Positions 1-64,000 of a DNA stretch of 64,000 bases are shown piece after piece (within the stretch, counting starts at the first letter, position 1; each line of letters starts with the position of its first letter). Under the pieces are notes generated by a model. It was given only the letters and a program-made list of their open reading frames with translations, was not told the DNA's origin and did no database searches. Both the position numbers and the translations under genes were made by a program. This DNA comes from an uncultured virus (IMG/VR IMGVR_UViG_3300021092_000027) (Duplodnaviria; Heunggongvirae; Uroviricota; Caudoviricetes), in the IMG/VR virus record IMGVR_UViG_3300021092_000027. The stretch is one strand, 5' to 3'.

Positions 1-45
1 ACTGCTACTGGTCAAAGAACAATCGAACTCAGTGTATTCAAATGA
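1..45 (+). CDS. 3' end of a gene running in from the left (…TATGQRTIELSVFK*)
   Basis: Open frame from base 1 to TGA at 43-45; Thr/Gly-rich like its neighbours. Confidence 0.5.
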   Translation, partial: TATGQRTIELSVFK

Positions 46-152
46 AGAACTTACTCATCCTAGCAGTCATCTGTCTCTGGTGTATGCCTGTAATGGCATG
101 TCCACTGCACACACAAGCAGAAGAACCCAGTCGTGAATCTGTAAAGAAATGA
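42..152 (+). CDS. Small hypothetical peptide with hydrophobic N-terminus (MKNLLILAVICLWCMPVMACP…)
   Basis: ATGA overlap with the upstream stop; 36 aa; signal-peptide-like. Confidence 0.4.
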   Translation: MKNLLILAVICLWCMPVMACPLHTQAEEPSRESVKK

Positions 153-164
153 GAGGACTTCGTT

Positions 165-566
165 ATGTCTTTCGATGGATTTACCTCAAGTTTCAGAAAC
201 AGGGTGAGCTCTGCCCTGTATGCGGGGGTTGCACTTGTCACCCTCCACTCAACTGCACTTGCGAATACGGTCGTTCCTAACTTTACCAGTGGCACGATGA
301 CTTCTCACACGGAGTCAACAACAACGATAAATGAAACCATTCGCCAAATTGATTATCAAACAGGATGGAGTTACACCGTCACAGGAACAAATGTAAATGT
401 TCCAAGTGTTCCTCAACTGGGAACACCATACACAATCTATCAAAATGGAGCTCCATTCCAGTTCTCGGAAACTTATTCGGGTCCAGGAATGATCAAGGAC
501 ACAACGGTAAATCGCTCGACAACCATAATGTCGGTTACAGATACAACAAGTGTCTTCACACAGTAG
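165..566 (+). CDS. Secreted-type Thr-rich hypothetical protein (cyanophage family VVPNFTSGTMTSHTE…)
   Basis: GAGAGGA SD at 151-157; signal peptide ending ALA; beta-rich composition. Confidence 0.8.
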   Translation: MSFDGFTSSFRNRVSSALYAGVALVTLHSTALANTVVPNFTSGTMTSHTESTTTINETIRQIDYQTGWSYTVTGTNVNVPSVPQLGTPYTIYQNGAPFQFSETYSGPGMIKDTTVNRSTTIMSVTDTTSVFTQ

Positions 567-1273
567 CATCCATCCTTGTTCTAGGTGCCTTTGCGACCCC
601 TGTATATGCAGAAGGGGATACTCCAATTACAGCGGTCGCAAATCCCCAAGCTACATCAACAGGAAGTGTGACAAATCAGGCAGTTCAGGTCTTACAAGGT
701 CCATACGTTACCAACTCATACGGTGGTGGCGTAAGTTGTCAGGGACCTACGTTCAACCTAACACCATTCCTAACAACCACTAACAGCGGTCAAACTCCTT
801 TTGAGGATTTGGCAAATTTAGATAATGATCCTACAACACCACTGGAAAGAACAGGGCAGAAAAATAACTGGGCAAAAAACTTTGGTATCTCTGGCACCAT
901 CTCTATTCCTTTGGATGGTGGTCTTCAGGCACGTTGTAAGGAAGCAGCAGAGACTTGGACTAATCGCCAGAAGGCGGAGACTGATAAGGCACGTCTTGAT
1001 TTCGAACTCGTCCGCCTCCTAAAATGCGGCGAAGCAAAGAAGGCTGGGATACATTTTCATCCCGCATCTCCTTATGCGAAGATATGTGCAGACGTTGTTG
1101 TTGTTCCCACTGGAGGAACTGCTTCTTCTTCTGCAACTTCAGTTCCTTCTGGAACGTCTTCAAAACCTTCTTCTTCAAATCCAACTGGGCAGAGAAGTCA
1201 ACCTGCAACTCATAAGGCGTCAGGTCTCGGTGGAGCCGTTTCTTTGCCTGGACGTACAACTGCTGGACAATAG
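365..1273 (+). CDS. Secreted-type hypothetical protein (ANPQATSTGSVTNQAVQVLQGPY…); true start unresolved
   Basis: Long ORF with signal-peptide-like stretch at about 545-610 and paired Cys; the only upstream in-frame ATG is at 365, inside the previous gene. Confidence 0.7.
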   Translation: MELHRHRNKCKCSKCSSTGNTIHNLSKWSSIPVLGNLFGSRNDQGHNGKSLDNHNVGYRYNKCLHTVASILVLGAFATPVYAEGDTPITAVANPQATSTGSVTNQAVQVLQGPYVTNSYGGGVSCQGPTFNLTPFLTTTNSGQTPFEDLANLDNDPTTPLERTGQKNNWAKNFGISGTISIPLDGGLQARCKEAAETWTNRQKAETDKARLDFELVRLLKCGEAKKAGIHFHPASPYAKICADVVVVPTGGTASSSATSVPSGTSSKPSSSNPTGQRSQPATHKASGLGGAVSLPGRTTAGQ

Positions 1274-1754
1274 GTTTCATTTTACCTACCATCCATTCCA
1301 CAAAAGATTTGCCAACAAGAGCCGCAGCAACAGAGGCAGTAGCAGTAGTCCCAGCAAGAATAACCTGCTCCCGAGGTGGGACTGGGACTTCCCCGATGAT
1401 TGGTACTTCAATTACAGGTACTCCTAGATTTGTTGTTGGTGGTAAAGCTGGAGATTGTTGTGTCTCAGTGGATGGTTTTATTGCATTAAGTATTGGTCTA
1501 ATATCTGGAAGTTGTCTTGGAGCTTCTTGTACTGACTCTTCTTTGTTTTGTTCTTGATTCTGCCCCTCTATCATTAGTTTCCACTGCTCTACGGTGGGAA
1601 CATCAAGAGGATAATAATATGGAAGTTCGGCAGTAGGAACTTCCACAACTGGTTTCTTTAAAGTCTTAGTTACTGGTGGATAAAAAACAGGAGGTTCCAC
1701 CTGACGAACAGTCGGAACCTCTAACTCAGATACCTTTATTTCTGGTATTTCCAT
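960..1754 (-). CDS. Pro-rich single-membrane-anchor hypothetical protein
   Basis: 264 aa ORF; Pro-rich N-half, hydrophobic VILAGTTATASVAAALVG segment, basic tail. Confidence 0.8.
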   Translation of the reverse strand: MEIPEIKVSELEVPTVRQVEPPVFYPPVTKTLKKPVVEVPTAELPYYYPLDVPTVEQWKLMIEGQNQEQNKEESVQEAPRQLPDIRPILNAIKPSTETQQSPALPPTTNLGVPVIEVPIIGEVPVPPREQVILAGTTATASVAAALVGKSFVEWMVGKMKPIVQQLYVQAKKRLHRDLTPYELQVDFSAQLDLKKKVLKTFQKELKLQKKKQFLQWEQQQRLHISSHKEMRDENVSQPSLLRRILGGGRVRNQDVPYQSPPSGD

Positions 1755-1918
1755 TACCCAATATATTCGTCTAACTTATCTAGAATTTTATTAAGATAAC
1801 GATGAGCTAACCACTTAGGATCATAACCAGATTTATTCATCCATTCATTATCAAGGTCTTTTTTTAATTTAAGAATTTCACACTTGATAATATCCTTCGT
1901 CACATATGACCTTGCCAC
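1754..1918 (-). CDS. Small hypothetical protein (54 aa, …WLAHRYLNKILDKLDEY)
   Basis: GTG start at 1918, TAA overlapping the next ATG; not in the ORF track (under 60 aa). Confidence 0.65.
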   Translation of the reverse strand: MARSYVTKDIIKCEILKLKKDLDNEWMNKSGYDPKWLAHRYLNKILDKLDEYIG

Positions 1919-1920
1919 GA

Positions 1921-2112
1921 TCAGAACAATTTAATAGGTAGAGGAAGGGATGGAATAGCCTGCTCAACTTTACCCTTTACAACTTTCTCAACTAACTTCT
2001 CTGGGTTGTTGATTAGATCTTCAACCTTTTGATAAGTAGTCCAAGCTGCATATGCCAAACCCAAACTAACTGCCAAACTTACGGCAGAAAGTGTCAACGA
2101 AACATACTTCAC
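1921..2112 (-). CDS. Small membrane protein
   Basis: 63 aa, N-terminal transmembrane helix, GGAG SD. Confidence 0.7.
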   Translation of the reverse strand: MKYVSLTLSAVSLAVSLGLAYAAWTTYQKVEDLINNPEKLVEKVVKGKVEQAIPSLPLPIKLF

Positions 2113-2570
2113 AAGTCACCTCTCCTTGGTTGAACGTATCCTTCTCCAGTCTCATCACCCTCTGAAGGTTCTACTTTTGATTCCAGATTTGATACTCTTT
2201 CTTCCAGAGATGCTTCTACTGCTGGCTCTTCCCAAAGAGGAGCAACAGCTGGTTCGGTCTTCTCTTCTTCCTCATCTTTTGGTCTGGAATAAACACCAAC
2301 GTTGGAAAAGTCGTTGGCATTACCACCGCTGTTGGCATTATTATTGGCATTACCAGTTGCATTTCTGCTCAGAGCGACACCAAATCCAGCGAGAGATCCA
2401 GAGAAAACTGATGCAATAAAGGTTGGATCGAAGTCCATAATCTTCTGACCGCTTGGGAGCCTTACATATGAGGCTGTGAGAAGACCAGCGGACCAGATCA
2501 GAACAGCTACCTTGATTGAATCAGATAACCATTCTCTTTTCTTTTCGTGTTCGTCGTTGATTTCCTGCAT
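2109..2570 (-). CDS. Two-TM membrane protein with acidic tail
   Basis: 153 aa; motif DPTFIASVFSGSLAGFGV. Confidence 0.75.
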   Translation of the reverse strand: MQEINDEHEKKREWLSDSIKVAVLIWSAGLLTASYVRLPSGQKIMDFDPTFIASVFSGSLAGFGVALSRNATGNANNNANSGGNANDFSNVGVYSRPKDEEEEKTEPAVAPLWEEPAVEASLEERVSNLESKVEPSEGDETGEGYVQPRRGDL

Positions 2571-2572
2571 AA

Positions 2573-2600
2573 AAATAGAGGAGCCTGGGCTCCTCTATTT
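2573..2600 (-). terminator. Hairpin/intrinsic terminator
   Basis: Inverted repeat AAATAGAGGAGC-CTGG-GCTCCTCTATTT with T-run on the minus strand. Confidence 0.6.
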
Positions 2601-2601
2601 A

Positions 2602-2676
2602 GGACTCCATGCACGCCACTTGCTTTTTTACTAGAAGCAAGAAACTAGGCGGGAGAGAGTCCCATCCGCACCACCA
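2602..2676 (-). ncRNA. Structured cis-regulatory RNA resembling the cyanophage wcaG motif
   Basis: Minus strand GGTGCGGATGGGACTCTCTCCCGCC…CTTGCTT…AAGCAAGTGGCGTGCATG with nested stems; family call from memory of the consensus. Confidence 0.55.
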
Positions 2677-2698
2677 ATTCTTTTAGGAAATTGGAAAC

Positions 2699-2905
2699 CT
2701 ACTTAGAACTTACAAAGTTATTAATATTCTCGGCAAGTTGTTGAATATACTCAAAAGTAGGAAATGTTGGAAATTCTTTCAAGTTATTTGAGTTAATTTG
2801 TTTTTCATTCCACATCGTAACAGCAGCATATTCAGATTGATACTGACGATCTGCTAGTGCTTCTGCTTCCTGAAAAATGTTGAATCTAAGTTCGTAAGGT
2901 GTCAT
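2699..2905 (-). CDS. Conserved small T4-like phage protein (MTPYELRF…FPTF…INNFVS)
   Basis: 68 aa; strong AAGGAG SD after an A/C-rich leader. Confidence 0.8.
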   Translation of the reverse strand: MTPYELRFNIFQEAEALADRQYQSEYAAVTMWNEKQINSNNLKEFPTFPTFEYIQQLAENINNFVSSK

Positions 2906-2950
2906 AATTTTACTCCTTGTGTGTTTGTGTTGTGTGTAGAAGGGGGGGTT

Positions 2951-3037
2951 TCCCGACCAGGGTTTTTAACGTGTCTCCATCACGGGCATGTTGGGGATGA
3001 CTCCACCAGGATAAGTTTTAAGTCGTTCCAGGACTAT
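2951..3037 (-). ncRNA. Two-unit structured RNA repeat, abiF-motif-like
   Basis: Two units of 4-bp stem, NTGGANN loop, TAAAA(A)C, CCTGGT; the stems covary. Confidence 0.55.
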
Positions 3038-3040
3038 CAA

Positions 3041-3307
3041 TTACGACCAGTGTCTATAAGCTCCGACCTCAGGATCAGGATCCAACCACTTAGCATATTC
3101 GGGATCTTCCATGGCAATCTCAAACTGCATACCATTATCACAGAAATACATATCTTTGTAACGCTTACTCCACTCATTCCATTTCTGGATACGATAGTCA
3201 GGCATACCATTAAGATCGATAGTGCCTACAGTAACAAAGCGATATGGGAATCGCTCAAGATATACCTGAACTTTAGCAGGCGTCGTCGTGGTCTGTGAGG
3301 AAAGCAT
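3041..3307 (-). CDS. Conserved cyanophage hypothetical protein (ERFPYRFV…PDYRIQK…WLDP)
   Basis: ORF in operon context with GGTG SD. Confidence 0.75.
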   Translation of the reverse strand: MLSSQTTTTPAKVQVYLERFPYRFVTVGTIDLNGMPDYRIQKWNEWSKRYKDMYFCDNGMQFEIAMEDPEYAKWLDPDPEVGAYRHWS

Positions 3308-3458
3308 AATCACCAAGGAGAGAAGGGTCTGCTGGAACCATCATTACTTTACTACCATCTGGTCTGACTATGCAATAGACCTGACCACTTTCTGTACTGT
3401 CCACGAGCTCTTCCAAACGTTGCTCTGCTTCTGCTTCTGTGATTTCGATAATTTCCAT
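3273..3458 (-). CDS. Phd/YefM-like antitoxin-fold protein
   Basis: Pattern ITEAEAEQRLEELVD…GQVYCIVRPDG…VMMVP matches the Phd/YefM N-terminal domain. Confidence 0.6.
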   Translation of the reverse strand: MEIIEITEAEAEQRLEELVDSTESGQVYCIVRPDGSKVMMVPADPSLLGDYAFLTDHDDAC

Positions 3459-3485
3459 ATTTGAGTATTGTGTTTGTTTATAGAG

Positions 3486-3557
3486 TCGGGGCGACAGGGA
3501 TTGAACCTGTGACCTCTGGTTCCCAAAACCAGCATTCTACCGCTGAACTACGCCCCG
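3486..3557 (-). tRNA. tRNA-Pro(UGG)
   Basis: Cloverleaf CGGGGCG…CGCCCCG-A; anticodon loop TT-TGG-GA; TTCAA T-loop. Confidence 0.95.
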
Positions 3558-3645
3558 TGGCGGAAGTGGTAGGATTTGAACCCACGAACGCTTTCACGTT
3601 GCTTGTTTTCAAGACAAGTGCCTTAAACCACTCGGCCACACTTCC
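3558..3645 (-). tRNA. tRNA-Ser(UGA)
   Basis: GGAAGTG…CACTTCC-GCCA; long variable arm; anticodon loop CT-TGA-AA. Confidence 0.95.
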
Positions 3646-3661
3646 ATTTGTTGACCCCTGT

Positions 3662-3691
3662 ATTATATAGGGGGTGATGGGGGTTTGTCAA
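3662..3691 (-). promoter_or_regulatory. Sigma70-type promoter for the tRNA-Ser/Pro operon
   Basis: TTGACA-N18-TATAAT on the minus strand. Confidence 0.8.
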
Positions 3692-4052
3692 CCCCCTCAT
3701 CTCTTTTCTTTACTTGTTTTGCACTCCAGGCAATCAGTGCCATAAGAGCAAAGTAAAATAGATAATCATCTATCATTACAAGAAAAAATATAATCGCACC
3801 ACCATACTTCAAGTAATCAGGAAGTGGTAGTTTACTAGCAGCCCACCTTACTTGTTTCTCGAAGATGAAGTACAGGGGTGCTAGTGCAGTGACTACAAAC
3901 TCACTGTAAGGAACAACGAAGTAAAGAGAAAGAATTACAAAGATTGGAAAGTAATGTCTAGGTGGTATTTTTTTCAAATAAGAGACATATAAATCAATCC
4001 ACCCCTTTCGGGTACGTGGTCTGTTTTTCCAGAACTGTGTAATCTTTCTCAT
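3663..4052 (-). CDS. Multi-pass membrane hypothetical protein
   Basis: 129 aa with several hydrophobic segments. Confidence 0.7.
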   Translation of the reverse strand: MRKITQFWKNRPRTRKGWIDLYVSYLKKIPPRHYFPIFVILSLYFVVPYSEFVVTALAPLYFIFEKQVRWAASKLPLPDYLKYGGAIIFFLVMIDDYLFYFALMALIAWSAKQVKKRDEGVDKPPSPPI

Positions 4053-4114
4053 AACCTATCAGAAACTATAACGAACTTTCACTTTACCACCGAGACCGAA
4101 GACTTCGTTTCCAT

Positions 4115-4846
4115 TTAATTTTTGACAATCCAAGTCTCATGGTAGTTCATGATCCTTGGGACTTTCAACTCAAATTCTACACCATTATAAGAAGTTTGGC
4201 AAGGGCATCGAAGCTGACCGAGATAAAGTTTCGGATCCTCAGCTTCACATTTAAAAAACTGGGAGTCCTTGACGGAAGAACGAAAGTCCGTTCTCATTAA
4301 AGTCTCTGGTCTATAATGCCAAACGTTATACATTAAAGTATAACGATCTATATTACCATCCTGAACACCATGGATATATCTAGAATCAAAAGTAAAAAAC
4401 TTACCTTCTCCAGGAACTGAGTAGGTAACTTCGGTTGGTTTTCTAGGTTCAAATTGCATAATGTCTTCACCAAACTGAGCCATGTCTAAGACTATAGTTG
4501 GTGATCTGTGAAGATTTAAATACGTTACCGTAGATATTAACGGTAGAACATATCTACCATCATTCTTCCGTATGTATTCATCACAATCTACATGAAATGG
4601 TAAGAATTTATCTTCGTCATCATATGAATGGAACCACCATTCAAATCCTATTGCAGTAGGAAACTGATCAGCCAAATACATGTCGAAAGAATCCTGGACA
4701 TACTTCTCAAGGCTATTCACTGGGTCGTCATAGAGACCTACCCAGTGGTTTCCTACCAAATTATATTCTTCTATTTGTTTACACTCATGTTTTAGAAATC
4801 CACAAGTATAAGAATCTATAATTTGATCGTAAGATTTAACATTCAT
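4115..4846 (-). CDS. 2OG-Fe(II) oxygenase-like protein
   Basis: FHVDCDE (HxD), distal HGV, terminal RYTLMYN strand. Confidence 0.7.
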   Translation of the reverse strand: MNVKSYDQIIDSYTCGFLKHECKQIEEYNLVGNHWVGLYDDPVNSLEKYVQDSFDMYLADQFPTAIGFEWWFHSYDDEDKFLPFHVDCDEYIRKNDGRYVLPLISTVTYLNLHRSPTIVLDMAQFGEDIMQFEPRKPTEVTYSVPGEGKFFTFDSRYIHGVQDGNIDRYTLMYNVWHYRPETLMRTDFRSSVKDSQFFKCEAEDPKLYLGQLRCPCQTSYNGVEFELKVPRIMNYHETWIVKN

Positions 4847-5076
4847 TTGATTTGAACATCACTAAGTTTGGTTGTTCGTTTTCTCTGTTCTTCCTTTCCA
4901 ATTCCAAGCTTGTCAGTATCTTTCGGTTGACCAATTTGGATAATCTGTTTCAGGTCTCTCCCACCGATAACATCTCCCTTAACATAAGTTTGATTGTCGC
5001 AGGTGCAAATTTGGAAATCATAAGCATGTCTAGATGTAAGCGTGGTGTTACATCTCTTGCAACGTACTGTTAACAT
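4843..5076 (-). CDS. Zn-ribbon hypothetical protein
   Basis: CxxC…CxC motif. Confidence 0.7.
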   Translation of the reverse strand: MLTVRCKRCNTTLTSRHAYDFQICTCDNQTYVKGDVIGGRDLKQIIQIGQPKDTDKLGIGKEEQRKRTTKLSDVQIK

Positions 5077-5545
5077 CGTTCTTCTCTATATCTATAAACA
5101 TAAAAATCATATCGTCGTCTGAAAAATTGTAACCTTCATGAACGTAATCCATAACGTCATATATTTCTGGTTTACCAGGTTGCCAGTATTTCTTTTCACC
5201 TTGCCAAACCATATAACAATCTGTAGGATGAACTAGTAAAGGAATTTGTATCCTCCTATACTTCTTACCATCATAAACATTAGGATCTCTGTGAGGACCA
5301 AGCTCAGTTCCAGGAAGGAAACATGAAATGGTTGCAAATAAAATCTCATCAGAATCAAGTATGTCCACTATTTCGGGTTCAGTGACTACACTTTCCCGAA
5401 CTCCACTCCAAGCCTTTCCATGCCCTTTCAACCAACAAAAATAGATATCTTGATTTGAATATCCAACTGAGGTTGGGGCTTTACGGAGAGGAAAGTCTTG
5501 TTCTATTGCCCAATTGTATAGTTTATCAATATCAGATCGTTTCAT
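5048..5545 (-). CDS. Aspartyl/asparaginyl beta-hydroxylase-like 2OG-Fe(II) oxygenase
   Basis: PGTELGPHRD, RIQIPL, W-x-x-G, HEGYN. Confidence 0.8.
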   Translation of the reverse strand: MKRSDIDKLYNWAIEQDFPLRKAPTSVGYSNQDIYFCWLKGHGKAWSGVRESVVTEPEIVDILDSDEILFATISCFLPGTELGPHRDPNVYDGKKYRRIQIPLLVHPTDCYMVWQGEKKYWQPGKPEIYDVMDYVHEGYNFSDDDMIFMFIDIEKNDVNSTLQEM

Positions 5546-5558
5546 ATCTAACCTCCGA

Positions 5559-5630
5559 TGGGCGATACTGGATTCGAACCAGTGACCCTCTCCTTGTAAG
5601 GGAGACGCGCTACCGCTGTGCCAATCGCCC
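5559..5630 (-). tRNA. tRNA-Val(UAC)
   Basis: GGGCGAT…ATCGCCC-A; anticodon loop CT-TAC-AA. Confidence 0.95.
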
Positions 5631-5706
5631 TGGCGACTCAGGTTGGGGTCGAACCAACGACCGACTGCTTAGAAGGCAGTTGCTCTATCCACTGAGCTAC
5701 TGAGTC
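5631..5706 (-). tRNA. tRNA-Arg(UCU)
   Basis: GACTCAG…CTGAGTC-GCCA; anticodon loop CT-TCT-AA. Confidence 0.95.
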
Positions 5707-5714
5707 AGGAAGAG

Positions 5715-5864
5715 TCAGTACTCTATGTATACTGGACCCTGTTCAATCTTACCCTTAAAGTTCCTATAAAGCTCAATTGCTTTTTGAACTTCACCTTCTG
5801 AAACAAGGGTGTGGATCAGATCGATGATGTCATCTTCAGTTTTCGTTCTTTCGATGGTTGTCAT
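5715..5864 (-). CDS. Small hypothetical protein (MTTIERTK…)
   Basis: AGGA SD downstream of the promoter at 5888-5917; start chosen downstream of the track start. Confidence 0.65.
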   Translation of the reverse strand: MTTIERTKTEDDIIDLIHTLVSEGEVQKAIELYRNFKGKIEQGPVYIEY

Positions 5865-5887
5865 GGTCCTGTCCTTTGAACTTGTTA

Positions 5888-5917
5888 AGTATACCAGGAC
5901 CAAAGTGCCTATGTCAA
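5888..5917 (-). promoter_or_regulatory. Sigma70-type promoter
   Basis: TTGACA-N18-TATACT on the minus strand. Confidence 0.75.
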
Positions 5918-6111
5918 GCTTGTCCTGGCGGTTGTTGTTCCAGTACGACAACTGGACAAATTTTTGGGCTCTCTATCCATTCCCACCACTCCTCATAGAT
6001 GGCATATAGGTCTTCCGTTCTTCCTACTTGATTTAAATATTCCATTCTGTCACCCGACCACTGCACCAAGTCATCAACCAACTTTTGTATATTAGCTGGA
6101 CGACTTTCCAT
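5914..6111 (-). CDS. Small hypothetical protein
   Basis: 65 aa; AIYEEWWEWIE motif. Confidence 0.65.
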   Translation of the reverse strand: MESRPANIQKLVDDLVQWSGDRMEYLNQVGRTEDLYAIYEEWWEWIESPKICPVVVLEQQPPGQA

Positions 6112-6535
6112 AGTAGTCTTTCCTCATGTATCTACCGAGAATGTTTGAGTTGTAGAATGCAGGAGCACCGTTCAACTCTTCTATCAATACATTATTTAGG
6201 AACAGTTGTTTAGTTTCTTCGTAATTGCAAGAACCTTTTGTTTTATGTAGGCTTATGATCTGTCGTTTGAAGTGTTGCCTTCCGTACTTCTTGACATCAT
6301 CTTTGAGCTCTGGACAGGATCCGTAATATTTTTTCCAATCAGACTCTGACTTAACCTTTCTAGATTTTCCTCTTGGTGTGCGGTAACTCCAGAAATACTT
6401 TCGACCAATATATTTACGATCAGTTTCACTGCAAGTAATAAGATATACAAAACCAAAATAATCTTGAATATCATCTGAACCAAAAACTTTTCCGTTATAG
6501 GTCCAAGGGTTTTCATAGTCAATCAGGATATCCAT
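6092..6535 (-). CDS. GIY-YIG nuclease-family protein
   Basis: GFVYLIT…KYIGRK; WKKYYGS; YNSNI. Confidence 0.8.
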   Translation of the reverse strand: MDILIDYENPWTYNGKVFGSDDIQDYFGFVYLITCSETDRKYIGRKYFWSYRTPRGKSRKVKSESDWKKYYGSCPELKDDVKKYGRQHFKRQIISLHKTKGSCNYEETKQLFLNNVLIEELNGAPAFYNSNILGRYMRKDYYGKSSS

Positions 6536-6665
6536 CATCATCATCTTCACTAAAATAACCAGGATCTGCTTTATAGCTATCTACATCTGCATATACTTCT
6601 ACCTTCAACTCAGCAATTACATCTTCTAGTTCTTCTATCAATTGCTTCAGGCGTCTTTTTTCCAT
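6519..6665 (-). CDS. Small acidic-tail protein (…ELKVEVYADVDSY…DDDDGYPD)
   Basis: 48 aa ORF filling the gap in operon order. Confidence 0.7.
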   Translation of the reverse strand: MEKRRLKQLIEELEDVIAELKVEVYADVDSYKADPGYFSEDDDDGYPD

Positions 6666-6700
6666 AAAAAATTCCCCGACTACTATATGTAGCGGGGAAT
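6666..6700 (-). terminator. Intrinsic terminator ending the peptide operon
   Basis: ATTCCCCG…CGGGGAAT followed by a T-run on the minus strand. Confidence 0.6.
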
Positions 6701-6705
6701 ATATT

Positions 6706-6858
6706 TTAAAAGTTTTTAAAGTGTTTTTTACCTTTTCTCCTTACAACTCTTCGTATCTCTGGAGGTTCTTTCCTTATTGGAAATTTCCTTTGCTCTGTAA
6801 ATATGCCGTCATTAGTAATCATTCTAGTTAAAACTAATAACTGAATCAACAGTTTCAT
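6706..6858 (-). CDS. Small basic peptide (MKLLIQLLVL…)
   Basis: ATGA-coupled to the upstream ORF. Confidence 0.6.
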   Translation of the reverse strand: MKLLIQLLVLTRMITNDGIFTEQRKFPIRKEPPEIRRVVRRKGKKHFKNF

Positions 6859-6941
6859 CCCAAAGTTGCAATATAGAGTTGTGCTTCTTGAAGTTTTCTT
6901 TGCTTGATGATTTGCTTGCGAATTACATCCAACCAATTCAT
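6855..6941 (-). CDS. 28-aa peptide (MNWLDVIRKQIIKQRKLQEAQLYIATLG)
   Basis: GGAGG SD; ATGA overlaps at both ends. Confidence 0.6.
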   Translation of the reverse strand: MNWLDVIRKQIIKQRKLQEAQLYIATLG

Positions 6942-7099
6942 TTTACTTCCTCCCAGTTCCAATTGTTACATGGACGATAGGAAATACCACGATACTTATT
7001 TGGTGGATGAGATGGAGCATGTGTTTCCGAATACCACTTACGGTACTCTAGTTTTGGAGTGTGAGTATTATACTTAACACCACGATAGGTTGCTGTCAT
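6938..7099 (-). CDS. DUF4278-like peptide 2
   Basis: Two YRG motifs (TYRGVKY, KYRGISY); ATGA-coupled. Confidence 0.75.
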   Translation of the reverse strand: MTATYRGVKYNTHTPKLEYRKWYSETHAPSHPPNKYRGISYRPCNNWNWEEVK

Positions 7100-7236
7100 C
7101 CCTTGGTCCCCTCTTTTACAAATTTGACCCCACGGTAGGTCTCATTATATTGTTGAGGTTGTTGTTGCATTTGCTGTTGGTAGGCGATACGCTTTTCGGT
7201 ATCGTATTCAACGCCACGGTATACTACTTTTGACAT
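7096..7236 (-). CDS. DUF4278-like peptide 1
   Basis: VYRGVEY…TYRGVKF; AGGAG SD directly after the riboswitch-like RNA. Confidence 0.8.
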   Translation of the reverse strand: MSKVVYRGVEYDTEKRIAYQQQMQQQPQQYNETYRGVKFVKEGTKG

Positions 7237-7265
7237 TAGGTTTCTCCTTAATTTTGAGGCTAAAG

Positions 7266-7480
7266 AGCGTTCCTTCAGTCGGCTTTTGCGTCTACTTTGC
7301 ACGTTTTTGGAGAGATCTGTCTGATCTCCCAGATTAAATCATTCTTTACTTGAATGGGAATGTCCTGTTTGTGAATTCTCCCAGCAATTAATTGTGCTTG
7401 TAAGCAAGTTAGAATGAGTGCTTCCATAGATGAACGATCCGTTCCGAGTCGGCTTACTTCCGTCCCATAGGGATGAACGT
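7266..7480 (-). ncRNA. Tandem glutamine-riboswitch (glnA-family)-like RNA
   Basis: Two CGTTC…GAACG P1 pairs; GGAAGTAA and TGAAG junction motifs; upstream of DUF4278 genes. Confidence 0.75.
7275..7427 (-). CDS. 50-aa ORF embedded in the second aptamer (MEALILTCLQAQLI…CKVDAKAD)
   Basis: Uninterrupted frame from ATG 7427 to TGA 7275. Confidence 0.55.
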   Translation of the reverse strand: MEALILTCLQAQLIAGRIHKQDIPIQVKNDLIWEIRQISPKTCKVDAKAD

Positions 7481-7482
7481 AG

Positions 7483-7517
7483 AGTATATATTAGCATAGT
7501 TTCGTATAAAACTATAC
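7483..7517 (-). promoter_or_regulatory. NtcA-type box over the -35 region plus a -10 element
   Basis: GTA-N8-TAC at 7504-7517; TATACT at 7488-7483. Confidence 0.6.
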
Positions 7518-7539
7518 AAATTTAATAATGATTTAAGAA

Positions 7540-7983
7540 TCAATCTTTCCATGGGTCTGGAAGTGAAGTTCCCAGTCCCTTCTCATCGCTCCCAGAGCCC
7601 ATGCGTCCGTCAGTTGCTTCGGACCCTCGTTCAACAACTGGATTTGAAATGCTGATAGACCAGCCTTCCTCGCCAAATAGTCCCTCCTCCACGATCTCTG
7701 CTTTGGGTCGATTTCGCTCATCTTCTTCCTCCCACTGCTTTTTAATTTCCTCCGCTTGACGATCAACGTCTTGCATCGTAGCTTCAATCTTAGCATCAAA
7801 GTACCACTTCTCCACATAGGAAAAGAGGTACTCAAGAATTATATTCAGAGGTGGTTTCTGTTTTCGAATCCACCTCTTAATTTTCTGTATGTCAGTTTCT
7901 TTTTCTTTGTCTAAGACAATCTCAAAGTTCAAACCCACTGAAGGAATTTGAGGTGATGTCTTGTTTGATTCCTCCGATGACAT
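7540..7983 (-). CDS. Hypothetical protein (start may be the TTG near 7931)
   Basis: Long ORF directly downstream of nrdB. Confidence 0.6.
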   Translation of the reverse strand: MSSEESNKTSPQIPSVGLNFEIVLDKEKETDIQKIKRWIRKQKPPLNIILEYLFSYVEKWYFDAKIEATMQDVDRQAEEIKKQWEEEDERNRPKAEIVEEGLFGEEGWSISISNPVVERGSEATDGRMGSGSDEKGLGTSLPDPWKD

Positions 7984-9094
7984 AACTTTCGATCTCCGTT
8001 TCTTGTGGTGCGTTTTGCTGACCCTTAGAGTTCAACCAATACTGTGTCCAAGGAAGAGGATTGTTATTAGCAGAGACATGATAGATAGGATCAAATCCAA
8101 TCGCTTTCATTCGACGGTTAGCAACCCACTCAACATACTGAGTAAGAAGCTTGTCATTAAGACCGATCATGGAACCATCTTTGAACAGATATTCTGCCCA
8201 GGATCTTTCTTCATCCACAGCATTTTTGAACATCTGAATCACATTCTCTCTTTCCTCCGCAGCGATTTCCAGCATGTCTGGATCGTCGCCTTGATGCCAG
8301 TTTTTGATGATGTTTTGAGTAAGGACAAGATGCTGGTTTTCGTCTCTTGCGATGAGAGAGATAATTTTAGCGGATCCCTCCATAAGTTTGAGCTCACCAA
8401 ACGCAAACGAGCAAGCAAAGGAGACATAGAACCTAATTCCTTCAAGAATGTTGACGTTGACAACTGCTCTGTAGAGTTTCCTCTTGAGGTCTTTGAGACT
8501 TTCTTTTGCTGTGGGGACATTTTCCTGTGCGAAGATCCAATCGTTGCTTGTACCATAATTTTGGGCAGCGTTGATGAGATCATTATAGGAGGAAGTCACC
8601 GTAGCTGCACGGTTTAAAATCTTTTCATCATCAAGAATTGCATCAAAGACCTCTGCAGGATCTGAGTAGACATTCTTGATGATGTAGGTGTAAGAACGGG
8701 AATGGATTTGCTCCATAAATTCCCACACTCCCATGGCACCCTCCAGTTCAGGAAGAGAACAGTAAGGTGAGAATGCCATGCCAGGTCCACGACCCTGAAC
8801 TGAATCTAACATTACCTGATACTTCAGGTTACTGGTGAAGATATGCTTTTGTTCCTTAGTAAGAGTCTGATAGTCTGCTCTATCTTTTTGAAGGGAGACC
8901 TCTTCAGGTCTCCAGAAATAACCCAGTTGTTGTGTTGTTAGTTTGTCGAAGATTGGATATTTGTAGTTATCGTATCTTTGTAATCCGAGAGGAGCACCAA
9001 AGAACATAGGTTGTTTTTTGATGTTGACTTGCTTGGTATTAAATACCGTCATGCCTTGAATATTTGGTTTTGGTAGAGCAGTTAAAAATTCCAT
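7922..9094 (-). CDS. nrdB: Ribonucleotide reductase class Ia beta subunit
   Basis: FWRPEEV, DSVQGR, EQIHSRSY, EGIRFY, RDENQH, APQETEIESY. Confidence 0.97.
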   Translation of the reverse strand: MEFLTALPKPNIQGMTVFNTKQVNIKKQPMFFGAPLGLQRYDNYKYPIFDKLTTQQLGYFWRPEEVSLQKDRADYQTLTKEQKHIFTSNLKYQVMLDSVQGRGPGMAFSPYCSLPELEGAMGVWEFMEQIHSRSYTYIIKNVYSDPAEVFDAILDDEKILNRAATVTSSYNDLINAAQNYGTSNDWIFAQENVPTAKESLKDLKRKLYRAVVNVNILEGIRFYVSFACSFAFGELKLMEGSAKIISLIARDENQHLVLTQNIIKNWHQGDDPDMLEIAAEERENVIQMFKNAVDEERSWAEYLFKDGSMIGLNDKLLTQYVEWVANRRMKAIGFDPIYHVSANNNPLPWTQYWLNSKGQQNAPQETEIESYVIGGIKQDITSNSFSGFEL

Positions 9095-9101
9095 TTGGTT
9101 C

Positions 9102-11405
9102 TCAGATCTTACAGGACTCACAATCATCATCAGCGGTTTCAATCTCAGCGATAAGTGCTTCTAACTGAGATCTCTTGGAATCTATGTCTTCATCAGCATC
9201 TTTTTTAGCGTCGTAGGTGTTCTGATAGTAGCTGGTCTTCCAGCCGTACTTATATGTATTCAAAAGGTCTTGTGCCATTACCGAAGTAGGAACTTCATTA
9301 TCTGGATAATTCTCTGGATTATAGGACCAGTTTCCAGAAATCGCTTGATCGAAGAACTTCTGCATAATAGCGACAATATTAATATACCCAGTATTGCTAG
9401 GCATATCCCAAAGAAGCGTGTAATTGTTCTTAAGTGTTTGGTACTGAGGAACAATCTGCTTAAGCGGACCCTTCTTCGACTTCTTAATGGACAGGTAGTC
9501 TCTAGGAGGTTCAATTCCGTTTGTTGCATTTGACACCACGGAACTGCTTTCCGATGGCATCTGTGCGGACAGTGTGCTGTGTCGCAGTCCGTGTTCCATG
9601 ATAGATGCCCTAAGAGATTCCCAGTCATAGAAATAAGCAGGTGCTACTAATTCGTCAACGTCCTTCTTGTATGTATCGATAGGAAGAATACCATCGGCAT
9701 ACTTCGTGCGATTAAATGCTTCACATGCACCTTTCTCTTTAGCAATCTGATTAGATGCTTTGAGAAGATTATATTGGAATGCTTCAGTGAGTTTATGTAC
9801 CTCAGTGCGAGCTACAATATCATCATACTTAATTTTGTGCTTGGCTAGGTAATGTGCCAGACCGATGTATCCAACACCCAAGGAGCGCCTTGCAAGGGTG
9901 CTACGGCGTGCTGCTGCAACAGGATACTCCTGATAGTCAATCAACTCTTCCAATCCTCTTACAGTAAGATCACAGAGTTCTTCCATCTCACTGAGGTGAT
10001 TGATCTTTCCAACGTTGATGGCAGACAAGATACAAAGGGCGATCTCACCATCAGCATCATCGATATGATTGATAGGATCTGTAGGAAGAGTAATCTCCTG
10101 ACACAGGTTGGACATGTTCACCTTATCCTTAAAGGAAGAGTGAGAGTTGCAGTGGTCAATATTCATAATGTAGATGCGACCAGTCTCTGCTCTCTCCTTT
10201 AAAAGATCCAGAAAGAGTTCTTGAGCTCTGACAGTCTTTCTTGGAAGAGACTGATCTCGTTCATAAGACTCATATAAGTCGTCAAATCGATCAGTGCCAA
10301 AAGCATCATACAGACCAGGAACGTCGTGTGGAGAGAAGAGGGAAATCTCTCTATCTTGGATGAATCTCGCATAGAAAAGTTTGGAGATTTGAATGCTGTA
10401 ATCTAGCTTACGGACCCTATTATCTTCGGTTCCTTTATTGTTCTTGAGTACAATAATATCTTCTATTTCTTTGTGCCAGATTGGGAAGTGGACTGTTGCG
10501 CTTCCACCTCGGATGCCATTTTGAGTGCAGCATCGGACAGTTGCTTCAAACTTTTTGAGAAACGGTACAACGCCAGTGTGCTGGACTTCACCACCTCTAA
10601 TTTTGCTGTTGATACCACGGATGCGACCTGCGTTGATACCGATGCCCGCCCTTTGTGCAACATATCTGCCAATAGCCATATCGCTACTAAAGATACTATC
10701 GAGGGTGTCATCAACATCAACAAGAACACAGCTAGCGAATTGTCTAAGTGGCGTTCGCACTCCTGCCATGATGGGGGTTGGAATGTTGATTTTGTGCTTG
10801 CTGATTGCGCTGTAGTATCGACGGACATAATCGATCCTGGTTTCCTTAGGATAATTTTGGAACAGGGTAAGAGCGATCATCATGTACATAAACTGAGGAG
10901 TTTCGTAGTGGACTCCCGAGCTTCTATCCTGGACAAGATATTTATCCACTACTTGTCGCAATCCAGCATATGTAAACAGAAAGTCACGATCGTGATCGAT
11001 GAATCTATTCAGAACATCCCATTCTTCAGCAGAATATTTTGCAAGAATAGTCTTGTCATATACTCCTCTTTCAACACAAAGTTGTACCTGATCTACAAGA
11101 CCAGGAAATTCTTCAGGGTGTCCAAAGACAGACTTCCTCAAACCAAAAAGAAGTAGCCTTGAAGCTACGTATTGGTAGTTTGGGTTGTCTAGAGTAATCA
11201 AATCCGAAGCAGATCGAATCAAGATCTCTTGGATTTGACTTGTCTTGATGCCATCAAAAAATTGCAGACCGCTATTGATTTCTACTTGAGATGGGGAGAC
11301 TCCTGCAAGACCTTCACATGCCAGGTCCACCATCTTATGAACCTTGTCAAGATTAATGGGCTCAGTTCTACCATCTCTCTTAACAACTTTGATTCCGTTA
11401 CTCAT
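9102..11405 (-). CDS. nrdA: Ribonucleotide reductase class Ia alpha subunit
   Basis: ATP cone VVKRDG, QFASCVL, SNLCQEI, KTSYY, C-terminal CESCKI. Confidence 0.98.
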   Translation of the reverse strand: MSNGIKVVKRDGRTEPINLDKVHKMVDLACEGLAGVSPSQVEINSGLQFFDGIKTSQIQEILIRSASDLITLDNPNYQYVASRLLLFGLRKSVFGHPEEFPGLVDQVQLCVERGVYDKTILAKYSAEEWDVLNRFIDHDRDFLFTYAGLRQVVDKYLVQDRSSGVHYETPQFMYMMIALTLFQNYPKETRIDYVRRYYSAISKHKINIPTPIMAGVRTPLRQFASCVLVDVDDTLDSIFSSDMAIGRYVAQRAGIGINAGRIRGINSKIRGGEVQHTGVVPFLKKFEATVRCCTQNGIRGGSATVHFPIWHKEIEDIIVLKNNKGTEDNRVRKLDYSIQISKLFYARFIQDREISLFSPHDVPGLYDAFGTDRFDDLYESYERDQSLPRKTVRAQELFLDLLKERAETGRIYIMNIDHCNSHSSFKDKVNMSNLCQEITLPTDPINHIDDADGEIALCILSAINVGKINHLSEMEELCDLTVRGLEELIDYQEYPVAAARRSTLARRSLGVGYIGLAHYLAKHKIKYDDIVARTEVHKLTEAFQYNLLKASNQIAKEKGACEAFNRTKYADGILPIDTYKKDVDELVAPAYFYDWESLRASIMEHGLRHSTLSAQMPSESSSVVSNATNGIEPPRDYLSIKKSKKGPLKQIVPQYQTLKNNYTLLWDMPSNTGYINIVAIMQKFFDQAISGNWSYNPENYPDNEVPTSVMAQDLLNTYKYGWKTSYYQNTYDAKKDADEDIDSKRSQLEALIAEIETADDDCESCKI

Positions 11406-12397
11406 ACTTTCCAATCTGTAAGTTTTAACTTTGCTTCTAGCCCTTGATAGATGTTAGATTCTATCACATCTTTGGCATTAATGCCAGCTTTAACCATGTC
11501 ATTAATATCCTTTTCGTGAATACCCTTTGGCCAAATAACCACTGGATATCCAGAATCTATTGCTTTCTCAATTCGATCTGTAATTTGTTTGTTTCTCGGT
11601 TCATTATCAAAGATGTATACAAGATTATAGTTGAATCCACTGAGATCTACATCAGCACCACACATGGCGATGCTGTTTTCTAAGAATAGAGAATCGAATG
11701 GTCCTTCAACAACGTATACGGTTTCATCATTCTTTACTCGATCAAGACCAAAAACCTTTGGGGCATCTTCATCTAGCATGATGGTGATATAACGCATTCT
11801 TGCGTCTGGTTCTAGAGATCTTCCCTGGTATCCGAATAGATTTCCTTCCTTGTCTTTGAGTGGAATGATGATGCGTTCATCGTCTTTGTTGGTATCCGAG
11901 AATGTTTCCTTTTGTTTATTCGTCCACTCTTTGAATTTTGGACAGAAATAAAACTCCTTTAATTTTTCTTCTGGAATACCTCTACCAAGCAAATATGCCC
12001 GAGCTGGGTGAAAGTTATTTAGCTCAGATATTGGTGTAAGGTCTATTACTTTTTTTGATTTGAAGACAGGCGTATCAAAGGTCGGAAGGGTTGGTTTGGG
12101 AATAGGAGTTCCCTTACCAGTATGACCTTCACTATAGTGTTCCATCAGATACTCATCATAAAGATGAGGCACCTGCTCCTTTATGAAGTTAGAAAAGGAT
12201 CTACCTACGCCACAGTTATGGCACTTGTAAAAATAATCAGCCCTCTTCTTAACAAGATAACCCCTAGCTTTGTTTCGGTGCTTTTGAGAGTCACCGCAGT
12301 AGGGGCATCGGAAGTTATATACTCCAGGTTTTTTCTTGGAGAACTTATCTAAAAAGGAGGACGAAAGACTTATGTACTTTTCGTCAATAAAACTCAT
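11402..12397 (-). CDS. gp61: DNA primase (T4 gp61-like)
   Basis: Zn finger CPYCGDS…CHNC; TOPRIM EGPFDS, DNEPRN, KDIND. Confidence 0.95.
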   Translation of the reverse strand: MSFIDEKYISLSSSFLDKFSKKKPGVYNFRCPYCGDSQKHRNKARGYLVKKRADYFYKCHNCGVGRSFSNFIKEQVPHLYDEYLMEHYSEGHTGKGTPIPKPTLPTFDTPVFKSKKVIDLTPISELNNFHPARAYLLGRGIPEEKLKEFYFCPKFKEWTNKQKETFSDTNKDDERIIIPLKDKEGNLFGYQGRSLEPDARMRYITIMLDEDAPKVFGLDRVKNDETVYVVEGPFDSLFLENSIAMCGADVDLSGFNYNLVYIFDNEPRNKQITDRIEKAIDSGYPVVIWPKGIHEKDINDMVKAGINAKDVIESNIYQGLEAKLKLTDWKV

Positions 12398-12783
12398 CTA
12401 GGCAACTTTGTCTCTGCCTGAATATTAGCACTGTCTGGGGAAGGAGTCAAGATGGGTTTAAGAATTCTAATACCAGCGTCGGAAACCATAAACGTGAGAA
12501 CAGCGAAAGCTCCAGCGATGCTCCACAGTTTCTTTTCCAATTCTCTGATACGTCCATCAACAAGTTTGATGTCACGCTCACATCCTTTTTTGATTTCGTC
12601 AGTCTTTTCGTGAAGATCTTTATGTATATGTTCTATCTTCTCAAATAAGATGTCATCTGCCTTTTCTTGCTTATCAAGTTTCTCTTGATGAACAGCGAGA
12701 AGCTGCCCCATCTTAATAGAGTTATCTTGAAGTGAAGCTACTATTCTTTCTAGTCTGTCAATAATGGCAGAGTTAGCATCCAT
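12394..12783 (-). CDS. Coiled-coil protein with C-terminal hydrophobic segment
   Basis: 129 aa; LLAVHQEKL; ELEKKLW followed by a TM-like stretch. Confidence 0.75.
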   Translation of the reverse strand: MDANSAIIDRLERIVASLQDNSIKMGQLLAVHQEKLDKQEKADDILFEKIEHIHKDLHEKTDEIKKGCERDIKLVDGRIRELEKKLWSIAGAFAVLTFMVSDAGIRILKPILTPSPDSANIQAETKLPR

Positions 12784-12821
12784 CGTACAAAAAAGCTGAT
12801 TGGAATCAAAATATATTTATT

Positions 12822-13571
12822 TCAAAAGTATATTCTATAAATCCCATTACAATTTACACCATGTCCTTGTAGGGTAATTCTTTTATCATTTGCTGACAAA
12901 TTTTTACCAGGAGCAATTTGATGTAGTACATGCCCAGTATGATAAAAAAGTTTTCCAACTTCATACTCTATGATTTTTGGGGTTGGAACTTGATTTTCTT
13001 TATCTCTAGGATCTTGAAAATTGAAAGTAGATATTTGATCAGCAGTAAGATCTATACTATCCCATAGATATAAAGATCCTCCTGTTTTTGGCAACTCCAA
13101 AGAAAGCGTAAAAGAAAATAAATCATTATAATCAATTGGACCAAATTTATTCCAAACATTATAATGCTCCTGATATTGGATATCAACATGCAAAGAAGCT
13201 AATGGTTTTTGCATCGCTTTCAGTGCAGAAGGAAGCATCATTTCTCCTAACTTTGAACCAAAAATATGAAACCCAGGATATGCAACTTCCGAAAGTAACT
13301 CACAAGGTCCAAAGTGATCGGATAATTTTTTCAAGACAATATCATACAACCAAGAAAAATTCTTGAGTAGTATTGGATTTAAAAGTTTCCTATGCTTGTG
13401 GTACTGCTCTTGACTTCTACACGCATCAATATAAGTTACAGCACCTAACGTATAAAAAGGAACAGGATCAGGAGATCTCCTGATCCAAACCTTGTTTAAT
13501 TTGTGAACTACCTCGACAGATTGCTTAGCTTCAGATTCACTCAATACATCAATATATCCAAAGGGCATCAC
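12822..13571 (-). CDS. 2OG-Fe(II) oxygenase-like protein
   Basis: LHVD, HQIAP, RITLQGH; AT-rich. Confidence 0.75.
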   Translation of the reverse strand: MMPFGYIDVLSESEAKQSVEVVHKLNKVWIRRSPDPVPFYTLGAVTYIDACRSQEQYHKHRKLLNPILLKNFSWLYDIVLKKLSDHFGPCELLSEVAYPGFHIFGSKLGEMMLPSALKAMQKPLASLHVDIQYQEHYNVWNKFGPIDYNDLFSFTLSLELPKTGGSLYLWDSIDLTADQISTFNFQDPRDKENQVPTPKIIEYEVGKLFYHTGHVLHQIAPGKNLSANDKRITLQGHGVNCNGIYRIYF

Positions 13572-14296
13572 ATTTGCATGAAGTTGATAACAAAGTCTGC
13601 GCTTGATGGAAGAAGATTAATAAACTTTTCCATATTTTCTTCGCTGAGTTCTTCAAATCTAGCGATGAATTGTCCTGCCATCTCAGCAGTAACTTCCAGT
13701 TCGCTCTCGTCGTTAAAGAAATAGTATACTGGATTTTGATTCTCTTCTTTGAGTTGACTTAAAAACGATTCAAGATAAGTCAAACCATCAAAGTCATATG
13801 AATTATTTTGTGCTTGCCTCTGCAGTTGCTGTGCGAGACTTTGCTGACGTGCTTTTGCTTTCTTCTGATAGTCAGTAGACTTAGCACGAGAAATTAATTG
13901 AATCTCTTGCTTACGATTTGCTGCACGCTTTTCACGCTCTTGCTTCTTCAGAACCTTACGTTTCTGAGCGATGAATTTATAAGCTTGTTTGGTTGTTTCT
14001 CCACCACTCGATGAAGAACTAGATCCTTCAGCTTCAAGAATTGTTTCTTCTGACATTTTTCTTTTGCGTTTAGCGAGACGTTTAATAAGTTTGCGAGCAG
14101 CTTGACTCCTACCATCTATATAGGTAGGATCATTTCTACGACGTTCCCACTGTTTACCAGCGGCTTCCATTTTCTTACGTTTTTTAGTTGCCCTTTTGGA
14201 AAATTTCATGATTGGATCGACGCCAGCGATGGCACCTTGCCCAGTCGTAGGTGTATTAATAGGACCAACGTTTGTAATTCCTGCAGATCCCATCAT
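13568..14296 (-). CDS. Hypothetical basic protein with a gp23-like N-terminal arm
   Basis: 242 aa; residues 8-29 match gp23 of this genome. Confidence 0.8.
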   Translation of the reverse strand: MMGSAGITNVGPINTPTTGQGAIAGVDPIMKFSKRATKKRKKMEAAGKQWERRRNDPTYIDGRSQAARKLIKRLAKRKRKMSEETILEAEGSSSSSSGGETTKQAYKFIAQKRKVLKKQEREKRAANRKQEIQLISRAKSTDYQKKAKARQQSLAQQLQRQAQNNSYDFDGLTYLESFLSQLKEENQNPVYYFFNDESELEVTAEMAGQFIARFEELSEENMEKFINLLPSSADFVINFMQM

Positions 14297-14664
14297 AACT
14301 TTTTCAACTCCTCTATTATTTCATCGTTGATTTTGATTTCCCTTAGGCTTGTAGTATCTGGTTCTGGATATCTACTCAGGAAAATCATGAGCGATTTCAA
14401 AATTGACCAGAACTCCTTTTCCATTTTGAAAAATAGGAGAGGAGTTGCAGCTTCACCAAAAACATTATACAGTATGATGATATGATTTAAAAGAAGATTT
14501 AACTTAATCTCCTCACCCTTTGAATACTTTTTTAAGAGGCGCTTTATGTATTTAAAGCGCCTCAAGTCTTCAAAGAAATCCTCTTTGGTTGCTGCCTGAG
14601 GATTGTCATAATTTCTAATGGCGAAGAGAAGATAATTATCTTCATTCAATTCATCAAATCTCAT
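14293..14664 (-). CDS. Conserved T4-like hypothetical protein (MRFDELNEDNYLLFAI…LNHIIILYNVFG)
   Basis: 123 aa; motif recognised from T4-like phages. Confidence 0.8.
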   Translation of the reverse strand: MRFDELNEDNYLLFAIRNYDNPQAATKEDFFEDLRRFKYIKRLLKKYSKGEEIKLNLLLNHIIILYNVFGEAATPLLFFKMEKEFWSILKSLMIFLSRYPEPDTTSLREIKINDEIIEELKKL

Positions 14665-14673
14665 TACAAGTTA

Positions 14674-15291
14674 TCAGGTTCCAAAGGTCAGAGTTGCAGC
14701 GCCATTAGAAATCACTTCTTCTGTACCGCCAGTAGAAGTGACTTTAACGCGATACTTGTAACCATTAAGGGTAGCACCTGCAAGACCGCTATATGCGAGA
14801 GTTGCTGTTGTGAAACCAGCATAGGTGATACCGCTATCAAGAGAGGCAGTGATATCGGTCCAACGACTGCCAGTTGCGGTTTGACGCTGCCACTGATAAA
14901 CAAGAGTTCCAGGAGTTCCAGTTGTCGTTGTAGTAAGGGTGAATGAACCAGCACCAGAGGAAGAAGTGGAACTTGCAGGTTGAACAGTAATAGTTACTGA
15001 CGATGCTACGTCTGCTGCGTATGCGTCATCAGCGAGAGTCTCATCAGCGTTAGCTTCAGGACCAGCAACTACAACCATCAGTTCTGCTTTGTGACGGGTG
15101 TTACCGTGCATGTCGGTATAGGTATCATACGCCCACCAACCTGGAGAAGTCAAACCGCGAGACTTGTTCTCCTCAAGCTGAGCTTCAGTGTCATCGATGA
15201 AAACAATTATTTTTGTGTTTGAGTCTGAAACAACACCACGACCAGCCTTAGTCTGGTTCTCGGTGCTGTCCGTTCTTCCGTATAAGGACAT
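14674..15291 (-). CDS. Virion structural protein with C-terminal Ig-like domain
   Basis: ITVQP…YQWQ…YKYRVKV…ATLT pattern; TATAAATA late promoter upstream. Confidence 0.75.
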   Translation of the reverse strand: MSLYGRTDSTENQTKAGRGVVSDSNTKIIVFIDDTEAQLEENKSRGLTSPGWWAYDTYTDMHGNTRHKAELMVVVAGPEANADETLADDAYAADVASSVTITVQPASSTSSSGAGSFTLTTTTTGTPGTLVYQWQRQTATGSRWTDITASLDSGITYAGFTTATLAYSGLAGATLNGYKYRVKVTSTGGTEEVISNGAATLTFGT

Positions 15292-15323
15292 GGTTTCTCC
15301 AGGTTTAACGAATATCTATATTT

Positions 15324-15357
15324 TATTTATAAAAAGGGAGACCTTATTTGTCTCTCA
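15324..15357 (-). promoter_or_regulatory. Terminator hairpin followed by a T4 late promoter
   Basis: GAGAGAC…GTCTCCCTTTT then TATAAATA on the minus strand. Confidence 0.65.
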
Positions 15358-15361
15358 AATA

Positions 15362-15541
15362 TCATGCTTCGGCTTGTGGTTTAAACAGAAGTTGCTTAAC
15401 AGTAACAAGAACCATGTCGTCAATACTATTGTCAGTTGTCTTTACATACTTAGTTAAAAGATCAATCACAAGATTCTTAACAGCTGGGTGTGTCGCAAGT
15501 TGCATAATAATTGGTTTTACGACCGATACTACTGCGCCCAT
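15362..15541 (-). CDS. Small hypothetical protein (…KYVKTTDNSIDD…)
   Basis: 59 aa ORF on the minus strand, not in the track. Confidence 0.7.
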   Translation of the reverse strand: MGAVVSVVKPIIMQLATHPAVKNLVIDLLTKYVKTTDNSIDDMVLVTVKQLLFKPQAEA

Positions 15542-15563
15542 GTTTTAATCCAAACTCTACAGT

Positions 15564-16262
15564 TTATATAGCATCTGGATCCTCTTCTAGAAGAGCTATG
15601 CCATGTTTTGTTAACTGTTCAATACTATAATCGAGAATGACAATAATCCTGTCATGACTTCCCTCATGCTTAACCCAGTGCTTGTCATGATCTTTGAATG
15701 CAAAAACCTCACCGACATTCCATACTCTTCTTCTTCCTCTGACTTTAATCCATGCGCCAGGATCTGTAACGACAGGAAAGTGAATACGGAGTGAATCGAT
15801 GTCTCCACAGTGAGGATTAATAATTGTTCCTGGAGAAAGACGAGAAATAGTTGCAGACTTTAAAAGTTTATTATCAATATCTTCCTGTAAGTATTTAAAG
15901 GTAAGAGGACAAGTTTTAATAAAACTTTGTCTTATTAAAGGAAGAATCTCTTGACATCTTTCTGTTGTGGTATTGAATAGCTTTGTGAAAGTAACCATCT
16001 CACTGAGCTCAAAGTCCTCATCAGTTGCAGTGGTTCCCACACAGTTAATTGGGAATGGAATAACTCTCCAGTCACCATCCCACAACTTAACTCTACCAAG
16101 GTTACGATCATCAACCCATTTATCCAAGCGCCATTCATCAAGTATTCGTTGATTGTCTTCAACGAAACTTAAAACTTCTGGGATAATGTCTTGATAATAT
16201 GTTTGAAGATTACGAAAAGAGGATAGCGTTTGAATGCTATCCTCATGCCAAATTTTTCTCAT
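15564..16262 (-). CDS. Aspartyl/asparaginyl beta-hydroxylase-like oxygenase
   Basis: PGTIINPHCG, LRIHFP, HWVKH, RIIVILD. Confidence 0.8.
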   Translation of the reverse strand: MRKIWHEDSIQTLSSFRNLQTYYQDIIPEVLSFVEDNQRILDEWRLDKWVDDRNLGRVKLWDGDWRVIPFPINCVGTTATDEDFELSEMVTFTKLFNTTTERCQEILPLIRQSFIKTCPLTFKYLQEDIDNKLLKSATISRLSPGTIINPHCGDIDSLRIHFPVVTDPGAWIKVRGRRRVWNVGEVFAFKDHDKHWVKHEGSHDRIIVILDYSIEQLTKHGIALLEEDPDAI

Positions 16263-16265
16263 ATA

Positions 16266-16445
16266 TTATCTTTGCTCTGGGCAACCCTTAGTTCCATGTA
16301 CGGGACATTCTACACCTTCTTTGGTGTGATTGCAAGCCGCTTCTACTTTTTGTTTAGGTGCCTTTGGCATCTTTTTGTCGCCTTGCTTCTGTCCCTCTGG
16401 GTCTTCGATCTCAGGCATGATCTCAACGGGACCGACTACTTTTTT
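16266..16445 (-). CDS. Cys/His-containing ORF, possibly a -1 frameshift extension of 16436..17854
   Basis: The -1 frame is open from A AAA AAG to TAA at 16266; CNHT…CPVHG…CP. Confidence 0.55.
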   Translation of the reverse strand, partial: KKVVGPVEIMPEIEDPEGQKQGDKKMPKAPKQKVEAACNHTKEGVECPVHGTKGCPEQR

Positions 16446-17854
16446 TCAGCGATCTCCTTACGCCAGTCAGAGAAGGTATGCTCTTTCTTAACACAGTTAG
16501 GAACTTCCTTACCACCTTTTTTCTTGGTGCCTTTTGCTTCATAACCATCCCAGCAGGTAGAAGCACCGACGTTAGCACGAGCAGCTTTCATGCCCTCTTC
16601 AACCTCTACCTCTTCCTTCTTGGTTTTGTTAGCGTGCTTCCAAGCAGTAGCGTAAGCGATGGACTTTTCCTTCTCAGTCAGGTTTCCATCTTTTGAATAT
16701 GACTTTTTGATGTGCTTCACCGTGCGCTCTGCTTTATCACCAGGAGGAGCAACCTCATCAAGTTCTACTTCTTCTTTCTTAGCAGTCTTTGCTGCTTTCT
16801 TGAAGGCATCCTTTGCAGGATAATCCTCTTCACCTGGTCTAGCTGGACGCTCGCCACGCTCTCTCTTAGCGTGGATATTTGCATAGAGACCTTTCTTCTC
16901 TTCAATCTCTCCAACCTCTTCCTTCATCTTCTTACCCATCGCCTTGGAAACAGCGGCGCGACGGTTCTTCAAGTACGAATCAGATGAATCAGAATCTCCA
17001 TCATTATCTACATCGTCATCTTCTTTACCAACTGGATCAAGCTTCTTTGCTTTCTTTGCTTCGAGGACTTCTTGATTCTTCTCATCGTTGATGACATGCT
17101 CATGCATTTCGCTAACGAGAATATTAAGTGAAGCAACAGAGACATTATGCTCAAGACCATGCTCAAACATAACATCATAGTGAGTGATGTTACCTTGCTC
17201 ATCGAGTGTATGCATCTCCTTGATGCAGTTACCCTCTCCCCACTCAGAGTGCTCAACTTTAGTAGCGCAAGAGTGCTTAGGTTTCTTAACCTTTGGCTTA
17301 CCCTGTGTTCCAGCTGGTTCTGCCATCTTCATGCCAGGGGCATCACCGCCTCCGACTCCAGATGCACCAAGACCTTTAACGTCTTTGTTTGCCATCTTGG
17401 CAGAGTTATCATAACGCCAGGTCTCATCCACACGATCCAGGGGACCTTGATATTTTACTTTGCCAGAAAGTGCGGCGACTCCAGCTAATACGTACTCGTT
17501 GTTTTCCATCTTATCTTTTTTGGGGTCTGGGGGAATGACTTGTTTTACTTTAATTTTAGAGAAGGGTTGCTTCTTTTCTCCAGGAGTCAAAGACTGGAGA
17601 TACTCTCGGTAAGCATCAGTGCCGATTTCAAATGCTTCTTTGATATCGGTAATCCATGTCCTAAAAGTTGTTTCCTCAGTAGTCAAACAGAGAACATAAT
17701 TTGGTCCACGGCGGATGATCTTTCCAACCTTTCCACTTTCCGTAAGAATCCACTCACCTACTTTATAAATTTCATTACGATAAAACTTGTTACGGTTGAT
17801 GTTTGTTTCCGCAACCTGTGCTTTCTTATGGAACTCGCTAAAACTATTCATCAA
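16436..17854 (-). CDS. Lys/Glu-rich modular late protein, putative head-internal protein
   Basis: 472 aa; TATAAATA promoter at 17876-17883; many (I/L/V)xE and EE sites. Confidence 0.75.
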   Translation of the reverse strand: MMNSFSEFHKKAQVAETNINRNKFYRNEIYKVGEWILTESGKVGKIIRRGPNYVLCLTTEETTFRTWITDIKEAFEIGTDAYREYLQSLTPGEKKQPFSKIKVKQVIPPDPKKDKMENNEYVLAGVAALSGKVKYQGPLDRVDETWRYDNSAKMANKDVKGLGASGVGGGDAPGMKMAEPAGTQGKPKVKKPKHSCATKVEHSEWGEGNCIKEMHTLDEQGNITHYDVMFEHGLEHNVSVASLNILVSEMHEHVINDEKNQEVLEAKKAKKLDPVGKEDDDVDNDGDSDSSDSYLKNRRAAVSKAMGKKMKEEVGEIEEKKGLYANIHAKRERGERPARPGEEDYPAKDAFKKAAKTAKKEEVELDEVAPPGDKAERTVKHIKKSYSKDGNLTEKEKSIAYATAWKHANKTKKEEVEVEEGMKAARANVGASTCWDGYEAKGTKKKGGKEVPNCVKKEHTFSDWRKEIAEKK

Positions 17855-17885
17855 TAATGTTTGAGGATCATACTTTATTTATAAC

Positions 17886-18440
17886 TCATGACATATTAGA
17901 CCTAATCTCTTCCATCAATTTCCGCGCATCTGAATCACTCAAAGCCTTTGGAATACCAGATCTAAACGTTGCCAGATCTCCAGCAAGAGCTGCTCTCCGC
18001 ATCTTGGTTCCAGATATTGCAAATGTATCTCCATCAGCATCTCTTTCACCAGAAGAGATCACTTCAAGTTTCCTAAAAAAGAAATCCTTACCATTATACT
18101 TTTTAATCCACTGCATAGCAGGAACTCGATCAGATCCAACTACCATAACAGCATCATCATATCCTTGTGTCTGCAGCTCTTGCAAGATTGATACTGGATC
18201 TTTGGGTCCACTGCGAAGATTGTTTGTAGCCCAAGGAAACATCTTCTTAGCGTAAAATAATTTACGATCTGGAGGTAATGGATTTTGCCCCTTACTATCT
18301 ACACTCTGAGACAAATAAATGTACCAGTCACATCCTCCAGCTTTTGATCTGACTGCTCTAAAGTTTTCTTCGTGTCCTATAGTTGGTGGTTGAAATCTAC
18401 CAAAGGTAAAGTAGACGCATTTATAATCTACTATTTCCAT
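17886..18440 (-). CDS. Cytidyltransferase-like (HxGH) nucleotidyltransferase
   Basis: FGRFQPPTIGH, VVGSDR, ISGTKMR. Confidence 0.85.
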   Translation of the reverse strand: MEIVDYKCVYFTFGRFQPPTIGHEENFRAVRSKAGGCDWYIYLSQSVDSKGQNPLPPDRKLFYAKKMFPWATNNLRSGPKDPVSILQELQTQGYDDAVMVVGSDRVPAMQWIKKYNGKDFFFRKLEVISSGERDADGDTFAISGTKMRRAALAGDLATFRSGIPKALSDSDARKLMEEIRSNMS

Positions 18441-19664
18441 TTACTTCCAGTCCTTCTCTACCGTGAAATTGTTATAAGAAAATTCCAAACGATTCACCAA
18501 CTTAATCATGTCCCCATCAAGGTGAAGTACATATCCTTCAGGATTAGTTACCTGATAACCATTCGGAGTCTTAACAAAATATCTCACTGCCCCTAAACCT
18601 TCTACTCGGTTGAGCTCATCAATAACAATTTGTTTGTTATCTTGTATCTTTTTATATAGCGCAAGCATAGCGCGAAACTCATTCTCATGATCCTCAAGAT
18701 ATTTCAAACCAGCATACATTAAGGTTCTCTTTTCTGTTTTTGCTTTATCGGATTTGAGTCCATCTATAACCTTGATCATTTTAGTATGATAGAACTCACC
18801 CAAAGCCTTTAAAGTTTTTCTTGGATCAGATATAGATCTCTGCTTCTTCACTTCATCATTAAAAAATTGCTTGACGTAGGAAGCAACATGATATTTTTTA
18901 TCACCAGTTGTTCCCATGTTTGCGACAAGAGCATTCAAAAAATCTTTGGTGATGGTACACATTCTATTAATGATCGTCACATTTTGTTCGAATGTTCTCA
19001 ATTGAGATTGAGGAATTGCAGTGTCAACTAAAGGAGTATCATTAAAGAACTGAACAACTTCTGGTAGATCATTAGTCTGCGGAACATTTGCTCCAGCTCT
19101 TGCTTGCAAAGCAGATGGGTCCATGTACTGACCATCATAATGAGTATGAAATACAATACCCACCTTAGCTTGCATGATCTGTCTACCCAAAGGGTGATCA
19201 TAAGGAACAGCATATGTGAGAGTGTTCATCCTAAATGTGACATACCTCTCTTTATCAATTACCTCTACCTTCAATTTGTCTTCTGTGAAAAGAACATCAC
19301 CCTGAACAATCCCTTTGATATTCATTCTGGGAAAATACTTGAAGCATGTCTTTAAGGTTTGCCCAAGACCACCAGATCCATACAACATATCAATTTCTTG
19401 TTCGTTGTATGCAATCTTTGGAGTTCCTACATTAAATGCAGATTTGTTTGCCACAAAAAAATCATTAGATTCTGGATCGTATCCACAGACTATAGATGGA
19501 GATCCATCCCATTTTGTCTGCATATAACCAGATCCTTTTTTCTCTCCCATCATTTTGATGAGTTCGCGCATGAACCTAACTGCGGCATGACATCCTTCTA
19601 CGCCATAGTTAAGCATTTCATCTTCAAGGTGTTCTAGGTGAGTAAGGTGAACTACGTTTGCCAT
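18441..19664 (-). CDS. ATP-dependent ligase-like nucleotidyltransferase of unknown substrate
   Basis: KWDG, QGDVLF, EGYV and IKLV motifs in ligase order. Confidence 0.65.
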   Translation of the reverse strand: MANVVHLTHLEHLEDEMLNYGVEGCHAAVRFMRELIKMMGEKKGSGYMQTKWDGSPSIVCGYDPESNDFFVANKSAFNVGTPKIAYNEQEIDMLYGSGGLGQTLKTCFKYFPRMNIKGIVQGDVLFTEDKLKVEVIDKERYVTFRMNTLTYAVPYDHPLGRQIMQAKVGIVFHTHYDGQYMDPSALQARAGANVPQTNDLPEVVQFFNDTPLVDTAIPQSQLRTFEQNVTIINRMCTITKDFLNALVANMGTTGDKKYHVASYVKQFFNDEVKKQRSISDPRKTLKALGEFYHTKMIKVIDGLKSDKAKTEKRTLMYAGLKYLEDHENEFRAMLALYKKIQDNKQIVIDELNRVEGLGAVRYFVKTPNGYQVTNPEGYVLHLDGDMIKLVNRLEFSYNNFTVEKDWK

Positions 19665-20854
19665 CAGATCATCTCCCACTCCGAACGACCAGCTTTAGGA
19701 TAGATAAAGATTCTAGTCCCAGGAACTCCAAAGTCAGAGCGATCTCCTTTACGTGCCATGAACACTGGTCTTGCCTCACCACTAAGAAGTTCGTTCATTT
19801 CATTTTGACTATCAGTGTGGATACTTCCTTCAACTTTCAAAACCTTTTGATCGTTACCAGAAAGGCTAGTTGGTTGACCCTGAATAATTAACTGAACTGA
19901 GTCGGAATTGTATGACCCTCTTCTATACAAAGGACCATAAACTGCTTCCACCTTCAAAGTATTATCATCTATCTCTCTTCCAATATTTGTTCCAGGAGGA
20001 GCACCATTTGGATATCTAGTCTTTAGATCATTAACAAAGTCTAAAACTTCTTGGTTGTTCCTATATCCAGATAAACCACCCCACTGTTGGAAATCTTTTG
20101 GTTTGCTTCCTTCCTTCAACGAAGTAAATCCAGTGATTCTCAAGTCAGTATTATTCTTGTAGTATAGGAATACAATATCTGCTTTTGGATCAGACGAAGC
20201 TCCAGGTGCTCCCATGGCACCAACACAATTTGGAATTATGAGACTTCCAACCTTAAGATCAAAGAGCATAGACTCCCCGTTCTTTCTTCTCTTTTCTCTC
20301 TCAGCACCAACCAACTCATTAAAGTTATCTAACCAATCAGCTTCAACTGTTTTACCTGGTTTTAATAGAGTGAGGTTTTCTGCTGCAGCAATAGATTCAA
20401 GGTGTCCCCATTTCATATTTCTAGAATTCATGGAGACTTCTCTTCCACCAAAATCTGTTGTCTTCGACAGAATTCCCATAGAATGTAATTGATAGTCTTC
20501 AGAGATAACAAATATTTTTGTACCGAATCCAGGATCAGTTTTCGATCTAAAATAATTATTGAATCGATTTATAAACTTCCGTACATCTTTACCGTAATTT
20601 GCTGGGTAAATGCATTTGTAATCTTTAATGTCACACCCCAACAGTCTTTCTGCTTTTGTACCTTTTGCTAGGGTACGAGGACTTTTATAGGCGAGACCAA
20701 TAAGCTTTACACTATCTCCTGCAGGAATGTTTTTGCCGTAGACCTTGACTTCTTTTTCCAAAACAAATCCAGCTCCATCAACAACGTACTCATGAAATCT
20801 GCGTAGATTCTGGAGTTGCCTCTTTTTAAACTGAGACCAAGAAAGTGCTGCCAT
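19664..20854 (-). CDS. Hypothetical protein with possible PD-(D/E)xK nuclease-like C-terminal domain
   Basis: PKADIVF…SLK…FQQWGG. Confidence 0.5.
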   Translation of the reverse strand: MAALSWSQFKKRQLQNLRRFHEYVVDGAGFVLEKEVKVYGKNIPAGDSVKLIGLAYKSPRTLAKGTKAERLLGCDIKDYKCIYPANYGKDVRKFINRFNNYFRSKTDPGFGTKIFVISEDYQLHSMGILSKTTDFGGREVSMNSRNMKWGHLESIAAAENLTLLKPGKTVEADWLDNFNELVGAEREKRRKNGESMLFDLKVGSLIIPNCVGAMGAPGASSDPKADIVFLYYKNNTDLRITGFTSLKEGSKPKDFQQWGGLSGYRNNQEVLDFVNDLKTRYPNGAPPGTNIGREIDDNTLKVEAVYGPLYRRGSYNSDSVQLIIQGQPTSLSGNDQKVLKVEGSIHTDSQNEMNELLSGEARPVFMARKGDRSDFGVPGTRIFIYPKAGRSEWEMI

Positions 20855-20876
20855 ATAAAAAAATCTCCCCATCTAT

Positions 20877-21515
20877 TTAGAATCGTTTCCAAAAGCGTGG
20901 GGAGAGTAATCCTGCTTCACTTCCAACCTTATGTTTTTTCAAGGTTAGCACGATGTCTCCTGCTAGAGATATCCGAGTGTGCAGTCTGTCAACTGGCACA
21001 GTGTAGTGCTCTAGTGAACCAGGGAATATTAATAGATGTTCCGCTTTGGGTTCAATCACATAGTCTCGTGTGTTCAACCCGTTCTGCTGACCAGTGAAAG
21101 AGAATGCTGCACCAAACCACTGGTTAGGATTTTCTGTGTGAAATACAATTGGATCTCCAGTTGGTTGCACATAATATACAAAGCTAATATGAGCACAAGA
21201 GTGATAGTGCATCGGAAAGGATTGACCAGGTTCACAAATACCAAACCAACTTTTTGTTACATTAACCTCAAAGGAATCAGTATCCATATCAAAGTGATTG
21301 AGATATTCTCTCGTCTTCCTACCAATCGCTTTGAAGAAATCATGCAATCTCTTATCTTGATGAACTAAAACCTTTCCAGTTAGCTCACCAGTTATCTTAC
21401 CGCCATCAGTCTCAAACTTATGATCGTCATACGATTTATAAATGGCAGGCAAAAACCCTGGTAGGTCTGTTTCGTAGACTACCAGGGGAGCAAAGGTATG
21501 GAAATTATACGCCAT
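20877..21515 (-). CDS. 2OG-Fe(II) oxygenase-like protein
   Basis: MHYH, SFVYY, IFPGSLEH, RISLAG. Confidence 0.8.
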   Translation of the reverse strand: MAYNFHTFAPLVVYETDLPGFLPAIYKSYDDHKFETDGGKITGELTGKVLVHQDKRLHDFFKAIGRKTREYLNHFDMDTDSFEVNVTKSWFGICEPGQSFPMHYHSCAHISFVYYVQPTGDPIVFHTENPNQWFGAAFSFTGQQNGLNTRDYVIEPKAEHLLIFPGSLEHYTVPVDRLHTRISLAGDIVLTLKKHKVGSEAGLLSPRFWKRF

Positions 21516-21798
21516 ACTTGTCAAACAACTTGCGGATGTTTTGTGTAATGCCCATGCCGCCAGTGTAAGTTTCTAGAAGTTCTGCATTCTCATCAACAAC
21601 AATCAAAACGGGAGTGGCAGTTACACCATACTTCTTTGCAAGATCCAAATTCTCTTGTGGAATAGGGACATCACTGAAGTCTTCGAGATAAACTTCTTCA
21701 ATAACACTGGTACGATTATCTTTAAGTGCATTAAGATATCGCTTAACTAATCCACAAGGACCACAAGAGTCCTTGGTAAACATAATAAACTTATTCAT
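21505..21798 (-). CDS. Thioredoxin/glutaredoxin
   Basis: CGPC active site; YGVTATP. Confidence 0.9.
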   Translation of the reverse strand: MNKFIMFTKDSCGPCGLVKRYLNALKDNRTSVIEEVYLEDFSDVPIPQENLDLAKKYGVTATPVLIVVDENAELLETYTGGMGITQNIRKLFDKYGV

Positions 21799-22199
21799 CG
21801 ATCATCGGAAGCACGGTTTTCAGAATAGTGAATATCAAACTGCCCGCCAGGATAACGCTTCTCAAGCTTCTTGACATTACGCTCTAAGACTTCATCAAAT
21901 GAAATTCCAAGTGCTTGAGTTGCTTGTGCTACGTACCAAAGAATATCACCCAACTCAATAATGAGATGTTCTCGATTGTCGTCGTTCCAAGGCTTACCTT
22001 GGAAAACCATCTTCTTAACAATCTCAAGAAACTCACCGCCCTCAGCATTAATGCCAACGCCAGCAGTAAGCAGTCGTTCAATATTGGCACCTTTAGCATC
22101 AAGCTCAACAAGGCGATCAGCAAGGTAAACAAAATCTTTAGAAGCGTCACTGGTGACTTCATCTACAAAATGTTCATAACGCTTGAAATCGATGCTCAT
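21795..22199 (-). CDS. mazG: MazG-like nucleotide pyrophosphohydrolase
   Basis: AEGGEFLEIVKK…ELGDILWY…KLEKRYP. Confidence 0.93.
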   Translation of the reverse strand: MSIDFKRYEHFVDEVTSDASKDFVYLADRLVELDAKGANIERLLTAGVGINAEGGEFLEIVKKMVFQGKPWNDDNREHLIIELGDILWYVAQATQALGISFDEVLERNVKKLEKRYPGGQFDIHYSENRASDDR

Positions 22200-23572
22200 A
22201 CTTTAAATCCTGAAAATTTTTGTAAAATATCACTGGGGTTGATCTCTTCATCAAAGTCTTGCCCAGAATCAACAAGGTTTTTTTGTGCTGACTGTTCACA
22301 ATCATACAGCCTCATCTTCGCTCTGTCAATACCTACGACAAACCTTTTGTTAATGGTGGGATCGTTATATCTATTCTTCAATTGTTTGATCATAATCTGT
22401 CCAACCTGTTCCAGGTCTTCCGTACTAATAAGAGCAAACATAAGATCGGCAGTAGCAGGAAGCCCAAAGGATTCAGAAGTATCAGTAAGTTCAACATCAG
22501 AGCTACCATAACCAGAGCGAGTAGTTTGGGTGGCTGATACGATGGGAACGTTGAACTCCACGGCGAGTCCTCTAAGTTCTTCTGCGATAGCTTTGACAAA
22601 TGTGTAGGAGTTGACCAGAGAACCCTTAAAACGCTGGGAAGAGCAAATATTAAGGTAATCAATAAAGATAATATCTGGTCGGAAATCTTTCTTGAGAGCA
22701 AGATCATTAAGAAGAGCACGGAAATGACCAACGTGTGCTGATGCAGTAGGATACTCTTTAACAATTAACTTACCTTGAGTTTTCTTAGCAAGACTATTTA
22801 CCTTGTTTTCAAACATCATCTTAGGCAATTGTGCCAGTTCTTGAATGTTAACGTTTAGAAGGTTGGCATCAATACGTTCTGCAATCTTCTCTTCAGACAT
22901 CTCCAAGGTAACATAAAGAACGTTCTTATTTTGCAGAAGAGTTGCAGCTGCCATGTGACACATGAACAGAGATTTACCTACACCTGTACCAGCAAGAGCG
23001 ATATTAAGAGTCTTGTTTGGAATACCTCCCTTTGTGATCTTGTTTAGCATCTCAATATCAAAGGGGATCTTACTCTCTACCCTGTGGTAGCTTTCATAGC
23101 GTTCACTATAATCTTCGATGTAGTCATGACCAATATGATTATCGAAAGATACTCCCAGCGCGTCACTAAGAATACTAGGAATAGCATCGGGAGTCTTGTT
23201 ATCATCCTTGCCATCTGCAATTCGGATAGACTCCATGAGCGCAAGGTAAATTGCCCTCTCTTTACACCACTTCTCCGTGGTGTCGAGCGCCCATTCAAGT
23301 TCCGATTTCTCATCATCAATACCTTGTATATACTCAACAATCTTTTTGTGCTGATCGTCAGAAATATTATCAAGGTGTCCAGCTTCAATCTCCATAGCTT
23401 CCTTAGATGGAATGGAGTTGTACTTGGAAAAATAATCAAAGATCATCTGGAAGATAGATCTATCCTCCATGCTTGAAAAATATTCTGGCTTGACAAATGG
23501 TAGAGTCTTTCTTAAATACTCCTCATCATTCAGAAGATTCTTTAATACCAGATTCTCTACTGTACTCATCAT
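22196..23572 (-). CDS. gp41: Replicative DNA helicase (T4 gp41-like)
   Basis: AGTGVGKS, IFIDY, SATQTTR, QLKNRY. Confidence 0.96.
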   Translation of the reverse strand: MMSTVENLVLKNLLNDEEYLRKTLPFVKPEYFSSMEDRSIFQMIFDYFSKYNSIPSKEAMEIEAGHLDNISDDQHKKIVEYIQGIDDEKSELEWALDTTEKWCKERAIYLALMESIRIADGKDDNKTPDAIPSILSDALGVSFDNHIGHDYIEDYSERYESYHRVESKIPFDIEMLNKITKGGIPNKTLNIALAGTGVGKSLFMCHMAAATLLQNKNVLYVTLEMSEEKIAERIDANLLNVNIQELAQLPKMMFENKVNSLAKKTQGKLIVKEYPTASAHVGHFRALLNDLALKKDFRPDIIFIDYLNICSSQRFKGSLVNSYTFVKAIAEELRGLAVEFNVPIVSATQTTRSGYGSSDVELTDTSESFGLPATADLMFALISTEDLEQVGQIMIKQLKNRYNDPTINKRFVVGIDRAKMRLYDCEQSAQKNLVDSGQDFDEEINPSDILQKFSGFKV

Positions 23573-24107
23573 GCGTAACCACAAAAGTAAACATCAAAGT
23601 AAATCTCTCCTCCTTAGACGTATTGATTGGAGAAGATGTATCCACGTAGGAAGGATAGATTACAAGATCTCCTTCCTTCACCCACAGTCCCTTTACAGAA
23701 TCAAACTCATTTGTAATGGTTTCTGGTTTCACACAGTTTAGCACATTATAAGCTGGATGGTAGTAGACATCTGCATGATGTTTGGATTCGTCATATTTCA
23801 AATAGTGTACAGCACTGTAGTGCCCTGGAAGGTAGGTGTCCCTAGGAAGAGACTCTCCTGATTTTAGCACAACCAGGGCGGCAGATGTGATGGTGATAGA
23901 TCCGATTGGATAGACCTCATCTCGGAATTCATCCAGAGTCTCCACATAGATTCCAAGAAGTTCTTGGATGTAATCATCGTAGTAAATGAATGGAGAGGGA
24001 ACTTGAAATTTATTGGACTGATAGAACCCTAAAATGTTTTGCTTTACTTCTTCAGTTAGATCTATGTGATACTTTCTAAATGGTGCAGAAAACAAATCAG
24101 ACTTCAT
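23526..24107 (-). CDS. Degenerate 2OG-Fe(II) oxygenase-fold protein
   Basis: [16 protein letters not shown] and RFTLMF retained; metal-binding His residues apparently absent. Confidence 0.55.
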
Positions 24108-25120
24108 GATTCAGTTCCATATTTAAACTCTTGCCCTGCTGCCCAATCAAGCTTCTCCATCACTTCTTCGGTGAAGTATTTTTCGGGATCAGCAAGAATA
24201 GCAGAAGGATAAACGGAAGATTCCCCAACAACGACCCTATTGCCTTTGCGTTCGAATACTCCGTACTTCTCACCCAATTCCAGTAGTCCGTAATAGCGAT
24301 CCAGTCCCCTTGCATCATAGTACAACCTTGTTTCTACCTTTGCATTCTCTTTCGTCAGACGAGACTTTGCAGTAGTTGCCTTAATGATATTACCGATGAC
24401 TTCTTTACCATCTTTCTCCTTTGACTTGCTGAGATAGATGATAGTGCTAGCTGCATACTTCAGACCACTTCCACCACCCATTTCTTTGGTGGGAACATAA
24501 GCACCAACAACATCATAGGTGTGGTTAGTTACCAGCATAGGAACTCCCGCTTTACCAAGCTTGAGAGTAAGGATCCTAAAGATTGCTTTTACCACTTGAG
24601 CACGGGTCATATCTCTGGTATCTTTTCCAGCAGCAGAGTCTTCCATCTCTTTACTAGTGGAAAGCATACCAAGACTATCAAGTACAAACATCATGGGTTT
24701 GCGATCTTCTTTCTTTTGCTCAAGATACTTATCTAGGATCTTGATAGCTTGTGTACGAAACTCCTGCACTGTAGTAACAGGAACCAGAATCATTCGATCT
24801 CCATCAATACCACGCGAGAGAATCATCTCTTTGCTGATGGCAGATTCAGATTCAAAATAAACTACTCCAGCGTCAGGGTTCGCCGCCAGGTAGTGCTGTA
24901 CCACCCCGAGGCAGAAAAAGGTTTTACCAGTAGACGACTCACCCGCGATGGCTGTGATCTTGTTTGATGGTACACCACCGAAGATAGAGCCGCTAACCAG
25001 AGCGTTAAAAATATAAGAACCGCTATCAATAAACGATTCGATGTCACCGATACCTCCTTCGCTAATGAGTCCCGCATATTCATTACCGATATCTTTGACT
25101 ACTTCTTGCAAAAAATTCAT
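24104..25120 (-). CDS. uvsX: RecA-like recombinase
   Basis: [24 protein letters not shown]. Confidence 0.96.
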
Positions 25121-27618
25121 GAGAATAAAAATTCAAGGTTAGTTACTTTTTCCGTCTTCCATCCTATCACGTCTAGGATGATTTGTAAAGGATCGACAAA
25201 TGCTTTTTGGAATTGAGCATCACGATCTATGCTATTCTCCAGCTCAAGTTCTGTGGGGAACGTATTGAGAAAAGAGATAACATTTTCATTAATTTTATTT
25301 GGGCGGCGAAGATAAAGAAACTTAATCTTTTCACCTTCCTGAATTAATGGATACTTATACTCTAGGTTTTTTTGAGCAACATAAAAATTGTATAGCAGCG
25401 TGCCACGAACATGTATAGGGGTTCCCTTTGTATACACTGTTCCGTGCGATTTGAACTTACTGAGCCCATTTACAGACCTCGGAAATGCGATATCTTCGGG
25501 TGGTAATGAGTTGAATTCATCCCTAAAGTTATCTATGAATTCAATCAAGTCATCTTCAGTTTTCGACATAATAATTGTCAGGGCTTCCTTAATTGCCTGA
25601 CGGCAAGGAGCAGGTGTTGAAGACTTTACTGCTTCGATTCCCATCATCTTGAGCTTGGGTTCTTTATAGCGAACACCCTCACTATCCCAGACGTTTAGGA
25701 TATAACGTTTTTTGGCAGTCCAGATTCCACTAGAAGCGATGTTCTCTCGCTTCATCATCATCTTCTGCTCATATGCATTTACATATCTCGCAAGGGTCGA
25801 ATAAGAATCTTCAATATATTTTTCAAGTTCCATTTGACACACCTTGTCAAGGAACCCCACGATGCTCTCATCATCTTTCTCTCTTCCTTCGTATACAGTC
25901 TCAACCAGAGGACCCAGATTAAGGTAGATTGAATCAGTATCAGAAGCAATAACATAGTCAACTCCATCAGTTTTGAGAATCTTGTTTAGGTAGGCATTCA
26001 TCTTGTTCTCAATCCAGCGGATAGATACCTGACCAGAAAGAGTGATTGCCTCAGCATTTGCTAGATTGTAATAACGGAAGTATTGATTTCCGATGGCACC
26101 ATAGGCAGAGTTAAGCTGGATCTTCCTTGCCATCTGAATGTTGTTGTATTTACTAATTGCTTTGGTCAATTCCTGAGATGGATTCTTTTCATACTCTTGC
26201 TTTGCCATAAGCATTAGCTTTTTAGACTGGACACGTTCATCGTAGATCTTCTGCATCATCTCTGGCAGAAAACCATGAATGTCTTTGCGATACTGAGATC
26301 CATTTGCACAGAGACAATATTTTGGATCGGGTTGAATCTCTTGGTTTAGGATCCTTTCAACAGTCGCAGTGGGATGTCGCCTTTCGGTAAGTGTCTCTGG
26401 CGAGATGTTGTACTGCATAATAAGATGGGGATACAGGCTATTAAGGTCAAAACTAACCACCCAATCATAACGCCCAGGAATCGGTTCTTTGACATATGCT
26501 CCAGCGTACTTTTCGCTTTTATCGCTACGTTTAGAGGGAGGAACAACAATATTCTTATCGCGAAGAAAGTTGTAGATTAAGGTATCCCACATGCGTACCT
26601 GGAAGTACACATCTTTCATGTTTACCTTAGCGTCATATGCAAGAGCAATAGCAAGTTCAACGAGTTTCATTTTTTCTTCAAGGCGAAGAACAAGCTCCAC
26701 GTCCTTGATGTTGTAGTCGATGAACTTTTGCCAGTTACGAGTATAGAACTCCTTGAAGTTCTCAAACTCACTGTGGTCCAATTTGTTCTGTCCCAATTCT
26801 ACATAGGCTATATGATCCAATCTATACGATTCTTGGTTCGTATATGTGAACTTTTTATACAAATCAAGGTAATCCAAAACATTAACACCATAGATGTTGT
26901 AAATGATTTGCTTCCTTCCTTTGATTTCCATCTCCTCTCGGTGAACAATTCCCCAAGGGGAGATCTGCTTCATTTCCTTTTCCCCAAACAGACGTTCCAA
27001 ACGTCCACAAATGTACGGGATATCATACAGCTCCACATTCCATCCCGTGAGCACATCTGGAAATGCAGTTGACCAATAAGATAAGAAAGAACGGAGCAGA
27101 TGTTCTTCACCGTCACACAGAATATATTCAACATCCTTGCGATCTGTCTGATAGGGTTTCGTACCCCATACCTTAATCTTCTTGGAGGTATAGTCCTGGA
27201 CTGTAATCGATAGAAGCGGTTCAGCGCACTCTTGCACGTTAGGAAAACCATTTTCACATGCAACTTCAATATCAAGCGACGTAATCTTAAGAGCCTTAAG
27301 ATTATAATCAACTTCTCCTGGGTACTCCTCTGAGACAAATTGATATAAGAAACGGTCATATCCATGGACTTCAAAACCCTGTACTTCCCGATACCTATCT
27401 ATGAACTGACGAGCTTCACGAACGGATTCGAACTTGATAGGCTTGGCGTAGCGACCATCCAAGGTCTTGTGCTTGGTCTGCTTATCAGTAACAACAAAAA
27501 GAGTCGGAGAGAACTTCATCTTCCTTTGGATACGCTCAAGCAACCCGCCAGGTCCCTCTTCATATCCAAGGTAGAGAAGGTCATCTCCGACCAATTGAAC
27601 GTTTGTGTAAAAACTCAT
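25117..27618 (-). CDS. gp43: Family B DNA polymerase (T4 gp43-like)
   Basis: Exo [27 protein letters not shown]. Confidence 0.98.
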
Positions 27619-27854
27619 TTAGTCACTTGCTCATACTTCAAGCGGATCTCCTCCGCTGGTTCTACTATTGTAGCAAGTGTTTCGGAATAAAGCAAGATCT
27701 CGTCATCATTTGACCAGATTGGCCAAGGAGCTAGAGTGCCGTCATCTCGAACCATATATGGTTGGGAGAGATGGCAAGCTGGTTCCTCATCCAGTTGCTC
27801 CACCTTGGAGATCAGGGTCATTCCCGTTCTCAGAATCACTAACATCGTTTTCAT
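27615..27854 (-). CDS. Sm/LSm-like small protein (paralogue C)
   Basis: LVILRTGMTLISKV…QPY…APW…TIVEP pattern. Confidence 0.65.
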   Translation of the reverse strand: MKTMLVILRTGMTLISKVEQLDEEPACHLSQPYMVRDDGTLAPWPIWSNDDEILLYSETLATIVEPAEEIRLKYEQVTK

Positions 27855-28278
27855 TTTCTTCATCCTCTCGTAAGATTTTTTCAGCTTCTTCAAAAATAGA
27901 TTCCATATCCAATTCATTAAGACCCTTACCTGCAAGCATAGCTTCATGCTTCTTGAAGTTTTCTTCGTAGGTATCCTCTTTGATTGCAGAAATATATTGC
28001 TCTGCAATTGTATCCAAAGGATCATATGCAGTTAGCACATGATGACCAGGAAGGAAAAAGTCTCTCTCTTTACTCAGAGGAGCCCAGGGGAACCAGTGCA
28101 ATTGATATCCCTTTTCTCTATTAAAGATAATACCACCGTCTACATCAGAAACAATATCTAGACGAAATGGTTTGTGTAAATGAAAACCGATCGGATCATT
28201 ACTTTCAGGAGAACAGATCTCCTTTACTTCACTAATGATTTCTTCACCAGATTTCAACAACAAAAGCTTTACGCTCAT
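27787..28278 (-). CDS. Sm/LSm-like protein with acidic tail (paralogue B)
   Basis: KLLLLKSGEEIISEV…KPF…FPWAPLS…TAYDP. Confidence 0.7.
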   Translation of the reverse strand: MSVKLLLLKSGEEIISEVKEICSPESNDPIGFHLHKPFRLDIVSDVDGGIIFNREKGYQLHWFPWAPLSKERDFFLPGHHVLTAYDPLDTIAEQYISAIKEDTYEENFKKHEAMLAGKGLNELDMESIFEEAEKILREDEENENDVSDSENGNDPDLQGGATG

Positions 28279-28610
28279 TCTACTTCACCGCCCATTTTAC
28301 GAACATTCTCGATGTATGTATCTCGAAGGCTAGGAACTGGTTCAAGAATAGTTGCAACAAAAGAAGTATTAATTGCCATCTGAACATCTGCACTCAGAGG
28401 ACACCAAGGTTCATAATGAACTTTAACTTCTGGATCAAGCACAATACCTGTACCATCAAGTTGTGGTTGATCGTAAGTAACTTTGTATGGAAAATTAAAT
28501 ACCCAAGCTTGACGTTCTCCAGTATCTTTATGCACTGCTTCCTGAACATCGGCAATCACACGTTCACCATTTACAAGAACTACAACTTTAACTCTATCTG
28601 CGTTGATCAT
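28275..28610 (-). CDS. Sm/LSm-like protein (paralogue A)
   Basis: KVVVLVNGERVIADV…FPY…EPWCPLS…TILEP. Confidence 0.7.
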   Translation of the reverse strand: MINADRVKVVVLVNGERVIADVQEAVHKDTGERQAWVFNFPYKVTYDQPQLDGTGIVLDPEVKVHYEPWCPLSADVQMAINTSFVATILEPVPSLRDTYIENVRKMGGEVE

Positions 28611-28633
28611 ATTTTCAAGTAGTTTTACTATAG

Positions 28634-28662
28634 ATTATAGAGGGGTTCTTGGTCTTTGTCAA
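28634..28662 (-). promoter_or_regulatory. Consensus sigma70 promoter for the Sm-like/gp43 operon
   Basis: TTGACA-N17-TATAAT, overlapped by a 12-bp inverted repeat. Confidence 0.85.
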
Positions 28663-28698
28663 GAACCCCTCAGCGCCGACGATATTTGGCGCAACTAT

Positions 28699-29133
28699 TT
28701 AGAGGTAATCTTTACGAGCATGATGTTCTGGAATAACCTTACCAAGAACAATTGTCAGTAATCCATTATCAAAGGTGACATCTCGTACTTCTGTATCATC
28801 TGAGAGTGTCCATACTCTTTTGAAAGATCGTTGAGCCAATCCCTTATGGACGTAACGTGTGTCAGATTCTTTATCTTCCTTTTGTCCTTCAACAAAAAGT
28901 TTTCCATACTCCGTGTACACATTCACTTCTTCATTTTTAAATCCAGCTAGTGCAATTTCCAGACGTGATTCTACGTTACTTACCTGAACAAGATTGTATG
29001 GAGGATAATTTGAAGTGGTTTCATGAAGATTGAATAGACGGTCAAAGTACTCGTCCATTCCAATACTGTTGCGAGTGATCTTTTCCATCAGGGTAGGAAG
29101 ATCCGCAGCCGTATAACGGGTAACATTAGTCAT
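28699..29133 (-). CDS. hsp20: Small heat-shock protein
   Basis: YPPYN, ALAGF, HKGLAQRSF, NGLLTI. Confidence 0.95.
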   Translation of the reverse strand: MTNVTRYTAADLPTLMEKITRNSIGMDEYFDRLFNLHETTSNYPPYNLVQVSNVESRLEIALAGFKNEEVNVYTEYGKLFVEGQKEDKESDTRYVHKGLAQRSFKRVWTLSDDTEVRDVTFDNGLLTIVLGKVIPEHHARKDYL

Positions 29134-29186
29134 TATGGTAGCTCCTTTAAAAGCGAGTTTGTGTTTTGTGGACCCTTTCGGCATCC
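29131..29186 (-). promoter_or_regulatory. ROSE-like RNA thermometer leader
   Basis: CTCGCTT-TTA-AAGGAG hairpin over the SD plus an upstream GAAA-loop hairpin. Confidence 0.6.
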
Positions 29187-29206
29187 AATACTATTTAACC
29201 ACAAAA

Positions 29207-29288
29207 CGAAAAAGAGAGGAACGGTAAAAACCGAACCTCTCTTTAGGGTGTTCCGACTTTTGTAGAGACCGCACGAAAGATCTCACAA
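29207..29288 (-). ncRNA. Candidate late small RNA
   Basis: TATAAATA at 29289-29296, 5' hairpin, single-stranded linker, terminator hairpin with T-run. Confidence 0.45.
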
Positions 29289-29292
29289 ATAT

Positions 29293-29718
29293 TTATACTG
29301 CCTTTTTCTTTCCGATGTTGTACTTACTCTCCAGTGTCCAATCATTCTTTTCCTTGTAAGAAAGAACTTTGATCTGACTCAGAGGAGCTACATCAACTAC
29401 ATCATCCTTCTTAGCAACAGTGATCAGACCCCAATCACTAAGCAATTGAATAATACGATTCCTTCTCTGTACATCGTTAATGCTAAGATTTGCTTTCTTA
29501 CCATCAAGAGCAAACAACTCTTTAAAGTGTACGATGTAATACCTACCTTGCTTATGAAGGATGTGGCAAGACTGATAGAGTTTCTTTTCTTTGCGAGAAG
29601 CAACACCAATCCTGGTTAAGGTCTCACGAACTTTTAAGAAATCATCTGGTTCATTCAAGCTAACTTCAACCATGCAATCGGAAGTCCAATACACTTCCTG
29701 CTCAGCGACCGCTGTCAT
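29293..29718 (-). CDS. regA: Translational repressor RegA
   Basis: DDFLKVRETLTRIG, LYQSCHILHKQG, YYIVHFKE. Confidence 0.97.
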   Translation of the reverse strand: MTAVAEQEVYWTSDCMVEVSLNEPDDFLKVRETLTRIGVASRKEKKLYQSCHILHKQGRYYIVHFKELFALDGKKANLSINDVQRRNRIIQLLSDWGLITVAKKDDVVDVAPLSQIKVLSYKEKNDWTLESKYNIGKKKAV

Positions 29719-30098
29719 CTTTTTCCTCCCATGTCATGTTTTGTTCTAATAAAATCAAGTTGTTGTTCAGTTAGAAGAGTGAGAGCGATCTTTGCTTTTT
29801 CGTTGCTATAACCATAGTAACTTTTTACATGCTCTAGATCGTCAATCTTAGCTTTCTTCAACCAAGGTGAAAACCGTTTTCGTTTCCTAACGATATTTAT
29901 ATAAAAATCATATTGCATCCTCTTATCTAGATGATGCGCTTTGTTCATTTCGTTTGCAAACAGAACAGTATCAACGTGTCCAGCAAGACACTTGTTGATA
30001 ATGTAAGGAGGATATGCTTTTTCTAAAGTAGGATCTTCTTCTAGAATATTTTGTTTGTTATCATTAATACTGTTTAACCAGTCCTTCAATTCTGCCAT
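29715..30098 (-). CDS. gp62: Clamp loader small subunit
   Basis: ANEMN, QYDF, RKRFSPW, YYGYSNEKA. Confidence 0.93.
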   Translation of the reverse strand: MAELKDWLNSINDNKQNILEEDPTLEKAYPPYIINKCLAGHVDTVLFANEMNKAHHLDKRMQYDFYINIVRKRKRFSPWLKKAKIDDLEHVKSYYGYSNEKAKIALTLLTEQQLDFIRTKHDMGGKR

Positions 30099-30100
30099 AA

Positions 30101-30313
30101 TTAAGTGATAATCTTAGTTGGACCAACGACTCCAGTTCCACCACTATTGACCTTGTAAATAGCAACAGAACCACTCTTGAGGGTCACATGAACCTCATCA
30201 CCATTAATCAACGCAAACTGTGCATTTGGACAGAACGTTGATAGAGCTCCTCTTGTAGTGTGATACAGTTGGCAGTAACCACTACGGAGAACACGCACCC
30301 CTAAACTTCCCAT
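30101..30313 (-). CDS. Small hypothetical protein
   Basis: 70 aa ORF in operon context. Confidence 0.65.
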   Translation of the reverse strand: MGSLGVRVLRSGYCQLYHTTRGALSTFCPNAQFALINGDEVHVTLKSGSVAIYKVNSGGTGVVGPTKIIT

Positions 30314-31166
30314 AATTAGTAAGAATCAATTCACGACGGTCTTGTTGGTCTGCCATGTAATCTCCAGTAGATCGCATGGTATAAGTGTGGGCATAATCAT
30401 ACTGACACCATTCAGTAAACCTTTGACAAATGTCTGGATGATTGTTGTATGAGATCATGATGTTGCATAACCAGCAATCCATCTCATCAGCAAAACGAGA
30501 GTGATCAAATCCCTTGTGCATACTTCCTTTATTGCCATAGAGATTATCTTTAATGTCATAGGGAGGATCCGCATACACAAAGACATTCTTATCATCAGAC
30601 TTAAGATGATCGTATGACAAGTTTGTAATCCTCCACTTCTCAATTACTTTTGAGTAGTCTGGGAACTTTTCAATTCCTCGCAAGGTGAAGTTGGCGACGC
30701 TTGCTTGTTTTGAGAAGGAGGAAGATTCAGTAAGACCAGAAAAAGAGCACTTATTGACAATCCAAAAATCAATAGCTCTCTGGTAGTTATTTGCTGTTCC
30801 GTCATTTAGTTCACTTTTAGCTTTAAGAAATACCTGTTCGGCTCTTGCGTAATATGAGTTGAGTTCTACAGAGTCTGATTTGTCGGGAACAACTCCAAGA
30901 TCATTTTTAATTTGAGTTAGATCTTTACACATCTCAGGTCCAAACGCCTGAAGTTGTTGCCAAAAGTTAACCAGTGGCTCATAAAGATCATTTACCCAAA
31001 CCACTCTACCTGGAAAAGATTTGGCAACTTCTATTGCCATACTACCACCACCTAAGAAAGGTTCTCTATATTCAGAGAACGGTTCATCAGGCAAATATTC
31101 AAATAGCTTAGTTAAAGCTCTGGACTTACCGCCAGGATAACGAAGAGGTGTTTTCAGAGATTTCAT
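30282..31166 (-). CDS. dam: DNA adenine methyltransferase (Dam-like)
   Basis: YPGGKS, EPFLGGGS, DPPY. Confidence 0.9.
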   Translation of the reverse strand: MKSLKTPLRYPGGKSRALTKLFEYLPDEPFSEYREPFLGGGSMAIEVAKSFPGRVVWVNDLYEPLVNFWQQLQAFGPEMCKDLTQIKNDLGVVPDKSDSVELNSYYARAEQVFLKAKSELNDGTANNYQRAIDFWIVNKCSFSGLTESSSFSKQASVANFTLRGIEKFPDYSKVIEKWRITNLSYDHLKSDDKNVFVYADPPYDIKDNLYGNKGSMHKGFDHSRFADEMDCWLCNIMISYNNHPDICQRFTEWCQYDYAHTYTMRSTGDYMADQQDRRELILTNYGKFRGACSP

Positions 31167-31168
31167 AA

Positions 31169-31708
31169 TTACATAAAGGTACAGATAAGAACCACTCGTC
31201 TTGATTTTGAAGGAAGGTAATGATAGTGTTCTCCCTCAAAAACTATTATAGCATCTTCTTTTGGGGAAAAGGATTCTCCTCCACAAACAGTATCACCATC
31301 TCCACCATTTAAATAAATAAGTAAATTTTTATGAGGGAAATCATGATCTACATGTGGTAATGTTTTTTCAGATCCTATAACTGGTATAGTTAAATTTACT
31401 CCAATCCTAAAAACACATTCAACATTTATTTTATTATAAAGAAATATTTGCTGAAGTATGGAATTAGCTATGTTGACGTATGCAGAAGTTTGCTTTGGGT
31501 ATAAATTATAATCAGGTGGATCCAAAGGTCGTTTTACTATGGTGTGAGTAAATACTGGAATTGGATTTTTATGTGGATTATCATCTTCATCCTGAACACT
31601 ATCCGCAGTCCAACACCAAGGAAAGTAACAATCAAGAACTTCTTTTTTAAATTTTAAATATTCTTGAGTTTTTGGATTACTAAACTCCGAAATCATTTGA
31701 ATTGACAC
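31169..31708 (-). CDS. 2OG-Fe(II) oxygenase-like protein
   Basis: PHVDH, LLIYLN, HYH, RVVL; AT-rich. Confidence 0.75.
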   Translation of the reverse strand: MSIQMISEFSNPKTQEYLKFKKEVLDCYFPWCWTADSVQDEDDNPHKNPIPVFTHTIVKRPLDPPDYNLYPKQTSAYVNIANSILQQIFLYNKINVECVFRIGVNLTIPVIGSEKTLPHVDHDFPHKNLLIYLNGGDGDTVCGGESFSPKEDAIIVFEGEHYHYLPSKSRRVVLICTFM

Positions 31709-32637
31709 TCACACATAATTTCAGTAAGAGCAGCAAGAAGATTAATTTCTTGATCAGCAACAAAAGCAGATTGATACTGATACTTGGCAATCACCAAGAC
31801 TGCATGAGGAATGCTCTGAGGTTGAAGACTATCATACAGAGTTTCATAGATCGTCCTAAGAATAATGTTAGGGTCATTATCCAAATTAGTATTGACCCAC
31901 TTACGAGCTAAGGTAAACTCTTTATTCTTCAAAGCTTCCATAAGTTCGCCCATGCGAACTTCCGCCATGTTGGCAAGAATACCTGTATCAATTATACCAC
32001 CAACGCTATAACGTTGCAACTCATTTAGGGTACGTCGAAAATCGGGAAAGTACTTTTGGACAACCTCTGCGAGAACCTTCGGATCATACTTGATACTTTC
32101 GCTCTCAAGTATAGTCCTGACACGGTTGAAGAAATTTCCAGCAATCTGAACTTTTTGCTTTCCTTTGATTCCAAAGTCAACAACGGCACACCTTGAGTGG
32201 AGTGGTTCGATAATTTTGTTCTTGTAGTTGCAGGTAAAGATGAAACGGCAATTGCCAGCAAATTCCTCAATAGACGCCCGTAGGAGGAGCTGTACATCGT
32301 GGGTTGTGTTGTCTGCCTCATCAATAATAATAACCTTGTGCTTAGCAGACGAGGTAAGTGAGACGGTCGAAGCGAAAGACTTCGCATGGTTTCTGACAGT
32401 ATCAAGGAATCTACCTTCGTCGGATCCATTAATGACATAGGAATCTACATTAAGTTCATTACACAGTGCTTTAGCTACCGTGGTCTTTCCAATACCAGCG
32501 GTGCCACAAAGAAGAAGGTTGGGGATCTCCCCAGCATCAACAAAAGATTGGAATGTATCCTTCGTTTCTTTAGGAAGAATACAGTCCTCAATAGTTTGTG
32601 GGCGATACTTTTCAACCCACAGAAAATCATCCTTCAT
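31693..32637 (-). CDS. gp44: Clamp loader large subunit
   Basis: LWVEKYRP, GTAGIGKT, IIDEAD, SRC. Confidence 0.96.
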   Translation of the reverse strand: MKDDFLWVEKYRPQTIEDCILPKETKDTFQSFVDAGEIPNLLLCGTAGIGKTTVAKALCNELNVDSYVINGSDEGRFLDTVRNHAKSFASTVSLTSSAKHKVIIIDEADNTTHDVQLLLRASIEEFAGNCRFIFTCNYKNKIIEPLHSRCAVVDFGIKGKQKVQIAGNFFNRVRTILESESIKYDPKVLAEVVQKYFPDFRRTLNELQRYSVGGIIDTGILANMAEVRMGELMEALKNKEFTLARKWVNTNLDNDPNIILRTIYETLYDSLQPQSIPHAVLVIAKYQYQSAFVADQEINLLAALTEIMCECQFK

Positions 32638-33281
32638 ACTTAGAGTCGGGTTCAAGGGCAATCAAATATTCCAAATCCAGTGTAGCATGTCTGAAGAGAG
32701 ATGCGTTGTGCTTACTGACAACGACAGAATAATCACCAGGAAGAAGCTTCAGGGTCTCAACCTTAAAATTGAAACAGAAGTTCGAATCTGTTTCTCCAAC
32801 GCTAACAGCATAGCTGTTAGAGGTGTCATTCTTTTTATCTCTAACGACCAGATCAATAGTAGATCCATTTCCAACGACAGACAGATCTTCTACACCATAG
32901 ATGCCAGCAGCTTTAATAATGTTTGAAAGGTCGGTTGACGATACAAGGAAGCAAACATCTTGAGTTGGCAACTCAACTTTTTTATCTGGTGGAGTTGTAA
33001 TTACAGAAGGATCTGCAAAGAAATACCGAGTCTTGTTACGACTATCTTTAATTGTAAGATAACTATCGTTTGTAAAATCAAACTCAGCATCGTTGAATAG
33101 AGTCAGACCAGAGAGAAACTCACTCAGATCATAGATTGCAAAGTCTCTTGGAAACTTTTCTTCTACAACGCAACGACCAAGAATGTTTTTTTGAATCGAA
33201 AGAGTTGAAACTTGACTACCTTTCTTAAAGCAAATCGACTGATTGATAGTGGAGAAATTCTTCAGAATGTCGAGGGTACTT

Positions 33282-33295
<14 letters not shown>
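32627..33295 (-). CDS. gp45: Sliding clamp
   Basis: MKLS…ILKNFSTIN, IYDLSEFL, YLIALE. Confidence 0.95.
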
Positions 33296-35407
<2,112 letters not shown>

Positions 35408-35477
35408 AGTTGGTTTCCTTGATTGGTATGGACATATCATAAAGCAAAAACCCGCCTCAGGGGCGGGCAGTGGACAC

Positions 35478-35813
35478 TTAAGAAAGTGGTCTGAAGAACT
35501 CCTGACTAACCATGTTGTCAGCATAAAGCATTTTCCTCATGTATTCGACTCCATCCTGAGGGGTTGTGTGATCTCCACATGTAAAAATATCACAGACCGC
35601 CATCCCTAACTCTGGCCAAGTGTGAATGCTGATATGACTTTCAGCAAGCATAGCTACACACGTCACTCCTTGTGGATCAAACTTGTGAGAATTAATCGCC
35701 AACAGAGTCGAGTTGCATTTGATAGCGGCATATAACACGACATCTTTGACGTATTGCTCATCATCAAGAAGTACAGCAGAACAGTTTTTCAAAGTAAAAA
35801 GGACGTGTCTCAT
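35478..35813 (-). CDS. speD: S-adenosylmethionine decarboxylase proenzyme family
   Basis: LAESHISIHTWPE, DIFTCG. Confidence 0.9.
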   Translation of the reverse strand: MRHVLFTLKNCSAVLLDDEQYVKDVVLYAAIKCNSTLLAINSHKFDPQGVTCVAMLAESHISIHTWPELGMAVCDIFTCGDHTTPQDGVEYMRKMLYADNMVSQEFFRPLS

Positions 35814-36337
35814 ATCCAGTAAGGTTTTCTCTCAGGTTTACGAAGGTAATTTGAAGCAGCCCAAGGTTTAGATGCAACATACATTTTGTATGCGTCGAAT
35901 GTATCTATACTTGTGTCAAGCTTAAATTCATCTGGCATGGCACGGGCAAAGTTCTCTGCCATGCAATAACAAGTTATGGTCTTACTGGTTTGCTGATGAA
36001 AAATTAACTTAGCTTCAAACAAAGACTTGGCGCACGAATGCACTTTATTATATCTATAAGAGTATTCAGATGACAAAGCACAACCGTGCTGAATCAACCA
36101 AGCTAGATTGTAAATGTTTTGTGCTGCCCATTTTGTACAAGGATGATTACGAAAAGCACCCTTTGCTGTTGAATAAGCTTGTCCATCTGCTCTATGAATT
36201 TCACCCCAGTTAAGATACCACTTAGAGTAGATGATGGAGATCATCTGACAACATTCTAGTGGCATCTTAACGATGTGCTTATCTGGCAAAGAGATAGCAG
36301 ATCTACGGGGAGATGGATCGGTCGCGAAAATGTTCAT
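35810..36337 (-). CDS. Pyrimidine-dimer DNA glycosylase-like protein
   Basis: MNIF…DKHIVKMPLECCQM…NHPCTKW. Confidence 0.7.
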   Translation of the reverse strand: MNIFATDPSPRRSAISLPDKHIVKMPLECCQMISIIYSKWYLNWGEIHRADGQAYSTAKGAFRNHPCTKWAAQNIYNLAWLIQHGCALSSEYSYRYNKVHSCAKSLFEAKLIFHQQTSKTITCYCMAENFARAMPDEFKLDTSIDTFDAYKMYVASKPWAASNYLRKPERKPYWI

Positions 36338-38439
36338 GCAATCTGCTCGATAAAGGATGAGAGAATCTTCTTGTTGGACTTCTTGCCGCTCAGGGCTTTT
36401 CTAAATGCACTCTTGATCTGTGCTTTAGACGCATCCTCTCCTACTACAAACTCGGTGTCTGTGTCAAGGCTTTCGTTACGAAGTGCGTAGGAAATGCTGT
36501 ATGCAGTATGTGGATTGATGTAGCAGCGATTCTTCTTCCACTCTTCATCAGCTTGGATTGAGTAGGTACGCCCATAAGGAAGATCGGACATCTTGTAACG
36601 ATTCCATTCACGACCAGAGAGGATTCGAATCGAAATGATCTCACAGTCAGAGAAACGATCTCGGAAGTTTTGCACAAAAGTGCTGGTCTGAGCCCACTGA
36701 TTATGACCAAACTGATAGGTCTTTCCAGTCTTTCTATCGCGAAGCAGACAGTTACCGTAAATAGGATTGCGAATAATCATAGAAGATCCATCACGATAAT
36801 TGCGGACTGACTTACTACGGCACATGGGATGACCCTCACCATCAGTCAGATTAATGATGTGAACCTTCTCGCACTTGTTTTCCTTCTTGAACTTAGGTGC
36901 GATATGGAACATAGATAGCACAGCTTCATTCAACGGAGTGCCAGAAAGATGAAGCTTCCTAGCAACAGGATAGTATGTCGGAAAGTTTGCACGACCTAAA
37001 GTAGCTGCAAGTCTAAAAAGATTGCGGCACTGACGCTCATGCTCGGAGTTGTTGGACTTGCTAGTAAGAAGAGTCAGCATGGAAAAATCTGGATGAATCC
37101 AAATCTTATTTGCCTCTTCATGAGCAAAGTCTCGAAAAGTTTCTGGAGTCCAACCATCACTAAAAGCATACACGGTGTATGCAATACCAACTTTACGGCA
37201 GAATAAAACCAGAGCAATCAACTGCTTGAAGGTAGCAAAGATTGTATCCCGCATAGAACCAGACCAATCAAGGTTAAAGATCAGACCATGGTTCTTGCCC
37301 TGCTGAAGGTTGGTAACCTTCTTGAAGAGATCTTCGTTGTACTTATAGGTATGAAGCTTAGTGCAATCCAGAACACCAGTGCGAGAGGTAGTAGCGCGAG
37401 CATATGAGCTTGCAGACTTCTTACACTCAAACTCTTTCACGAGATAGTTGACTTCCTGGGCACAGTTTTTCTTGAACTGACGATACTCAGAATCTACACG
37501 GTAGAAAGATTCACTACTATCATCATAATCATTTGCTTCCCAGGCACCTTGAATGTGCTCATGGACACGGGAATTGCTAACGATGACTTGGTTCCAATCG
37601 AAGTTCGGAACTTCGAGATAATCAAACAATCCGCCGTTGTTGTCAATCAGATCCTTAACAAAGTCGTTAAAGTTAGAATCAGTCTGAACCTCAACATCAT
37701 CTGCACCATGATCTTCAAAGTCCTGGGATTCCTGCTTGATCTCAGGAGAACGAGAACCAGAAAGATCGGAAGGAGATTCATTAGTACTATCATCTTCATT
37801 CTCCCCATCCTGAGAATCAGAGAAGTCAGATTGAGTAGACTGACCCTGAGATGGTGAAGTGCTCTGAGGAGCATCAGCATCAAGATCTTCTACTTTCTCT
37901 TTGATGGATTCCTTACAGAACTTATAGATAAGCTTTGCAAGCTCAACAGCATCAGCAAAAGTCTCCAGAGAGTTTGCAATACTCACAAACTCTTTTTCCT
38001 CTTCGGAGAAAGGAACGGTAACAAAATTACCAATCTTGAAATGAATGTTCAGACGATCGGCAGTGTTATAGGAACTGAGATCGGAATCACCGATAGAGAA
38101 GAAGTCTTGGTCGCTGAGATCTTTATATCCACGGAAGAAAGTCTTTGCAAGACCAGGATAGCGACGCTTCATCAACTTCTCAACACGAATGTCCTCAGTG
38201 ACATTCACAAATTGAGTAGGAACCTCGCTCTCAAAAGACCAGTCATTAGGAGTGTAGAGAGCATGTCCAACCTCATGCGAGATCAACAAATCAAGAACAT
38301 CATTACTAGCTTTCTTCCACATAGGAAGAGTGAGCACACGAGTCTCTACGTTGAACTGTGCAGTCTCAACCTGTCTGTGCTCAACAATCAGATCCTCTTG
38401 AGCGAGAAGGCGAGCGAGATGGTCTTTGACGTTGTTCAT
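36334..38439 (-). CDS. CobT-like protein with HExxH motif and VWA domain
   Basis: HEVGH; acidic linker; DWSGSM MIDAS, GTPL, LTDGE. Confidence 0.85.
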   Translation of the reverse strand: MNNVKDHLARLLAQEDLIVEHRQVETAQFNVETRVLTLPMWKKASNDVLDLLISHEVGHALYTPNDWSFESEVPTQFVNVTEDIRVEKLMKRRYPGLAKTFFRGYKDLSDQDFFSIGDSDLSSYNTADRLNIHFKIGNFVTVPFSEEEKEFVSIANSLETFADAVELAKLIYKFCKESIKEKVEDLDADAPQSTSPSQGQSTQSDFSDSQDGENEDDSTNESPSDLSGSRSPEIKQESQDFEDHGADDVEVQTDSNFNDFVKDLIDNNGGLFDYLEVPNFDWNQVIVSNSRVHEHIQGAWEANDYDDSSESFYRVDSEYRQFKKNCAQEVNYLVKEFECKKSASSYARATTSRTGVLDCTKLHTYKYNEDLFKKVTNLQQGKNHGLIFNLDWSGSMRDTIFATFKQLIALVLFCRKVGIAYTVYAFSDGWTPETFRDFAHEEANKIWIHPDFSMLTLLTSKSNNSEHERQCRNLFRLAATLGRANFPTYYPVARKLHLSGTPLNEAVLSMFHIAPKFKKENKCEKVHIINLTDGEGHPMCRSKSVRNYRDGSSMIIRNPIYGNCLLRDRKTGKTYQFGHNQWAQTSTFVQNFRDRFSDCEIISIRILSGREWNRYKMSDLPYGRTYSIQADEEWKKNRCYINPHTAYSISYALRNESLDTDTEFVVGEDASKAQIKSAFRKALSGKKSNKKILSSFIEQIA

Positions 38440-38612
38440 ACTGAGGTCTCTTGGATGTACCTACAATACGAAGAAACCCCGCGCTTGGCGGGGTTCATGT
38501 GACACTTCTTGAAGTGGCTCAGGCGAGCTTTCGCTTGTCTTAGTGCCTGTGGCTTAAGGTGGCGCTTCTTCTCCTTCTTGGAGTGGTGCTGCCAGTTTGG
38601 TACGTTAGTCAC
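38436..38612 (-). CDS. Small basic protein (PNWQHHSKKEKKRHLKPQALRQ)
   Basis: Frame in the track ORF; GTG start near 38612 inferred. Confidence 0.55.
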   Translation of the reverse strand: MTNVPNWQHHSKKEKKRHLKPQALRQAKARLSHFKKCHMNPAKRGVSSYCRYIQETSV

Positions 38613-38925
38613 GTTGCCTCCAGTCGTCGGGTTTGTCTTCGGTGAACCAGTCCACCATGTCATCCACACTATTAAAACCCCTTCTCCCGAATCTGTCAAG
38701 CCCCGTCCCACCAATATCAAGTTGGTTTAAAAAATCATCCATATCTCCCTCCTGCATATCTGGGTTCTCAGCAGTCCTACGTGCTTGACGGAGGATGGTA
38801 GCAGCAGAGCGATTTGCCTTAGCAAGTTTCTCTGCCCAGATCATATCTTCGAGACTTACTTCTTGATGTTTTGCAATCTTATCACAGATTCCTTCAAGGC
38901 GAAGACGATATTGTGCTGACAGCAT
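38605..38925 (-). CDS. Conserved cyanophage hypothetical protein
   Basis: MLSAQYRLRLE…DWRQRD. Confidence 0.8.
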   Translation of the reverse strand: MLSAQYRLRLEGICDKIAKHQEVSLEDMIWAEKLAKANRSAATILRQARRTAENPDMQEGDMDDFLNQLDIGGTGLDRFGRRGFNSVDDMVDWFTEDKPDDWRQRD

Positions 38926-38958
38926 ATGAAATTTCTAGATGGGGTTGGTTAGCATTAA

Positions 38959-39153
38959 TTACTTGATCCTTGATTCCAAATCGTTAATCCTATTGAATTC
39001 TTGATATGCTCGTTCAGATCTCTCTGAGAGGATATCAGATATATCATTTAGGATAATTTCATTTTCAATTTGCTCATCCAGATAATTATCGATCGCTTCT
39101 TTCAGATACCTTTTACGATGCCATTCTGGAGTATATGGTTTGTAGTGTGTCAT
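38959..39153 (-). CDS. Small hypothetical protein
   Basis: YKPYTPEWHRKRYLKEA. Confidence 0.7.
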   Translation of the reverse strand: MTHYKPYTPEWHRKRYLKEAIDNYLDEQIENEIILNDISDILSERSERAYQEFNRINDLESRIK

Positions 39154-39175
39154 GACAAAATGTATGATTTATTAT

Positions 39176-40894
39176 TTATTCTTCTGTTATAACAGAGAAG
39201 TTCTGCTTTTTTTCTATACGAAGAATACTAGCAAACTTATCCTGCAATACATCTGGTTTATGAGAAATAACAAAAACATTTGTATTGTCAGAGAATGTCC
39301 TAAGGATTTTCATGAAGTCCTCTGTTCCAGAAGTATCCAGACTACTATCAAAAATTTCGTCCAGAATAAGGAGGTTGGTATTAGCACTGTTCTTCATCTT
39401 AGCAATAGTTCTCCAAGTAAACAACAGAGCTAAGTCTATTCGCATCTTTTCACCTTCGCTAAAAGAAGCATAAGAGAAGTCATCACGATAACGTGACTTG
39501 ATGGTTTCCTCAAAGTTTTCACTAAGACTAAACGAAACATAAAAGTCCAACTCTTTGAGATAACGGTTGATGAGTTGGTTCATCACGGGCAGATACCTTT
39601 TAATGATCTGGGATTTGATACCAGTATCTTTGAGCATGGAAAGGACAACCTCGTGGTTATCCCTTTTATGTTTTGTGGAAGAAAGTTCTTTTTCAATCGA
39701 AATTCCTTCCTTAGCCAACTCCTTTAATTTTTCTTGTTCCCGTATTAGGTTCGCCCCGCCACCATTTTGCTTTTCAATTTCTTCTTCAATTTTTCGTATA
39801 GAGTCTTGCTTCCACTGGATCTCCCTATTATTGGTAGAGATTTGCTGCTGGAGGTCTTGGTAATTTTTAAGAAACTCTTTTTTCTTATTGAGGGATTCAG
39901 TGATATCATGGATCTTAACCTTAAGATCTTTTGTAGCGGACTCTAGCTCCTCAATAGAGGATTCAATATTTGATTTCTTTTCTACTCTAAGTTCTTCAGT
40001 TATACTTTGCTTGCAAGTAGGGCACGTATCATTCTCTTCAAAGAATTTATAGTCGCTCTTCAGTTTTTTAGATTTGTCTTGGAACTTAGATTCGAAGATT
40101 TTGAGTTTATCAAACTCATCTTCTACTGTACCACATTCATCGATTTGGTTTTGTATTCCCTCACACAATTCAAGGTTCTCAATATTGATACCTTGAATCA
40201 ATTCAATCTCAGATCGAATGGAGTTAATACTCGATTGTCTTTGAACGTTGTTAGCTGCAGACTGCTCCTTCAGATCAGCAATAAATCTTTGTTGCAGTTG
40301 CACCTTTTCTTTAGCGATCTCCATCTTGTAATCAAGATCTCTAATATCATCCCGAATGATTTTAATTCGATCTTTAAGAAGAAGATTCATCGTAGAGAAG
40401 ATCTTGATATCAAGCAAGTCTTCAATAACTTCTCTACGATGCGCTGGAGGAAGCTGCATGAATGGAACAAAAGTAGATGAACCAAGAATGACAACCTGAG
40501 TGAATGACTTGAAATTCAACTTCAGAATGTTTTGCTCTAGGGACCTCTGCTGATCAACAGCTGAAGCTTCTTGATTCAACATTTGTCCATTCAGATGTAC
40601 CTCAAAAATAGAGGGTTTGATTCCACGACGAACAAGATATTCTTTAGAACCAACACTGAACTCTACTTCAACAAGGCAATCTTTTTCATTAATCGAGTTG
40701 ATTAACTGGGGTTTGTTGATTTTCCGAAAGGGTTTGTTAAACAGGGCGAAGCAAATCGCATCCAAAAGAGTGGACTTGCCAGCACCATTACTACCCACGA
40801 TCAGAGTAGAAGGACTGTTATCAAGACGCAGTTCAGTAAAAACATTTCCCGTAGAGAGAAAGTTTTTCCAACGTATAGACTTGAATATAATCAT
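39176..40894 (-). CDS. gp46: Recombination exonuclease ATPase subunit (Rad50/SbcC-like)
   Basis: GSNGAGKS, CPTC hook, FSEGEK, LILDE, ISH. Confidence 0.97.
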   Translation of the reverse strand: MIIFKSIRWKNFLSTGNVFTELRLDNSPSTLIVGSNGAGKSTLLDAICFALFNKPFRKINKPQLINSINEKDCLVEVEFSVGSKEYLVRRGIKPSIFEVHLNGQMLNQEASAVDQQRSLEQNILKLNFKSFTQVVILGSSTFVPFMQLPPAHRREVIEDLLDIKIFSTMNLLLKDRIKIIRDDIRDLDYKMEIAKEKVQLQQRFIADLKEQSAANNVQRQSSINSIRSEIELIQGINIENLELCEGIQNQIDECGTVEDEFDKLKIFESKFQDKSKKLKSDYKFFEENDTCPTCKQSITEELRVEKKSNIESSIEELESATKDLKVKIHDITESLNKKKEFLKNYQDLQQQISTNNREIQWKQDSIRKIEEEIEKQNGGGANLIREQEKLKELAKEGISIEKELSSTKHKRDNHEVVLSMLKDTGIKSQIIKRYLPVMNQLINRYLKELDFYVSFSLSENFEETIKSRYRDDFSYASFSEGEKMRIDLALLFTWRTIAKMKNSANTNLLILDEIFDSSLDTSGTEDFMKILRTFSDNTNVFVISHKPDVLQDKFASILRIEKKQNFSVITEE

Positions 40895-40910
40895 AATGAA
40901 AGGACAAAAA

Positions 40911-41174
40911 TTAATCTTCTCTAGGAGGTATCACTATATCGTCGGGAGTTACGATATAGTATGGATGACCATGCTGCTCGCAAGCTCGCATAGCATTACG
41001 GTCTTCCACTTCTACTACTGACATTTCTGGAAAATCATCTGCTTCCAGAAGACCAGCATAGCGCACTGCGTCGTCTTTGTCAAGAAAAAGGTACACAATC
41101 TGCTCACCCTCATCTGAAGTGACAGCATATGCACCTTCTTCTTCATAACCTTTCAGTGCGAGTATGTACATCAA
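40911..41174 (-). CDS. Conserved hypothetical protein
   Basis: EGAYAV…DDAVRY…DIVIPP. Confidence 0.75.
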   Translation of the reverse strand: MMYILALKGYEEEGAYAVTSDEGEQIVYLFLDKDDAVRYAGLLEADDFPEMSVVEVEDRNAMRACEQHGHPYYIVTPDDIVIPPRED

Positions 41175-42217
41175 ACAAGCTCCAGTGCTTCGACGTACAA
41201 AGATTTCAAAAGATTCTTGAGACCAGATTTATCTTGATGCTCAAGGTCATCAACATACTTCTCAAGAATAGTGAGAGTGTCTTCAGTTTCAATATCAATT
41301 TCTTCTCGGAGATCTGATTCGAAAGAAGGGTCCTCGATGATCTTTACTTCATGTACTCCTGCTGCAAAAAGTTGAGTTACAAAAAAATCAAACTTGTGAG
41401 AGTCATTTTTCTTTTCAACTACAACCTTAACAAATTTCTCTGAGTAATCTTTGTACTTAAACTTAGAACTATTTACCTTGCTTTCATCATAGTAAATCTT
41501 TTCATAGATTTCATATGGATTTTGAATGTACTCAAGTTCAAGAGTGTCTGTGTCAAAGATATGAAATCCTCTTTGATCTTTGTAATCATTCCAATAAATT
41601 TGGTAAGGATTGCCAAGGTACTTTACATTAGCTCTGGATGACTTGTGATGGTAGTGTCCCGAGAATACTTGCTTGAACTTTTTATAGCGACCGCTCTCAT
41701 CACCGTGGTCCATGATGAGTCCTCTACGGACTTCAAATCCGTTGAGCTCAAGGTGCCCCATCGCACACTCGCAAGTTGTCTTTTCAATAAGTTGGAAAGT
41801 TTCTTCAGCATTTTCTTGATTGATCCATGGAACAAACAAAATACCCAAACCACCAATATTCACTTCAGTTGGTTTTGAGTATATCTTAATATTATCATAC
41901 TGCCCAAGAACGTTATCCAGGGTGTTGATGTTATTGGTATCTTTAAAGTATGCCGTGTGATTACCAACAACAGAATAAACATTCACGCCCATTTTATCTA
42001 GGCGGTCGTAATAATTTTTTCTAGCCCAGTGAATAGACCACAAGTCAATATTGCGGCGGTTGTCAAATGTATCACCTAAGTCAATTACTACTTTGATGTC
42101 ACGTTCTTCCAGTGTTGGAAAAAAGATGTTGTTATAAAATTTTAGGAAGAAGTCATGAAAGATTCTGTTTGACTTTCTTGCTCCAAAATGCTGGTCTGTA
42201 ATGATCGCTACTTTCAT
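41171..42217 (-). CDS. gp47: Recombination endonuclease subunit (Mre11/SbcD-like)
   Basis: DQHFG, GDTFD, GNH, GHYH. Confidence 0.97.
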   Translation of the reverse strand: MKVAIITDQHFGARKSNRIFHDFFLKFYNNIFFPTLEERDIKVVIDLGDTFDNRRNIDLWSIHWARKNYYDRLDKMGVNVYSVVGNHTAYFKDTNNINTLDNVLGQYDNIKIYSKPTEVNIGGLGILFVPWINQENAEETFQLIEKTTCECAMGHLELNGFEVRRGLIMDHGDESGRYKKFKQVFSGHYHHKSSRANVKYLGNPYQIYWNDYKDQRGFHIFDTDTLELEYIQNPYEIYEKIYYDESKVNSSKFKYKDYSEKFVKVVVEKKNDSHKFDFFVTQLFAAGVHEVKIIEDPSFESDLREEIDIETEDTLTILEKYVDDLEHQDKSGLKNLLKSLYVEALELV

Positions 42218-42282
42218 AATTTAAATACTCGTTACAACTTGCCACCTACGTAACCTTCGTGGGTTGAAATTGGATCTGGAAA

Positions 42283-42504
42283 TCATTTCTTCTTTTTATT
42301 CTTAGGTTCTTTGTGATCTAGAACTTCAACGTGACTTAAAAAATTACCACCACGCTCAAACCACCTACGCTGCACATCTTCATAATTATCAAAGATAACA
42401 GATTCGCCAGTGCTTGTTACTAATTTATAATCGTGACGGAGATATGGTTCGTCAGATGTTTGTCGGAAATAGCGTGGATCAGAGGGGTCAATAAGCTGAG
42501 TCAT
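42283..42504 (-). CDS. Small hypothetical protein
   Basis: 73 aa; FRQTSDEPYLRHDYK. Confidence 0.7.
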   Translation of the reverse strand: MTQLIDPSDPRYFRQTSDEPYLRHDYKLVTSTGESVIFDNYEDVQRRWFERGGNFLSHVEVLDHKEPKNKKKK

Positions 42505-42686
42505 TCGAGTGTAATTGCAGTGCGTGGGGTGTGGGGTGTACGGCGAATAGATGATGCTTTGAATATTTTAGCAAAGGAAGAGTCCCATACAAGTTCTTCA
42601 TCTGCTTCTGTTAGCGGACCCCAACGGGAGGTAGCAAGTGCTGATTTAAGTAGTGTTTTAATAAGATCAATCATAATCATTTGCAA
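42501..42686 (-). CDS. Small hypothetical protein
   Basis: About 58-61 aa; ATGA-coupled to the next gene. Confidence 0.55.
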   Translation of the reverse strand: MQMIMIDLIKTLLKSALATSRWGPLTEADEELVWDSSFAKIFKASSIRRTPHTPRTAITLE

Positions 42687-42710
42687 TACGTTCTAATTCT
42701 TCTTCGTTAC

Positions 42711-43181
42711 TCATTTGATTCTAATCTCTACGTTTTCTTTGATGGTGTTATAGTCCGAAGAAAAATCGTTGTCATCAGAATGAAACACTTGTTCATATCC
42801 AGATCTAGTAAGAATTTTATTCTTGATTTCTAGCTGACGTTTTTCTTTTTGGATTCTACGCAAGAAAGCATAGTAGATGATCTGAGTAAAGTAAGCAAAG
42901 GGATTGCTTGATTTATCAGGATTAAAGTTCTCGATGTATTGAACGCAGTTCTCAATTCCATCACAGATCATATCCTCTCTGAACATGTAGTTCACGAAGT
43001 TTGGTTTGTATGATAAGTGAGTTGCGATCTTCAGAAAACACTCGCCAATATAATTATTAATTTGAGGACGTGGTTCACCCTTCTCAGCAGCAACTTTGCA
43101 CTTGCGTTTGAATTCGATGAGTTCCTCTAAGAATTCTTTGTTATTAACGTAGTGTTCTGATTTTCCAGTTTTCTTTGTCAT
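42711..43181 (-). CDS. gp55: Late-transcription sigma factor
   Basis: HYVNNKEF, NPFAYFTQI, AFLRRIQKEK. Confidence 0.96.
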   Translation of the reverse strand: MTKKTGKSEHYVNNKEFLEELIEFKRKCKVAAEKGEPRPQINNYIGECFLKIATHLSYKPNFVNYMFREDMICDGIENCVQYIENFNPDKSSNPFAYFTQIIYYAFLRRIQKEKRQLEIKNKILTRSGYEQVFHSDDNDFSSDYNTIKENVEIRIK

Positions 43182-43208
43182 TCATACAACATGTATTGAT
43201 TTTCTATA

Positions 43209-43237
43209 AGTGTAGCAAATTGAACTGCGTAAGTCAA
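43209..43237 (-). promoter_or_regulatory. Sigma70 promoter for gp55
   Basis: TTGACT-N17-TACACT. Confidence 0.7.
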
Positions 43238-43242
43238 GGGGC

Positions 43243-43271
43243 TTGACAGACCCCCCAAAAAACGATACAAT
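43243..43271 (+). promoter_or_regulatory. Divergent sigma70 promoter firing antisense to the uvsW operon
   Basis: TTGACA-N17-TACAAT on the plus strand with no sense ORF downstream. Confidence 0.65.
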
Positions 43272-43307
43272 AACCCTGTGGAGGGTTCAAAAAATAGTTA
43301 ATAGCTT

Positions 43308-43691
43308 TTATCTTTTAAATAGATTCTCTAATCTTTTTCTAGCTTCTTCTACAGATCCAAGTCTTCCTATCCCGTTTGTCTTGTCTACATTCAATTGATT
43401 TGAATCACGATTTAATTTTCTCAAAGAGAGCTTGTAGAATACTTCGACTTCTGAACTGACTTCTACAAGTGTGACAATTTTTTCTTTTGGAATAATGAAT
43501 ACAGTTTCATTTGAGAACTTCATCCAGGGTCCAACTTTGGCTCCTGCTTTCCTACCGAGTTGAACTTCTTCTACTTCGATTGGATTCTCAACAATTACAT
43601 ATTCTCCAGCTTCATCATTAACAGGACAAACGACAGCAAGAATCTCTTCACCAGTAATTAGTTTTAGTGCGGCAAGAAATTCCTCATCCAT
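43308..43691 (-). CDS. Sm/LSm-like protein (paralogue D)
   Basis: LKLITGEEILAVV…NPI…GPWMKFS…IVTLVE. Confidence 0.7.
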   Translation of the reverse strand: MDEEFLAALKLITGEEILAVVCPVNDEAGEYVIVENPIEVEEVQLGRKAGAKVGPWMKFSNETVFIIPKEKIVTLVEVSSEVEVFYKLSLRKLNRDSNQLNVDKTNGIGRLGSVEEARKRLENLFKR

Positions 43692-43692
43692 T

Positions 43693-45165
43693 TTAGTTAT
43701 CTCGAATGCGAACATCGATGAATTCATAATTAAAGTTTTCTTCGTTGTATATTTTTACTCTTTCTACTAAGTGATTGAGTGTATAGTTTTTTTTTGATCC
43801 TTTTGATATATCGTCAGCAATATCATAAAGTACTGCTTTTCTTTTGTTCTCACCTTTTCTGAGAACGCGCCCGATACTTTGTAAGTTTCTTACTCTTGAT
43901 TTTGACGGGGAGGCAAATACAACATTATGAAGATTACGAATGTTGATGCCTGTACTAAATGTTCCGTATGATGCAACGATGATAGAGTTCGATGTAGTCT
44001 CTGCGATTTGTCTAACTTTCTCGCGGTCTTCGACTTCTACTCCCCCGTGTACCAAGAAGACCAATCGATCTTCTCCAACTTTATTATTTATGAGATCAAA
44101 TAAAGGCATACCATGACGCTCAACGTAGTTAAACAGCACGAGAGTATTACCCTCAAGATCACACACCAGATTGCGAATGAATTTGTTTCTACCAGAATGC
44201 TCTACAAGGTAATCAATCTCTTGCTGGTAGCTATCAAATGCTTTTGAGTCATGCTTTAGAATAAGAACCTTAATTTCAAATTCAGAGAGATGCCCCTGTT
44301 GAATAAGACTCTCAGTCTTAATGACTTTATTGACAGCACCAAACACACCTTCAAGAACAAGGCGATTGGTTGCAGTTCCGTCTAATGTACCTGTGAACCC
44401 AACGCGGTATTTACAATCATGCAACTTATTCATGATCCCAGTGAGTGACTTAGCTTTAAAGAGATGTGCCTCGTCTCCAATCACTGCTCCAAAATCATTA
44501 AAGTAATTCTTAGGGAGCTTGTAGATAGACTGCCAAGTTGTAATCACCACATCCTTTTTGGAAATCGGAGATTGTCCACCATATACTTTATGGCAGTGGT
44601 GCTTAGCGTTCCAACCATAATCCTCAAAGTCCTTATACATCTGTTCGACCAGCGATGTAGTTGGGACAACGATGAGTGTCTTTAAATTCTTTTTCTCGAA
44701 GTATCTGATAATCGCATAGATCATCAGCGATTTTCCAGATCCAGTCGGAGACAACAGAAGCTTCCTTTTGTTTCTCAGAGCTTCGTAGATGCCTTTGTAT
44801 TGATAGTCTCTTACTTTATGTGGTATGTTTAGAGTCTTTACGAATTCTCCGATTCCTTCAGGGGTGACAAACTCATCCACTTCTGATGGAAGTCCGTAAA
44901 ACTTGTTTTCTCTATAGACATATTCATACCCCCTTTCCTTGCAAAAACTTGTAACGTAAGGGAGAAGACCAACATAAATCTCGCCCGTACCAGGGGAGAA
45001 TAATTTGATTTTGCCATCCCAGAACCTCTTCTTATAAGCTGACATGAATTTCGCTTGAGGTACATCAAACGTGAACTCGTCAGCTAACTCATATTGTACG
45101 TGCGGTTCACAATCAATCTTTAAATAAACCTCGTTCTTCTTTTCGATGATGACACTAGACTTCAT
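43693..45165 (-). CDS. uvsW: SF2 helicase
   Basis: SPTGSGKS, DEAH, QSIGRVLR. Confidence 0.96.
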   Translation of the reverse strand: MKSSVIIEKKNEVYLKIDCEPHVQYELADEFTFDVPQAKFMSAYKKRFWDGKIKLFSPGTGEIYVGLLPYVTSFCKERGYEYVYRENKFYGLPSEVDEFVTPEGIGEFVKTLNIPHKVRDYQYKGIYEALRNKRKLLLSPTGSGKSLMIYAIIRYFEKKNLKTLIVVPTTSLVEQMYKDFEDYGWNAKHHCHKVYGGQSPISKKDVVITTWQSIYKLPKNYFNDFGAVIGDEAHLFKAKSLTGIMNKLHDCKYRVGFTGTLDGTATNRLVLEGVFGAVNKVIKTESLIQQGHLSEFEIKVLILKHDSKAFDSYQQEIDYLVEHSGRNKFIRNLVCDLEGNTLVLFNYVERHGMPLFDLINNKVGEDRLVFLVHGGVEVEDREKVRQIAETTSNSIIVASYGTFSTGINIRNLHNVVFASPSKSRVRNLQSIGRVLRKGENKRKAVLYDIADDISKGSKKNYTLNHLVERVKIYNEENFNYEFIDVRIRDN

Positions 45166-45568
45166 AACCTTTCAAAAATTTGGCAAACTCAATCGCGTTC
45201 TTAATATGGAATGAACGATTGTTAATTGCCGTGATGATGGTCTTTAGTGATTCGACCATCTGGTTATAATACTTAAGTTTCAGAACCGCTCTTTGATATT
45301 CTTCGTCAGAGTCTATGTAGATGCCTACATCTTGTTTGAGAAGTTTAATGTGAAAAGGTTTTTCTGATTTGCCAGTATAAAATTCCCAACGATCACGGTA
45401 TACCGATTTTACGGTTAGCTCTTGCTGATCCCGAAGAACCGCAAAACTATTGTATAGTCTTAAATATTTAGCATGTAATCTGGGGATCGATAATGAGTCA
45501 TGATCTAATTTTTCATCATCTAAGTGGGAATCCTTTTCCCACATTTCGTCAAGGGTTTCAAGATTCAT
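45155..45568 (-). CDS. uvsY: Recombination mediator
   Basis: LHAKYL, YIDSD, RSFHIKNAI; position next to uvsW. Confidence 0.9.
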   Translation of the reverse strand: MNLETLDEMWEKDSHLDDEKLDHDSLSIPRLHAKYLRLYNSFAVLRDQQELTVKSVYRDRWEFYTGKSEKPFHIKLLKQDVGIYIDSDEEYQRAVLKLKYYNQMVESLKTIITAINNRSFHIKNAIEFAKFLKGYEV

Positions 45569-46122
45569 ACAATCTGTCCGTCAGAGTCAGTGATTTCATA
45601 TAAAGTATACTTGAAATTTACCTCTGCTGTAAAGTAATTAATATCTGTAGCAGTGGAATCAAATTCCAAGGTTGTTAAACTAGTTGGCCAAATATTGTAA
45701 AAATTGACACTCGATACTGTATTGTAGTTGCTATTAAGAATCAGTAGACGTGCGTCACTCATTTGTTTAGTGAAGCTTGTAGATCTACCTGATTCATCTA
45801 CAGTTTGAATATACTCATAGAACTCTTCCCATTCCTGTGGGTTTGTGAGTCCTTTGAGCCATCTGTAAATCTCATAATAATTATCAAGTGTTTCGTTCAC
45901 CAGGAATCTGAGATTCAGATCTCCGTATGTGATCTTGTCTCCTGGTACACTGAAATCTTTGATTGGTGTTTGGATTTCTCGAATACCAATATTCACATCT
46001 GGAATCGAAGCTGATTGGCAGAAGTAGTCCACGTTTGGAGTTCTACCAATAACAAATTTGAATCCTACTGGAGATAAGAAGTTTTGATTTCTTGGAGAAA
46101 ATAAATTTGTTTCAGACGCCAT
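45565..46122 (-). CDS. gp3: Tail completion/tube terminator protein (gp3-like)
   Basis: NFLSPVGFKF, PGDKITYGDL, WPTSL. Confidence 0.85.
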   Translation of the reverse strand: MASETNLFSPRNQNFLSPVGFKFVIGRTPNVDYFCQSASIPDVNIGIREIQTPIKDFSVPGDKITYGDLNLRFLVNETLDNYYEIYRWLKGLTNPQEWEEFYEYIQTVDESGRSTSFTKQMSDARLLILNSNYNTVSSVNFYNIWPTSLTTLEFDSTATDINYFTAEVNFKYTLYEITDSDGQIV

Positions 46123-46273
46123 CTTTCTTATCACCACTAATCATATTTAGTTTCATACTGTCACAGGGTAAAGTAACTGATTCCACATCCACATAGCGCA
46201 TGTAATCAACCTTACAAACGTTAGGTCCGATTTCTGCCATACCAATAATCGCAAATGCGATTAGGTCAATCAT
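46112..46273 (-). CDS. Small hypothetical protein (53 aa)
   Basis: ATGA-coupled ORF with GGAGG SD. Confidence 0.55.
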   Translation of the reverse strand: MIDLIAFAIIGMAEIGPNVCKVDYMRYVDVESVTLPCDSMKLNMISGDKKDGV

Positions 46274-46377
46274 TTTTTCTTTCCTCCGTTCTTAGCTTTA
46301 TTAGCGGTAGCGTTACCTTGGTTTTGCTTTTTATTATTGGCAGATCCTTTCTTGCCTTTGTTAGCTGACTTCGCCAT
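46270..46377 (-). CDS. 35-aa Lys/Asn/Gly-rich basic peptide
   Basis: MAKSANKGKKG…NGGKKK downstream of an ATAAATA late-promoter-like site. Confidence 0.6.
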   Translation of the reverse strand: MAKSANKGKKGSANNKKQNQGNATANKAKNGGKKK

Positions 46378-46412
46378 GGTACATGTGCGTGGAATAATAT
46401 ATTTATCCCAAT

Positions 46413-46437
46413 AAAAAAGGACCTCCGAAGAGGTCCC
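46413..46437 (-). terminator. Intrinsic terminator after gp23
   Basis: GGACCTC-TTCG-GAGGTCC followed by TTTTTT. Confidence 0.9.
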
Positions 46438-46457
46438 AGTAAATGTGAGGGAAAGAC

Positions 46458-47819
46458 TCACATGAGGTTCTTAACGCGAACGCGACGATAGTAAGCGTTA
46501 GCAGACAGGTTGCTGCTGTGCTGAGGATCGCTATTGCTCAGTGCAGTCAGACCCTTAGCAAATGGGTTCAGGACCATGCCGTAGCGGGTCTTGAATCCGA
46601 TGCGTGGCTGGAAGGTATCCTGACCGATCGCTCTGTACATTTGCAGAGGAACGTATGGGCAATAGAAGAGACCAGCGTCATAAGCGTTGGAACCCTTGTA
46701 GCCAACAACGTAGTATTGGTCAGAAGCAACGTTTGCCGAATAAGGATCAATATAGACCTTGAAGCGACCGTTGAGAGTGCCGACAAAGGTGTTACCAGTG
46801 TCATCGATCTCGCCCAGACCACCAACAGCTTGATTGATGCCGCTGGAGTAGTCCAGAACGCCTGCCATAGCGAGTGCAGAAGCAACGTCAGCAGAAGTGA
46901 CGATGACGTTACCCTTCCCTCTACGAGTCTCTTGTGCGATTGCGTTGGCATCGCGCTCGATTTGGAAGAGCAGACCTTTGAACTTCTCAACCGACCAACG
47001 ACCGTTGGAGTCAACGTCGAGGTCAAATACGCCAGCGTTAGCAACGTTAGCTTGAGCACCAGGCTTAGCACCGCGATATACGGTACGAACAACCTCACGG
47101 TTGATCTCAGCAAGGATCTCGGTTGACAGAATGTTTGCCAGCTCCGACTCGGCATCAAGACCGTGGATCGCCTTGAGGTCTTGTGCCAGTTCAACGGAGT
47201 AATCGGCTCTCAGCGCACGACCTTTTGCTTCAACAGCAATACGATCGATGGTGAATGCCATCTCGTTGAACTCACTACCGCTGTCACCAGCAGCTTCCAG
47301 GTTTGAAGTGGAGAGCTTGGAGGAAGCGAGGTCGTAGTTGGTTGCGGTTGTACCACCACCAGTTGCGTCGTTGATCAGACCTGGGTTCAGTTCTGTGGTT
47401 GGGGTTGTGGTTGCGCCCAGAGTACCAGAGAACTGTGCGTCTGCCTCGTCGAAGAAGGCTTCAGAACCAGTCTGGTTGGTGTAACGTGAACGCATCGCGA
47501 AGATGAGTCCAGTAGGACCTGTCATAGGTTGAACACCTGCGATGTCATAAGCAATCAGCTTAGGCATCGAACGGCGGATCAGGCTAATGAGGATAGGGTC
47601 GAAACCGAAAACATTACCTGATGCGGTTGTTGGGGTGTTGATAGGACCAACGTTGGTTGGTGCTTCGGTAAGGATGGCACGCTCCTCACGCATAGCTTTC
47701 TCTTGGTTTTCCAGGAGGATAGCGGTAACAGCCTTACGATAGTTATCCTTGATTTCAGGAAGACCATCATGGTTAAGGACTGGTGACCACTTCTCTTGGA
47801 GGTTCTCAGATTGATACAT
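46458..47819 (-). CDS. gp23: Major capsid protein
   Basis: LLENQE, GVQPMTGPTGLIFAMR, ELAQDLKAIHGLDAE, FKTRYG. Confidence 0.98.
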   Translation of the reverse strand: MYQSENLQEKWSPVLNHDGLPEIKDNYRKAVTAILLENQEKAMREERAILTEAPTNVGPINTPTTASGNVFGFDPILISLIRRSMPKLIAYDIAGVQPMTGPTGLIFAMRSRYTNQTGSEAFFDEADAQFSGTLGATTTPTTELNPGLINDATGGGTTATNYDLASSKLSTSNLEAAGDSGSEFNEMAFTIDRIAVEAKGRALRADYSVELAQDLKAIHGLDAESELANILSTEILAEINREVVRTVYRGAKPGAQANVANAGVFDLDVDSNGRWSVEKFKGLLFQIERDANAIAQETRRGKGNVIVTSADVASALAMAGVLDYSSGINQAVGGLGEIDDTGNTFVGTLNGRFKVYIDPYSANVASDQYYVVGYKGSNAYDAGLFYCPYVPLQMYRAIGQDTFQPRIGFKTRYGMVLNPFAKGLTALSNSDPQHSSNLSANAYYRRVRVKNLM

Positions 47820-47855
47820 TTGAGTTCTCCTTTTAGGGGTTTAAGTGGGTTACAA

Positions 47856-48911
47856 TCAGATGCGCTTAGCGAGAGCAGCAACGTATGCTGACATAGACTC
47901 GCTAACGACTTCAATTTTGGCTGGTTCATCTGAAGAAATTTCTCCAGGAACCTCTACTTTGGGAGCACCAAAGTATGATTCTTTGATTTGAATCAGCTTC
48001 TCACGATACGACTCTTCAGTTTTGAATTCAACTGCTTCAGCGAGAGAGGTGAACTTATCCTTTTGGGTCTCTGCGAGACCACGGGTCAGTTCATTCAAAA
48101 TCTCATTTTTACGATAACCAGATACCTTCTCATGCAGTTGGATATTCTTCTCAACTTGTTCGTTGAGTCGGGTCTCCATTTCATCAAGCTTTTCGCTCAT
48201 CTCTGAAACAAGATCAAGTTGCTCGTTAGGAACGTTGATGTTGCTTTCGATGAACAGATTTCTAAGACCTTCCATGAAGCTCTCTACAATTTCAGCGCGG
48301 AGACCTTGCTCAATAGAGAGCTCGTTCTCGGTCATCCACTCTTCACATGCATAATTCAGGAAGTTCTCTACACGTCCAGCAAACTCTTCTTTGATCGATT
48401 CGATCTCTTCAGTGAGTTTTGCTTCGACGGATTCCTTAATAGCAAAAACCTTTTCTTCTACTTTTGCAGATACTGCTGCTTCGAAAACGGTTTTTGCTTT
48501 TTCTTGGAATTCTTCGGACAGATCAGCACCAGACAGAATCGCTACGATGTCTTCGGTGTTGTCCTCTTCGGTAACTACCTCGCCCTCTGCCTCTACTTCG
48601 TCAAAGATCTTTGCAGACAGAGCACCAGGCATAGCGGAGGAAGCACCACTAGGCTTGGTCTTGAGGGTAGAATCTTTAGTCGCAGTCACAGGAGCAGCAG
48701 CCTTGGCACCAGGATTATCTGTGCCTTCTGGTTTCTCCTTGCTGTTGCTTGCAACCTCCGAACCATCATTCTTGAGGTCGGACTTTTGAGGAGGAACAGC
48801 GCCTTTCTTGATGGCAGCATCGCCAGTGGCAGCTTCTTCCTCAATAACTTCTTCTTCAACCGCAGTCTTTTCTGCGATCAATTTCTGAAATTTTTCATCA
48901 ATAGTAGACAT
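47856..48911 (-). CDS. gp22: Prohead core scaffold protein
   Basis: LSEEFQEKAKTVFEAAV, EEWMTEN, acidic coiled coil; synteny. Confidence 0.92.
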   Translation of the reverse strand: MSTIDEKFQKLIAEKTAVEEEVIEEEAATGDAAIKKGAVPPQKSDLKNDGSEVASNSKEKPEGTDNPGAKAAAPVTATKDSTLKTKPSGASSAMPGALSAKIFDEVEAEGEVVTEEDNTEDIVAILSGADLSEEFQEKAKTVFEAAVSAKVEEKVFAIKESVEAKLTEEIESIKEEFAGRVENFLNYACEEWMTENELSIEQGLRAEIVESFMEGLRNLFIESNINVPNEQLDLVSEMSEKLDEMETRLNEQVEKNIQLHEKVSGYRKNEILNELTRGLAETQKDKFTSLAEAVEFKTEESYREKLIQIKESYFGAPKVEVPGEISSDEPAKIEVVSESMSAYVAALAKRI

Positions 48912-48954
48912 AATTGCTCCTACGGGTAATAAGACTGCGGGGTAATTTCTATAT

Positions 48955-48963
48955 TTATTTATA
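48955..48963 (-). promoter_or_regulatory. T4-type late promoter
   Basis: TATAAATA upstream of gp22. Confidence 0.75.
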
Positions 48964-48965
48964 AA

Positions 48966-49613
48966 TCACAAATTTCTGAGGAAAAGTTCAAATGCGCGTA
49001 ACTTTCTCTCTTGAAGCTCTTGACTACTGGGTGCAGTGTCAAGCATTTGCTTGATCTGTTCGATGTGTACTTCCTTAATGCGGTTACCTTCCATGACCCA
49101 CTCTTTACCTTCATAGATTCCCTCAACAAATGCATCGGGGGCAGAAGGATCTGCTACGATATCCGCAGCAGTAGCAAGCATAAAGTCATCAGCAACTACA
49201 TTAGTGTTTCCCTCTTTTCTAATGGAACCAAGTCCTCTAGAAGAGACACCGAGCTGAACCCCCTCGTCAAGTAAGCTCTTTGCGATCTTACCCATAGGGG
49301 TTTCTAAAAGTTTTGCCTTACCAATAAAGTTTGTACCTTCTGGATAAAGCTCAACAATTTTATGTGACACACGATCGAGGTTAATCGTTGGACCGTCAGG
49401 ATGTCCAAGTTCTCCGAGAGCACGTCCGCGCTGAACGAACTCTTCGTTGTACTTATTGACCTCACGTTCCATGGTTGCATATTTGTACATGCGCCCATTT
49501 CTGTTATTGATCTCAGTTTGAAGGAAGATACCCTTAATAAAAGTATCTTTCTTACCGTCGTTTTCTTCGGTAAGAATTTCAATATCTTCAATCTGTTCCG
49601 TGATCAGTTTCAT
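48966..49613 (-). CDS. gp21: Prohead protease
   Basis: NRNGRMY, GELGHP, GVSSRGLGS, DPSAPDA. Confidence 0.97.
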   Translation of the reverse strand: MKLITEQIEDIEILTEENDGKKDTFIKGIFLQTEINNRNGRMYKYATMEREVNKYNEEFVQRGRALGELGHPDGPTINLDRVSHKIVELYPEGTNFIGKAKLLETPMGKIAKSLLDEGVQLGVSSRGLGSIRKEGNTNVVADDFMLATAADIVADPSAPDAFVEGIYEGKEWVMEGNRIKEVHIEQIKQMLDTAPSSQELQERKLRAFELFLRNL

Positions 49614-49836
49614 CGGTTTCCTCTTCTGTGGTTTCGTCTTCAGTTTCTTCCTCTTCTTCGCTTTCGGGTTCTCCGTCTACGGGAACATGAGGAAACATTT
49701 TTGCTGCAATATCTTGTTTAGAAGCATCCACTGCCATAGCAGCTTTTACCTGCAGCATGTCTTTGAGTTTTGCAAGCGCATCCGCTTGATCATTATCCCA
49801 AAGCAAATCAACGATTTCTCGCTCTTGTGTATCCAT
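49588..49836 (-). CDS. Small acidic prohead core protein (gp67-like position)
   Basis: Acidic 82 aa ORF between portal and protease. Confidence 0.65.
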   Translation of the reverse strand: MDTQEREIVDLLWDNDQADALAKLKDMLQVKAAMAVDASKQDIAAKMFPHVPVDGEPESEEEEETEDETTEEETDETDHGTD

Positions 49837-49856
49837 AATATTAACTTGACTGTAAA

Positions 49857-51485
49857 TTATTTATTACTGTTGCTCTTTTGAGATGCGGGTTTGGGCGGAT
49901 TTTTAGCTTGCTGGATCTGAACCTTCTTCATATCCATGTCCAAGTCTGCGCTTTGCTGCTCCCTATCCATGGAATCTTTCTCTTGAGATACCGTGTCGAG
50001 CGGATCAATTACTTTGCCAGACTTGATATCATTTGCCATTTCAACATCCAACTCTTCCATTTGTTTCTCAGTCTGACCAAGAATTTGTTTGCGAATGTAA
50101 TCCGTAGAGAAATACTTACCGACAAATGGATCCATCTGCGCGAGAATCTGAAGTTTCTCGTTCATCATCTCAAGGTTCTTTAATTCCGTGAAATGATTGT
50201 CATACAGATAGTCATACTGAATGTGCTCCTTCATCTGCTCCCAATCTTCAGGAGTAATAACTCCTTTGAGAATCAATTGAGTTTTCAGAGTATCTTGGAA
50301 CAGTTCACTGAACTTTTTACGAAGCTTACCAACAAACTTTGTGAACTTTAGTTCATCTCTGGTGATCTCAGAAGATCTACCAAGGTTAAATGAGGTAGCG
50401 GAATCGAGTCTACCAGAAGGGACATTTAACGCTTTGTAAAGTTTTGTTTGGAAATATTGCACATCTGTAAGCTCTCCGAGGTTCTGCCCTCCTGGGAGAG
50501 TTGTGATCTCCGTGCCACGACCACCTTCCCTACGTGGAAGCCAAAAGTCTTCCAGCATAGACATATATTTGCGATCGTCACGGATCTCCCCAGTATTGGC
50601 GTCGTAAACTAACTTGTTACGATAACGACCCATTACCTCTCTGAGGTATTGTTCTGCTTTTACCTTGGGAAGATTACCAACGTCGATGTAGAAAATTCTA
50701 CGTTCTGGTGCGCGAGAGATTCTGTAAATAACAAGACTGTCCTCAATCATTCTCAGTTGATTGAGAACTTTAATTGCCTTGTGTAAATATGAAAGAACAA
50801 TATTTCTATTCGTATCTAAGATGCCAGATGTCACATAGGTGATAGCATCTTTTGCAATTTTAATACCACTATTTGCAGCAGTATTGTTTAATCCTTTTGA
50901 GTTGTAAATGAAATATTCCTCGGTCCTACCGAAATCATAATTCATAAACTCGTCAACGTTCTTCGGATTCTTATTAATCTGACGAACTTTTTTAATCTTG
51001 TTTGGATCGATATAACGCAGCTCAAGAATGCCATCTTGAGGTTTGTTTAAGTCGATTACTTTATGATAATATAAACGCCCATCGATGTACCAACGACGGA
51101 ACATCTCATGGGCTTTGTTATCAAATCCAAAAAGATTTTTGATATAATCAAACTCTTTGCGAATCATTCCCTTGACGCTATCGCTAACTTCAAGGTTGTC
51201 AAGATTAATTTCTACTGGGGAATCATTCTGATCAGCAACGATTGCTTCATGAACAATATCCTCAATAGCGGAATCAACTTCTGGATGCATCGCCATTTCG
51301 CGATACTTTACCACCATGTCAAACTCGGTCTTAAAGTTACCATCTAAGTCAATATACTGACCGTAGTAACCTCCAGCAATAAAGCTAGTAGCGCCGTCTT
51401 CGTTTGTAGGGGGAACAGGGGAAGGTGCGTTTACCTTTTTCCCCTGTTCTTTTTCCCTAAACGAAAATCCAAATAACTCTGCCAT
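49857..51485 (-). CDS. gp20: Portal protein
   Basis: IYRISRAPERRIFYIDVGNLP, EDFWLPRREGGRGTEI. Confidence 0.98.
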   Translation of the reverse strand: MAELFGFSFREKEQGKKVNAPSPVPPTNEDGATSFIAGGYYGQYIDLDGNFKTEFDMVVKYREMAMHPEVDSAIEDIVHEAIVADQNDSPVEINLDNLEVSDSVKGMIRKEFDYIKNLFGFDNKAHEMFRRWYIDGRLYYHKVIDLNKPQDGILELRYIDPNKIKKVRQINKNPKNVDEFMNYDFGRTEEYFIYNSKGLNNTAANSGIKIAKDAITYVTSGILDTNRNIVLSYLHKAIKVLNQLRMIEDSLVIYRISRAPERRIFYIDVGNLPKVKAEQYLREVMGRYRNKLVYDANTGEIRDDRKYMSMLEDFWLPRREGGRGTEITTLPGGQNLGELTDVQYFQTKLYKALNVPSGRLDSATSFNLGRSSEITRDELKFTKFVGKLRKKFSELFQDTLKTQLILKGVITPEDWEQMKEHIQYDYLYDNHFTELKNLEMMNEKLQILAQMDPFVGKYFSTDYIRKQILGQTEKQMEELDVEMANDIKSGKVIDPLDTVSQEKDSMDREQQSADLDMDMKKVQIQQAKNPPKPASQKSNSNK

Positions 51486-51526
51486 TATAAATCTTTTGAT
51501 TCCGTTCTACTATTTAGTTTACTAAT

Positions 51527-52129
51527 TTAGACGTTAGCTGCTTCCATAGTATTACCACCACCGCCTTGTTGGGCAGATGTGGTAAAGAACTGGTATGCAA
51601 ACTCTACGTCAAATTCCTCATAGGAATCGTTGTTGTCATATGCAACAGTTACCTGAGAAACTGAAACTGGGAAAGCTTGAACCAGAGTGTAGCTTCTAAT
51701 AGCTCTTAAACCATTAGCGCCACCACCAAACTTATCAAGTTGTGCAATTTCAATATCCTTAAGGATATCGCTATAAGCAGTTACTTCAGAAATGTTGGCG
51801 TTAACTCTGTTTGTCAGATCAACCCATCTTTCGTAGGCACCTCTGAGTTGGAAGCTATCATCCATGTAGAATGTTGCTGTCCAGTTCTCAAAGGTTCTGT
51901 CTCCAGGAACTTTAATCACACGACCACGGAAAGGAAGTTCTACCGTTCCGACGCTAGTTGCTGGCAGAGCAGCGGACTTACACATGATTGAAACTGTCTC
52001 TCCATCTGGTCCATTCAAACCACCAGCATCAGGAAATGAATGCTGGACTTGGAACAGATTGGGGCGAACTGCCCCTTTGATTTTATTTTGAAATTTGCTC
52101 AACCCAAGAGCACTTGCTTCTAATGCCAT
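51527..52129 (-). CDS. gp19: Tail tube protein
   Basis: RPNLF, PFRGR…PGDRTFENW, EEFDVEF. Confidence 0.95.
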   Translation of the reverse strand: MALEASALGLSKFQNKIKGAVRPNLFQVQHSFPDAGGLNGPDGETVSIMCKSAALPATSVGTVELPFRGRVIKVPGDRTFENWTATFYMDDSFQLRGAYERWVDLTNRVNANISEVTAYSDILKDIEIAQLDKFGGGANGLRAIRSYTLVQAFPVSVSQVTVAYDNNDSYEEFDVEFAYQFFTTSAQQGGGGNTMEAANV

Positions 52130-52151
52130 TTTAGATACTTCTCCTGATTAA

Positions 52152-54113
52152 TTATCTACGGGGAACGACTTCTTCAAAGCTAACTCCAGTGCGAGTTGCG
52201 ATGAAGGTCAGGGTGATGAAGTTAATAGAGCGTGCTGGTTTGATGTAAATCTCAGCAACGAATTCGTTGGAATCAATTACTGCAGCAGTGTTATTAGTGT
52301 CATCGCAGACTACAAGAAAATCTGTGATGCCTCTAGCAGCTTGAATGTCTCTGAGGAATGGCTCAACAACATTCTTAAAGTTTGCTCTAGTGAACTCATC
52401 GTTAATTTCAAAGAGTACCCCCTTCGCAGCGTTACCGATTGTCTTCTCTGCAATCAGGAAGAGACGGCGAACGTTAATGCGATCAAATGCGGATGGCGAA
52501 GCGAGAGCTGTTTTGTCACCAAAGAGAACAATTCCTTGACCAGGCAGAGAAGTAACTGGGTTGATTCTCTTCTGATAGAGGCGATCTCTTTCAGCTTTGG
52601 TTGGTGAATATGCTAACTTAATAGCATTTTTGATTGAACCACGATTCAGACCAGCTGGTGAGAACCATGGAGTTCCGTTTGCTGTAACGGAAGCGCACAG
52701 ACCAGCAACATCTGGGTTGCAAGGAATGTAGCGATACTTATCGTTGAATCTGTCATAGATGTACTTATATCCGTTATCGAAAACGGCATATGAAGTGCTT
52801 TCTAACGAATCGAAGAAAGAGACAACGTTGTTAGTTTGATCAGTCGATGACTGTACACCGATAACGTTTGATCTTGCTGGTGAAAGGAAAGCGATGCAAT
52901 CTTTTCTGGAAGATGCAATACTGATCAGAGAAGCTGCTTTTGACTTAGCATCAGAAACGCTACCAGCAGAAGGACCCATCAGGAGATAGTCAACCTGAAC
53001 GGTTTCTGGATCAGCAAGTTCTTGATATGCTTGTTGTACTTCACCAAGAGTAACTGCAAAATCATCTGCACCCTTTGCAAGAGTGTATACGTATTTTCCA
53101 AGAATATCAAATGCAGTTGAAGAAGTGCCACCAGTATTGGTGTTAGATGAAGTAACTGCATTTGCGCTTACTTCATAAGAATCTTCTTCATGCTTACCCC
53201 AGTGAACCCAAGATGAAGCTTCAAGAATAACATCTGGATAGTAATTAACTCCACCTTCTGCAGTTCTTGCGTCAGATGCCTTCGAGAGATAGGTCAACTT
53301 TTCAAGAACAGTATTTGGAGTTCCAGTGATCTTACCATCAGCATCATATACAACCATGTGAAGTTCATCTCTTGAACCACCACGATCTGATACAAACTTT
53401 GAGGTGCCAGGACGAGGAGCGATATTGTTCCACTTGAGACCAGTGAAAACTACTTGCTCATCGTACCATTCAGCAACTGCTGAGATTGACAGGTCAGTAG
53501 CACCATTTTCTACAGAGTCGCTTCCAGTAAACTCACCACCAGTTTTGTTAATAATGGCAAGCTTGTTAGATACAGAATCCCAGGAATAAATCCATGCCTC
53601 TTTAGTTGCACCAACGTTAGTGATTACTGTACCAACAGTAGTAGTCGAAGGTGCGCCACTCAGGGTCAGGATTTGATCAGCGCCAGAATCAATAAAAGCA
53701 ACACGTAAAGAGTTTCCAATTGCCCCAGGTGTTCTGGCAGCAAAGTGCCAACCGTTATTACCAGTGTAATAGTTTGATTCGAAATCTTCCTTATTCTTGA
53801 TCTTTAAGGTATATGGGAGTGTTGCGTCATCCGATGCGTTGAGGTGACTTGCATCACATCTTACAACATCAAGAACACCACCATAAGCTAAGAAGCTCGA
53901 TGCACACCACCAGTATTCGTAGTTCTCTTCTACTGGTTTACCAAAGATTTCCAGGAGCTGCGCTTCACTGGTAACTCTGGTTGGTGTAAGAACTGGACCC
54001 TTTTGGAAAGGACCAGCAATAGCTCCTACATTAGTTTCTACTGTCTCAATCGATCCAAGAGTGAGGTCTCTTTCTTGGATCGCTACTCCTGGCGAGAGAA
54101 GCGTGCTAGCCAT
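52152..54113 (-). CDS. gp18: Tail sheath protein
   Basis: LSPGV, WFSPAG, FDRINVRRLF, IKPARSINFI. Confidence 0.97.
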   Translation of the reverse strand: MASTLLSPGVAIQERDLTLGSIETVETNVGAIAGPFQKGPVLTPTRVTSEAQLLEIFGKPVEENYEYWWCASSFLAYGGVLDVVRCDASHLNASDDATLPYTLKIKNKEDFESNYYTGNNGWHFAARTPGAIGNSLRVAFIDSGADQILTLSGAPSTTTVGTVITNVGATKEAWIYSWDSVSNKLAIINKTGGEFTGSDSVENGATDLSISAVAEWYDEQVVFTGLKWNNIAPRPGTSKFVSDRGGSRDELHMVVYDADGKITGTPNTVLEKLTYLSKASDARTAEGGVNYYPDVILEASSWVHWGKHEEDSYEVSANAVTSSNTNTGGTSSTAFDILGKYVYTLAKGADDFAVTLGEVQQAYQELADPETVQVDYLLMGPSAGSVSDAKSKAASLISIASSRKDCIAFLSPARSNVIGVQSSTDQTNNVVSFFDSLESTSYAVFDNGYKYIYDRFNDKYRYIPCNPDVAGLCASVTANGTPWFSPAGLNRGSIKNAIKLAYSPTKAERDRLYQKRINPVTSLPGQGIVLFGDKTALASPSAFDRINVRRLFLIAEKTIGNAAKGVLFEINDEFTRANFKNVVEPFLRDIQAARGITDFLVVCDDTNNTAAVIDSNEFVAEIYIKPARSINFITLTFIATRTGVSFEEVVPRR

Positions 54114-54153
54114 GCGTTAACTCCTGAATAAAGATTTCATTTTTGTCTAGAAT

Positions 54154-54161
54154 TATTTATA
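54154..54161 (-). promoter_or_regulatory. T4-type late promoter
   Basis: TATAAATA upstream of gp18. Confidence 0.75.
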
Positions 54162-54173
54162 AATTGCCTTGTT

Positions 54174-55850
54174 TCAGCGATACTCCCACATGAAGGAACG
54201 ATCACCATATTCGTCAAGATTCCATCCAGCATTCCGATCATTAATATCTGCAGTCCAAATATTTCCTTGACTGTCAACTTCAACCATATCATCTAGACCA
54301 TCAAGAATAAAACCAAACGGTGCCATGTCCTGCTCAATTTGATTTTTCTGCTCTTCATATATCCTCTTTCGGATATCTTGATCTGTCATCTCCTTAAAAT
54401 AAGGTTGTTGAACCAACCAAGAAAAAATAACCAAACACATTACCAAGTCATCGTTGTATCCTTCATCGGCTTCAAACGATTGTTTTCTTTGAATGAACGT
54501 TGTTAGTTCCGAAACAATATTGTAATCATTTACAACTAACTTATCGTCTTCTATTAATGTCTTTAAGTTTGAACATCCTTGAGCTTTAACTGTCTTGGAC
54601 ATCTTGACTCCCATTTGAGTTTTACCTCCAGAGAATCCATGTCCAACTATTTGACCTGCACGACCTCTCATCGCACACATCAAAACATTTTCATATTCAA
54701 TATCATAGTGAAGCATGGAGGCAACAGCTTCTCCAATATCATTTACTTCAACTAAAACATATGCATTATTATAACTTGATGCCACCCGTTGAATAACATT
54801 AGGAAGCAACATGGGTTTGATATCATGGTCCCTATATTTTGCCACTAGCTTCCACGGAGCTTGAGTAATATCAATAACAACGAAAGCAGAGTAGTCCTGA
54901 GACAAACCTCTACTAACATCAACACATATAATATAATCGTGGTTATCGAGTGCTGGTTCATATACATCCAAACCTGCGTTACTTGTGATGGGATCTTCGT
55001 ATATTAATGATCTAATTTTTGATGCTGAAATTAAAGTATCAACAGATCCGAGAAACTCACATTCAAATTCTTGTGTGAACTGTCGTTCAGATGTATTAGC
55101 TATTGTAGTTCGTTTCCAATCATCATCCCTACCAGGAACTTCTGACCAGTGAACTTCGGTCCAAATATATCCATTCCTATTCTTCTGAGCATCAACCCAA
55201 AGTTTATAGAAATGGTTCATTCCATTTGGCGTTGAAATAATTATGACCTTCGTGCTTTTACCTGAAGTAATAGTAGGATAAACAGAGGCAAAGAATTGCT
55301 CTGCAATATGGTTTGGAATGAAAGCGAATTCGTCGAGGAAGATGATATTAAACGACATGCCTCGGACAGCAGACGCAGATGTAGAAGCTGCCAATATCTT
55401 ACTGCCATTTTCCAACTCCATCGAACCTTTGTTGTAGACCACTATACCCTGTTGCATCCAGAGTGGCAACTGTTCATAAGCTAACTGTAACCTACCCAGA
55501 AGGTCCCTGGCTGTGGACAATTTGTTTGCCAGGATGCCTATGTTGACGTTATCGTTAAACAGGGCATAATGGAGGAGATACGATACACACGTTGTTGATT
55601 TGCCAGTCTGTCTTGGCAACTTTGCAATATTGAATCTATGCTCGTGGAAATTTTGAATGAGCTGCTTTTGAAAATCCCACATCTTAAAGGGAACAACACC
55701 TTCATCAAGAGAGATAATTTTCACATAGTTCATAGCAAAGTAGACTGGATCTTCTTTGCACTTGATGTATTCTTGAATCTGTTCTTCCGTAAACTCAATT
55801 GGCGTTCCAACTTTCTTGAGGTTGGGGTTACCAAGATAAAATTCAGACAT
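54174..55850 (-). CDS. gp17: Terminase large subunit
   Basis: YLGNPNLK, PRQTGKST, LDEFAF, STPNG, DDLVM. Confidence 0.98.
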   Translation of the reverse strand: MSEFYLGNPNLKKVGTPIEFTEEQIQEYIKCKEDPVYFAMNYVKIISLDEGVVPFKMWDFQKQLIQNFHEHRFNIAKLPRQTGKSTTCVSYLLHYALFNDNVNIGILANKLSTARDLLGRLQLAYEQLPLWMQQGIVVYNKGSMELENGSKILAASTSASAVRGMSFNIIFLDEFAFIPNHIAEQFFASVYPTITSGKSTKVIIISTPNGMNHFYKLWVDAQKNRNGYIWTEVHWSEVPGRDDDWKRTTIANTSERQFTQEFECEFLGSVDTLISASKIRSLIYEDPITSNAGLDVYEPALDNHDYIICVDVSRGLSQDYSAFVVIDITQAPWKLVAKYRDHDIKPMLLPNVIQRVASSYNNAYVLVEVNDIGEAVASMLHYDIEYENVLMCAMRGRAGQIVGHGFSGGKTQMGVKMSKTVKAQGCSNLKTLIEDDKLVVNDYNIVSELTTFIQRKQSFEADEGYNDDLVMCLVIFSWLVQQPYFKEMTDQDIRKRIYEEQKNQIEQDMAPFGFILDGLDDMVEVDSQGNIWTADINDRNAGWNLDEYGDRSFMWEYR

Positions 55851-55879
55851 GTCTAATAGTTCTTCACAGAACTATTTAA

Positions 55880-55903
55880 CAAAAAAAGGAGGTCAAGCCT
55901 CCC
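55880..55903 (-). terminator. Terminator hairpin before the gp17 late-promoter-like site
   Basis: GGAGG-CTTGA-CCTCC followed by a T-run, then TTAAATA. Confidence 0.6.
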
Positions 55904-56078
55904 TAAAGTTATTTAAATAATACCAATCTTCTGCAGTTTCGTAACTCTCAAAGTAGTGGATTCTACCTTTCCAAACTAAAGTAAATCTTCCAATTAAGCT
56001 ATCGAAACCGATGTTAGGCTTACCATCCTCTTCAATTTCGTCTTCGACATAGAGACGATCTTCTGGAACTTCACTCAT
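55893..56078 (-). CDS. Small hypothetical protein
   Basis: 61 aa ORF in a chain of small genes. Confidence 0.6.
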   Translation of the reverse strand: MSEVPEDRLYVEDEIEEDGKPNIGFDSLIGRFTLVWKGRIHYFESYETAEDWYYLNNFREA

Positions 56079-56220
56079 CTAAAACCTTCTCCCTTTCTAC
56101 TCTTGCGAGTTCACGTTCAATTATAGCACGAACTTGTCTTGCTCGTCCAGTCTCTCTAAATTGCTCTAGTATAAAAAGTTCTCTTTGTAGGTCTTCGATC
56201 GAGGGAAATCTTTCTTCCAT
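56071..56220 (-). CDS. Small hypothetical protein (49 aa)
   Basis: MEERFPSIEDLQRELF…; fills the gap in the chain. Confidence 0.55.
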   Translation of the reverse strand: MEERFPSIEDLQRELFILEQFRETGRARQVRAIIERELARVEREKVLDE

Positions 56221-56224
56221 AACA

Positions 56225-56329
56225 CTACTCTGTGAATGCAATCCAGAGTATATATCCTACGCAGAAAAGTGTCAATAATAATCCTACACAAAGGATTGCT
56301 ACAACACCATATGGAAAATCTTGTGGCAT
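56225..56329 (-). CDS. Small single-TM peptide (34 aa)
   Basis: MPQDFPYGVVAILCVGLL…; TAATG coupling. Confidence 0.55.
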   Translation of the reverse strand: MPQDFPYGVVAILCVGLLLTLFCVGYILWIAFTE

Positions 56330-56541
56330 TATGGGTGATCTTCTTCTAATTCTTTAAGTCTTTTTCCCCAGGTTGTTCCCTTTTCGGAACCCCTCTTAGG
56401 ATTTATACAACTATCATCTCCAAATTGATTACAAACAAGACCTGCTAGATCATCTTCATTTCCAAGCTTGTTTGTACCAGTCCAATAATGTTGGTTGCCA
56501 ATCCAGGTAGCCCCGCATTTAGGGCATATCTTTGTGTTCAT
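56329..56541 (-). CDS. Cys-rich small protein
   Basis: CPKCGATW…LAGLVCN…CINP. Confidence 0.75.
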   Translation of the reverse strand: MNTKICPKCGATWIGNQHYWTGTNKLGNEDDLAGLVCNQFGDDSCINPKRGSEKGTTWGKRLKELEEDHP

Positions 56542-56749
56542 CTTTATACTCCTTGAGGAACTTTTGGAAGTCGGTTGTGTCTCTCACTAGTTTCCTCTTG
56601 AGTTTCCAACCCATCCATTTCATTTGAACTCTTACGAATGCATAACGCACTTGCAAATCCGCATAAGCAAAAAGCTTCATGGTCTCTTCCAATCCAGCGT
56701 AAGCTACCAAGATTGCAAAGAAGACTATGATGAAATAAAAACCGTACAT
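56519..56749 (-). CDS. Small membrane protein
   Basis: N-terminal TM; AYAGLEETMKLFAY. Confidence 0.7.
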   Translation of the reverse strand: MYGFYFIIVFFAILVAYAGLEETMKLFAYADLQVRYAFVRVQMKWMGWKLKRKLVRDTTDFQKFLKEYKDEHKDMP

Positions 56750-56845
56750 TTTGGTAACTTTCTGCTACACAGATTATACCACTATTTACCAAAATGAAAC
56801 ATTCTTAAAATTAATGTGATATATCAAAAGAAATTATTAATGATT

Positions 56846-57454
56846 TCATCGGCAGTTCCATCTCCTCAGTGCTTTATTGATTCTGCTATCTGGATCTCTA
56901 GCAGTTTTAGATGAAGTTAGCTTTGTCTTCATTCCTTTCATACGGCGACAGAATGATGCTCTACGCTTAGCTCTTTTTCCTTTGGGTTTCTTTTCAGTAA
57001 CTGCGGTCTGTAGTTTAGAACCTGGGTTCTCTTTACGATATGCATTAACTGCTTTCTGACTCAACCCATCCGTTTTATCCTTACGATTGACTGACTGCCA
57101 ATCCTCCTTTTGCATCTTCTTAACATTCTTCTGTGCTTCAGGGTGCTCTCTAGAGTATACTTTCTTATCGTTTGTAGATTTTTCTACCGCACATCCACAG
57201 TGCTCTCTAAATTCTTTGAATGTTTTCATTTTCCTTTCTTCTTTAGTTAGGAATACTGAAGAATCTGTAGGATCAGATTCCCAAAACGTAACAACTCTAC
57301 TTCCTGGATAAATCCTATCTACAATTCTTTGAGCTTGAGATCTTTGCATTAATGCAGTTTTAGATCTAAAAACATTTACAGAAAAAGGTGACCCTCTCCA
57401 CATCAAGGAGATGGTATAGTATCTACCATAAGAAGTGGGAAGTCTTTCCGCCAT
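56846..57454 (-). CDS. Basic late protein, putative head-internal protein
   Basis: Internal MKTFKEF; C-terminal RRASFCRRM…DPDSRINKALRRWNC. Confidence 0.75.
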   Translation of the reverse strand: MAERLPTSYGRYYTISLMWRGSPFSVNVFRSKTALMQRSQAQRIVDRIYPGSRVVTFWESDPTDSSVFLTKEERKMKTFKEFREHCGCAVEKSTNDKKVYSREHPEAQKNVKKMQKEDWQSVNRKDKTDGLSQKAVNAYRKENPGSKLQTAVTEKKPKGKRAKRRASFCRRMKGMKTKLTSSKTARDPDSRINKALRRWNCR

Positions 57455-57753
57455 CAGTTTCTATATGCAATAGAGGTTGCATACACAATTCCATCAGCGT
57501 AGATAAAATGTGCTGGATTCTTTTCAATAACTAAAGTTTCTTGAAGTGCAACTCTGATGGATGCAATTGGAGCTTGACCTTGGGTGGATACAATATTGAT
57601 TGTTATACCATCTTGATCTTGAGTTGTTCCACCACCAAGAACCAAACCCGCTGGATAAACGTGAATTAATTTGGCATTACTTAAAGTCGTTGCAGTGCCA
57701 CTACTGGTTGGTAATAACGCCGTAGTGTTCAGTGGCTTAATGATACCTGTCAT
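57454..57753 (-). CDS. Small beta-rich hypothetical protein
   Basis: 99 aa ORF in the late cluster. Confidence 0.7.
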   Translation of the reverse strand: MTGIIKPLNTTALLPTSSGTATTLSNAKLIHVYPAGLVLGGGTTQDQDGITINIVSTQGQAPIASIRVALQETLVIEKNPAHFIYADGIVYATSIAYRN

Positions 57754-57775
57754 TTTATTTTAAGTGACCTTCTTT

Positions 57776-58195
57776 TTATTTATCTTTTTTCTTCGATGCG
57801 TCTTTCAACATCTTTTGTAGATCAGCCGTGCTTCCAACAAAAAGAGCATTAGTTACATTAGTAGGACCTTTTGCTTTCTCATCCTTAACATCTTTCTTGA
57901 GTTTTTGGAGTGCCATTAATTTATCGGCAACATCCCCTACGTGCTTGATTAACTGTCCAGCAACTTCGTATGCTCTAGGGTGATCAGAAGACATAGCCAA
58001 ATCAAGAGCGCCGTTGATAGCTTCTTGTCCTTTGTCCACCAGCAGGTATAAATTGGATCTTGCATATTCATAGTCGCTTTGAACATCATCTCCATCAGGT
58101 TTTTCTTTCTTTACCTGAGGTTTTTCTTCTTGTTCAACTGGAACTATCTCGGCAAGAGTCTCAAATGCTTGATCTAAACCTTCAAAATTATCCAT
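57776..58195 (-). CDS. gp16: Terminase small subunit
   Basis: DYEYAR, HPRAYEV, FVGSTADL. Confidence 0.93.
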   Translation of the reverse strand: MDNFEGLDQAFETLAEIVPVEQEEKPQVKKEKPDGDDVQSDYEYARSNLYLLVDKGQEAINGALDLAMSSDHPRAYEVAGQLIKHVGDVADKLMALQKLKKDVKDEKAKGPTNVTNALFVGSTADLQKMLKDASKKKDK

Positions 58196-59189
58196 AGAAA
58201 GAAGTCAATTCATTAAATCCAAAGTCATCTCCAGCTTCAACCAGAGCATCATCTGCCGTAGTAATTACATCGACAGGTGTTCCAGCAGCATGTGCGTCTG
58301 CTATAGTACCGTTCTGAGCTCGAACGACGGCAATCTTATTCGTACCTGGTTTTGATTTAACCTTCATTACTTCATTACCAATTTCTACAAATGCTCCAAT
58401 TGGAATATTTGTAAAGTCCGCAACCTCAATAGTGAGAGTCTTAGTTGTAATTGCACTAACAATAGTTGTTGTGTTATCCTTGTCTCTATCAACCAGTGCC
58501 TTTGGAGTAACTTGATAGGATACTTGTCTAGTTGCAGCTAAATCAACCTTGGTATGATAATCGACAGTTGCTTTTTTGATTGGCGACGTTGTTCCAACGG
58601 GACCAAAGACGTATGCTTTAGCTGTAAAATTTAAAGTGAAAAGTGTGAGTTTGCGATCATCAAATGATCCTTCATAATCATCTGAATATGAGATACTATT
58701 CAGAGTGATTGGAACGTCTCTAAACTCTTCCATCTCTTCTACAAGTTTGATGGTAAGGTTATAAGATGGTTGGAAGAATGGTAAAATCTGCTCGACAATT
58801 TCTAACGCATCATCATTTGTCTTTGAGATAATATTTAACTCAAAGTCAATATTGTATGGGACAGGAGTAAATTGCTTCTTGACTACGTTATTATCTACAG
58901 ACTTAAATGTAGTTGTGATTGGAGCTAACTTTCTAGATGCATCATAAGAAATACCAGTCATCTCAAATGAAAGACGTGGTAAAGTAATAGCAACCTTTTG
59001 ATTTAAGTCTGCTTGTTCTGTAATTCTTGCGAGAAACTTTTGGCGAGGTCCATATGCAAGAGGAACTTTCATCCTACTATAAGTAGTTCCATCTGGATTT
59101 TCTTTTCTTACTTCAATAGTATTGAAGACAGTTCCGAATGCAATAACACACTTTCGGATTATCTTATTATAAGTATAGGTTCCCAACAT
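58188..59189 (-). CDS. gp15: Tail sheath stabiliser/neck protein
   Basis: FGTVFN, VPLAYGP, EQILPFFQP. Confidence 0.93.
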   Translation of the reverse strand: MLGTYTYNKIIRKCVIAFGTVFNTIEVRKENPDGTTYSRMKVPLAYGPRQKFLARITEQADLNQKVAITLPRLSFEMTGISYDASRKLAPITTTFKSVDNNVVKKQFTPVPYNIDFELNIISKTNDDALEIVEQILPFFQPSYNLTIKLVEEMEEFRDVPITLNSISYSDDYEGSFDDRKLTLFTLNFTAKAYVFGPVGTTSPIKKATVDYHTKVDLAATRQVSYQVTPKALVDRDKDNTTTIVSAITTKTLTIEVADFTNIPIGAFVEIGNEVMKVKSKPGTNKIAVVRAQNGTIADAHAAGTPVDVITTADDALVEAGDDFGFNELTSFYG

Positions 59190-59190
59190 A

Positions 59191-60519
59191 TCAAGTAGCT
59201 ACTCCAAATGGATTCGATTCAGTGAAATCTATAATGTCATCACCACTGACTTCATAGAATTCATTTTCATAATATTTAGTATCTGTACTATCTATGTTAT
59301 TATAAGAGTTGAGTGAAATGATCGCTCCAGAATTATCTCCAATAATCGCTTCACCGAGACTAAATGATTTTGTTGGATTCTTGAGTTTAATCCAACCCTC
59401 AGATGAATCCCACTCAACGAGTTGTGCTTGAGAACCAGTTGTTCCACCAGTTACAGTTTCTGGCACAACAAAAGATCCAGTGATTCCTGATGGTGGAGCA
59501 GAGAATGAGACAGTGGCAGTGGTATATCCTGAACCTGCATTTGTTACATCAATAAGACGAACTGACTTGTAGTTTGATCCACCATCAAGTAACTTGATAG
59601 ATGTTAAAACTCCATTCGTAAATACTGGAAGCATAGAAGCAGTTTGTCCACCAGTATCGGGATCTGAGACAACGAGAATTGTTCTATCCTCGTCATAACT
59701 TAAACCACCATCAACGATAGTAACTGCTCTTATTTCTCCATCCTTTACAGTAGCTCTAATTTTTGCTGCTCGAATAGGAGTTCCACCAGTCAGAGATACT
59801 GTTGCGAGATATGCTTTTGCAGTAGCTCCATTTCCATCTCCAGCAATTGTTACTGTTGGTGCTTCCATATATGAAGATCCACCATTAGTAATCAGAACTT
59901 GCTCAATCGATCCATTATTACGAGTAAGATTAGCAGTTGCAGTTGTTCCAGTATCTTTAAGGTAGTAGTACTTAACAGTATATCCAGTATCAATAAGTTC
60001 TTCGTCTCCCTCAAAGATATCTCCTTTCTCATCTTGATATTCAAAGAGCTCACACTTGAGTTTAAATATGTAGTTCTTTCCAATCTGATAGAATGGTTCT
60101 TCGTGTTCTACAAATTTGATTTCAAAATAATTATTAGTTAGTGGGAAGTAAACCAGATCACCTTCCTGTGGTCTTGTTCCTAAAAGAACTTCTGGATCTG
60201 CTAGTAAAAACTGTGAGATAAGATCCTCAAATCTTTGCTGGGAAATGACAAGAGTAATCTCATCGGATTGTCTAATTCCAAATTTAGTAAGTAAGTCTCC
60301 ACCACCTTGGAATCCCTCGGCATTTTCTAAGTAAGCTTCGATGATATATGAGTCATCAAATTGAGAAATGATCTCTTCGTTAAAAACACTATCCTTACTA
60401 ACAAGTTGTCTTGGAATATAAAGAATATCCATCCCAAACATCTTGAGATATTCCTCCACAAGATTTTGTTGAAGGAATTGTTCGTTGCGAGTTCCGTGAG
60501 TGAAGTATACGTTTCTCAT
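59191..60519 (-). CDS. gp14: Neck protein with inserted GGSxY-repeat domain
   Basis: RPQEGDLVYFP, FEIKFVEHEEPFYQ, DFTESNPFG. Confidence 0.92.
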   Translation of the reverse strand: MRNVYFTHGTRNEQFLQQNLVEEYLKMFGMDILYIPRQLVSKDSVFNEEIISQFDDSYIIEAYLENAEGFQGGGDLLTKFGIRQSDEITLVISQQRFEDLISQFLLADPEVLLGTRPQEGDLVYFPLTNNYFEIKFVEHEEPFYQIGKNYIFKLKCELFEYQDEKGDIFEGDEELIDTGYTVKYYYLKDTGTTATANLTRNNGSIEQVLITNGGSSYMEAPTVTIAGDGNGATAKAYLATVSLTGGTPIRAAKIRATVKDGEIRAVTIVDGGLSYDEDRTILVVSDPDTGGQTASMLPVFTNGVLTSIKLLDGGSNYKSVRLIDVTNAGSGYTTATVSFSAPPSGITGSFVVPETVTGGTTGSQAQLVEWDSSEGWIKLKNPTKSFSLGEAIIGDNSGAIISLNSYNNIDSTDTKYYENEFYEVSGDDIIDFTESNPFGVAT

Positions 60520-61325
60520 CCGATCATATCCAGCGGTGGCATTTCGTACATCGTGAGCATTTCTGACTCAAGTTTTTCTACTGCTTCTTTTCCTTCGTTG
60601 TAAATAAATTCACCGTTCATGGTGATTCCACCAGGAAGTTGAGCGCCCTGGAACTTAATCAGGTTTGCTCCCCACTGACGACGAATCAAAGCAGTTAGAT
60701 ATCTCTTAACCCAGATATCGTTATATACATTATTGTAATCTGCTGGATCAATAGCTCGATAACATTCGAATACCAAGTAGTCTCCAGCCGCAAGATCTTC
60801 TTGAACGTCGATATCTAAGAAGAGGCGATTTCCTCTCATATTAAATCTTACTTGCTTCTGCCCTTCGAGTAAAAAATAGATATCTTCAAGTCTTCTGTTT
60901 ACCATTTCATAAGTCAGAATCTCAGTTTGAGTAAGATCCCAAAGATCATTAAGTCTCCACTGATATCTAACATCAAAAAGATTAGTTGTATTTTTTGAAG
61001 TAAAATCAAAGATCTTGATCACACTTGTAATGTGAGATGGAAGTGTGATAAAATTATTTTGCTCTTTAAATGATGTAGATCTTGCACCAACCTGAGTCGT
61101 TGTAGTAGTCGTATCAGTTTTCATCAGGTCAATTGTTGCTTGATCAAATTGATACTTCAAATAAGTTTTGATGTATCCATCCATGTGACGCTCATTATAA
61201 AATTGGATAGCGTCATCTACGAGATCATCGATCTGATCATCATCGACGTTAATTTCTAATACTGGAGCTCCCAACTGACGCAGAGCGTAGTCGATAAGAT
61301 TTTGTCTGGAAGATGGCTTTGACAT
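60516..61325 (-). CDS. gp13: Neck protein
   Basis: LRQLGAPVLEINV, QWGANLIKF, LPGGITMNG. Confidence 0.95.
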   Translation of the reverse strand: MSKPSSRQNLIDYALRQLGAPVLEINVDDDQIDDLVDDAIQFYNERHMDGYIKTYLKYQFDQATIDLMKTDTTTTTTQVGARSTSFKEQNNFITLPSHITSVIKIFDFTSKNTTNLFDVRYQWRLNDLWDLTQTEILTYEMVNRRLEDIYFLLEGQKQVRFNMRGNRLFLDIDVQEDLAAGDYLVFECYRAIDPADYNNVYNDIWVKRYLTALIRRQWGANLIKFQGAQLPGGITMNGEFIYNEGKEAVEKLESEMLTMYEMPPLDMIG

Positions 61326-61327
61326 GA

Positions 61328-64000
61328 TTAAACTTGATTTACGTTGAACCTAATACGTACATAATAAGTTGTGTTTGGATCTAAAGATACATCCTGTGGT
61401 AGAATGTATTGGGTCTTGTTAGCGGTGTTACCAAGTGATTGGTGAATGATTGTTTGGAATTGGTTTGTTGGTGAAAACTGCCAATCACTAGATGTGTGTG
61501 CATATCCAGCTTTAACTTGTGCTGGGTCTACATTAATTGTTGGATTAAACGCGGGAACAATTGTTTGGATAACTGGTTGATCTACGAATGGAGTTGTGAA
61601 GTTTTGAGCAGAAGTGTAAGAACTTTCAAGACCATTTTGGTCTCTGAATTTTACTTGAACACTATAAACAGTATCAAATGACAGAATTCCAGGTGGGACT
61701 GTAAATGTTGTTAGATTTCCAGTGTCACCTGCTGCAAAAATGCTTGCTGTATCATAGATGATTGTGTTATCTCCAACTCTTTTGATTCTCCAGAAAGTTG
61801 AATAGTGAGTCGATCCAGTATATTGAGAAACAAATGCTGATGTAGTAATTGTAGGAGTTCTGGAGAATGTTTTCAGCGTATCTGGATCTGTTGTTACAGT
61901 CACAGTAGCTGGAGCACTTACAAACTCAGATTCATTTACAGTCAACGTTGCAACGCTAGAAGTTACAGTAGTTGCAGCAAGGTTTGTTAGCACACATCTA
62001 TATTGTACGTTTGGAGTTGTTGGATATACAGTTGGGGCAGTTGTATAACTGGAAGAGTTCGCACCATTAATATTACTCCAGTTAGCTCCAGAGTTACTTG
62101 AGATTTGCCACTGATATGAAATTACATCACTAGTAATCGTTGCAATTACAGTAAAGGTTGCAGTAAATCCTTCAATAACAGCAACGCTTTGTGGTTGTGT
62201 TGTTATTGTAATTACTCTGAGAACTGTAAGTAATGCAAATGTTGATGTTTGTGATCCAGCAGAACCAGTGAGAGTTACAACGCAACGATAACGATCATTA
62301 TTATCTTGAGTGTATACTAACTGAGGAGTCGTATATGATGAGTTGGTCGCACCAGAAATATTAGAGTAGTTAACACCACCATCATCAGATCTTTGCCACT
62401 GATAAGATGGAGCTCCACTACTTGCGCTAACAGTTACTGAGAATGTAACAGTACTATTTTCATTTGCTGTTTGATTATTTGGATTTGCAGTAATTGTGAA
62501 AGTTCTTAGTACAGTTAATGTGACACTATTTGTGTATGCTGGCGCAGCTGCACCAGTAGCATCAATTTTACATCTGTAGCGATCTCCATTATCACTGGCA
62601 TATGTAAGAGTTCCTGTTGTATATGATGCTGAAGTAGCTCCAGAGATATCTCCCCAGTTGCTTCCGCCATCATCTGATTTCTGCCACTGATATGTTACTG
62701 GTGGTTCGTGCTGGGACTGCAGAGATACTGAGTATGGATCTATGGAGTTACCACTACCTGCAGAAGGAGTTGTGAAATCTTCAACGTCAAAGGAGGATGA
62801 AGCTGCATTAGCTCCAATCTGACCCATCGTTACATCACCAAGACATGTAAATGTTGCCGTGGCATTTTCATTTGCAGTTTTATTTGTTGGTTGTTGAATA
62901 ACTACTGGAGTTACTGTTTCTACTTGTAATGTTGCACTTCCCGAGTTGACTGGAGTAGCTCCAGTACATGAAAGAACGCAACGATATCTTTGCTCATCAT
63001 TTGATGCAGTTAATGTTGGAGTTGTATAAGTTGCTGTTGTTGCACCACTTCCTCCAACTACGTTAGACCACGATGCTCCACCATTAATTGAGAACTGCCA
63101 CTGGTAGGTAATATCTCCAGGATCACTGTCGGAGGTTGTAGCTACAACGCTAAACTGTACTGTACCACCAACTGCTCCAGTTACATTTTGAGGTTGAGTT
63201 GTAACTGTAATTGTTCGAGTCAATAGCAGTTGAGCTGCACTTGACGTTACTGGAGATGCTCCAGTTGCTGAGCAAATGCATCTATAGTAATGTCCAAAAT
63301 CAGCATCGTATGTTGTTGCTCCTGTTGTATAAGACGCAGACGTTGCTCCAGATACTGATGTGTATGAGATACCATCGTTAGATTTTTCCCACTGATAAGA
63401 TATTGATGCAGCATCAAGTGTAGATGCGGTTACGAAGAATGTGGCTGCAGCAGGAGCCACTGGAGTTTGGTTAGTTGGTTGAGTGCCAATAGTAACTACT
63501 CTGAATACTGTTAGTGTTGCTGAGTTTGTCGTTGTTGTTGCAACTGCAGTCGCACTGTTAAGAACACAACGATATTGATTGCCATTAAAAGCAAAATCAT
63601 CATCTACGGTAAGAGTTCCAGTTGTTTCTCCACTATGTCCAGCAAGAGAAGAAATATTTGCCCAAGTAGAACCACCGTTTGTTGAACGCTGCCACTGAAA
63701 AGTAACGGTTGATCCATCATCTGCAGTACCAGCAGCAGTAAATGTTGCGTTAATACCAGCTCCCGCTTCTACTGAAGTATTTGATGGTTGAGTTGTGACA
63801 GTAATTGCTACCCCAGTGCCAGTAATTGTGAAGTTATAATTTCTAGACTGACCAGTTGTAGTTTCAGTAACTGTAATATTATATGTAAGATTTTGATATG
63901 ATGCAGTTACTGTACCAGAAAGAACACCAGTGGTTCCATTAAAGGTAAGACCAGTTCCAGAAATACTAGTGCCACTTAAAGTGTAACCTTGAATTGTAAT
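61328..64000 (-). CDS. Large Ig-repeat virion protein (5' part lies beyond the window)
   Basis: Frame appears to stay open to base 64000; about six repeats of ITxQP…YQWQ…YRC plus FN3-like C-terminal domains. Confidence 0.85.
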   Translation of the reverse strand: MTIQGYTLSGTSISGTGLTFNGTTGVLSGTVTASYQNLTYNITVTETTTGQSRNYNFTITGTGVAITVTTQPSNTSVEAGAGINATFTAAGTADDGSTVTFQWQRSTNGGSTWANISSLAGHSGETTGTLTVDDDFAFNGNQYRCVLNSATAVATTTTNSATLTVFRVVTIGTQPTNQTPVAPAAATFFVTASTLDAASISYQWEKSNDGISYTSVSGATSASYTTGATTYDADFGHYYRCICSATGASPVTSSAAQLLLTRTITVTTQPQNVTGAVGGTVQFSVVATTSDSDPGDITYQWQFSINGGASWSNVVGGSGATTATYTTPTLTASNDEQRYRCVLSCTGATPVNSGSATLQVETVTPVVIQQPTNKTANENATATFTCLGDVTMGQIGANAASSSFDVEDFTTPSAGSGNSIDPYSVSLQSQHEPPVTYQWQKSDDGGSNWGDISGATSASYTTGTLTYASDNGDRYRCKIDATGAAAPAYTNSVTLTVLRTFTITANPNNQTANENSTVTFSVTVSASSGAPSYQWQRSDDGGVNYSNISGATNSSYTTPQLVYTQDNNDRYRCVVTLTGSAGSQTSTFALLTVLRVITITTQPQSVAVIEGFTATFTVIATITSDVISYQWQISSNSGANWSNINGANSSSYTTAPTVYPTTPNVQYRCVLTNLAATTVTSSVATLTVNESEFVSAPATVTVTTDPDTLKTFSRTPTITTSAFVSQYTGSTHYSTFWRIKRVGDNTIIYDTASIFAAGDTGNLTTFTVPPGILSFDTVYSVQVKFRDQNGLESSYTSAQNFTTPFVDQPVIQTIVPAFNPTINVDPAQVKAGYAHTSSDWQFSPTNQFQTIIHQSLGNTANKTQYILPQDVSLDPNTTYYVRIRFNVNQV

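What the first reader, a model, noticed from the sequence alone, without database searches (positions are those of the whole stretch)
16266..16460. dnaX-style programmed -1 frameshift at the end of a putative head-internal protein
Seen: the 472-aa ORF ends …AAGGAG ATC GCT GAA AAA AAG TAG. The heptamer A AAA AAG sits directly before the stop, with an SD-like AAGGAG about 8 nt upstream and a possible GGTC…GACC hairpin downstream. The -1 frame is open for about 57 more codons (VVGPVEIMPE…CNHT…CPVHG…CPEQR) and exactly fills the gap to the next gene. Established: A AAA AAG with an upstream SD is the classic bacterial -1 signal (dnaX, IS3 family). Inference: two isoforms, the longer with a Cys/His metal-binding tail. 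An independent start at the internal ATG (MPE…) is the alternative.
Basis: partly seen in the sequence, partly recalled or inferred. Interest (0 to 1): 0.72.

Follow-up and report, generated by a model that had tools for sequence, protein, structure and literature searches.

The report
Conserved -1 frameshift site in cyanophage
A T4-like cyanophage gene ends in a slippery sequence that very probably makes some ribosomes slip back one base and add a small cysteine-rich tail to the protein, and relatives keep the same signal although public records annotate it as two genes.

Summary
On the minus strand the 472-aa ORF (16436..17854) ends GAA AAA AAG TAG. AAGGAG lies 8 nt upstream, and the -1 frame runs 57 codons to 16266.

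The heptamer alone is not unusual (25 in the window, 28.5 expected). Comparison with relatives makes the case:
- Of 111 distinct cassettes, 108 keep GAAAAAAAG, a 0-frame stop within two codons, a linker to the downstream ATG of 17, 20, 23 or 26 nt (always 2 mod 3), and no -1 stop.
- An SD-like motif lies 7-15 nt upstream.
- A hairpin starts about 6-8 nt downstream.
- A syntenic sister clade (27 loci) carries the Cys/His motif in frame.
- Two picocyanobacterial genomes have only tRNA-Lys(UUU).

I read this as a dnaX/IS911-style programmed -1 ribosomal frameshift giving a 472-aa form and a 529-aa form (confidence 0.85). It is not annotated in the four isolate records I read, and my literature searches found no description.

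The "head-internal protein" label is only a lead. The N-terminus resembles the N-termini of the T4 internal proteins.

No expression data could be obtained. Independent initiation at the ATG and transcriptional slippage remain minor rivals.

The parts
16436..17854 (-). Upstream (0-frame) ORF. It is 472 aa from TTG, and the likely real start is the ATG at 17851 (471 aa). It is a modular Lys/Glu-rich protein of unknown function, PHROG 22379, annotated 'possible cytitidyltransferase' (T4-GC 534) in P-HM1 and P-HM2.
17807..17851 (-). N-terminal MNSFSEFHKKAQVAE. It resembles the N-termini of T4 internal proteins, including a Glu-ended V-A-E at residue 15. This is a lead only.
16454..16459 (-). Shine-Dalgarno-like AAGGAG, 8 nt upstream of the heptamer. 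Proposed upstream stimulator.
   Evidence: Across relatives, the anti-SD duplex is -6 kcal/mol or stronger in 94% of 54 distinct upstream segments, against 17% of 4590 background windows.
16439..16445 (-). Slippery heptamer A AAA AAG in 0-frame phase (codons GAA AAA AAG at 16447..16439).
   Evidence: It is invariant in 108 of 111 distinct cassettes.
16436..16438 (-). 0-frame stop TAG directly after the heptamer.
16388..16435 (-). Predicted irregular hairpin. The main stem runs from 16432 to 16391, starting 6 nt after the heptamer, and encloses the internal ATG. Proposed downstream stimulator.
   Evidence: (L004 is identical to the window here)
16266..16439 (-). The -1 frame extension: 57 codons plus TAA. 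The first 7 codons (VVGPVEI) lie upstream of any start codon.
16416..16418 (-). Internal ATG. It is the start of the 50-aa ORF that gene callers report (PHROG 32143).
16281..16334 (-). Cys-X8-Cys-Pro-X-His-Gly-X3-Cys motif (CNHTKEGVECPVHGTKGC), a putative metal-binding knuckle.
   Evidence: C36, N37, G42, C45, P46, H48, G49 and C53 are invariant in 20 sequences. No Pfam match.

Best explanation
This is a programmed -1 ribosomal frameshift site of the dnaX/IS911 type in a T4-like cyanomyovirus.

Most ribosomes translating the 472-aa modular protein terminate at the TAG right after GAA AAA AAG. A fraction slip back one base on A AAA AAG. The slip is helped by an upstream Shine-Dalgarno-like AAGGAG pairing with 16S rRNA, and by a hairpin that begins about 6 nt downstream. 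Those ribosomes continue for 57 codons and make a 529-aa isoform (528 aa from the ATG) ending in a Cys3His motif.

Shown here: the signal's anatomy, its conservation, the frame relationship, the in-frame sister clade, and the single tRNA-Lys(UUU) in two picocyanobacteria.

Inferred: that slipping occurs, its efficiency, and the roles of the SD-like motif and the hairpin.

More speculative: the protein carries an N-terminus like the T4 internal proteins, so the tail, which has no such N-terminus of its own, would reach the capsid only as a fusion.
For: 1. Invariance. GAAAAAAAG has zero variation at all 9 positions in 40 distinct 20-nt-linker sequences, while neighbouring third codon positions carry 1.2-1.9 bits. 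Over all loci, 108 of 111 distinct cassettes are consistent.

2. Frame.
- Linker lengths from the heptamer to the ATG are 17 (1), 20 (67), 23 (34) and 26 (6) nt, all 2 mod 3. None has a -1 stop.
The last, L433, has an 18-nt linker, no stop, and reads straight through in frame.

3. Coding signature upstream of the ATG. Entropy by -1 codon position over the 15 nt before the ATG is 1.02, 0.33 and 1.35 bits. In 48 of the 57 loci listed (window included) the -1 frame is closed by TGA just before the heptamer; the other 9 read CGA or AGA there. The window's linker holds no ATG, GTG or TTG in that frame.

4. Natural fusions.
- 27 loci (21 distinct tails) encode proteins of about 310 aa with ...SDWRSE...CNNSK.GTKCPVHGT..C in one frame.
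- These are homologous to the window protein (E 9e-37) and share its downstream neighbour (E 6e-10).
- The motif also lies inside many long modular proteins.

5. Stimulators.
- SD-like motif 7-15 nt upstream: duplex of -6 kcal/mol or stronger in 94% of 54 segments against 17% of 4590 background windows.
- The 75 nt after the heptamer fold with mean z -2.82 (67 distinct sequences), against -0.43 for 134 control windows.
- Pairing probability jumps from 0.31 to 0.76 at position +7.
- A named helix is paired in 78.6% of cells, against 30-58% when slid, and 3 of 12 pairs change on both sides.
- 26 cassettes with unrelated tails and different hairpin sequences give mean z -2.83, against -0.96 for their controls.

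6. Decoding. Prochlorococcus SS51 (37 tRNAs) and Synechococcus RCC307 (42 tRNA genes called by ARAGORN) each have one tRNA-Lys(UUU) and no Lys(CUU). By recall, this is the condition that makes A AAA AAG shifty in E. coli.

7. Stand-alone relatives of the tail module carry their own MKSFNQF or MRSFKDF N-termini. The window's tail does not.
Against: - No expression, ribosome or protein data exist for this site.
- The ATG and the following Pro codon are invariant. Gene callers and PHROG 32143 treat the tail as a separate small protein. An independent start could therefore coexist with frameshifting or replace it.
- RNAalifold found no consensus structure over 46 sequences, because the 3' arm moves between classes.
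- The window's own 79-nt fold is unremarkable (z -0.91).
- The hairpin's 5' arm is the linker itself. Part of the period-3 pattern could mirror wobble variation of the coding 3' arm rather than translation of the linker.
- The sequences are related, so the counts and p-values are not independent events.
- L433 keeps GAAAAAAAG although it reads through in frame.
- The host of this particular phage is unknown.
- The helix tested was derived from one member (L007).
Confidence: 0.85

Rival explanations
1. There are two separate genes. The 50-aa Cys/His protein is made only from its own ATG (16418), perhaps by termination-reinitiation. In this reading the hairpin hides the ATG until a ribosome finishing the upstream gene melts it.
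For: - ATG-CC is invariant in all cassettes.
- The ATG lies inside the hairpin.
- P-HM1 and P-HM2 annotate a separate CDS.
- Library proteins mostly start at that Met.
- Fusion and fission of interacting partners is common, which would explain the in-frame clade.
Against: - It does not explain the invariance of three synonymous sites in GAA AAA AAG.
- It does not explain why four linker length classes are all 2 mod 3 with no -1 stop.
- It does not explain why the only linker that is 0 mod 3 also lacks the stop.
- The SD-like motif lies about 36-45 nt from the ATG, too far to serve it.
- Next to the ATG there is only GAGATC or GAGGTN, ending 2 nt before it.
Confidence: 0.08
2. The same fusion is made by transcriptional slippage. 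RNA polymerase adds one A in the run of seven, so a fraction of mRNAs carry A8 and read through in frame.
For: The site is a homopolymer run of 7 A. Such realignment is known for longer A/T runs in bacteria and IS elements (recalled).
Against: - The run is short and never lengthens: A7 followed by G in 108 of 108 consistent cassettes.
- Its codon phase is fixed.
- It is flanked by an SD-like motif and a hairpin at the spacings that act on ribosomes.
- None of these is needed for polymerase slippage.
Confidence: 0.05
3. It is an artefact or decay: a sequencing error in a homopolymer, or a recently broken gene.
For: Homopolymer errors are common. One library protein (P0016) is an error-ridden in-frame read of a relative.
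Against: The same A7 and frame break occur in 108 distinct sequences from independent assemblies and in four isolate genomes (P-HM1, P-HM2, MED4-213, Syn1). Both reading frames are conserved.
Confidence: 0.01

Closest known systems
E. coli dnaX tau/gamma -1 frameshift signal (recalled from the literature, not fetched)
   Same: - A AAA AAG heptamer.
- Upstream SD-like stimulator about 10 nt away (8 nt here).
- Downstream stem-loop after a spacer of about 6 nt.
- A host with a single tRNA-Lys(UUU).
   Different: - In dnaX the -1 frame stops almost at once, so the shifted product is the shorter one. Here the 0 frame stops at once and the shifted product is longer.
- The genes are unrelated.
- The hairpin here is long, irregular and not positionally conserved at its 3' arm.
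IS911 / IS3-family OrfA-OrfAB frameshift (recalled)
   Same: A AAA AAG near the end of the first ORF. A -1 shift fuses it to a downstream ORF that also has its own possible start. SD-like motif upstream and structure downstream.
   Different: This is not a transposase or a mobile element. It is a single conserved locus per phage genome.
Phage C-terminal extensions by -1 frameshift: lambda G/GT tail chaperone, T7 10A/10B (recalled)
   Same: A phage protein made in two forms at a set ratio, the minor form carrying an extra C-terminal module.
   Different: The locus lies between cytidylyltransferase-like and TlmH-like genes in the replication block, not between tail tube and tape measure and not in the capsid gene. 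The proteins are unrelated.
T4 internal proteins IPI, IPII, IPIII
   Same: N-termini read from the T4 record are MKTFKEF... and MKTYQEFIAE. The window protein begins MNSFSEF...VAE, and a second window ORF begins MKTFKEF. The neighbouring T4-GC190 protein was found in S-SM1 virions (PMC3037559, section 26 read).
   Different: There is no similarity beyond about 7 residues. No virion evidence exists for this protein family: the supplement search found only sequence listings. That these N-termini act as a capsid-targeting signal cleaved by the prohead protease is recalled and was not tested here.

Membership tests
dnaX/IS911-type -1 programmed ribosomal frameshift signal | X XXY YYZ heptamer in the 0-frame phase | tested here: met
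   GAA AAA AAG at 16447..16439. Invariant in 108 of 111 distinct cassettes.
dnaX/IS911-type -1 programmed ribosomal frameshift signal | A -1 ORF that is open from the heptamer and conserved as coding | tested here: met
   57 codons in the window. No -1 stop in any of 108 linkers, lengths all 2 mod 3, codon-position entropy 1.02/0.33/1.35.
dnaX/IS911-type -1 programmed ribosomal frameshift signal | SD-like stimulator roughly 7-14 nt upstream | tested here: met
   AAGGAG 8 nt upstream. Across relatives, 94% against 17% background at -6 kcal/mol or stronger, and a distance of 7-12 nt in 52 of 54 segments.
dnaX/IS911-type -1 programmed ribosomal frameshift signal | Stable structure 5-9 nt downstream | tested here: inconclusive
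   Across relatives: mean z -2.82 against -0.43, stem onset at +6 or +7, covariation in 3 of 12 pairs. But the window alone gives z -0.91, and RNAalifold finds no consensus.
dnaX/IS911-type -1 programmed ribosomal frameshift signal | Host decodes AAG with tRNA-Lys(UUU) only | tested here: met
   Each of two picocyanobacterial genomes has one Lys(UUU) and no Lys(CUU). The host of this phage itself is unknown. The window's own tRNAs are Pro, Ser, Val and Arg.
dnaX/IS911-type -1 programmed ribosomal frameshift signal | A trans-frame protein is actually made | not testable with these tools
   No RNA run holds the stretch. No proteome data were accessible.
Phage tail assembly chaperone (G/GT-type) frameshift | Located between tail tube and tape-measure genes | tested here: not met
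   The neighbours are cytidylyltransferase-like, DUF6267, TlmH-like hydroxylase, primase and RNR genes.
Retroviral-type CCHC zinc knuckle (Pfam zf-CCHC) | C-X2-C-X4-H-X4-C spacing and a Pfam match | tested here: not met
   The spacing is C-X8-C-X2-H-X4-C. No Pfam hit at E up to 1. The AlphaFold model is poor, pLDDT 64.5.
PHROG 32143 (tail) and PHROG 22379 (upstream protein) | Profile match | tested here: met
   E 1.2e-18 and 6.3e-177. Both families have unknown function.
T4-type encapsidated internal proteins | N-terminal capsid-targeting sequence ending at a prohead-protease site | tested here: inconclusive
   MNSFSEFHKKAQVAE compared with T4 MKTFKEF and MKTYQEFIAE. This is a short motif only.
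T4-type encapsidated internal proteins | Presence in purified virions | not tested
   The P-HM1, P-HM2 and Syn1 records do not flag it as structural. The Sullivan 2010 supplement search showed only sequences.

The most novel reading that the evidence does not exclude
The frameshift cassette is a fixed joint inside a hypervariable, module-shuffling gene for encapsidated internal proteins of cyanomyoviruses. The cassette consists of the SD-like motif, A AAA AAG, the stop, and a hairpin that codes ..[IV]E[IV]MP...

The upstream part carries an N-terminus like those of the T4 internal proteins. The frameshift lets the phage load interchangeable C-terminal cargo modules into the head at a set sub-stoichiometric ratio, for delivery into the host. 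The cargo seen includes the Cys3His knuckle, DUF6321 and other Lys-rich modules.

Support:
- The same cassette joins at least four unrelated upstream C-termini to at least four unrelated tails at one locus per genome.
- Stand-alone versions of the tail module carry their own N-terminus of that kind.
Probability: 0.3. Interest if true: 0.8.

Novelty: new member of a known kind. Interest (0 to 1): 0.66.

Why it matters
T4-like cyanophages are among the most abundant viruses in the sea, and their genomes are heavily used as references. This site shows that a conserved gene pair in them is probably one recoded gene.

- The small ORF is annotated separately in P-HM1, P-HM2 and Syn1, and not at all in MED4-213.
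- The signal is a clean natural example of the three-part dnaX-type signal outside enterobacteria, in hosts that make little use of Shine-Dalgarno initiation (recalled).
- It comes with more than 100 natural sequence variants and an in-frame sister clade, which together act as a ready-made mutational series.

If the capsid-targeting reading holds, the site also gives a handle on how cyanophages package and dose proteins that travel with the DNA.

Tried and rejected
- The search for homologous proteins with the 50-aa tail, 'longer' lengths: no candidate.
- RNAalifold on 46 sequences: no consensus structure.
- The look-up of sequencing runs: no RNA holder listed. 20 DNA runs labelled lake water metagenome hold the stretch.
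- AlphaFold2 of the 57-aa tail with 20 sequences: pLDDT 64.5, pTM 0.28, no usable fold. No fold search was run.
- Pfam and NCBIfam: nothing for either protein.
- ESM Atlas: only virus-only clusters automatically named 'possible cytitidyltransferase'.
- tblastn of the in-frame tail against isolate phages: no match.
- The window's own assembly is not held. The nearest record, G001, has no psbA. I reached host genomes through the P-HM2 psbA instead.
- Literature: searches found no paper on a frameshift at this locus (only listings and abstract starts were seen). One search ('cytitidyltransferase') returned nothing.
- Sullivan et al. 2010 (PMC3037559) has 0 occurrences of 'frameshift' or 'slippage' in its main text.
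- PMC2938197 mentions cyanophages only for dioxygenase clusters (passages read).
- PMC3012670 does not print the capsid-targeting sequence (passages read), so I read the N-termini from the T4 record.
- P0016, an apparent in-frame protein, is a read with further frame errors. I did not count it.

Full report
**What is there.** The genes in this part of the window run on the minus strand. The ORF 16436..17854 (472 aa from TTG; the second codon is ATG) ends ...CGT AAG GAG ATC GCT GAA AAA AAG TAG. Shifted back by one base at A AAA AAG, the reading frame continues with VVGPVEIMPEIEDPEGQKQGDKKMPKAPKQKVEAACNHTKEGVECPVHGTKGCPEQR and stops at 16266-16268, three bases before the next gene. Gene finders see only a 50-aa ORF from the ATG at 16418.

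**Context.** The window is a T4-like cyanomyovirus.
- Its ORFs match DNA polymerase, UvsX, helicase, MazG, primase, RNR, and further on the head and tail genes.
- The nearest isolates at this locus are Prochlorococcus phages P-HM2, P-HM1 and MED4-213, at about 74% DNA identity.
- There the upstream gene is annotated 'possible cytitidyltransferase' (T4-GC 534). The small ORF is a separate hypothetical protein in P-HM1 and P-HM2 (T4-GC 535) and is not annotated in MED4-213. No record marks a joined or slipped CDS.
- The upstream protein matches PHROG 22379 and the tail matches PHROG 32143, both of unknown function. Pfam and NCBIfam give nothing.

**Is it more than chance?** The heptamer alone is not: there are 25 copies in the window against 28.5 expected. 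The comparative picture is.
- A protein-guided scan of IMG/VR gave 54 loci, and a profile scan found 186 relatives, of which 80 were kept.
- 135 of the 136 loci then in hand have GAAAAAAAG followed by ATGCC. These make 83 distinct sequences, all with a linker of 17, 20 or 23 nt and no -1 stop.
Of the 80 loci fetched, 77 were in register (20, 23 or 26 nt) and 2 were unrelated chance hits.
- The remaining locus, L433, has an 18-nt linker, no stop, and reads E-K-K-K-P-T-I-E-V-M-P in a single frame. It is the exception that fits the rule.
- Pooled, 108 of 111 distinct cassettes are consistent, with 35 different linker peptides.
- The nine bases GAAAAAAAG never vary, although they include three synonymous sites and nearby third positions vary freely.

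**Is the linker translated?**
- In 48 of the 57 loci listed (window included) the -1 frame is closed by TGA just before the heptamer; the other 9 read CGA or AGA there. The window's linker contains no start codon in that frame.
- Even so, the 15 nt before the ATG vary with a coding-like period: 1.02, 0.33 and 1.35 bits at codon positions 1, 2 and 3.
- Caveat: the linker is also the 5' arm of a hairpin whose 3' arm is coding. Some of this periodicity could be inherited from base pairing.

**Natural fusions.**
- One distant hit (L056) lacked the heptamer. It is a 315-aa ORF whose C-terminus carries the Cys/His motif in frame after ...ERSDWRSE.
- Searching with that tail found 27 loci (21 distinct tails) of the same kind, each a single ORF of about 294-317 codons.
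- L056 is homologous to the window protein (E 9e-37), and its downstream neighbour is homologous to the T4-GC 424 gene of P-HM2 (E 6e-10). It is therefore the same locus.
- This clade lacks the ...GPVEIMPELDDPDG... segment that encodes the hairpin.
- A profile search of 1.84 billion representatives found the motif both in small proteins that begin at the Met and inside many long Lys/Glu-rich modular proteins.

**Stimulatory elements.**
- *Upstream.* Every one of 54 distinct sequences has an anti-SD duplex of -4 kcal/mol or stronger, and 94% reach -6 or stronger. Background windows of the same genes reach these levels in 34% and 17% of cases. The core lies 7-15 nt from the heptamer and 8 nt in the window. 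This motif is about 36-45 nt from the ATG, so it cannot be that codon's ribosome-binding site.
- *Downstream, folding energy.* The 75 nt after the heptamer fold far better than shuffles, with mean z -2.82 and 78% below -2 (n = 67 distinct). For 134 control windows in the same genes the mean z is -0.43 and 8% fall below -2.
- *Downstream, stem position.* The first strongly paired base is +7, and the hairpin encloses the ATG.
- *Downstream, covariation.* A helix taken from one member is paired in 78.6% of cells against 30-58% for slid controls. Three of 12 pairs show changes on both sides, for example GUCCC/GGGAC, GUCCU/AGGAC, GCCCA/UGGGC and GACCA/UGGUC.
- *Other classes.* Cassettes with unrelated tails have different hairpin sequences at the same place, with mean z -2.83 against -0.96.
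- *Against.* RNAalifold finds no consensus over all 46 aligned sequences. The window's own fold scores only z -0.91. All these sequences are related.

**Decoding.** Through the psbA gene of P-HM2 I reached complete picocyanobacterial genomes. Prochlorococcus marinus SS51 and Synechococcus RCC307 each have a single tRNA-Lys(UUU) and no tRNA-Lys(CUU). By recall, the same situation explains the high shiftiness of A AAA AAG in E. coli. The window's own tRNAs are Pro, Ser, Val and Arg. The actual host of this phage is not known.

**Breadth.**
- The cassette also occurs in Syn1, where ...KKMKEETEKK* is followed by VKKPVVEVMPEIDD....
- It occurs in classes with tails that lack the Cys/His motif. Some of these are more than 200 aa long and contain DUF6321 or other modules.
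- There is one cassette per genome in the genomes checked. It is therefore a fixed joint in a variable, modular gene rather than a wandering element.

**What the protein is.** This remains unknown.
- N-termini read from the T4 record are MKTYQEFIAE (IPII, IPIII) and MKTFKEF (IPI).
- The window protein begins MNSFSEFHKKAQVAE. The only other ORF in the window with this motif begins MKTFKEF. That ORF lies between the terminase genes and shares PHROG families with the 472-aa protein.
- Stand-alone relatives of the tail module begin MKSFNQF and MRSFKDF.
- The neighbouring T4-GC190 protein was detected in S-SM1 virions (PMC3037559, section 26).
- That such N-termini target proteins to the prohead and are cut after a Glu is recalled knowledge. 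No virion evidence exists for this family.

**Verdict.** The best explanation is a programmed -1 ribosomal frameshift producing a short form and a C-terminally extended form (0.85).
- Rivals: a separately initiated small gene with no frameshifting (0.08), transcriptional slippage (0.05), and artefact or decay (0.01).
- The mechanism is of a known kind. The signal works like dnaX, and the product logic is like IS911 OrfAB or lambda G/GT.
- This site appears undescribed. It is not annotated in the four isolate records I read. Searches found nothing on it. The comparative-genomics paper that defined these gene clusters does not mention frameshifting.
- The library does not cover most subscription journals, so prior description elsewhere cannot be excluded.

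Noticed in passing
window 56846..57454 (-), inner ATG at 57229: An ORF between the small and large terminase genes has an inner Met that begins MKTFKEFREHCGC. Its first 7 residues are identical to those of T4 IPI. It shares PHROGs 30733, 11180, 10346 and 28131 with the 472-aa protein, so it is a paralogous modular protein. Which ATG is the true start is unclear.
   Followed up: partly
window 11402..12397 and 12394..12783 (-): Two ORFs overlapping by 4 nt match consecutive parts of one PHROG (phrog_451: positions 20-127 and 130-459 of 461). The primase-associated protein is therefore split here but fused in other phages.
   Followed up: no
window 17886..18440 and 18441..19679 (-): Abutting ORFs match positions 416-601 and 19-341 of phrog_455 (764 positions). 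The DUF6267 and cytidylyltransferase-like genes are one protein in some phages.
   Followed up: no
L356 (Syn1) 792..1070 and 1045..1950: In Syn1 the homologue of the upstream gene is annotated as two ORFs overlapping by 26 nt (Syn1_162 and Syn1_163). Whether this is a second recoding site, a real split or an error was not examined.
   Followed up: no
L433 347..505; L355 1929..2162: Small stand-alone ORFs carry the ..[IV]EVMP.. module in frame, behind their own MRSFKDF or MKSFNQF N-termini. L433 still contains GAAAAAAAG, and a -1 slip there would truncate the protein after 4 codons.
   Followed up: partly
window 3485..5706 (-): tRNA genes in two adjacent pairs about 1.9 kb apart: Pro(UGG) and Ser(UGA) at 3485..3645, Val(UAC) and Arg(UCU) at 5559..5706.
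   Followed up: no
window 16100..17000: Twenty public DNA runs labelled lake water metagenome hold 98-99% of the sampled words of this stretch. The closest isolate relatives are marine Prochlorococcus phages at only about 74% identity.
   Followed up: no
window 15564..16262 (-): The gene directly downstream is a TlmH-like Asp/Arg beta-hydroxylase-fold protein (PF05118, E 1.9e-20), with weak similarity to lipid hydroxylases LpxO and OlsC. Its substrate is unknown.
   Followed up: no
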